NCBI RefSeq assembly: GCF_016127575.1
Contig: NZ_CP066019.1
Coordinates: 1,200,001 to 1,232,000, forward strand
Origin: Cupriavidus necator
Lineage (GTDB): Bacteria; Pseudomonadota; Gammaproteobacteria; Burkholderiales; Burkholderiaceae
Reading direction: 5' to 3'
Length of the DNA stretch: 32,000 nucleotides
Shown here: positions 1-32,000 of the stretch, piece after piece
Position numbering within the stretch: position 1 is the stretch's first letter
Layout: every line of letters starts with the position of its first letter
The notes under the pieces: model-generated
Database searches by the model: none
What the model was told of the DNA's origin: nothing
The model's input: the letters and a program-made list of their open reading frames with translations, nothing else
Position numbers and translations under genes: made by a program

Positions 1-1033
<1,033 letters not shown>

Positions 1034-1049
1034 GGTTGCGCTCCCGGAT

Positions 1050-1838
1050 TCAGAGTTGCCGCGCCAGGCGCGGATCGAGCGCGTCGCGCAGGCCGTCGCC
1101 GAGCAGGTTGATGGCCAGCACCGTCGCGGCCAGCAGGATGCCCGGGTACAGGATGATGTGGAAGGCCACGGCCACGAAATTGCGCCCCTCGGCCATCATG
1201 TTGCCCCAGCTCGGCATCTGGGCCGGCACGCCGACGCCGAGGAACGACAGCGCGGCTTCCGTGAGCACGGCGGTGGCGGCCACGAAAGTGGCCTGCACGA
1301 TCAGCGGCGCCACCATATTGGGCACCACGTGGCGCATCAGGATCACCGGCAGGCGGGTGCCGACCGCATGCGCCGCCTCGACGTAGAGCTGCTCGCGCAG
1401 GGTCAGCGCCAGCGAGCGCACCAGCCGCACCACGCGGGGGACCTCGGGTATGGCGATGGCGATGATCACCGCGCCCAGGCTGGCCTGCGTAACGGCCATC
1501 AGCGCGATCGCCAGCAGGATGCCCGGGATTGCCATCAGGCCGTCCATCACGCGCATCACCAGGGAGTCCGCCCGGCGCACGAAGCCTGCGACCAGGCCCA
1601 GCAGCACGCCGGACACGGTTGCCAGCAGCCCGACCGACAGGCCCACGATCATGGAGACGCGGCCGCCCCAGACCGCGCGGCTGAATACGTCGCGGCCGAG
1701 CGCGTCGGTGCCGAACCAGTGCTCGGCCGATGGCGGCTGCATGCGCGCCAGCGGGTCGATGTCCTGCGGGTCGACGGTGGCAATCCAGGGCGCGCCGAGG
1801 GAGAGCACGGCGATCACCGCCAGCAGCAGCGCGCCCAA
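1050..1838 (-). CDS. ABC transporter permease, DppC/OppC-like (N-terminus/start uncertain because of an in-frame TAG at 1863-1865)
   Basis: 262-aa ORF with several hydrophobic helices and the EAA-type loop [27 protein letters not shown]. It sits between the ATPase and the second permease. The track start at 1838 is a TTG without an obvious SD. See the finding on the upstream amber codon. Confidence 0.8.
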
Positions 1839-1970
1839 GATCAGCGTGGGGTGCTTGCGCGCCTAGTGCCAGCGCGGCAGCACGAAAGGCGCATGGTCGG
1901 GTGCCGGTACGGCAGGTTCGGTCGCGGGCAGGGAAGTGGTCATGTCAGCAGTGTCTCGCGGCGAAAGCCA

Positions 1971-2906
1971 TCAGTACTTGATGCGCGGATCGAACAGCCG
2001 GTAGCTGAGGTCGATCATCAGGTTGATCAGCACGTAGACCCCGGCGGAGACCAGCAGCACGCTCTGGATCACCGGGTAGTCGTGGCGCTGCACCGAGTCG
2101 ACCACCAGGCGGCCGACACCCGGGATCGCAAACACGGTCTCGGTCACGACCACGCCGCCGATCAGCAGCGCGATGCCCATGCCGACGGTGGTGGCGATCG
2201 GGATCGCCGCGTTGCGCAGCGCGTGGCCCAGCACCGGCAGCACGCCCAGGCCCTTGGCGCGCGCAGTGCGGATGTAGTCCTCATGCAGCACTTCCAGCAC
2301 GGTGGCGCGCGTCATGCGCGTCACCAGCGCGATATAGACCAGCGCCAGGTTGACGCAGGGCAGCACCAGGCTGCGCAGCCATGCGCCGGCGCCGTCGGCG
2401 AGGCGCGCATAGCCCTGCACCGGGAACCACGGCAACTGGATGGCAAAGGCGTAGACCAGCAGGTAGCCCACCAGGAACACCGGCAGCGAGAATGCCAGCA
2501 CCGCGAACAGCATTACCAGCCGGTCGACCCAGCTGCCGGCGCGGTACGCGGCCAGCGTTCCCAGTGGCACCGCGACCAGCAAGGTCAGCAGCATGGTCAG
2601 CGCGGCGACAGAGACGGTCGGCTCCAGCCGCTGTGCCAGCAACTGCGCCACCGGCACCTGGGTGAAGATGGAGGTGCCGAGGTCGCCGGTGGCGAGCCGG
2701 CCGAGCCACAGCAAGAACTGCCGCCACAGCGGCTGGTCCAGCCCCAGCACGCCGCGCAGCCTGGCGATGTCGTCAACGGTCGCGAGGTCGCCTGCGATCA
2801 GCGCCGCCGGATCGCCCGGCGACAAGTGGATCAGCAGGAAGACCACCACGGCCACCACTGCCATCACGGGCAGCGTCGCGGCCAGGCGTCTGAGCAGGTA
2901 GCCCAT
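1971..2906 (-). CDS. ABC transporter permease, DppB/OppB-like
   Basis: The track ORF 1971..3008 was trimmed to the ATG at 2906 ([18 protein letters not shown]...), which is preceded by GGGGGA. It has the typical N-terminus, the IRTARAKGL motif and a ...DPRIKY C-terminus. The upstream 34 codons overlap the binding-protein gene and look non-coding. Confidence 0.85.
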
Positions 2907-2940
2907 TGTCGTGTTTCCCCCGGTGGTTCGTGCTTCGTGG

Positions 2941-4524
2941 TTATTTGTCGAGCATCCAGACCGTGGGCATGCCGGCCCACATCTTGTCGATGCCCTTGAG
3001 GCTGGCACGCGCCGCGAACGCCGACGAGTACTGGCCGGCGTTCACATAGGGCACCGCCTCATAGGCGCGCTTCTGGAAGGCATCGAGCAGTTCCTTGCGC
3101 TTGGCGGGCACGGTCTCGCGGACCCAGGCCGTGCGCAGTGCGTCGAGCGGCTTGTCGCAGGGCCAGCCGGGCAGGCTGGTGCCGCAGGGGGCGCTGAGGT
3201 AGGCATTGGTGATCGGGGAATCGGCATCGAACTCGCCCGCGACGGTCACGTACATATTCCAGCCCCCGGCCTCGGGCGCATCCCGCTTGGCGCGGCGCGC
3301 GCCGATGGAGGCCCAGTCCATGTTCTGCATGTCGACGTTCATGCCCATGCTGCGCATGGTCTGTGCCGCCATCAGGGCTTCAGCGTTGAGCTGGGGAATG
3401 TCGGTCGGCACCAGCAGCACCACCTTTTCGCCCTTGTAGCCCGCCGCACCCAGCAACTGCCTGGCACGCGCCGGATCGGCCTTGCGGTACGGTTCGGCGC
3501 CGGCAGCGGTATCATTGGGGCCGCCGCAGATGAAGAAGGTGGCGCAGTAGTTGATGCGCATGTCGAGCGGATAGCCCATGGCCGCGGTGAAGCGTTCCTG
3601 GCTGACCGCCTGCAGGAAGGCCTGGCGCACTTTCGGGTTGTTGAATGGCGGATGCAGCTGGTTCATCACCAGCACGCCCTGGTAGGCGCCGCCCGAGCCG
3701 ATCTTGATGCTGGCGTCGCCGCGCAGCGGGGTGATGTAGTCCGGCGGTACCTGTTCGATCAGGTCGACCTCGCCGCGCTTGAGCGCCGCGATGGCGCTGT
3801 TGGCGTCCGGCAGGTAGAGCCATTCGACGCGGTCCACGCGGGGCTGCTTGCTGCCGGCGAGGCCGCTCGCGGGCTCGCTGCGTGCCACGTAGTGCGGGTT
3901 GCGCACGAACACCGCCTTGTTGCCCGGCACCCATTCGTCGCGCTTGAAGATGAAGGGGCCGGAGCCCAGCACCTCGGGCAGCGGCGCGGTGGCGGGCATC
4001 CTGGCCAGGCGCTCCGGCAGGATCACCGGGGGATAGCCCGAGGGCTTGGCCAGCGCATCGAGCACCATGCCAAAGGGCTCCTTGAGCGTCAGCGTGAACG
4101 TGCGCGCGTCGACCGCCTTCCACTCGGCGCCGGCTTCGCCCATGGCTCGGCCCAGGCTGTCGCGCGCGCCCCAGCGCTGCAGCGAGGCGATCGCGTCGGC
4201 CGAGGTAACCGCGCTGCCATCCGAGAACTTCAGGCCGGGACGCAGCGTGAAGCTCCACTGCCGGCCATCCTTCGAGCTGCTGTACTTCTCGACCATCTGT
4301 GGTTGCGGCTTGCCCCTGGCGTCCTGCGCGAACAGCGTGTCGTAGACCATGTAGCCGAAGTTGCGCGTGATGTAGGCCGTGGTGAAGGTCGGATCGAGGA
4401 TCTTCAGGTCGGCATGCGCCACGACCTTGAGCGTCTTGGTCTGTGCCAGCACGGGAAGGCTGGCGCCTGCCAGGACCAGGGCGCCCGCCGCGAGCGCGGC
4501 GGACAGGGATCGGTTTGGTGTCAT
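2941..4524 (-). CDS. ABC transporter periplasmic substrate-binding protein, family 5 (peptide/nickel type)
   Basis: 527-aa ORF with a signal peptide ([28 protein letters not shown]). The size and position upstream of the two permeases fit a family-5 SBP. ATG at 4524 is preceded by GGAG. Confidence 0.85.
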
Positions 4525-4584
4525 GTGCAGTCTCCGCTTTCTTCGTTGTCGTTGTTGTCGTGATCGCAGCCAGGCGGCCGGCGC

Positions 4585-6039
4585 TCAGGCCGCGGCGCTG
4601 TCCAGGGGCCACTTGGGCCGCTGGATCTTGCGATAGGGCAGGGTCGTGAGGTCAAGCGTGACGGCCCCCGGGGCGCCTGCGTAGATCACGTGCCTTGCCA
4701 CTTTCGAGAAGGACGCGTAGAAGTGCTGCGAGGACTTGACCACGATGATCTGCTTGCGCGCCAGGTCACAGCCCAGCTGGGTGAACATGTCCGTGCCCAT
4801 GGCCTGGTTGCGCAGCGTGTTCAGCACGATGTCGATGCCGTTGGCTTCCACCAGCGCGCAGTCGCCCATCGGCACCGGCGCGTCGGACAGCCCGGTCATC
4901 ACCATGTCGGGCAGCAGAGCCTTGACCGTGCAGTCCAGATCCAACGGGTCGCCCGATAGCGGACTGATCTTGCCGCCGATGCGCATCCGCAGGCGTGCGC
5001 CCACGCCGGCATCGAAGGCGATGCGCACCGCGATCGGGTCCCACATCGGGCCGACCGCCGCATTGCCGATGCCGCGCTCGATCATGCGACGCAGGACAAA
5101 GGTGGAGTCGCTGGCTGCGCCGCCGCCGGGATTGTCGGCGCCGTCGGCCAGCACCACTGGCCCGCCGTCGCAGGCCAGCGCCTCGTCAAGCGAGGTGTCG
5201 ATGTCCGGGTAGCGCACCGTGAGCCCGTCGCGCATGGCGATCAGTTCGTCGGCGAGTTGCCGCGCCAGCGCATCGGCCCTGGCCTGGTTGCCATCGACGT
5301 AGACCAGGACCTTGGTGCCCATCGCCGGCACATCGCCCCATGAAAACCCATGCGCCAGCGAGATCGACAGCACGCCGTCGCGCCCTTCCAGCGACTGGAT
5401 GCGGTCGATGAAGCCGCGCGCCGGCTCGCGCGAGGTGTGGACCGTGACGATCATGCTGCAATCGACCACCGCCGCCACCGGGCGAACCTTGCCTGCCACC
5501 GTGGCCGCGCACAGGTCGACCAGTTCCAGCGCGCGTTCCAGCACGTCGGTATGCGGGTATTCCTTGAAGGCGACCATCACGTCGGCGTATGCCGTCATCT
5601 CGGGCGTCAGGTGGCAGTGCGGGTCCAGCTCCGCGCCGATCACCACGTCCGGGCCGACGATGGCGCGCACACGCTGCAGCAGGTCGCCCTCGCAGTCGTC
5701 ATAGCCATCGGCCACCATCGCGCCGTGCAGGCCGAGCAGCACCATGTCCACCGGCAGCGCCGCGCGCAGGTCGGCCAATAGTTCCTCGCGCAGGGTTTCG
5801 TAGGCATGGCGGGTGGTGGTGCCGCTGGGCTGCGCGCCGGCGACCATGCCTTCGCACAGCTGCCAGCCGCGCTCCTTGCCGCGGATCCGTGCAGCCCACA
5901 GCGGCCCTGAGAAAAACGTCATCTGGTCAGGATGCTGGCCGGCCGCGAAGTAGCCGCGATCCCTGAAGGACGCCAGGCCGGTGGGCATCGGCGCAAAGGT
6001 GTTGGTTTCGGTAGCGAGGGAGGCACTGAAGACACGCAC
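4585..6039 (-). CDS. M81-family metallopeptidase (MlrC-like)
   Basis: 484-aa ORF. The N-terminus MRVFSASLATETNTFAPMPT carries the ETNTF motif characteristic of MlrC-type proteins (family recalled from memory). GTG start at 6039 with AGGAG 9 nt upstream. Confidence 0.75.
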   Translation of the reverse strand: MRVFSASLATETNTFAPMPTGLASFRDRGYFAAGQHPDQMTFFSGPLWAARIRGKERGWQLCEGMVAGAQPSGTTTRHAYETLREELLADLRAALPVDMVLLGLHGAMVADGYDDCEGDLLQRVRAIVGPDVVIGAELDPHCHLTPEMTAYADVMVAFKEYPHTDVLERALELVDLCAATVAGKVRPVAAVVDCSMIVTVHTSREPARGFIDRIQSLEGRDGVLSISLAHGFSWGDVPAMGTKVLVYVDGNQARADALARQLADELIAMRDGLTVRYPDIDTSLDEALACDGGPVVLADGADNPGGGAASDSTFVLRRMIERGIGNAAVGPMWDPIAVRIAFDAGVGARLRMRIGGKISPLSGDPLDLDCTVKALLPDMVMTGLSDAPVPMGDCALVEANGIDIVLNTLRNQAMGTDMFTQLGCDLARKQIIVVKSSQHFYASFSKVARHVIYAGAPGAVTLDLTTLPYRKIQRPKWPLDSAAA

Positions 6040-6090
6040 GATGGTTGGCTCCTGGTCAGTCGGGGATTAGCGGTTGGGGGAAAGCGCGAT

Positions 6091-7257
6091 TCAGGCCGAA
6101 GCGGCCAGGCGGCGCAGGCGCGCCGGCCCAAGCATCCCGGCGCTCAGGCCGAACGAAGCAGGATGCGCCGGCACCGGCAGGCCGCGCGCCAGCGCGGCAC
6201 AGGTCTCGCCCATGGCCGCCGAGGTCTGGATGCCGTAGCCGCCCTGGCCCGCCACCCAGAAGAAGCCCGGCACGGCGTCGTCGAACCCGCCCACCAGGTC
6301 ACCGTCGGCGACGAAGGAGCGCAGCCCGGCCCAGGTGCGCGCAGGGCGGCGGATCCTGAGCGAGGTCGCGGTCTCGATGCGGTCGATGGCAAGCGCGATA
6401 TCCATTTCCTCGGGCTGGACGTCCTGTGGCTCGACCGGGTCGGCATTGGCCGGGGAGCCCAGCAACATGCCGGCATCGGGCTTGATGTACCAGTCCTCGT
6501 CGGCGCCGAAGACCATGGGCCAGCCGCTGGTGTCCATATCCGCGGGCGGAGCAAAGACGAAGGCAGAGCGGCGGCGGGGTTCAATCCCCAGCGGCTGCAC
6601 GCCGGCCAGCCGCGCGATGACGTCGGCCCAGGCGCCGGCGGCGTTGAGTACCACCGGTGCCGCATATACCGCCCCGCCAGCCTCCACGCGCCAGTGGTCC
6701 CGCACGCGTGCCATGGCCGTGACTTCGGCATCGCACACCAGCTTGCCGCCGGCCTGGCGCATGCCGCGCAGGTAGCCCTGGTGGATCGCGTCCACATCCA
6801 TGTCCGCGGCGCCGGGCTCATAAACGCCGCCGATCACTTGCTCCGCGCGCAGCGCTGGTACGCGCTCGCACGCTTGCGCGGCACTCAGCAGGCGGGCGTC
6901 GGGATCGACGGCGCGCACCACGTCCCAGTGCGCGTCAAGCAAATGCTGTTGCCCGGGGCCGGCGACCATCAGCGCGCCGCGCGGCGTGAGCAGCGGGTGC
7001 GAGGCAAAACCCGGCGGCGGATCCTGCAGGAAGGCGCGGCTTGCCATCGTCAGCGCGCGGACCTGCGTGGTGCCGTAGCTTTCCATGAACAACGCCGCCG
7101 AGCGGCCGGTCGAGTGGTAGCCAGGCTGGGCTTCGCGTTCGAGCAGGATGACGCGGCCATGGGGCGCGAGCCAGTACGCGACGGAAGCACCGGCAATGCC
7201 GCCTCCGATGATGAGATAGTCGGCTCGAATCGGTGAGGCAGCGTGAGTCGGGTGCAT
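6091..7257 (-). CDS. FAD-dependent oxidoreductase (DAO / glycine-D-amino-acid-oxidase-like)
   Basis: 388-aa ORF. N-terminal dinucleotide-binding fold ADYLIIGGGIAGASVAYWLA...VILLERE. First gene of the minus-strand operon. Confidence 0.8.
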   Translation of the reverse strand: MHPTHAASPIRADYLIIGGGIAGASVAYWLAPHGRVILLEREAQPGYHSTGRSAALFMESYGTTQVRALTMASRAFLQDPPPGFASHPLLTPRGALMVAGPGQQHLLDAHWDVVRAVDPDARLLSAAQACERVPALRAEQVIGGVYEPGAADMDVDAIHQGYLRGMRQAGGKLVCDAEVTAMARVRDHWRVEAGGAVYAAPVVLNAAGAWADVIARLAGVQPLGIEPRRRSAFVFAPPADMDTSGWPMVFGADEDWYIKPDAGMLLGSPANADPVEPQDVQPEEMDIALAIDRIETATSLRIRRPARTWAGLRSFVADGDLVGGFDDAVPGFFWVAGQGGYGIQTSAAMGETCAALARGLPVPAHPASFGLSAGMLGPARLRRLAASA

Positions 7258-7325
7258 GGATCAGGTGGCAGGAGAGCGCCTGCGGGGCGCTCATGCATTC
7301 GGAATGGGAGTGAGTGTAGGCAAGA

Positions 7326-7358
7326 ATTTGCGTATATGCAAATTGCGGATACGCAAAT
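7326..7358. promoter_or_regulatory. Candidate operator: perfect 10-bp inverted repeat ATTTGCGTAT-N13-ATACGCAAAT in the divergent promoter region
   Basis: Read directly: 7326-7335 is the reverse complement of 7349-7358. A nested TTTGC/GCAAA palindrome lies at 7327-7343. A possible sigma70 promoter follows immediately (TTGCGC 7360-7365, 18-nt spacer, GATAAG 7384-7389). Confidence 0.4.
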
Positions 7359-7444
7359 CTTGCGCTAAGGTGGGCGGCAAGGGGATAAGCCTTGGCGCGG
7401 TCTGCTCTGTTAGCATTCCGTCCAACGGAAAAAAGGACGCAGGC

Positions 7445-8182
7445 TTGAAACCACACACCGCCCAGGGGCGCGGCAGCGGCATCGGGACCGATGACGGCGA
7501 GTCGCGCACGCTCGACCGTGAAACCTTTGGCAAGCGCCTGCGCGCGGCGCGCAAGGCCTTTGGCTGGACGCTGGCGCACCTCGCCGAACTGTCGGGAGTC
7601 TCGATCACCACCATCTCGCGTGCGGAGCGCGGGCAACTGGCGCTGGGCTACGAGAATTTTGCCGCGCTGGGCCAGGCGCTGCAGATGGACATGGGCTCGA
7701 TGTTCGCGGGTGCCGGCACGAAGACGTCACCGTTCCAGGGGCCGGTCGTGACCCGGGCCGGCGCGGGCGTGACCTACCGGGGATCGTCGCTGACCTATGA
7801 GTTTCTTGGCACAGAGGCCGTCGGCAAGCAGATGAGCCCGGTGGTCGGCACCGTGCATGCGCGCCGCATCGAGGGCCCCGGTGACTTCTCGCGCCATCCC
7901 GGCGAGGAGTTTGTCTATGTGCTCAGCGGCGAGATCGAAATCCATTTCGACAACGGCGAGAAGCTGCACCTGGCGCGGGGCGATGCGTTGTATTTCGATG
8001 CCCGCATGGGCCACGCCTACATCAGCGTAAGCCGGCAGCTCGCCCGGATCGTGGGTGTGACCACCAGCGAAAGCAACTTGATGAAGTCGGCCCAGGCGGC
8101 GAAGCCGGAGGCCGTGCCAAAACGGGCCGTCGGGCGCACGCAGGGGAAAGCCGCCGCGACCAGGGGCAAGGGCAAAGGCTGA
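7445..8182 (+). CDS. XRE-family HTH transcriptional regulator with C-terminal cupin domain
   Basis: HTH segment FGKRLRAARKAFGWTLAHLAELSGVSITTISRAERGQ. Cupin-like segment HPGEEFVYVLSGEIEIHFDNGEKLHLARGDALYFDARMGHAY. The start is uncertain. I chose TTG 7445 (AAGGA 8-9 nt upstream) because the track start at 7256 would overlap the divergent gene start and the operator. In-frame alternatives are ATG 7304 and GTG 7370. Confidence 0.75.
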   Translation: MKPHTAQGRGSGIGTDDGESRTLDRETFGKRLRAARKAFGWTLAHLAELSGVSITTISRAERGQLALGYENFAALGQALQMDMGSMFAGAGTKTSPFQGPVVTRAGAGVTYRGSSLTYEFLGTEAVGKQMSPVVGTVHARRIEGPGDFSRHPGEEFVYVLSGEIEIHFDNGEKLHLARGDALYFDARMGHAYISVSRQLARIVGVTTSESNLMKSAQAAKPEAVPKRAVGRTQGKAAATRGKGKG

Positions 8183-8411
8183 AGGGGGCGGAACCCGCGC
8201 TTTCAGGTTCCGAGGTGAAACATTGCTTGCGGAGCCCCGTGTGGCCGTGGATACGGCATGGGGTCGGTGTTCTTCGCCATATTCTTCGTGGCCGACCAGC
8301 AGCTGTCGCATTTCTTTACGGCGGCGGCGCGGCTTGCATGCCGTTGCGAGCAGGCTGTCCCTGGTGAATTCGGTTTTTTTTGAATTCTGGCTTCATTTTT
8401 CTTGAAGAGCA

Positions 8412-8431
8412 AAATCAGAATCGCCTGATTT
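8412..8431 (+). promoter_or_regulatory. AT-rich palindrome AAATCAG-N6-CTGATTT followed by ATTTTTT in the vgrG upstream region (operator or weak terminator)
   Basis: Read directly: 8412-8418 is the reverse complement of 8425-8431, and a T-run follows. The stem is short and AT-rich, so the function is unclear. Confidence 0.25.
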
Positions 8432-8582
8432 ATTTTTTCGGCAGCACCATTTTTACTATCCATCTTGAGTTGCAGCGCCGTCATTCAATGACCGCCGCAG
8501 CGATAGCGTGCCGCGAGACGCAGCGTATCCAGTCACTAGTTTGTTTCGGCACGAAAGCGTTCAACTCCACGGAGTGCTTCGC

Positions 8583-11033
8583 ATGGGTAGCCGATTACCG
8601 TTTTCCTCCCGTACCGTTACCGTATCCGGTGATGGGTTGCCGGAACTATTGGGACAGCCGCTGCTAGTATTTTCCAGGCTGTCCGGCACCGAGGGTATCA
8701 ATTCGCTGTTCGAGTATGAGCTGGAACTCAAGACGCCGGACGACCGCAATGTCCTGTACGGTCCGGCGGGCGATTTCGACCTGGAAGCCATGCAAGGCAA
8801 GGAGCTGACAGTCAGTATCGAACTGGACGGCTCCGGCAGCGGCCTGGACGGCGGCCTCGGCAGGGGCAAGCGCGAGATAACAGGGATCGTCACCGATGTG
8901 CGCGGCCCTTACCACGAAAACGAGCGCATTCGCTATCGCCTGACCTTGCGCCCCTGGTTTTGGCTCGGCACGCTCACCTCCACCTTCAAGCGGTTCCAGA
9001 ACATGAATGTCCTGGAAATCGTGGAAGTGGTGCTGAGCAGATATACATTTCCGGTCGAGCGCCGGCTTTCACTCATCGAGTATCCCAAGCGCCAGTATCA
9101 ATTGCAGGCCGGCGAGACCGACTACCAGTTCGTGCGCCGGCTGCTCGCAGAGTGGGGCCTGAATTTCCATTGGGAGCACACGAACGGCCATCACCGCATG
9201 GTGCTGACGGATGGCAATGGCGCCTTCCAGAACATCCCCAGCCCCGCGTATCACACCATCAACTGGTATCCATCCTCGGACCGGGTGGACGAAGAACACC
9301 TCCACCAATTCGAGGTACGCGATTGCCTGATTACAGGCTCGTGGGCGCACGGGGATTACGACTACAACCAGCCCCGCGCCGACCTGAATGTCTCCGTTGA
9401 CGACCCCCGCGAGACCAGCCATGCCACCTATGAACTGTACAGCTGGCCAGGCGATTACGTTCAGCCCAAGTCCGGCAATGACGCCCGCAAGGAAGGCGAC
9501 ATGCTGGCGCGCATCAATATGGAACGCCTGCGGCAACACGGCGTGCGGGTGCGCGGCCAGGGCAACGTGCGCGCAATGGCGCCGGGCCACACCTTTACGC
9601 TGAAGCGCTTCCTGCGTGCTAAGGCCAACCGCGAGTACCTGATTTTCGCTACGCGCCTGCTAATCGAGGACGTGGGCGAGTTCGCGGGTAGCGACCAGCA
9701 ATGGCGCTGCGAGGTGGAATTCGAAGCCCAGCCCACCAGCGAAATCTTCCGGCCCGAGTCGGTCAAGAAGCCTTACATCGGCGGGCATCACATCGCCAGG
9801 GTCGTCGGCCCGGCCAATCAGGAAATCTGGAGCGATGATCTGGGACGGGTGCGCTGCCAGTTTGTCTGGGATCGTTACGGTAGTTTTGACGAGAATAGCT
9901 CCTGTTGGATTCGCGTAACCGGTTTTTCATCGGGCGGTCGTTTCGGCAACACGCACCTGCCGCGCATCGGCCAGGAAGTCATTGTCATATACGAGGGCGG
10001 AGACCCGGATCGGCCAATCATCATCGGGCCTGTCAATAACCGGCTGAACCTGCCGCCGTGGCAGTTGCCCAGCCAGCATGCATTGTCCGGCTACCAGAGC
10101 AAGGAACTGTTCGGCGAAGGCCGCAACCAGACCCTCTACGACGACACGCAGGGCCAGCAGCAGGTGCAAGTCGGGTCGGACTACCAGAACAGCCTGCTGG
10201 CCCTGGGCCACATTGTCCGGGTGAGGGGTTGGGAGGGACGCAAGGACAAGCGGGGAGAAGGGTTCGAACTGCGCACCGACGCGCATGGCGCGCTGCGCGC
10301 CGCACTTGGCCTGCTTATCACCACCTTTTCGCGCCTGAACGCTGAAGGCAACGCGATGAATGTGCGGGATGTCGTCCAGTTGCTCGAACAGGCACAGGGC
10401 ATTGCCGCCACCATGGGAGAGAAGGCGACTGAAGCCCAGGCCCAGGACGGCGAACAGACCGACATTGCAAAACTGCTGGAGAAGCAGCTCGAGCAAATCC
10501 AGGGCGGAGGCGAACTGAAGGAATTTACCGCCCCCCATCTGGTATCGGCCAGCCCCGCCGGCATCGTCTCCACGGCAGCGGGTTCGACCCACATCGCCAG
10601 CGGTGGCGACACCGCACTGACCACGGGGGAACACCTGTCCGTCACCGCCGGTGGCGGCTTCTTTGCCAGCGTGCGCAAGGCGCTGCGCATGTTCGCCTAT
10701 GAGGCTGGCATGAAGCTGGTTGCAAACATGGGCGATATCGACCTGCAAGCCCTGAAGAACAATATCAATCTGCTGGCGAAGCTCAAGATCACCCTGACCG
10801 CCGACGAGATCACCATTCAGGCCAGGCAGAAACTGTTGCTGGCAGGCGGCGGCAGCTACCTGCGACTGGACGGCAACATCGAGCATGGCACCAACGGCAG
10901 GTTCACCGTCCACGCCGCCAGCAAGCTGCTGACCGGGCCTAACAGCATCCCGACGGAACTGAGCACAAAGCAGGTCTGCCTGGAATGCCTGCTCAAGGCA
11001 GCCAGGCGCAACACGGGCCTGTTGCTGCGCTGA
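8583..11033 (+). CDS. vgrG: Type VI secretion spike protein VgrG (TssI)
   Basis: 816 aa from ATG 8583 (GGAG 8 nt upstream); the track ORF begins earlier, at 8508. The N-terminus LLVFSRLSGTEGINSLFEYELELKTPD is the classical VgrG gp27-like start. The gp5 OB-fold region is ...RVTGFSSGGRFGNTHLPRIGQEVIVIYEGGDPDRPIIIG. The C-terminal part is repeat-rich and DUF2345-like. Confidence 0.95.
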   Translation: MGSRLPFSSRTVTVSGDGLPELLGQPLLVFSRLSGTEGINSLFEYELELKTPDDRNVLYGPAGDFDLEAMQGKELTVSIELDGSGSGLDGGLGRGKREITGIVTDVRGPYHENERIRYRLTLRPWFWLGTLTSTFKRFQNMNVLEIVEVVLSRYTFPVERRLSLIEYPKRQYQLQAGETDYQFVRRLLAEWGLNFHWEHTNGHHRMVLTDGNGAFQNIPSPAYHTINWYPSSDRVDEEHLHQFEVRDCLITGSWAHGDYDYNQPRADLNVSVDDPRETSHATYELYSWPGDYVQPKSGNDARKEGDMLARINMERLRQHGVRVRGQGNVRAMAPGHTFTLKRFLRAKANREYLIFATRLLIEDVGEFAGSDQQWRCEVEFEAQPTSEIFRPESVKKPYIGGHHIARVVGPANQEIWSDDLGRVRCQFVWDRYGSFDENSSCWIRVTGFSSGGRFGNTHLPRIGQEVIVIYEGGDPDRPIIIGPVNNRLNLPPWQLPSQHALSGYQSKELFGEGRNQTLYDDTQGQQQVQVGSDYQNSLLALGHIVRVRGWEGRKDKRGEGFELRTDAHGALRAALGLLITTFSRLNAEGNAMNVRDVVQLLEQAQGIAATMGEKATEAQAQDGEQTDIAKLLEKQLEQIQGGGELKEFTAPHLVSASPAGIVSTAAGSTHIASGGDTALTTGEHLSVTAGGGFFASVRKALRMFAYEAGMKLVANMGDIDLQALKNNINLLAKLKITLTADEITIQARQKLLLAGGGSYLRLDGNIEHGTNGRFTVHAASKLLTGPNSIPTELSTKQVCLECLLKAARRNTGLLLR

Positions 11034-11046
11034 CCCGAGACCGGCG

Positions 11047-11922
11047 ATGACAACCGAACCAAACACCGTCTATATCTACGCGCTCGCCGACGGCGCCCAG
11101 CACCCGCTGCTGATTGGTGACCTGATGCGCGAGGCCACCGAGCACCGTAATGTGTATGCCGGCCTTCCCGAGGAAGAAGCGGGCGACGCCTCGCTGTTCC
11201 TGGCGCACATTGCAGATGCAGGCGAACCGTGGCTTGCCAGGCTGGATGAACTGGACTTGCTCGCCCCCTGCATGACCCTGATCTGGAGCCGCATCGGGAT
11301 CGACGCGCTCGCCACGCACCTGCGGCAGTTCCTGATCGCCGACCTCGGCGACGGGCTGAACGCCATGGTGCGTTATTTCGATCCGCGCAACCTGCGCACA
11401 GTCATGACGCTGTGGGGCGAAGAGACGACGCACAAGCTGATGGAACCCATTCTCCAGTGGAAGTACCGCGGCCATGATCCCGAGTGGAAGCGACTGGATG
11501 GGCCGCTGAACGGCAATCAGTTCGAGACGACACCAGTTGCCATTGCATTCGATGAGCAGCAGGTTGATGACTTCATGGCGCACTGCGAGCCGGATCAGAT
11601 GCTGGCGGGCCTCGTTGAAGACGGCACCGTACCGGGCGATGGTCCCTACCTGCCGCGCTTCCTGGATTTCGTTGCGCGTTACAAGCGCGTGGCTGCCTGG
11701 CGGCTCATCGAGCCCGCCGACCGCCTTGGGTACTGCCAATACTCGTACCGCTATGGCGCCGACTTTGATCAAGATCCAGACGTGTACCGCGCGTTGGAAC
11801 AACGGATGCACGAGGGCGGCAGCTTCAACGCCTGCATGGCCCATGTTCCTGACTACGTGTGGAAGCGCGTGCTTGCCAGGCAGGCCGATCAACAAGCGGA
11901 GAGAAACGATGACAAGAAATAG
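11047..11922 (+). CDS. DUF4123-family T6SS effector adaptor/chaperone (Tap-1/Tec-like)
   Basis: 291 aa. Family hallmarks recalled from memory: YALADGAQHP..., ASLFLAHI, LATHLRQFLIADLGDGLNAMVRYFDPRNLRTVM. The gene lies directly downstream of vgrG after a 13-nt gap. Confidence 0.85.
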   Translation: MTTEPNTVYIYALADGAQHPLLIGDLMREATEHRNVYAGLPEEEAGDASLFLAHIADAGEPWLARLDELDLLAPCMTLIWSRIGIDALATHLRQFLIADLGDGLNAMVRYFDPRNLRTVMTLWGEETTHKLMEPILQWKYRGHDPEWKRLDGPLNGNQFETTPVAIAFDEQQVDDFMAHCEPDQMLAGLVEDGTVPGDGPYLPRFLDFVARYKRVAAWRLIEPADRLGYCQYSYRYGADFDQDPDVYRALEQRMHEGGSFNACMAHVPDYVWKRVLARQADQQAERNDDKK

Positions 11923-12526
11923 CTTGAATCGGAAGCGCGCACATCGATGGCAAGCCGCACTGGTGTTGCTGGGCGCGCTCGGTGTCCTTTCCGCATGCTC
12001 AGGCGAATCGCGGACTGACTTGGCGGCAAAAACCACGGTTGGAGCTGAGAAGGAGCACGTAAGTCCCGGCAGCGCTCGCGGTCTGAACTACTCGTCCGAT
12101 GCCATCTATAGCTATTACGTCACGGGGCCACGAGGAATGAACGGTGGCGGCGCAAACATGGGGCCTGCATACAAAGAAGGGCCTGCCGAACCTGGCGAGA
12201 TGTGTTGCGTCGGCATCCCTCAGCCATGGAAGCCCGGCACGCAACTACGCATCGAATGGGAGCGCGACCGCAAGCCGTTTGACTACAAGGACAGAAGCGG
12301 GCTGGCGGTGCTGACCGCAACAGTCACCGTGCCGGAATACGGTCCGGATACCTACGGATTCTGGGCGATATTCCTACCGGGGGATCGTGTCAAGGTGATG
12401 GTCATGGACGGCAATGCGAATGGTCACAATTCCGTCAGAACGAAGCCCGCAGATGACGACCCTTTCGTCGTTCAAGGTGTACGTGACGAGGCCCTGACCC
12501 AGCAAGCACTGAAGAGGTTCCAATGA
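11909..12526 (+). CDS. Lipoprotein, copy 1 (candidate T6SS lipase immunity protein; possibly DUF3304-like)
   Basis: ATG 11909 lies inside track ORF 11537..12526 and is preceded by GGAGA. Lipobox LGVLSAC with Cys+1. It overlaps the DUF4123 stop by 14 nt. 205 aa. The DUF3304 assignment is from memory of T6SS lipase loci and has not been verified. Confidence 0.8.
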   Translation: MTRNSLNRKRAHRWQAALVLLGALGVLSACSGESRTDLAAKTTVGAEKEHVSPGSARGLNYSSDAIYSYYVTGPRGMNGGGANMGPAYKEGPAEPGEMCCVGIPQPWKPGTQLRIEWERDRKPFDYKDRSGLAVLTATVTVPEYGPDTYGFWAIFLPGDRVKVMVMDGNANGHNSVRTKPADDDPFVVQGVRDEALTQQALKRFQ

Positions 12527-12529
12527 TGA

Positions 12530-12618
12530 GCGAGGGCGCACCTTCAACGCCTGCATAGCGGACTACGTGGGGAACCGTGTGATCGTCACGCAGGCCGATC
12601 AACAAACGGAGAAGAACG
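12530..12618 (+). pseudogene. Decayed duplicate of the last ~30 codons of the DUF4123 adaptor gene
   Basis: It aligns by eye to 11810-11908. FNACIADYVGNRVIVTQADQQTEKNDENK* matches FNACMAHVPDYVWKRVLARQADQQAERNDDKK*. There is a 1-nt loss upstream and a 9-nt gap, and no start codon. Confidence 0.6.
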
Positions 12619-13275
12619 ATGAGAACAAGTAGCTTGATGCGAAAGCGCCTTCCTTCATGGTTCGCCGCGCTGGTGTTGCTGGGCGCGCTTGGAGCCCTTT
12701 CGGCATGCTCGGGGGAATCGCGGACTGACTTGGCGGAAAAAGCCACCGCTGGAATTGAGAAGGAGCACCTATCGGCCGATACCGCCGGCGGAGCCGCCAA
12801 GGAAGAAATCTATGGGGGTGGGGTGCGCGGGCTGAACTACTCGTCAGATGCCATCTATAGCTTCAGCGTCACCGGGCCGCGGGGCATGAACGGCGGCGGC
12901 GCAAACATGGGGCCTGCATACAAAGAAGGCCCTGGCGAAGCGGGCGAGAAATGCTGTATCGGGATTCCGAAATTCTGGAAGCCAAATACGCAACTGAAGA
13001 TCAAATGGGAGCGTGACCGCAAGCCCTTCGACTACAAGGACAGAAGCGGGCTGGCAGTGCTGACCGCAACGGTCACCGTGCCGGAATACGGTCCGGATAC
13101 CTACGGATTCTGGGCGATATTCCTACCGGGGGATCGTGTCAAGGTGATGGTCATGGACGGCAATGCGAATGGTCACAATTCCGTCAGAACGAAGCCCACA
13201 GAAGACGACCCTTTCGTCGTTCAAGGTGTACGTGACGAGGCCCTGACCCAGCAAGCACTGAAGAGGTTCCAATGA
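12619..13275 (+). CDS. Lipoprotein, copy 2 (paralog of 11909-12526; candidate immunity protein)
   Basis: 218 aa, GGAGA RBS, lipobox LGALSAC. The C-terminal ~95 residues are nearly identical to copy 1. The stop TGA (13273-13275) overlaps the tle1 ATG (ATGA overlap). Confidence 0.8.
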   Translation: MRTSSLMRKRLPSWFAALVLLGALGALSACSGESRTDLAEKATAGIEKEHLSADTAGGAAKEEIYGGGVRGLNYSSDAIYSFSVTGPRGMNGGGANMGPAYKEGPGEAGEKCCIGIPKFWKPNTQLKIKWERDRKPFDYKDRSGLAVLTATVTVPEYGPDTYGFWAIFLPGDRVKVMVMDGNANGHNSVRTKPTEDDPFVVQGVRDEALTQQALKRFQ

Positions 13276-15662
13276 TGACCGCTTTCCGCCTGCCTATTGC
13301 CATGCCGGAAACGGATAAGGGTCGCCTTCCCGAGGGAAAGCGCGCCTACCAGAATGGCAAGACCACCGTGGACGATCCCCATGGCGACTGTGAACAGACA
13401 ATTCACATCAACCTGTTCTTCGATGGCACCAACAACAATGATGATGTCAGAACTCCTGCCCGCTGGCGGGATTCTACCTACAAGACGCATACCAATGTTG
13501 CGCGGTTGTTCCGGGCCTGCCCTACCCGCCCGCAGCAGGGGATCTTCAGTTCTTACATTGCGGGAGTCGGTACGCTCTTTCCCGAATTGGGCGAACACAC
13601 CTATAGCAGTAGTGGCAAGGCTTTTGCGAGCGGCTTTGCCAAACGCTGTGCTTGGGGTTACACGCGCGTGCTGAACGCCGTGTACCAAGCTATGGTTCCG
13701 GGAGACGAAAATGGTCTCATCAAAGATGACGAAGCTGCCAAGATTTGTGCGAAGCTCGACTGGAACCTGGGTTCCTCCCTACTCACTGCCAAGGAGAAGC
13801 ACCTCGGCAGCCTATACGACTCGCTGGTTCGCCAGTGCAAACGCAATCGTCTCGTCAGGAAGGCATACGTCAACGTTTTTGGCTTTTCGCGCGGCGCGGC
13901 GGGCGCCCGAGTGTTCGTCAGCAAGCTGATCAACTACTGGGCCAAGGCCGGGAAGCTGGCGGGCAAGATCGACTACGAAGTCAACTTCCTGGGGCTGTTC
14001 GATACGGTTGCGTCGGTGGGCCCGCCCGAGTCGTTTCAATCCGCCGTGGATCTGGAATACTTCGACGGGCATTTCTGGGCGGCAGGGGGCGGCGCCCTGA
14101 ACATTCCCGCCCAGGTGCGGCGGTGCGTGCATTTCTTCTCCATGCATGAACAACGCATGAGCTTCCCGCTGGATTCCATCCGGAAGGGGAAGAGCTACCC
14201 GGCAGGCGACAGCAAGCTGCTGGAAGTGCCCTACCCGGGCGTCCACTCGGACGTGGGTGGCAGCTACGCGCCGGGCGATCAGGGCAAGTCGGTCAAGGGC
14301 GAGGGCCACCGGTTGGGCAAGATTCCGCTGCACGACATGTACATCGAGGCACTGAAGGTCGGTGTGCCGCTGCGGCTGGTGGATGCCAAGAACGACGAAG
14401 ACCGGATGGATGCGAACAACATGCAGGATTTCGCCATCGACCCTGCCGTCGCCAAGGCCTTCAACGATTGGCGGGCAACCCTGCCCGCCATTGACGGCGT
14501 GGAGAAGGCCCTCGAATTTGGCCTGCGGCAAAGCCTGCAATGGCGCGCCTTGCGCGCACGCTGGCACACCGGCACCTACATTACCAACCAAGGGTTCTAC
14601 CACTATTGCGCGGAGCCGGCGAACAAGCGCGAGGACAGCAAGACTCCCCAGCAACTGCGCACTGACGTGGATAAGGCAAGGAAGGCCGATCCCGTAATCC
14701 AGAAGCTGGAACAGGACAGCATCCAGTTGAAGCTTCAGGTCCAGCAGCTCAGAGACCGCGCAATGTTTCCCCAGACGACTTCGCAGGACATGGCGGGTTT
14801 GACCAAGCGCCGAGCCCTGGAGGCCAAGATTGCCGCGAACGATGCCGCCATCGCCGCGCGGGAGAATGAGCTGATGGCGGAGGCGGTTGGCAAGAACCCG
14901 GCCGACTGCCGCCCTGGGGAAGGTGCCGATGACTTTGTCACCAATGACCGCACCGACTTGCTGGAGGCGGCTGAGGAATTCCAGTTGCTATTGGGATACC
15001 TGCACCCTGAACTTCAGCCCGGCTTGAATGTGCGGAAGGAAATGATGGCCCGGCCGGCTTTTTCACCCATCGGGGCAGCGGAACGGGTCGCCAATGGTTT
15101 CAAGTACCTGGCGATGCCCCGCGCAGAGCGTCCACGCACGGATTCGAAGCTGCTCGTTATGGTCGACGACGATATCTTGACCAAAAGCGCTGCCGTTCGC
15201 GGTTATTGGCCCATCGATGACGTATTGGTGGAACCTGCGCCGGAGATGATCCTCTACCTGAGGGCCACGACCGCTGCCAAGGCCGTGGACGACTTTGCCT
15301 TGCGTGAGAAGGCAGCCATTGAGTTGTTCGATAACTACATCCACGACAGCCGTGCCTGGTTCCGTGTGCCGAATTTCCACGAATACGCACCAGGCGGCTA
15401 CGGGTGGGCCAGGACATTCTTTGTCGGCGACAGCAAGGCAGTGCGGCACCTCGGCATGAGCGCAAAGGGCGTGTTGGACAAGGTGCAAGATACCGCTCTG
15501 GCCGTCGAGCGCGAAATCGATGCCGCCAAGGACAGGGCGATGCGGGCATTGGGCGACGCAGCAGGGCGCGCAGCGGATGCCGCCCGGGATGCAGTCATCG
15601 ATCAAGGCAGGAAGGCCATGGAAAAAGTCATCCCCTCGGGATTCCCGATGCCAAGACTGTGA
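13272..15662 (+). CDS. tle1: T6SS phospholipase effector, Tle1 family (DUF2235 alpha/beta-hydrolase domain) with long C-terminal extension
   Basis: 796 aa. DUF2235 hallmarks: IHINLFFDGTNNN, GxSxG motif VFGFSRGA (Ser206, nt 13887-13889), LGLFDTVASVG (Asp244, nt 14001-14003), PGVHSDVGGSY (His325, nt 14244-14246). GAGG RBS inside the preceding gene. Confidence 0.85.
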   Translation: MMTAFRLPIAMPETDKGRLPEGKRAYQNGKTTVDDPHGDCEQTIHINLFFDGTNNNDDVRTPARWRDSTYKTHTNVARLFRACPTRPQQGIFSSYIAGVGTLFPELGEHTYSSSGKAFASGFAKRCAWGYTRVLNAVYQAMVPGDENGLIKDDEAAKICAKLDWNLGSSLLTAKEKHLGSLYDSLVRQCKRNRLVRKAYVNVFGFSRGAAGARVFVSKLINYWAKAGKLAGKIDYEVNFLGLFDTVASVGPPESFQSAVDLEYFDGHFWAAGGGALNIPAQVRRCVHFFSMHEQRMSFPLDSIRKGKSYPAGDSKLLEVPYPGVHSDVGGSYAPGDQGKSVKGEGHRLGKIPLHDMYIEALKVGVPLRLVDAKNDEDRMDANNMQDFAIDPAVAKAFNDWRATLPAIDGVEKALEFGLRQSLQWRALRARWHTGTYITNQGFYHYCAEPANKREDSKTPQQLRTDVDKARKADPVIQKLEQDSIQLKLQVQQLRDRAMFPQTTSQDMAGLTKRRALEAKIAANDAAIAARENELMAEAVGKNPADCRPGEGADDFVTNDRTDLLEAAEEFQLLLGYLHPELQPGLNVRKEMMARPAFSPIGAAERVANGFKYLAMPRAERPRTDSKLLVMVDDDILTKSAAVRGYWPIDDVLVEPAPEMILYLRATTAAKAVDDFALREKAAIELFDNYIHDSRAWFRVPNFHEYAPGGYGWARTFFVGDSKAVRHLGMSAKGVLDKVQDTALAVEREIDAAKDRAMRALGDAAGRAADAARDAVIDQGRKAMEKVIPSGFPMPRL

Positions 15663-15725
15663 CGGACGCATGATGGCAAATGCACCGCTCTTGCCGCATC
15701 CGTCAATCCTTGAAGGAACGCCAAC

Positions 15726-17033
15726 ATGACAGCATGGCTAGACAAAGATGATCCCGCGCCGCAACGGACACGGCCGCCGAAACCAGGCTCCTCTGCCAGG
15801 CAGGCCGTAACCGGTCAGGAGACTCAGGAACCCGCCACGAAGCTTCTCCCTTCAGCCAAGACCATCGAGGTCCGCATTGCCGAGATCAACGGTGCGCGCA
15901 ATCCCCTGCTGAAAGCCGCCAGGCCGCTGCTGCGCGCACTGGCAGACATCCCGCCCAAGCTGGATAAGCGCGGTGAGGTGGAACGTCTGCGCACCCTGCT
16001 GGAGCAGGAATTGCGCACCTTCCAGGCGGTGTGCGACCGACTGAACATCGACCGCAAACACACCACCGCCGCGCACTACGCACTCTGCACCGCGCTGGAT
16101 GAGGCCGTGAGCCATACCGAGTGGGGCGGCGGCAGTGCGGCTTCGCTGGGCGCATGGCCTGGCAGCGCCCTGGCCTCGACCTTTCACCAGGACCGCGAGG
16201 GCGGCACCAAGGTGTTCCTCATCCTGGGCCGGTTGGTGGAATCGGTGGCCGAGAACATCGGCACCATCGAGGTCTACTACCACATCCTCTCGCTGGGGTT
16301 TCAGGGGCGGTATCGCGGCATGGCGGACGGTGACCAGCAACTGCACGCGATCCGGGGACGCCTGCTCGATGCGATCAGCAAGCACAACGGGCCAGTGCCC
16401 AAGGAACTGTCTTCCCACTCGCAGCCCGCCCCGCCTGGCCGCTTCCATCACCTGAGCGGCATCCCGGTCTGGATGACCTGCACAGCGGGCCTTCTGGCCG
16501 TCGCTGGCCTGGCCGGATACTACAAGTACCAGCTGATGCTCCAGGAGCGTGACGTAGTGCAACAGATCGGGGCCATTGGCAACCTGACTCCACCCCCCGC
16601 ACCGAAGGCGTTGCGCCTGGCCGAGCTGCTCAAGGACGAGATCGCGCGCGGCGTGGTAGCTGTCAGGGACGACAACCACCGCAGCACCGTAGTGTTTCGC
16701 GGCGACGACATGTTCGGCGCGGGCCGGGCCGAGGTCAATGCGAAGCTGACGCCGACGCTGAACAAAGTGGCGGGCGAAATCAATAAGTTGCAGGGCAAGG
16801 TGCAGGTGATCGGCCACAGCGACAACCAGCCCATCAAGAGCGCCCGCTACCCGTCCAACCAGGTCCTGTCCGAGGAGCGTGCCGCCATGGTCAGCGAATA
16901 CCTCGCCAGCCAGGGCGTCGCCAAGAGACGCCTCGAAGCCATCGGCAAAGGCGACACCGAGCCGTTGACGGACAACAAGACCCCCGCCGCCCGCGCGGCG
17001 AACCGGCGGGTGGAAGTGGTCGTCACACAGTAG
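15726..17033 (+). CDS. tssL: TssL/DotU-family protein, long form with C-terminal OmpA/MotB peptidoglycan-binding domain (orphan copy)
   Basis: 435 aa. DotU-like region NPLLKAARPLLRALADIP...YYHILSLGFQGRYRG. Single TM IPVWMTCTAGLLAVAGLAGYY (about residues 246-266). OmpA-like end VIGHSDNQPI...YPSNQVLSEERAAMVSEYL...NRRVEVVV. GAAGGA RBS. Confidence 0.8.
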   Translation: MTAWLDKDDPAPQRTRPPKPGSSARQAVTGQETQEPATKLLPSAKTIEVRIAEINGARNPLLKAARPLLRALADIPPKLDKRGEVERLRTLLEQELRTFQAVCDRLNIDRKHTTAAHYALCTALDEAVSHTEWGGGSAASLGAWPGSALASTFHQDREGGTKVFLILGRLVESVAENIGTIEVYYHILSLGFQGRYRGMADGDQQLHAIRGRLLDAISKHNGPVPKELSSHSQPAPPGRFHHLSGIPVWMTCTAGLLAVAGLAGYYKYQLMLQERDVVQQIGAIGNLTPPPAPKALRLAELLKDEIARGVVAVRDDNHRSTVVFRGDDMFGAGRAEVNAKLTPTLNKVAGEINKLQGKVQVIGHSDNQPIKSARYPSNQVLSEERAAMVSEYLASQGVAKRRLEAIGKGDTEPLTDNKTPAARAANRRVEVVVTQ

Positions 17034-17194
17034 GAAGCTCGGACGCCAAGGCGGGCTATAAAGGGCGGTTGAACCGGCGGCTTTCCCTTCACGCCTTCTC
17101 TCCCGCTACCTGGTTCACCGACAGGGCCTGCGCCGTCTGGATCAGCGGCGCCCGCGCTTCATCCAGGCTGAGGCTGGCACCGAGGCAGCGCAGG

Positions 17195-18499
17195 TTATGC
17201 CCGCGCTGCCTCGGTTGCCGCCGCAGCGCGTGTCCGGCTGACCATCAGCGCCAGCAATGCTGCAACCATGCAGGCCGCACCGGCCGCGTACAGCGCCGGC
17301 GTATAGGTCAGCAGCAGCGTACGGCTCAACCCCGCACCGAACGCTGCTACGGCCGCGCCGATCTGGTGGGCCGCGAAGATCCAGCCGAACACCATCGGCG
17401 CGCGTTCGCGCCCGAAGGCGGTGGCCGCCAGCTTGATAGTGGGCGGCACGGTGGCGATCCAGTCCAGGCCGTAGAACATCGCAAAGATCGACAGGCCGTA
17501 CAGCGTGAAGGTCGAATGCGGCAGCCAGAACAGCGACAGGCCGCGCAGCGCGTAGTACCAGAACAGCAGCTTGCGGCTGTCGTAGCGGTCCGACAGCCAG
17601 CCCGACAGGATGGTGCCGATGAAATCGAACGCACCCATCATCGCCAGCGCCGAGGCGGCCGGCACCGGGCCCATGCCGAAGTCGCCGCACAGCGCGATGA
17701 AGTGGGTCTGGATCAGCCCGTTAGTGCTCAGGCCGCAGATGAAGAAGGTGCCGGCCAGTACCCAGAAGGTCTGGGTACGGGCGGCATCGCGCAGCACCAG
17801 GAAAGGCCCGCGCAGCGTGAACGGCGTGACGGTTTGTGCGGCGGGCGGCGTGGCTGGATGGGCCGGGATATCGCCAAACGCCGCCAGGCCGACATCGGCG
17901 GGTCGGTTGCGCATCAGTGCGAATACCAGCAGCGCCAGCGCCGCGCAGGCAGCCAGCACCGGCAGCACGGCCACGCGCCAGCCCATATGCTCGATCAGCC
18001 AGGCGGCCACCGGCAGGAAGGCCAGTTGCCCCGTCGCCGCGCTGGCCGTCAGGATGCCGATCACCAGCCCGCGCCGCGCGCTGAACCAGCGGTTGGCAAC
18101 CAGGGCCGCCAGCACCAGCGCGGTCAGCCCGGAGCCAACGCCCAGCATCAGGCCCCAGGCGACAAAGAGCTGCCACAACTCGGTCGTCACGGTGGCCAGC
18201 GCCATGCCACCGGCAATCAGCGCCAGCGCGGCGCAGACCACGTTGCGCACCCCGAAGCGATCCATCAGCAGCGCCGAGAACGGTGCCATCAGCCCGAACA
18301 GCGCAAAGCGAAAGGCCAGGATCGATGAGATCTGGTCGGTGTTCCAACCCATCTCCTTGGTCAGCGGCTTAAGGAAGGCGCCAGGCAGGCCAAGCGCGGC
18401 CGAAGTGGTGAGCATCACCAGGAAGGTCAGGGCGGCGACCAGCCACGCGTAGTGGATGCCGCGCCGGTCGAGCCGGCTGGAAAGGGCTTGCGCGAACAT
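17195..18499 (-). CDS. MFS transporter
   Basis: Polytopic membrane protein with an MFS-like N-terminal half (...LMDRFGVRNVV...). I prefer ATG 18499 (MFAQALSS...) over the track's TTG at 18544, but the start is uncertain. It converges on the T6SS island. Confidence 0.8.
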   Translation of the reverse strand: MFAQALSSRLDRRGIHYAWLVAALTFLVMLTTSAALGLPGAFLKPLTKEMGWNTDQISSILAFRFALFGLMAPFSALLMDRFGVRNVVCAALALIAGGMALATVTTELWQLFVAWGLMLGVGSGLTALVLAALVANRWFSARRGLVIGILTASAATGQLAFLPVAAWLIEHMGWRVAVLPVLAACAALALLVFALMRNRPADVGLAAFGDIPAHPATPPAAQTVTPFTLRGPFLVLRDAARTQTFWVLAGTFFICGLSTNGLIQTHFIALCGDFGMGPVPAASALAMMGAFDFIGTILSGWLSDRYDSRKLLFWYYALRGLSLFWLPHSTFTLYGLSIFAMFYGLDWIATVPPTIKLAATAFGRERAPMVFGWIFAAHQIGAAVAAFGAGLSRTLLLTYTPALYAAGAACMVAALLALMVSRTRAAAATEAARA

Positions 18500-18607
18500 G
18501 GGGGTCTCGTTGTCAGGGTCCGGGAAGGCGTTGGCAAAGGGCAAAGCGAAGCCATCCCCGCCGTGTCTGACGGCGGCGGGGTGTCTCAGCCTTGGGGAAA
18601 ACGGGGT

Positions 18608-19201
18608 TTAGGCGGTGCTGCCCAGCAGGCGGCTCCGCACCGCATTCAGCATCTCGTCGGAGAGCGGATCGCCGTCGGCGGCACGCGCCAGCGTAAGGGC
18701 GCCGACCAGCAGGGCCATGCGCACCAGCGCTTCATCGTGGCGCAGCTGGGGGTCATCGGATTCAACGGTCTGCGCCATGTCGTCCACCAACGCGCGCAAG
18801 CCTTCCACGTAGGCCTGGCGCACGGGCTTGCCGGCCGGCTCGCGGGCCACGTCCACGGCCAGCGCCGCGGCGGCACAACCCACGCCCGGGTTGGCGCAAT
18901 GCGCGGCGGTCAGGTAGGGCTCAACCAGGTTGGCCAGCATGGCCTTGCGGTCGCCATCGGCGCGGGCCAGGCGGCGTTCCCAGCGGGCGGTCGATTCTTC
19001 AAACGCGCGCTTGCAGGCCTGCGCGGCCAGCGCGTCCTTGGAGGCGAAGTGGCCATAGAAGCCGCCATGGGTCAGGCCCGCGTCGGCCATCAACTCGGCC
19101 ACGCTGACGCCATTCAGTCCGCGTTCGCGGAACAGGCGCGACGACGCCTGTTCGATCGCCTCGCGGTTCTTGTCGGTTTGTTCGCGTGATGCGCGTGCCA
19201 T
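18608..19201 (-). CDS. TetR/AcrR-family transcriptional regulator
   Basis: 197 aa from ATG 19201 (MARASREQTDKNREAI...), with GAAGAGG upstream. Typical TetR HTH VSVAELMADAGLTHGGFYGHFASKDAL. Confidence 0.9.
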   Translation of the reverse strand: MARASREQTDKNREAIEQASSRLFRERGLNGVSVAELMADAGLTHGGFYGHFASKDALAAQACKRAFEESTARWERRLARADGDRKAMLANLVEPYLTAAHCANPGVGCAAAALAVDVAREPAGKPVRQAYVEGLRALVDDMAQTVESDDPQLRHDEALVRMALLVGALTLARAADGDPLSDEMLNAVRSRLLGSTA

Positions 19202-19263
19202 CTGAAGACCTCTTCGGGATTTATGCCTTGACCGGAGTTTAGATGATGCCCATACTTTATTCA

Positions 19264-19285
19264 ATAGATGATTGTCATCATCTAT
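19264..19285. promoter_or_regulatory. Candidate TetR operator: ATAGATGAT-tgtc-ATCATCTAT
   Basis: Perfect 9-bp inverted repeat read directly in the TetR/SDR divergent intergenic region. An extra half-site TAGATGATG lies at 19240-19248. Confidence 0.5.
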
Positions 19286-19363
19286 GTGCAGTCTCCCTTT
19301 CGCCGCATTTGTGCCGATGTGTGTCCAGGTGCCGGCTCCCAATCTTCACAGGAGTGATCAGTC

Positions 19364-20131
19364 ATGCAGAACCTCTTCGACCTTGGCGGCCGCGTTGCCG
19401 TCATCACCGGCTCCACCCGTGGCATGGGCCTGGAAATGGCGCGCGCGCTTGGCGCGGCCGGCGCCGCCGTGGTGGTGTCCGGGCGCGATGCAGGCGCGGC
19501 GCGCGACGCCGCCAGTCAGCTGGAGGCCGAGGGCATCCGCGCCACCGGCATCGCCTGCGATATCGCCGATGTCGACAGCGTGCGCGCCTTCGCGGAGCAG
19601 GCGCTGGCCGCGTATGGGCGCGTCGATGCACTGGTGCTCAATGCCGCCGCGAGCGGCCAGCCCGGATCGATGCTGAGCCAGGGACCCGAGGTGTTCGATG
19701 CGGCCATGGCGGGCAATGTGCGCGGCAACCTGGTGCTGGTGAACGCCCTGGCGCCGCAGATGATCAGTCGCCATGACGGATCCATCATCTTCATGTCGAG
19801 CATTGCCGCCAAGCGTGGCTCTGCCTTCCTGGGGATGTACAGCGTGACCAAGGCCGCCATCGACCAGGCGGTACGCAGCCTGGCGCTGGAGCTGGGGCCG
19901 TCCGGCATCAACGTCAACGCAATCAATCCCGGCCCGGTGCGCACCGAGTTCTCGCGCGACGCGCTGTGGGGCGATCCGGAGCGCGAGGCGCGGCTGGCTG
20001 CGGGCGTGCCGATGCGGCGCATCGGCGAGGCCAGCGATGTCGCGGGTCTTGCCGTCCTGCTGGCGGCACCGGCCGGGCGCTTTATCCACGGGCAGAGCAT
20101 CGGCGTGGATGGCGGGCTGTCGGCGCAGTAA
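19364..20131 (+). CDS. SDR-family oxidoreductase (short-chain dehydrogenase/reductase)
   Basis: 255 aa. Cofactor motif VAVITGSTRGMG, active-site YSVTKAA (YxxxK). GGAG RBS. Confidence 0.9.
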   Translation: MQNLFDLGGRVAVITGSTRGMGLEMARALGAAGAAVVVSGRDAGAARDAASQLEAEGIRATGIACDIADVDSVRAFAEQALAAYGRVDALVLNAAASGQPGSMLSQGPEVFDAAMAGNVRGNLVLVNALAPQMISRHDGSIIFMSSIAAKRGSAFLGMYSVTKAAIDQAVRSLALELGPSGINVNAINPGPVRTEFSRDALWGDPEREARLAAGVPMRRIGEASDVAGLAVLLAAPAGRFIHGQSIGVDGGLSAQ

Positions 20132-20365
20132 CCCCGTGCCGTGGCGGGCGGCCGATGCTCAGTGTCATTGGCCGGGCGGAGGCGAAATGTGCATACATAG
20201 GAACGCGCCTTCAGCACGTTGAAGGGTTTTCCCGTATCGTCTTGACCTGACGTTCACCATGCCTTGCGTGCAGCCCTCGCACCACTAGTCCCGGCATGGC
20301 GGCAACCGGTAAAGACAGTGTCCAGCACAGCACCTCTCCAATCCGCTTCCACCGCGGACGCCGCG

Positions 20366-21712
20366 ATGACTTCGCGCGAGCGCCGCGGCATGGCCGCCAT
20401 CCTCATCGCCGTCGCCCTTGCCACCCTGGATACCGCGATCGCCAACACGGCGCTGCCGTCGATCGCGGCGGACCTGCGCGCCACGCCGGCCGCGTCGGTG
20501 TGGGTGATCAATGCCTACCAGCTGGCCATGGTGTCGACGCTGCTGCCGTTCGCGGCGCTGGGCGGCGTGGTGGGCCACCGGCGCATCTACCTTGGCGGCG
20601 TGGTGCTGTTCACCGCCGCCTCCGTGGTGTGCGCGCTGGCGTGGTCGCTGCCGACGCTGGCGGCGGCGCGTGTGCTGCAAGGCATCGGCGCGGCGGCAAT
20701 CATGAGCGTCAATACGGCGCTGATCAGCGCGATCTTCCCCACGCACCGGCTCGGGCGCGGGCTGGGGCTCAATGCGCTGGTAGTGGGCGTGTCGTTCGCG
20801 GTGGGCCCCACCGTGGCCTCGGTGATCCTGTCATTCGGCACGTGGCCGTGGCTGTTCGCCGTCAACCTGCCGATCGGCCTGCTCGCGCTGGCGATCGGGC
20901 GCGGCTCCTTGCCGCAGACGCCGCGCAGTGCGCATGGGTTCGACCGCGTCGCGGCGGGGCTCAGCGTGGTTGCCTTTGCCGCGCTGGTCCTTGCGCTGGG
21001 CGAAGGTGCGCAGCGCGCGCCGCTGCATCTGTCGCTGGCCGCGGCGGGCATCTTCATGGTGACGTTCGGCCTGCTGCTGTGGCGCGAGCGCGGCCATCCG
21101 GCGCCGATGCTGCCGGTGGACCTGTTCCGGCGGCCCATGTTCGCGCTGTCGACGCTGACCGCGGTGTGCTCCTTCGCCGCGCAAGGCCTGGCCTTCGTCT
21201 CGCTGCCGTTCTACTTCCAGCACGTGCTCGGGCGCGGGCAGGTCGAGACCGGTTTCCTGCTGACCCCGTGGTCCGTCGTGGTGGCGCTGATCGGGCCGCT
21301 TGCCGGGCGCCTGTCTGACCGCTACCCGCCGGCCGTGCTCGGCGGCGTGGGGCTGGCGGTGCTTAGCGTTGGCATGCTGTCGCTGGCCATGCTGCCGGCC
21401 GACCCCAGCGCGCTTGATATCGGCATCCGCATGTGCATCTGCGGTGCGGGTTTCGGCTTCTTCCAGTCGCCCAACCTCAAGGCGTTGATGACGAGCGCCC
21501 CGCGCGAGCGCAGCGGTGGCGCCAGCGGCGTGGTGGCCACGGCGCGGTTGCTGGGGCAGGCCACGGGTGCAGCACTGGTGGCGCTGTGTTTTGGCATTGC
21601 CGGGGACCACGGGCCGGGGTTGGCCCTGGCGCTGGGCGCGGGCTTCGCCGGGCTGGCCGCGATCGCGAGCTGGCTGCGCCTGGCAGCGCGCGATCCGTTG
21701 GCGGCGTCGTAG
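20366..21712 (+). CDS. MFS transporter, EmrB/QacA (DHA2)-like
   Basis: N-terminal motif LATLDTAIANTALPSIAADL and many TM segments. Start chosen at ATG 20366 (MTSRERRGMAAIL...); the track ORF starts at 20264. Confidence 0.8.
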   Translation: MTSRERRGMAAILIAVALATLDTAIANTALPSIAADLRATPAASVWVINAYQLAMVSTLLPFAALGGVVGHRRIYLGGVVLFTAASVVCALAWSLPTLAAARVLQGIGAAAIMSVNTALISAIFPTHRLGRGLGLNALVVGVSFAVGPTVASVILSFGTWPWLFAVNLPIGLLALAIGRGSLPQTPRSAHGFDRVAAGLSVVAFAALVLALGEGAQRAPLHLSLAAAGIFMVTFGLLLWRERGHPAPMLPVDLFRRPMFALSTLTAVCSFAAQGLAFVSLPFYFQHVLGRGQVETGFLLTPWSVVVALIGPLAGRLSDRYPPAVLGGVGLAVLSVGMLSLAMLPADPSALDIGIRMCICGAGFGFFQSPNLKALMTSAPRERSGGASGVVATARLLGQATGAALVALCFGIAGDHGPGLALALGAGFAGLAAIASWLRLAARDPLAAS

Positions 21713-21793
21713 CGGCGCGGCCGGGCCGGCAGCAATTCCGGCGCCGGCCTAGAATCGATATTTCCTGTCCGATCCCTGCATGGAGCAGCACGC

Positions 21794-22909
21794 ATGAGCT
21801 TTCTGTTCGAACCGCTCGCCATCGGCGATCTCACCCTCGCCAACCGCATCATCATCGCCCCGATGTGCCAGTACTCCGCGCGGGACGGCAACGCCGGCGA
21901 CTGGCACATGATCCACCTCGGTTCGCTGGCGCTGTCCGGCGCCGGCATGCTGATCGTGGAAGCCACGGCAGTCTCGCCCGAAGGGCGCATCACGCCGCAG
22001 GACCTGGGCCTGTATTCGGACGAAAACGAGGCGGCGCTTGGCCGCGTGGTCAAGGCGATGCGCGCGCATTCGCCGATCGCCATTGCGATCCAGTTGGGGC
22101 ATGCCGGCCGCAAGGCGTCGAGCCAGGCGCCATGGGATGGCGGGCAGCAGATCGCGCCGGATGCGCCTGGTGGCTGGCATGCGGTGGCGCCTTCCGCGGT
22201 ACCGCATGGCGCGGAAGAAGTCGCGCCTGCCGCGCTGGACCGTGCCGGCATGGACAAGGTGCGCGACGACTTTGTCGCGGCGGCAAGGCGTGCGGCGCGG
22301 CTTGGGTTGAACGGGATCGAGATCCATGCCGCGCACGGCTACCTGCTGCACCAGTTCCTGTCGCCGCTGGCCAACCATCGTGACGACGAATACGGCGGCA
22401 GCCTGGAGAACCGCATGCGGTTCCCGATCGAGGTGTTCGACGCGGTGCGTGAGGTGTTCCCGGCTGAGCGTCCGGTGTGGATGCGTATTTCCGCAACCGA
22501 CTGGGTGCCGGGCGGATGGGATATCGAAGGCACGGTGGCGTTGTCGAAGGCTCTCAAGGCGCGCGGCTGTGCGGCGATCCATGTGACCACCGGCGGCGTG
22601 TCGCCGCAGCAGGCGATCAAGCTCGGGCCCGGCTACCAGGTGCCGTACGCGCAGCGCGTAAAGGCCGAGGTTGGCCTGCCGACGATTGCGGTGGGCCTGA
22701 TCACTGAGCCGGAGCAGGCCGAAGCCATCATCGCCAACCACGAAGCCGACGCGGTGTCGCTGGCCCGTGCCATGCTGTATGACCCGCGCTGGCCCTGGCA
22801 TGCGGCCGCGCGGCTGGGCGCAAGCGTGCAGGCGCCGAAGCAATACTGGCGGTCGCAGCCGCGCGAACTGAAAGACCTGTTTGCCGATGCGGCTTTCGGG
22901 CAGCGCTAG
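21794..22909 (+). CDS. NADH:flavin oxidoreductase, Old Yellow Enzyme family
   Basis: 371 aa. MSFLFEPLAIGDLTLANRIIIAPMCQYSA..., HAAHGYLLHQFLSPLAN.. Typical OYE/NemA-like sequence. Confidence 0.9.
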   Translation: MSFLFEPLAIGDLTLANRIIIAPMCQYSARDGNAGDWHMIHLGSLALSGAGMLIVEATAVSPEGRITPQDLGLYSDENEAALGRVVKAMRAHSPIAIAIQLGHAGRKASSQAPWDGGQQIAPDAPGGWHAVAPSAVPHGAEEVAPAALDRAGMDKVRDDFVAAARRAARLGLNGIEIHAAHGYLLHQFLSPLANHRDDEYGGSLENRMRFPIEVFDAVREVFPAERPVWMRISATDWVPGGWDIEGTVALSKALKARGCAAIHVTTGGVSPQQAIKLGPGYQVPYAQRVKAEVGLPTIAVGLITEPEQAEAIIANHEADAVSLARAMLYDPRWPWHAAARLGASVQAPKQYWRSQPRELKDLFADAAFGQR

Positions 22910-22938
22910 GCTGCCGGTCGATACAGGAGGAACCCGCC

Positions 22939-23361
22939 ATGAGACCCCGGATTACGCTGATCACGCTGGGTGTCGATGACCTGCAGCGTGCGGTGCGCTT
23001 CTATCGCGACGGCCTGGGACTGCCCACCGCAGGCATTGTCGGCGAGCAGTTCGAGCACGGCGCCGTGGCCTTCTTCGACCTGCAGGCCGGATTGAAGCTC
23101 GCGGTCTGGCCGCGCACCAGTCTTGCGCATGACACCGGACTGCAGCTGACACCGCGCGCGCAGACGGATTTCTCGCTGGCGCATAACGTCGGCGACAAGG
23201 CGGAAGTGGATGCGGTGATGGCCCAGGCGCTGGCCGCGGGCGCCAGCGTGGTCAAGCCGGCGCAGGATACGTTCTGGGGCGGGTACGCCGGCTATTTCCA
23301 GGATCCCGACGGGCATCTGTGGGAAATCGCCTGGAATCCTGAGATGTTGCCCGCGGATTAA
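22939..23361 (+). CDS. VOC-family (glyoxalase/bleomycin-resistance fold) protein
   Basis: 140 aa. ITLGVDDLQRAVRFYRDGLGL... and ...GYFQDPDGHLWEIAWNP. AGGAGG RBS. Confidence 0.85.
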   Translation: MRPRITLITLGVDDLQRAVRFYRDGLGLPTAGIVGEQFEHGAVAFFDLQAGLKLAVWPRTSLAHDTGLQLTPRAQTDFSLAHNVGDKAEVDAVMAQALAAGASVVKPAQDTFWGGYAGYFQDPDGHLWEIAWNPEMLPAD

Positions 23362-23417
23362 GGACCGGCGCGATGCGCGCCTTGCGCACGCCCCGTTCCT
23401 TCTATCAAGACCTTGCC

Positions 23418-23453
23418 TTGCGGCGCTGCATCATGACTGGTGCAGTGCCGCAA
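23418..23453. other. Strong intergenic hairpin (13-bp stem with one G.U pair, 10-nt loop)
   Basis: TTGCGGCGCTGCA (23418-23430) pairs with TGCAGTGCCGCAA (23441-23453). There is no flanking T-run on either strand, so it is not a canonical terminator. Confidence 0.3.
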
Positions 23454-23625
23454 AGGGATTTCCATGATTGCCACGCTCCGTCGAAGTGGTGACTATCATT
23501 TCAACAGACAGCCATAGCATGCTGGCGACGGAGCGCCCCCACGCATTCCCGGAAGACCCCCGCATCACGCCCCGTCGGCAGCCCACCGAAGTAAAGCAAT
23601 AAGAACAATGGCAAGGGAGACATCC

Positions 23626-23793
23626 ATGCAAGTCTATGACAGCCTGCTGTATGTGACTGCGATGGTGCTGGTGTGTTTGTATGTGTATCTGGGCGTGCTG
23701 TCCCGCAGCACGGCGATCCGGCTGGGTTCCCCGGCGATCGTTGCGGGGCTGGTGCTCGCCTATTCGCTGTCCCCGCTGCACTCGGGCGGCTGA
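23626..23793 (+). CDS. Small hypothetical membrane protein (55 aa, two hydrophobic segments)
   Basis: ATG 23626 is preceded by AGGGAGA at 5-6 nt. The sequence is MQVYDSLLYVTAMVLVCLYVYLGVLS...IVAGLVLAYSL. The third codon position is mostly G/C. A hairpin plus T-rich tail follows. Confidence 0.4.
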   Translation: MQVYDSLLYVTAMVLVCLYVYLGVLSRSTAIRLGSPAIVAGLVLAYSLSPLHSGG

Positions 23794-23802
23794 TGCCGCC
23801 GG

Positions 23803-23833
23803 CCCCCGGCTGAGCGGGGGTTCTGCTGATTCT
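23803..23833 (+). terminator. Possible intrinsic terminator after the small ORF
   Basis: CCCCCG (23803-23808), loop gctgag, CGGGGG (23815-23820), then TTCTGCTGATTCT. The stem is short, so this is a weak call. Confidence 0.3.
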
Positions 23834-23949
23834 ACCGCGGCCGCCGCCTGACGGTCGGGGTTGCCTTCGCCCTGCGTGATCGAGTCGCGCGGCAGCGTAT
23901 CGATCGCTGCCGGCAAGTCCTGCGGTAGCACCGGTTGTGCAGCCCAACG

Positions 23950-23982
23950 AAAAAAATGCCGGCGCCGCAAGGCGACACCGGC
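23950..23982 (-). terminator. Rho-independent terminator of the 544-aa lipoprotein gene
   Basis: On the minus strand: GCCGGUGUCGCC-uugc-GGCGCCGGC (3-nt bulge) followed by AUUUUUUU (plus-strand A-run 23950-23956). It lies 46 nt after the stop. Confidence 0.6.
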
Positions 23983-24027
23983 TTGAATCGCTGTCCGGAC
24001 GCAGCAGTCCGGCGACTTGCAGCGGAG

Positions 24028-25662
24028 TTACAGACGGTTGACCGAGATGCTGAAGAACCGGCGAGCCGTATTCACGCCGATCGCCACATTCAGGCCCGTG
24101 TTGCCAATCGACATGCTGATGGCCTCACTACCGCCGCTGTTGTTGGGCGTCGGGGCACGGTAGCGCAGCCCGTCGAGCGGGGTGTTCACCTTCCAGGTGT
24201 CCACCCGTCCGTCGTCGCGCTCGCGCGTGTACGTGTTTGCCTGGGCATCCACCGCGGTGACCTTGACCGTGGAGGCCGTCGTCGTGCTGATGCCATCGGC
24301 CGTGGCGGAGTTGCTGTCCACCGGAAGAATGCTCGTGTCCCAGAACGAACTGGTCGCGCCCACGGCAGGCAGCGCACGGGCGATCCGTCTGGTGGCCATC
24401 GTGAATCCGTCACCGTGGGTGAAGACGATGACCAGTTGCCCGTCGGTGCCCTTGAACGCGTAGGCCCGCTCAACACCACCGTCCTGTTCGGTGAGGTTCA
24501 GCCCGCCATCGGGGTTGAGCGTGATGGTGGGAAATTCATCCGGCAGCCATGCCGAGCACGAATCCAGGCCCGAGCAATCTGCGCCGGCGGTCACCTTGCC
24601 CGCGGCATCCAGGCTGAAGTTCACGCGCGACGCCGCGTACGGCGACGGGCCATCGCGCTCATAGCCAAGACCATTCCAGTCGCCAGCCAGGTCGGCCAGG
24701 GCCAGTGCCTGGGCAGGAATCAGCAGGGCGGGCAGGCGGTTGACCGTGCCAGCCGGAGGCAGCACCACGCTCAGGCCCGACTTGGAGACCAGCACGGTGT
24801 CGGTGCCTGCGGTGAAGCGGCAGGCTTCCGATGCGTCGGCGGTGAAGGTGGTCACGTCGGTGCCCAGCTTGAACTGCAACGTGGCGGCGTCCATTTCGCC
24901 GGCTTCTCCAATCGGCGTGCCCAGTTCCACGACGTGGTACTTGCCGGTCTTCAACCCGGCGCAGGTGGCCGCTGCCGGTTGCAGTGCGGTCTGGACTGCC
25001 GCTGCGCCGGCATTGGCAGCGACTGCTGAAGAAAGCTCAGCCAGCGTGGTCTTGGATGCCTCCAGGCGATCGCCCAACTGGTCCAGCAGCTGGTCCTGCG
25101 CATTGCCCGCGTTGGCGCCGTTGGCGGCCACCAGCGGATCCTTGACCGGGTCGATGCTGGAAAGGTCGACCACGCCCGTCAGCACCAGGCGCACGGCGCC
25201 GATGGCACTGGTTACGTTGTCGGAGGTGAGCCTGGCTTGCGCGTTCGCATCGAACTGCTCGAAGAAGGCATCGGTGTTGCCCTGTGCCAGTGAAGCGGTG
25301 ACCAGCTCGGTCAGCGGCGTGATGTTGGCCGTCGCGGTGGTGCCGGTGCCGGCTTCGACCACGGAATGCAGCGTGGTGCCGTCAGGCGCCGTGACGCTGA
25401 GCACGCAGGGACGCGTCGCGCCTTCGATGCTGATGGTGAAGCTGCCGTCCGCCGCGGTGGTGGCGGTGCCGCTGCCCGATGCGCACTTGGCCTGCACGGC
25501 GGCATTGCCCAGTGCGGCGCCAACTGCGGCGGTGCCACTGATCCTGGTGGCGGCAGGTGCCGCCGTGGTGGTGGTCGGCGCGGTCGAACCGCCATCGCCG
25601 CCTCCGCATGCAGACAGGACCGCCGTCGCCAGACCCGTCAAGAACAGTTGTTTTGTTTTCAT
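24028..25662 (-). CDS. Large lipoprotein of unknown function
   Basis: 544 aa from ATG 25662 (MKTKQLFLTGLATAVLSACGGGDGG; lipobox LSAC), followed by a Thr/Ala-rich linker. The track ORF extends to 25725. I recognise no catalytic motifs. Confidence 0.8.
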   Translation of the reverse strand: MKTKQLFLTGLATAVLSACGGGDGGSTAPTTTTAAPAATRISGTAAVGAALGNAAVQAKCASGSGTATTAADGSFTISIEGATRPCVLSVTAPDGTTLHSVVEAGTGTTATANITPLTELVTASLAQGNTDAFFEQFDANAQARLTSDNVTSAIGAVRLVLTGVVDLSSIDPVKDPLVAANGANAGNAQDQLLDQLGDRLEASKTTLAELSSAVAANAGAAAVQTALQPAAATCAGLKTGKYHVVELGTPIGEAGEMDAATLQFKLGTDVTTFTADASEACRFTAGTDTVLVSKSGLSVVLPPAGTVNRLPALLIPAQALALADLAGDWNGLGYERDGPSPYAASRVNFSLDAAGKVTAGADCSGLDSCSAWLPDEFPTITLNPDGGLNLTEQDGGVERAYAFKGTDGQLVIVFTHGDGFTMATRRIARALPAVGATSSFWDTSILPVDSNSATADGISTTTASTVKVTAVDAQANTYTRERDDGRVDTWKVNTPLDGLRYRAPTPNNSGGSEAISMSIGNTGLNVAIGVNTARRFFSISVNRL

Positions 25663-25913
25663 CCCGTTTCGCCCTGTATGGTTTTTGTTCTGGCGGAGTC
25701 CTGCGGTGGTCGATATCCGGCTCATGCAGGCCCCGCCCGCAGGGTGGCTGACCCGCCCCGCGAGGCGAGTCTGCGTGATAGGGGGGATGGGGCCAACCCG
25801 AGTTCAGGCGATTGACAAACTGTCGGGAGTGTGTGGGCAGAGGCTGCTGCGGCAACGCTGCAGGATGGCTGTCACGTGCCTGGCTGCCGTGGTTGCATTC
25901 ATTGGTCTGGCGG

Positions 25914-25949
25914 AAAAAAGAAAAGCCGGTGCCGCAGGGCGGCACCGGC
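25914..25949 (-). terminator. Rho-independent terminator (minus strand), paralogous to 23950-23982
   Basis: Perfect 11-bp stem GCCGGTGCCGC (25925-25935) / GCGGCACCGGC (25939-25949). On the minus strand it is followed by UUUUCUUUUUU (plus-strand A-run 25914-25924). Confidence 0.7.
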
Positions 25950-25999
25950 TTGGTTCGTGTCCGGGCGCGGGGTGCCCGGATTCACGGTTGGGGGCGAGG

Positions 26000-26161
26000 T
26001 TACGGGCGGCCGACCGAGATATCGTAGAACAATCCGTTCACGCCGATGCCGAGGGTCAGGGCGGTATTGCCCGGGATCAGCGAAATCATTGCCGATGCAT
26101 TGCTGGTTGCTGCGCGCGGTGGTTGACAAACTCCGCGCCATGTGACGCCCAGGCCGCTGCG
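26000..26161 (-). pseudogene. 3'-terminal remnant of a paralog of the 24028-25662 lipoprotein gene
   Basis: Own translation: ...TSNASAMISLIPGNTALTLGIGVNGLFYDISVGRP*, which aligns with ...SGGSEAISMSIGNTGLNVAIGVNTARRFFSISVNRL*. The 3' UTR hairpin and terminator are also homologous. There is no start codon. The frame is bounded upstream by the AraC stop codon (26162-26164). Confidence 0.5.
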
Positions 26162-26803
26162 TCAGGCGGCCGTCGGCACAAGGCCGGGCCAGGTGGCAGT
26201 GGGCGCTGTGGTGCGGCTGCCTGCCCGGCAATCTTCCACCAGGCGCGCCGCATCGATGCCGAACCAGTTCTGCCAGCTGCGCGCCAGCGCGCTGCCGGAA
26301 CGCAGGCCGGCATGCGCCGCCAGCACGTCCAGCGAAGACACCGGGCCGGCGGCGGCCAGCGCGTGCAGGGCATGGGCGGCGCGTTGCTCGCGCAGCAGCG
26401 GGTGCAGCGCCTCGCCTTCGGCGAAGAGCCGGGCGCGCACCTGGCGGGCCGGCACCTGCCATTGCGCGGCCAGGCGCTCGACATTCCAGTCGGTATCGGG
26501 GCGGGAAAAGACCAGGCCGGCAAAGCGGCGCGACCAGGGCCTGTCGCCGGGCTTGCCGGCCAGGCGCGGGCATTCACTGTCCGGGACGGCAGTCAGGACG
26601 ATGGCGCAAGGGTGCTGCCACGTGCCGGGCAGGTCGCAGTCGAAGTGGGCAAAGGCGTGGACCACGAACGGGTCGCCGGGCCGCACCTCGCGCCGCGCAT
26701 TGGCGTCGCGCAGGCTGGCCGTGCCGTGCAGGGCTTGTACCTGCACGGCAAAGGGGAAGCGCAGGCGGGCAAAGCGGACGTGGTGACGGCTGACAAGCGG
26801 CAT
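26162..26803 (-). CDS. AraC/XylS-family transcriptional regulator (short)
   Basis: 213 aa. C-terminal double-HTH-like region WNVERLAAQWQVPARQVRARLFAEGEALHPLLREQRAAHALHAL...LDVLAAHAGLRSGSALARSWQNWFGI. Confidence 0.75.
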   Translation of the reverse strand: MPLVSRHHVRFARLRFPFAVQVQALHGTASLRDANARREVRPGDPFVVHAFAHFDCDLPGTWQHPCAIVLTAVPDSECPRLAGKPGDRPWSRRFAGLVFSRPDTDWNVERLAAQWQVPARQVRARLFAEGEALHPLLREQRAAHALHALAAAGPVSSLDVLAAHAGLRSGSALARSWQNWFGIDAARLVEDCRAGSRTTAPTATWPGLVPTAA

Positions 26804-26924
26804 GCGGAAGACAACCCGGAAGCTGAGCGGGGGTGCGGCCGGTAACTGTCGCAGGATTCAACGGGCGGCGCAAGGCCGCGGACATCGTCCGTTTGATCGT
26901 TCACGGCGCCCGGTGACGGCGGCG

Positions 26925-27629
26925 TTACAGCTCGGACAGCCCGAAGTGGCGCAGCCGGGGCAGGTCGGTCACGCGGATGCTCTGGTAGGACAGGTGGACC
27001 ATGCCGGCATCGGCCAGCCGGCGCAGCGCCTGGTTGACCCGCTGGCGCGACAGCCCGGTCAGCAGGCCGATCTCTTCCTGCGACAGCTCCAGCACGGGGC
27101 TGGTGCGCGGATACAGGTCCGGGTGGAACAGCTGCGCGATGGCCTGCGCCACGCGCGCATCGGCGCCCAGCAGGCGGTCGTTCTGCACGGTGGCGATGAA
27201 CTGGCCCATGCGCTCATTGAGCTGGCGCACGACAAAGCTGGCGAACGGCAGGCTCTGCGCCAGCAGCGTATTGAACACCGGCTCTGGCACCAGCAGCACC
27301 TGCGAGTCACGGATCGCGATCACGTCATAGCGGCGGTCTTCGCGCTTGATCACGCTGCCTTCGCCGCACCAGCCGCCGGCGGGCACGCCGGAGAAGGTGC
27401 AGCCGCGCCCGTCGGGGGTGTACACCGCCAGCTTGATCAGGCCGCTGTCCACCCCGATCCAGTGGCGCGACGGCTCGCCGCGCCGGGCGATGAAGGCGCC
27501 CGCGGCAAAGGACTGGAGCAGCGTTTCGCGCGCGGCCAGCGCCTGGTGTTCCGGCGCCAGGGCACCGAACCAGGCATGGCCGGCAAGGACTGCGGCAGGG
27601 GCGGAAATCGGGTCTGCAGGTTCGCTCAT
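26925..27629 (-). CDS. Crp/Fnr-family transcriptional regulator
   Basis: 234 aa from ATG 27629 (MSEPADP...); the track ORF extends to 28046. It has a cNMP-binding-like N-terminal half and the C-terminal HTH LSQEEIGLLTGLSRQRVNQALRRLADAG. Confidence 0.85.
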   Translation of the reverse strand: MSEPADPISAPAAVLAGHAWFGALAPEHQALAARETLLQSFAAGAFIARRGEPSRHWIGVDSGLIKLAVYTPDGRGCTFSGVPAGGWCGEGSVIKREDRRYDVIAIRDSQVLLVPEPVFNTLLAQSLPFASFVVRQLNERMGQFIATVQNDRLLGADARVAQAIAQLFHPDLYPRTSPVLELSQEEIGLLTGLSRQRVNQALRRLADAGMVHLSYQSIRVTDLPRLRHFGLSEL

Positions 27630-27897
27630 GGCATGGACGCGCGGCTCGGGCCGGGTCCCTGTAAGAATCGTGTAAGCCTTGCCTGGCGCGGGTTTGCGGC
27701 AGGTTTGTCGTCTCGGCGACAGTGCGCCAGCGTGTGCGATGATAGCCTTGTGCCAGAAAAAGTGACAGCGCCGGATGGCGCGGACAATGGTCACCTCGCC
27801 CCGGACATCGCTGCACCCATGCAGCGCATTGACAGCATCACGCGGCCTGTTGCGCGGCCCTGCCGCCAACGCCGCCAGATACGCGGAGACACAAGCA

Positions 27898-29532
27898 ATG
27901 CCCACCGATTTCGACAGCGGCCTGGCCCGCAACGCGGCCAACTTCGTGCCGCTTACGCCCATCGACTTCCTGGTCCGCGCCGCCGAGGTGTACGGCCAGC
28001 GCCTGGCCATCGTGCACGGCCCGCTGCGCCAGAACTGGCGCGACACCTATGCGCGCGCACGGCGCCTAGCCAGCGCGCTGGCGCGTGCCGGCATCGGCAA
28101 GGGCGATACCGTGGCCGCGCTGCTGCCCAATACGCCGGCCATGGTGGAGGCGCATTTCGGCGTGCCGATGGCGGGCGCCGTGCTCAATGCGCTCAATATC
28201 CGCCTCGACGCCGCCAACCTGGTCTTCATGCTGCGCCATGGCGAGGCGCGCGTGCTGCTGGCCGATACCGAGTTTGCCGACCTGGCGCGCCAGATGGCGC
28301 TGGAGATCCCCGGCCTGAAGGTCATCGCCGTGCATGACGTGCTGGGCCCGCAGGAGGCGCCGTTCGGCGACACCGATTACGAAGCCTTCCTCGCCTCGGG
28401 CGACTCGGACTACGCGTGGCACATGCCGGCCGACGAGTGGGAAGCCATCGCGCTGAACTACACCTCGGGCACCACCGGCGACCCCAAGGGCGTGGTCTAC
28501 CACCACCGCGGCGCGGCCATCAATGCCGTGTCCAACATCCTCGAGTGGGATTTGCCCAAGCACCCGGTCTACCTGTGGACGCTGCCGATGTTCCACTGCA
28601 ATGGCTGGTGCTTCCCGTGGACCGTTGCCGCGCGCGCGGGCGTCAACGTGTGCCTGCGCAAGTTCGAGCCCAGGCTGGTATTCGACCTGATGCGCGAAGA
28701 GGGCGTGACCCACTACTGCGCCGCGCCGATCGTGCATACCGCGCTGGTCAATGCGCCCGCCGCGTGGCGCGAGGGCGTGCGCGGCCCGGTGCGCGGCATG
28801 GTGGCCGGCGCGCCGCCGCCGGCCGCGGTGCTGGCGCAGATGGAGGCGATGGGGTTCGAGCTGACCCATGTCTATGGCCTGACCGAGGTCTACGGCCCGG
28901 CCGCGGTCTGCGCCGAGCAGGATGACTGGAGCACGCTGTCCGAGCAAGACCGCGCGGTCAGGAAGGCGCGTCAGGGCGTGCGCTATCACCTGCAGTCGCA
29001 GGTGGCGGTGCTCGATCCCGATTCCATGCAGCCGGTGCCGGCCGATGGCGAGACCATCGGCGAGATCATGTTCCGCGGCAATATCTGCATGAAGGGCTAC
29101 CTCAAGAACGAGAAGGCCACGCGCGAGGCCTTTGCCGGCGGCTGGTTCCATACCGGCGACCTGGGTGTGTGCATGCCCGATGGCTATATCAAGATCAAGG
29201 ACCGCAGCAAGGACATCATTATTTCCGGCGGCGAGAACATCTCCAGCGTTGAGGTGGAGGACGCGCTCTACCGGCATCCCGCGGTGCTGGCCGCCGCAGT
29301 GGTGGCGCAGCCCGATGCCAGGTGGGGCGAGACCCCATGCGCGTTTGTCGAACTGAAGGACGGCGCCAGCGTCAGCGCGGAAGAACTGATCGCGCATTGC
29401 CGCACGCTGCTGGCGGGCTTCAAGGTGCCCAAGGCGGTCTACTTCGGGCCGCTGCCCAAGACCTCGACCGGCAAGATCCAGAAGTTCGAGCTGCGCCGCA
29501 AGGTGAAGTCGGATTCGGCGATCGACGTTTGA
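27898..29532 (+). CDS. AMP-dependent acyl-CoA synthetase/ligase
   Basis: 544 aa from ATG 27898 (GGAGA upstream). AMP-binding motif LNYTSGTTGDPKGV, YGLTE, WFHTGDLG, ...DRSKDIIISGGENISS, and a C-terminal PKTSTGKIQK. Confidence 0.9.
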   Translation: MPTDFDSGLARNAANFVPLTPIDFLVRAAEVYGQRLAIVHGPLRQNWRDTYARARRLASALARAGIGKGDTVAALLPNTPAMVEAHFGVPMAGAVLNALNIRLDAANLVFMLRHGEARVLLADTEFADLARQMALEIPGLKVIAVHDVLGPQEAPFGDTDYEAFLASGDSDYAWHMPADEWEAIALNYTSGTTGDPKGVVYHHRGAAINAVSNILEWDLPKHPVYLWTLPMFHCNGWCFPWTVAARAGVNVCLRKFEPRLVFDLMREEGVTHYCAAPIVHTALVNAPAAWREGVRGPVRGMVAGAPPPAAVLAQMEAMGFELTHVYGLTEVYGPAAVCAEQDDWSTLSEQDRAVRKARQGVRYHLQSQVAVLDPDSMQPVPADGETIGEIMFRGNICMKGYLKNEKATREAFAGGWFHTGDLGVCMPDGYIKIKDRSKDIIISGGENISSVEVEDALYRHPAVLAAAVVAQPDARWGETPCAFVELKDGASVSAEELIAHCRTLLAGFKVPKAVYFGPLPKTSTGKIQKFELRRKVKSDSAIDV

Positions 29533-29541
29533 TGGGCTGAA

Positions 29542-29562
29542 GCGGCGCTGGTGCAGCGCCGC
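29542..29562. terminator. Hairpin between convergent genes (possible bidirectional terminator)
   Basis: GCGGCGCT (29542-29549), loop ggtgc, AGCGCCGC (29555-29562). There is no clear U-run. It overlaps the stop codon of the minus-strand 90-aa ORF. Confidence 0.3.
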
Positions 29563-29834
29563 TATTGCAGCGCCGCGTCCTCGGCATCGTGCAGGCCGGC
29601 GATGTGCGTGTCGATGGCCTCGCGCCCCCAGGCAATGCCCGCGCGCGTGGCGTCGGTGGCGCAGCCAAAGCGCGTCTGCGCGGCCGGGCAGGGCAGCGCC
29701 AGCTTGCTGCCGTGATGCCAGATCTCCGCGCGCAGCGTCCACCACCCGTCATGCTGGCCGCCATAGCGCAGCGCCGCGACATGGATGCGGTGGCCGCGGT
29801 ATGTCACGTTCTGGTCATGCCATCCGCTGGGCAT
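29562..29834 (-). CDS. Small hypothetical protein (90 aa)
   Basis: G/C-rich third codon positions throughout. It lies 24 nt downstream of the preceding minus-strand ORF. No obvious SD, so the start is uncertain. Confidence 0.5.
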   Translation of the reverse strand: MPSGWHDQNVTYRGHRIHVAALRYGGQHDGWWTLRAEIWHHGSKLALPCPAAQTRFGCATDATRAGIAWGREAIDTHIAGLHDAEDAALQ

Positions 29835-29858
29835 AGACGTGAGGCGCGCCGGGGCAAC

Positions 29859-30137
29859 TCAACGCGCCCGCATCTCGGCGGGGTTGCCGGGTTTGGGCGG
29901 GCGGTGCCAGTCCTGGTCGATGTCCGGGAACACCTCACATTCACCCCGCACGATGTTTTCAATGGTGGCGCATACGCATTCGGTGCCGCGCGGCCCCACG
30001 CAGACCAGGCTGCGCGGATGGTCGGTGTGCTGCGGGATGGCATAGACACGCATGCCCTCGCGGAAGAGGGGATGCTTGGTGAGGCGCTCGTTCATCAGTT
30101 CAACGAAGCGCTGGGGAGTGACGACCGGCTTATCCAT
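29859..30137 (-). CDS. Small hypothetical protein (92 aa)
   Basis: ATG 30137 with GGAG 7 nt upstream, and coding-like codon usage. I recognise no family. Confidence 0.6.
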   Translation of the reverse strand: MDKPVVTPQRFVELMNERLTKHPLFREGMRVYAIPQHTDHPRSLVCVGPRGTECVCATIENIVRGECEVFPDIDQDWHRPPKPGNPAEMRAR

Positions 30138-30376
30138 TGCATGCTCCTGCGGCCTTGCCCACCGTGCCCGTTTCTAGGGGCGGCATGGCGACCAGGTCAG
30201 TTAAGGCCAGGAATATGACAGGCAGGTGGCAGGAAGCGCCCCGGGCAGCATACGTTGCCCGGGCGTGGCCGGAACGGAAAACCGCAGGTAAATGCATACC
30301 CTGCGTTGCCACTGCCACGCTTCCAGACTAGGACACGCGGCACGTAGTGCAAGTGTTGCGCGATGCCGTGGGGGCT

Positions 30377-30625
30377 TCAGGTGGCGTGCAGCTCGCCTGC
30401 GGCGCGCGGACCGTTCAGTATGCCGTTGCCGGCGGCCCAGCAGGCGGCCTCGGCCTCTGCGCGGGAACCGTAGGTGGATGGCGCTGCGACGGTGCAATCC
30501 TCGTCGGCGGCGCCACAGCGTTCTTCCATGACGATGCGCCAGGTGAACTGGCCGGGTGCATCTTCAAGGACGTGAAGCACCAATGTGCGGTGATCGTCAG
30601 TCAGCGTGAGGGGCAAAGTCGACAT
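30377..30625 (-). CDS. Small hypothetical protein (82 aa)
   Basis: ATG 30625 (MSTLPLTLTDD...) is preceded by GGGAGA at 5 nt. The track ORF 30377..30784 was trimmed. I recognise no family. Confidence 0.6.
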   Translation of the reverse strand: MSTLPLTLTDDHRTLVLHVLEDAPGQFTWRIVMEERCGAADEDCTVAAPSTYGSRAEAEAACWAAGNGILNGPRAAGELHAT

Positions 30626-30761
30626 GGCTGTCTCCCGTTCGCGGGTGGGCGCCATTGATGCTAGCAAGAGGTCGCCGCAAATGCCATGACTGTCTTGCGG
30701 CCGCGGCATGGCAAGATACGGCCTTTGCGGCCTTCGCCGCGCCTGTACTTTCCGCCAGACC

Positions 30762-31892
30762 ATGCCCATCTCGCCTGAGCTCAACCAAGGGGTCGCCGCC
30801 CTGACGGCACATTACGATGCCACCGTGCTGCCGCTGTGGACCGCCAGCGGCTGGAACGGCGACCTGCTGCTGCCCTACGAGGCACTCGACGGCGCCAGTG
30901 CCGCGCCGTTGGCGCCGGCCCGCTATCGCGCCATGGCATGCGCCCGCCAGCTCTATGTGTTCTCGCTGGCCGGCAACCATGCGCATGCCGATACGCTGTT
31001 CGGCTCGCTGCAGGCCTACTTCGGCAATGGCGAGGGCGCGTGGCTCTACAGCGTCGACCCGGCCGGCACGCCGCTCGATGCCACGCGCGACCTCTATACG
31101 CATGCCTTCGTGATCTTCGCCTGCGCCAACTATCATGCGCGGCGCGGCAATCCCGATGCGCTCGACGTGCTCGATGAAACCGTCGATGTCGTCGAGGACC
31201 TCTTCGGCGACGAACAGGGCCTGTACCACGCCGCGCTTACCGAGCATTTCCGGCCCAAGGGCGCCGGCGTGCTGCAGAACCCCATCATGCACCTGACCGA
31301 GGCCTACCTGGCCGCGCTGGATGCGACCGGGGACGAATGGTATGCCGAACGCCTGCGCGAGATCGCGATGGCGGTGCATGAGCGCTTTGTCGATCCGGCC
31401 AGCGGCTGCATTGCCGAGCTGCCCCAAGGCAGCCCCGGCAACCGCATCGAGCCGGGCCACCAGTTCGAGTGGTTCTCGCTGGTGGCAGGCAGGCCGTCGC
31501 TGCTCGGCGACCTGCCGCTGGCCGATACGCTGCGCCAGGCCTTTGCCTTTGCGCAGCGGCACGGCGTGGTGCCGTCGACGCAGGGCGTCAGCGCGGCACT
31601 GAACGCCGATGGCTCCATGCTGGACGATACCCAGCGCATCTGGGCGCAGACCGAATATGCGCGCGCGCTCGCCGTGCATGGCGCGCCGGAGTCGCTGGCG
31701 GCGCTGGAAGCCTGGACGCAGCAGTTCCGCAGCCGCTTCCTGCACGATCACGGCTGGCATGAATGCCTGGCGCGCTCGGGCAGCGTGGTACGCGCCGAAA
31801 TGCCTTCGACCTCGCCGTACCACCTGGCGACGTCCTACTCGGCGCTCGCCGCGCTGGCCGGCGTGGCGTGGCCGGCATTGCCAGGGGCTTAG
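30762..31892 (+). CDS. AGE-family epimerase/isomerase (N-acylglucosamine 2-epimerase-like)
   Basis: (alpha/alpha)6-barrel family pattern: HAFVIFACANYH..., NPIMHLTEAYLAAL, IEPGHQFEWFSLV, QRIWAQTEYARAL. Start chosen at ATG 30762; the alternative ATG 30708 would add an Arg/Cys-rich 18 aa. Confidence 0.8.
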   Translation: MPISPELNQGVAALTAHYDATVLPLWTASGWNGDLLLPYEALDGASAAPLAPARYRAMACARQLYVFSLAGNHAHADTLFGSLQAYFGNGEGAWLYSVDPAGTPLDATRDLYTHAFVIFACANYHARRGNPDALDVLDETVDVVEDLFGDEQGLYHAALTEHFRPKGAGVLQNPIMHLTEAYLAALDATGDEWYAERLREIAMAVHERFVDPASGCIAELPQGSPGNRIEPGHQFEWFSLVAGRPSLLGDLPLADTLRQAFAFAQRHGVVPSTQGVSAALNADGSMLDDTQRIWAQTEYARALAVHGAPESLAALEAWTQQFRSRFLHDHGWHECLARSGSVVRAEMPSTSPYHLATSYSALAALAGVAWPALPGA

Positions 31893-32000
31893 GCCACCCT
31901 GCGCCAGGCGGTGCGGCAGCACGATGCGCTGCTGCGGGGCGTTTGTGGCGGCACAGGCCCTGCAGAGGCAGCCGCGTAGGCGGCTACCGCGCTCTTATCA

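Follow-up and report, generated by a model that had tools for sequence, protein, structure and literature searches.

Why should a gene for a membrane-complex subunit close an effector operon? In the usual view, the contribution of a T6SS auxiliary island is limited to spike parts (VgrG, PAAR, and Hcp), adaptors, toxins, and immunity proteins, and the membrane complex, specified by the main cluster, is taken to be invariant. In the window, the 32,000-nucleotide stretch of Cupriavidus necator DNA analyzed here, an operon with the order vgrG-DUF4123-Tli1-Tli1-Tle1 ends in a long-form tssL gene, which we call tssL′. The features discussed below are as follows.

8583..11033, + strand: vgrG′, 816 aa as publicly called, with Pfam Phage_GPD, Phage_base_V, T6SS_Vgr, and DUF2345; the 5′ frame gene
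11047..11922, + strand: DUF4123 adaptor, a Tla1-like chaperone for Tle1 (Pfam DUF4123, E 3e-24; NCBIfam Tla1, 68 bits, below its cutoff of 200)
11909..12526, + strand: Tli1-type immunity lipoprotein, copy 1 (Pfam DUF3304; 80% identical to copy 2)
12619..13275, + strand: Tli1-type immunity lipoprotein, copy 2 (Pfam DUF3304, E 7e-23; NCBIfam Tli1a_fam, 62.6 bits, below its cutoff of 110)
13272..15662, + strand: Tle1-family phospholipase effector (DUF2235), 796 aa (Pfam T6SS_Tle1-like_cat, E 4e-32, and a partial Tle1-like C-terminal domain)
15712..15717, + strand: RBS GAAGGA, read from the sequence, within the gap between Tle1 and tssL′
15726..17033, + strand: tssL′ (TssL2), island-borne long-form TssL of 435 aa, identified by profile, PDB, and Foldseek matches; the 3′ frame gene and last in the operon
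15726..15899, + strand: N-terminal tail of TssL′, residues 1–58; disordered (by pLDDT), low-complexity, and predicted to be cytoplasmic
15900..16460, + strand: DotU/TssL cytoplasmic helical domain, residues 59–245 (Pfam DotU; match to PDB 4v3i; dN/dS 0.14–0.29 among orthologs)
16461..16529, + strand: single transmembrane helix, residues 246–268 (Kyte-Doolittle maximum and AF2 helix)
16614..17030, + strand: periplasmic OmpA/MotB-like peptidoglycan-binding domain, residues 297–435 (GHSDNQP...LSEERA...NRRVEVVV; TIGR03350, 4b62)

The tssL′ open reading frame, read from the sequence, begins with an ATG at 15726 and ends with a stop codon at 17031–17033. A sequence-only reading of this DNA had described a stand-alone TssL paralog closing a vgrG-adaptor-immunity-lipase operon, set off from the lipase gene by 63 nt and with its own GAAGGA RBS, and the coordinates and domain searches bear out this description: the Tle1 stop codon lies at 15660–15662, leaving a 63-nt gap in which the RBS is 8 nt 5′ of the tssL′ ATG. 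A scan of the + strand of this gap found no promoter-like or terminator-like site, and island-wide scans for promoter and terminator consensus sequences gave counts no higher than the shuffled expectation. Residue for residue, TssL′ matches CAJ95928.1 of C. necator H16; tssL′ is an intact second long-form TssL of this strain. Literature and supplement searches, using the H16 locus tag (approximately H16_B1137 or B1138) and terms for orphan or auxiliary tssL genes, found no mention of the gene and no report of such copies.

No sequence feature expected of a T6SS TssL is missing from TssL′. Pfam DotU (PF09850) matches residues 60–268 over profile positions 1–204 of 205 (E 2e-56; 191 bits, cutoff 27), and Pfam OmpA matches residues 329–427 over positions 1–98 of 98 (E 1e-17). 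The NCBIfam DotU/TssL model TIGR03349 gives 181.8 bits (cutoff 89.95), and TIGR03350 ('TssL, long form'; type_VI_ompA) scores 158 bits against 139.8 over residues 297–433. A lone hydrophobic peak at approximately residues 245–265 (Kyte-Doolittle) coincides with an AF2 helix at 248–285, a pattern that fits one transmembrane anchor after DotU and a predicted cytoplasmic N-terminus. Among PDB sequences, residues 292–433 match the peptidoglycan anchor of Pseudomonas aeruginosa TssL1 (4b62; E 9e-28), and residues 59–283 match the cytoplasmic domain of Vibrio cholerae TssL (4v3i; E 2e-20). The top Foldseek match is again 4b62, the P. aeruginosa T6SS cell-wall anchor (TM 0.90, rmsd 1.8 Å, 44% identity). 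The Pfam, NCBIfam, PDB, and Foldseek matches confirm the complete DotU domain, single helix, and OmpA/MotB domain noted in the sequence-only reading; that reading had also proposed the profile searches, and with DotU, long-form TssL, and OmpA models all matching, this is not a generic OmpA protein. In OmpA-like domains, the Asp and Arg of the GH[ST]D...LSxxRA motif presumably contact the diaminopimelate of peptidoglycan. TssL′ carries both as D366 (GHSDNQP) and R385 (LSEERA), each invariant in our alignment A1, as well as NRRVE, and is predicted to bind peptidoglycan.

One full-length model was narrowly missed. PRK08126 (NF005999; cutoff 571) aligned with TssL′ end to end at 523 bits, compared with 507 for P0010, a clade-B member of the island clade described below, 579 for the H16 core TssL, and 725 for Burkholderia thailandensis TssL; this near miss reflects the divergence of the island clade. 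The IcmH/DotU model NF038228 gave 100.5 bits, and some database copies bear an 'IcmH/DotU' label because the cutoff of this model is low (50). We rejected a type IVB IcmH/DotU identity, as TssL′ obtains much higher scores from the T6SS models and the gene lies with vgrG and Tle1 in a context without Dot/Icm genes. A TagL-type accessory anchor was also rejected, TssL′ having a complete DotU domain and the H16 core TssL being long-form, as was a Tli1/DUF3304 immunity protein, with DUF3304/Tli1 matches absent from the tssL′ reading frame and found only in the two upstream genes. Encoding together with tssJ, tssK, and tssM in a main cluster, which is typical of a core TssL and not strictly defining, does not apply to tssL′.

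The N-terminal region had been read as an unusual Pro/Gln/Lys-rich extension of ~55 residues. A tail does exist, and its residues 1–42 are predicted to be disordered (AF2 pLDDT ~30), but it is rich in Ala, Pro, Thr, and Arg, and core long-form TssLs from Cupriavidus, Ralstonia, Pandoraea, and Burkholderia carry variable tails of similar length and different sequence (alignment A1). The tail is therefore not unusual for the subfamily, and we discarded it as a special feature. Two motifs within it, MTAWLD and AVTGQE, are kept in subclade A. Agrobacterium TssL has a phospho-threonine at Thr14 (PMC3953482); a search of the TssL′ tail for the Thr14 motif found it absent, and a phospho-threonine role is a lead only.

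A trivial answer to the question would be that window or assembly boundaries cut through a complete T6SS core cluster and the locus is its margin, as the sequence-only reading had itself allowed. Positions 5726–27033 of the window match finished H16 chromosome 2 (AM260480.1) with 0 mismatches over 21,308 nt, the 10 kb to each side of tssL′ on that chromosome contain metabolic or regulatory genes and no tssJ, tssK, or tssM, and a search of the whole 32-kb window found no tssJ, tssK, tssM, or PAAR gene, nor remnants of them. The expectation that TssL is normally encoded inside the main cluster near tssK and tssM, and that none of those genes is in the window, agrees with this search. The main cluster is on the other replicon, chromosome 1, in the order vgrG-Tle3-..-PAAR-tssJ-tssK-tssL(DotU+OmpA)-tssM. 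These results refute an edge or assembly artefact, to which we give practically no chance.

The core tssL of H16 on chromosome 1 lies between tssK and tssM, and its product, TssL1, is itself long-form with an OmpA domain, which answers whether the main cluster has its own peptidoglycan-binding TssL. Identity between TssL′ and TssL1 is 56–61% overall, with 53% in DotU and 78% in the periplasmic OmpA domain. Recent gene conversion between the two genes was considered for the 78% value and rejected, dS in the OmpA domain being 1.1; across comparisons, dS between tssL′ and core tssL is 1.1–2.0. VgrG′ and the main-cluster VgrG share only 40% identity. With TssL1 intact and already carrying a peptidoglycan-binding domain, tssL′ may be redundant. 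C. necator H16 is genetically tractable.

Distance-based NJ phylogeny against core TssLs, another check proposed in the sequence-only reading, places TssL′ in a separate, monophyletic island clade with bootstrap values of 100 for the full-length protein, 76 for DotU alone, and 83 for the periplasmic part alone. In the DotU-only tree, alternative sister groups receive 38 and 34, the TssL′ DotU domain being about equally far from every core group, and the tree of the periplasmic domain joins it to Cupriavidus/Ralstonia core TssLs (bootstrap 88); a Burkholderia origin, raised by a shared GGGSAASLGAW-type insertion, is not supported by these values. The clade is apparently restricted to Cupriavidus, within a genome-collection scan by two narrow peptide patterns, whose hits were mainly Variovorax core clusters with just two island-clade members; a search of a plasmid collection for further island copies returned only core clusters or distant homologs, and following up its hits gave the B. 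multivorans and B. gladioli contexts described below.

We examined ten loci (the H16 window, L008, L010/L094, L011, L013, L014, L093, L095, and L096) encoding seven clade proteins, of which the query and P0002 share a 90% cluster with strain variants. At all ten, the vgrG island lacks tssK and tssM, and the clade member lies at its 3′ end or close to it, with no gene after it or with a PAAR gene alone (in clade-B islands, one small ORF in addition). The islands occupy differing chromosomal sites and have a GC content of 57–63%, compared with 67–71% in their flanks. The recurrence of a DotU-OmpA gene in vgrG islands, for which the sequence-only reading had suggested a survey, thus holds across these loci with two kinds of cargo: the Tle1 lipase in one subclade and a Reprolysin-like (metallopeptidase-like) protein in the other. 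Residues 1–600 of VgrG′ are 64–87% identical to the clade-B island VgrGs, and the C-terminal ~200 residues are 27–47% identical. By these comparisons, the conserved frame of the island consists of the VgrG core and tssL′, and what they enclose (the C-terminus of VgrG, adaptor, immunity, and effector) differs. Because sister islands carry the metallopeptidase-like effector instead of Tle1, tssL′ tracks the VgrG frame and not the cargo. In L093 and L008, tssL′ is intact although Tle1 has been cut to a C-terminal fragment. The reading frame is full-length in 9 of the 10 contexts; in clade member P0080 (L011/L012), the OmpA C-terminus is frameshifted, so some clade copies decay.

Selection has acted on the protein. 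Of 68 columns conserved in at least 95% of 46 core long-form TssLs, subclade A keeps 66, including the peptidoglycan-binding Asp and Arg, and clade-specific substitutions are few (H117, H220, P234, L341, A425, and V431). For tssL′, dN/dS is 0.19–0.34 overall, 0.14–0.29 in DotU, and 0.15–0.33 in OmpA, at dS values up to 0.6, and is 0.22 against subclade B at dS ~1.6. The corresponding values are 0.12–0.19 for Tle1 and 0.10–0.17 for core TssLs, a constraint on tssL′ that is ~1.5–2 times weaker than on core TssLs or the adjoining Tle1. Between H16 and strain TMH.W2, dS is 0.13 for tssL′ and 0.25–0.27 for neighboring genes. There is purifying selection on tssL′ in both its cytoplasmic and periplasmic parts. 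Given the dN/dS of 0.19–0.34 and the 66 retained positions, tssL′ therefore probably encodes a working alternative TssL, neither a lipase-specific protector nor a pseudogene, and the island arrangement of the clade looks selected.

Main clusters of other Burkholderiales suggest where such an island came from. In Pseudacidovorax intermedius (L031), the main cluster reads tssK, vgrG-DUF4123-DUF3304x4-Tle1, tssL-tssM, and in B. multivorans (L099) it reads vgrG-Tli1x7-Tle1-DUF4123-PAAR-tssL-tssM. The order PAAR-tssL-tssM is found in Glaciimonas, Sapientia, and a Variovorax MAG. A decaying cluster in Xenophilus (tssK fragment-vgrG-DUF4123-tssL-tssM fragment-..-tssA) looks like an intermediate. The origin of the tssL′ island is likely visible in the Pseudacidovorax and B. 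multivorans clusters. In i4b-type main clusters of other Burkholderiales, cassettes with vgrG or PAAR cargo are inserted just 5′ of tssL; from one such cluster, a piece running from vgrG to tssL may have become detached through partial duplication, through transfer, or because a second cluster decayed, and this piece could have persisted as a movable island frame. As cargo cassettes often sit immediately 5′ of core tssL, the cassette-tssL linkage has an ordinary source, which softens the earlier view that the usual cargo-island model does not explain it. The suggestion of a degenerate remnant of a lost cluster holds in part: the Pseudacidovorax, B. multivorans, and Xenophilus loci support a broken-off piece of a main cluster, but 'degenerate' does not fit the intact reading frames, the dN/dS values, or the conserved positions.

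The best overall explanation, which we favor with moderate confidence, is that of an intact island TssL′ that originated by breakage from a main cluster and serves as an alternative or extra TssL subunit. TssL′ would be produced together with its own VgrG′ and cargo, its single helix would place it in the inner membrane with the OmpA-like domain bound to peptidoglycan, and it would join the chromosome-1 TssJ-TssL-TssM complex, replacing TssL1 or mixing with it. Its role would be that of an alternative or extra anchor and baseplate-docking subunit, not an effector-specific protector. Against this reading, DotU is only 53% identical to that of TssL1, and TssL′ may not be compatible with chromosome-1 TssM, TssK, and TssE. 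Of the functions offered in the sequence-only reading, a cassette-specific membrane-complex or peptidoglycan-anchoring subunit survives as a working TssL, the best-supported reading, but one that follows the VgrG frame instead of the cargo. A second periplasmic protector against the lipase found no support: sister islands carry a different effector, so that the association is independent of the lipase, DotU is as constrained as the periplasmic domain, and two Tli1 genes are already present. In a stronger version of the subunit reading, which we consider unlikely, TssL′ would replace TssL1 in some complexes and its diverged DotU domain would favor docking of VgrG′-loaded baseplates. If true, this would mean that one T6SS is modularly re-programmed by a membrane-complex paralog travelling with its spike gene. 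T6SS cargo would then be selected at a further, new level, and the persistence of vgrG′ with tssL′ through cargo swaps would be accounted for.

Several observations would also fit a tssL′ without a function, one that left a main cluster with a vgrG segment and is redundant and slowly decaying, its intactness reflecting recent transfer. The adjacency of cassettes and tssL in main clusters provides a purely historical cause of linkage, the Xenophilus locus shows that such fragments decay, dN/dS of tssL′ exceeds that of core TssLs, the OmpA domain of P0080 no longer has its end, and H16 has an intact core TssL. The clade is old, however, with dN/dS still ~0.2 at a dS of ~1.6 between subclades, and full-length frames in nine of ten contexts, retention of nearly all family-conserved positions, intactness beside an already truncated Tle1, and persistence through a change of cargo type all make this account improbable. 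Alternatively, the DNA itself could matter, with the vgrG core and tssL′ acting as homology arms for cargo exchange between islands and main clusters and the protein being secondary. VgrG identity falls sharply after approximately residue 600, wholly different cargo lies between conserved flanks, main clusters also bracket cargo by vgrG...tssL, and the tssL′ dS of half that of its neighbors between H16 and TMH.W2 hints at separate recombination histories. Homology arms would nevertheless not need to keep an open reading frame, low dN/dS, or functional residues; the core tssL of H16 is preceded by tssK and not by cargo, so there is no matching landing site in the H16 genome; and the DNAs of tssL′ and core tssL, at the dS values given above, are too diverged for efficient recombination. 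We regard this role as very unlikely as a sole explanation; it is compatible with a protein function of TssL′.

A paralog that has left the membrane complex for a new function would be placed much as tssL′ is, after immunity and effector genes, and could act in protecting the envelope from incoming effectors, have a regulatory or dominant-negative effect on TssL1 assembly, or stand in for a DotU-OmpA gene that follows tssM in main clusters of C. oxalaticus, Ralstonia, B. multivorans, and B. gladioli and is absent from that of H16. The few clade-specific substitutions and the roughly equal distance of its DotU domain from all core groups also fit such a change. Against it, tssL′ occurs with both lipase and metallopeptidase cargo and is not effector-specific, a purely periplasmic role fails to explain a DotU domain constrained as much as the periplasmic domain, nearly all TssL-conserved residues are kept, and 28% identity to the tssM-adjacent paralog indicates that the two are not orthologs; we think a new function of this kind quite unlikely.

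Comparison with known systems sharpens what is distinctive about the locus. TssL′ shares its architecture, a variable disordered tail, DotU, one transmembrane helix, and an OmpA-like domain in that order, with the core long-form TssLs of T6SS-i4b (TIGR03350/PRK08126 type, including H16 TssL1, B. thailandensis TssL, and P. aeruginosa TssL1). Unlike these, it has its gene not between tssK and tssM but on a different replicon, where it closes the 3′ end of a vgrG cargo island; it belongs to its own clade, falls below the PRK08126 cutoff, and is under somewhat relaxed constraint. The L031 and L099 clusters resemble the island in placing vgrG, DUF4123, a DUF3304 (Tli1) array, and Tle1 before a long-form tssL, but tssM follows, tssK precedes in L031, and this tssL is the sole core copy, whereas the H16 segment stands alone with a separate core tssL elsewhere. 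TagL (SciZ; Aschtgen et al. 2010) is reportedly a separate OmpA-like peptidoglycan anchor for the T6SS encoded outside the tssJLM core. It lacks DotU, is polytopic, and partners a short-form TssL without a peptidoglycan-binding domain, whereas TssL′ is a complete TssL in a strain whose core TssL is self-anchored. The post-tssM paralog, often annotated 'icmH' or 'OmpA', has the same DotU-TM-OmpA order as TssL′ but is encoded within the main cluster and does not reach the DotU and long-form cutoffs; it is probably the accessory 'ompA'/TagN-type gene of i4b clusters (PMC11481896, PMC6653060). Extra TssL-like DotU-OmpA genes beside one T6SS are common in Burkholderiaceae.

Apart from tssL′, the H16 island is a typical vgrG aux cluster (vgrG-adaptor-effector-immunity, sometimes with hcp or PAAR). 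A T6SS pangenome atlas describes 25 aux types in the Ralstonia solanacearum complex and the combination of Tle1/DUF2235 with DUF4123 and DUF3304 (PMC11481896), and the aux clusters in its main text comprise toxins, immunity proteins, and adaptors, with no membrane-complex gene among them (PMC11481896). Our literature search found no report of a tssL paralog as a constant aux-cluster component. If tssL′ is merely redundant, the finding is a useful note on annotation and evolution and no more. A conserved TssL clade as the downstream frame of vgrG islands suggests that the make-up of the membrane complex may depend on which cargo island is being expressed; alternatively, cargo may enter and leave main clusters with the vgrG-to-tssL segment as its natural unit. 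Both meanings bear on the evolution of T6SS arsenals and on cargo selection.

The segment at 5726-27033 matches AM260480.1:1280293-1301600, on chromosome 2 of C. necator (Ralstonia eutropha) H16, with 0 mismatches over 21,308 nt. The 435-aa product of the ORF at 15726-17033 (+), which we call TssL' (gene tssL'), is the same as CAJ95928.1. The genes of the island were assigned by Pfam/NCBIfam domain searches and the public gene record, or, for tssL', by DotU and OmpA domains.

Genes of the island in the window
8583-11033, +, vgrG (vgrG', product VgrG')
11047-11922, +, DUF4123 adaptor
11909-12526, +, DUF3304/Tli1 immunity gene, copy 1
12619-13275, +, DUF3304/Tli1 immunity gene, copy 2
13272-15662, +, DUF2235/Tle1 lipase
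15726-17033, +, tssL'

These genes share one strand, those 5' of tssL' overlap or are closely spaced, and a convergent MFS transporter gene lies 3' of tssL'. The sequence-only reading correctly placed a 63-nt gap with a GAAGGA motif between the Tle1 stop and the tssL' ATG; GAAGGA stands 8 nt 5' of the ATG. GC content is 57-63% in the island compared to 67-71% in its flanks, and the window genes outside the island are all metabolic or regulatory. Two ORFs with no Pfam family on record, one of 565 aa with a lipoprotein-like N-terminus and Thr/Ala-rich repeats (24028-25725, -) and one of 213 aa (26162-26803, -), appear unrelated to the T6SS island. Between the Tli1 copies, 12534-12629 encodes 35 residues that match residues 257-291 of the adaptor at 57% identity, a leftover of the 3' end of its gene, indicating that the immunity gene was doubled by tandem duplication of a unit reaching back into the end of the adaptor gene.

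Profile, PDB and model matches agree that TssL' is a genuine TssL with a DotU domain, a TM helix and an OmpA domain, as first read from the sequence. Pfam DotU covers residues 60-268 (nearly the entire profile, E 2e-56) and OmpA residues 329-427 (entire profile, E 1e-17), and NCBIfam TIGR03349 (DotU/TssL) and TIGR03350 ('TssL, long form') both score above their curated cutoffs. The top full-length model, PRK08126 (Burkholderia-type long TssL), gives 523 bits, slightly below its cutoff of 571, compared to 579 for the H16 core TssL and 725 for B. thailandensis TssL. By sequence, the PDB matches are 4b62, the peptidoglycan anchor of P. aeruginosa TssL1 (E 9e-28), and 4v3i, the cytoplasmic domain of V. 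cholerae TssL (E 2e-20). In an AlphaFold2 model (mean pLDDT 75.7), residues 1-42 are a disordered tail ahead of a helical cytoplasmic domain; a single long TM helix (248-285) follows, and then an alpha/beta periplasmic domain, which superimposes on 4b62 with a TM score of 0.90. D366 and R385, which we take to be the Asp/Arg pair contacting peptidoglycan in OmpA-like domains, are invariant in the family alignment. Contrary to the first reading, the N-terminal extension is not unusual: tails of different sequence are also found on core long-form TssLs from Cupriavidus, Ralstonia, Pandoraea and Burkholderia, and the tail is a normal variable feature of the subfamily. NCBI already names the protein long-form TssL in several strains; identical or near-identical proteins are called 'OmpA/MotB-family outer membrane protein', 'type IVB secretion system protein IcmH/DotU' or 'TssL, long form'. 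The type IVB name is misleading and arises because the cutoff of NF038228 is low (50 bits) and is exceeded by this T6SS protein (100.5 bits).

The nearest other H16 protein is P0015 (425 aa, DotU + OmpA), the core TssL of the chromosome 1 main cluster, which is ordered vgrG-Tle3-..-PAAR-tssJ-tssK-tssL-tssM. The main cluster thus has its own tssL, already with an OmpA domain, and the window gene is a second, paralogous long-form TssL. The two proteins share 53% identity across DotU and 78% across the periplasmic domain. Synonymous divergence between the genes is saturated (dS 1.1-2.0), ruling out recent gene conversion. An additional DotU-OmpA gene is no rarity in the main clusters of Burkholderiaceae: a DotU-TM-OmpA paralog ~28% identical to TssL, scoring under DotU cutoffs and annotated 'icmH' or 'OmpA', lies directly 3' of tssM in several species. 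The H16 main cluster has no second DotU-OmpA gene after tssM.

DotU-TM-OmpA genes adjacent to tssM in main clusters
L098 15182-16390, C. oxalaticus
L015 and L016 ~15000-16150, Ralstonia spp.
L099 14412-15620, B. multivorans
L101 14097-15392, B. gladioli

These paralogs sit inside main clusters, whereas tssL' sits in a vgrG island. Among 120 homologs, TssL' grouped with subclade A (P0001-P0006) and subclade B (P0008-P0011, P0019 and P0080). In bootstrapped distance-based NJ trees that also hold core TssLs of Cupriavidus, Ralstonia, Pandoraea, Burkholderia sensu lato and Comamonadaceae, the bootstrap values for A+B are 100% at full length, 76% for DotU alone and 83% for the periplasmic part alone. 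All named members are Cupriavidus. At ten of ten loci compared, representing seven clade proteins plus strain variants, the clade tssL belongs to a vgrG island that lacks both tssK and tssM, and the islands occupy differing chromosomal sites. TssL' is part of a Cupriavidus lineage, not a one-off.

Gene order of islands carrying tssL' (bare numbers, ORF lengths in aa)
Window, C. necator H16: vgrG-DUF4123-Tli1x2-Tle1-tssL'
L013, Cupriavidus TMH.W2: vgrG-DUF4123-Tli1x3-Tle1-tssL'
L014, Cupriavidus NPDC089707: vgrG-DUF4123-Tli1x7 (short Tle1 fragment within array)-Tle1-tssL'
L096, metagenome: Tle1-tssL', tssL' last gene
L093, Cupriavidus SK-4: vgrG-DUF4123-DUF3304-Tle1 fragment-small membrane protein-tssL'
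L008, C. basilensis: Tle1 fragment-YiaAB-tssL'-PAAR
L010/L094, C. basilensis: vgrG-Reprolysin-like 668-324-364-tssL'-PAAR-299 (L094 starts one ORF 5' of tssL'; upstream order read from L010)
L095, metagenome: vgrG-Reprolysin-like-283-322-tssL'
L011, Cupriavidus 2MCAB6-like (L012, same contig in a second assembly): vgrG-652-291-291-tssL'-PAAR

In a sample biased by the narrow search patterns of the genome scan, most other long-form TssLs from species-representative genomes lie between tssK and tssM; the others have a PAAR gene or cargo cassette before them, lie at the end of a contig, or belong to L017 and L018, loci that are degraded or atypical. In L018 (Ralstonia mojiangensis, 8730-11176), tssK is followed by a tssL match ending at query residue 400, with no tssM detected within 10 kb downstream, and this main cluster may be disrupted.

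Between subclades A and B, the island VgrGs share 64-87% identity over residues 1-600 and 27-47% over the last ~200; their identity to main-cluster VgrG is only ~40%. This pattern makes the VgrG core and tssL' a conserved frame, between whose genes the block of VgrG C-terminus, adaptor, immunity and effector has been exchanged between subclades. One subclade carries a Tle1 lipase as its cargo, the other a metallopeptidase-like protein, showing that tssL' tracks the spike gene rather than the lipase. Its presence beside metallopeptidase-like cargo with no lipase also rules out the earlier idea of a lipase-specific protective factor. In subclade B (L010 5960-9995, L095 6020-9878), the ~650-670-aa protein has a weak Reprolysin-type metallopeptidase match, two ORFs (~283-364 aa) without Pfam matches lie just before tssL', and L010 11299-12484 holds PAAR and a 299-aa ORF of no assigned function 3' of tssL'; the Reprolysin-like protein and adjoining ORFs are a possible uncharacterised T6SS effector/immunity set. 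Immunity arrays in the vgrG-Tle1 cassette type are readily expanded, with seven Tli1/DUF3304 copies at L014 2021-7082 (plus a short internal Tle1 fragment) and likewise in B. multivorans (L099 549-5419). In two Cupriavidus species, only a C-terminal fragment of Tle1 is left (L008 8271-10004, L093 8681-9997), separated from an intact tssL' by the gene of a small membrane protein, which in L008 is YiaAB.

Pairwise Nei-Gojobori comparisons of tssL' gave the following values.

dN/dS of H16 tssL'
vs TMH.W2: 0.34 (dS 0.13)
vs NPDC089707: 0.19 (dS 0.55)
vs C. basilensis (L008): 0.22 (dS 0.60)
vs subclade B: 0.22 (dS 1.6)

For the same genome pairs, dN/dS was 0.12-0.19 for Tle1, and it was 0.10-0.17 for core TssL pairs; constraint on tssL' is ~1.5-2x weaker than on core copies. 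Of 68 alignment positions with at least 95% conservation across 46 core long-form TssLs, 66 are retained in subclade A and 60 in subclade B, with conservative replacements at the others, and tssL' is intact in two islands with truncated Tle1. With these values in view, a functionless hitch-hiker is an unlikely reading of tssL', even given the weaker constraint and the state of P0080 (L011/L012 7311-8543), in which a frameshift has replaced the final ~40 OmpA-domain residues. This frameshift is present in two independent ENA assemblies and one NCBI genome and indicates that some island copies are being lost. The DotU and OmpA domains are under comparable constraint, and constraint on the cytoplasmic domain argues that TssL' may still contact cytoplasmic partners, which for the TssL family are TssM, TssK and TssE. 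Beside these retained features, we find a neofunctionalised paralog harder to credit. We give least credence to the VgrG core and tssL' serving as a recombination handle, a role that the exchanged block between them would fit and for which constraint in both TssL' domains has no evident place. Between H16 and TMH.W2 (L013 10001-11305), synonymous divergence of tssL' (dS 0.13) reaches half the level of neighbouring vgrG, DUF4123 and Tle1 (0.25-0.27), which suggests a separate recombination history for the island 3' end.

An ordinary evolutionary explanation is available for the linkage of tssL' to the cassette. Several main clusters carry cargo directly 5' of core tssL: Pseudacidovorax intermedius has tssK / vgrG-DUF4123-DUF3304x4-Tle1 / tssL-tssM, Burkholderia multivorans has vgrG-Tli1x7-Tle1-DUF4123-PAAR-tssL-tssM, and Glaciimonas, Sapientia and one Variovorax MAG have PAAR-tssL-tssM. 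In Xenophilus aerolatus (L017 6107-14318), vgrG has an N-terminal fragment of tssK fused to its 5' side, DUF4123 follows with no effector, and 3' of it lie an intact long tssL, a ~150-residue tssM fragment, a 325-aa ORF and tssA, an apparent decaying T6SS cluster intermediate toward the island. The simplest history we can infer is that a vgrG-to-tssL segment with cargo 5' of tssL detached from a main cluster and then became an independent island frame in Cupriavidus. Because the periplasmic domain joins Cupriavidus/Ralstonia core TssLs (bootstrap 88) and the DotU domain has no resolved sister group, we make no claim of a foreign donor, low GC notwithstanding.

As the most likely mechanism, we propose that tssL' would be co-expressed with Tle1 and the rest of the island, including vgrG'. 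A consensus scan found no terminator-like or promoter-like signal separating tssL' from Tle1. TssL' would insert in the inner membrane, anchor to peptidoglycan and enter the TssJ-TssL-TssM complex encoded on chromosome 1 as a substitute or additional TssL. The protein itself belongs to the long-form TssL family; in the literature we found no tssL paralog described as a fixed part of auxiliary vgrG islands.
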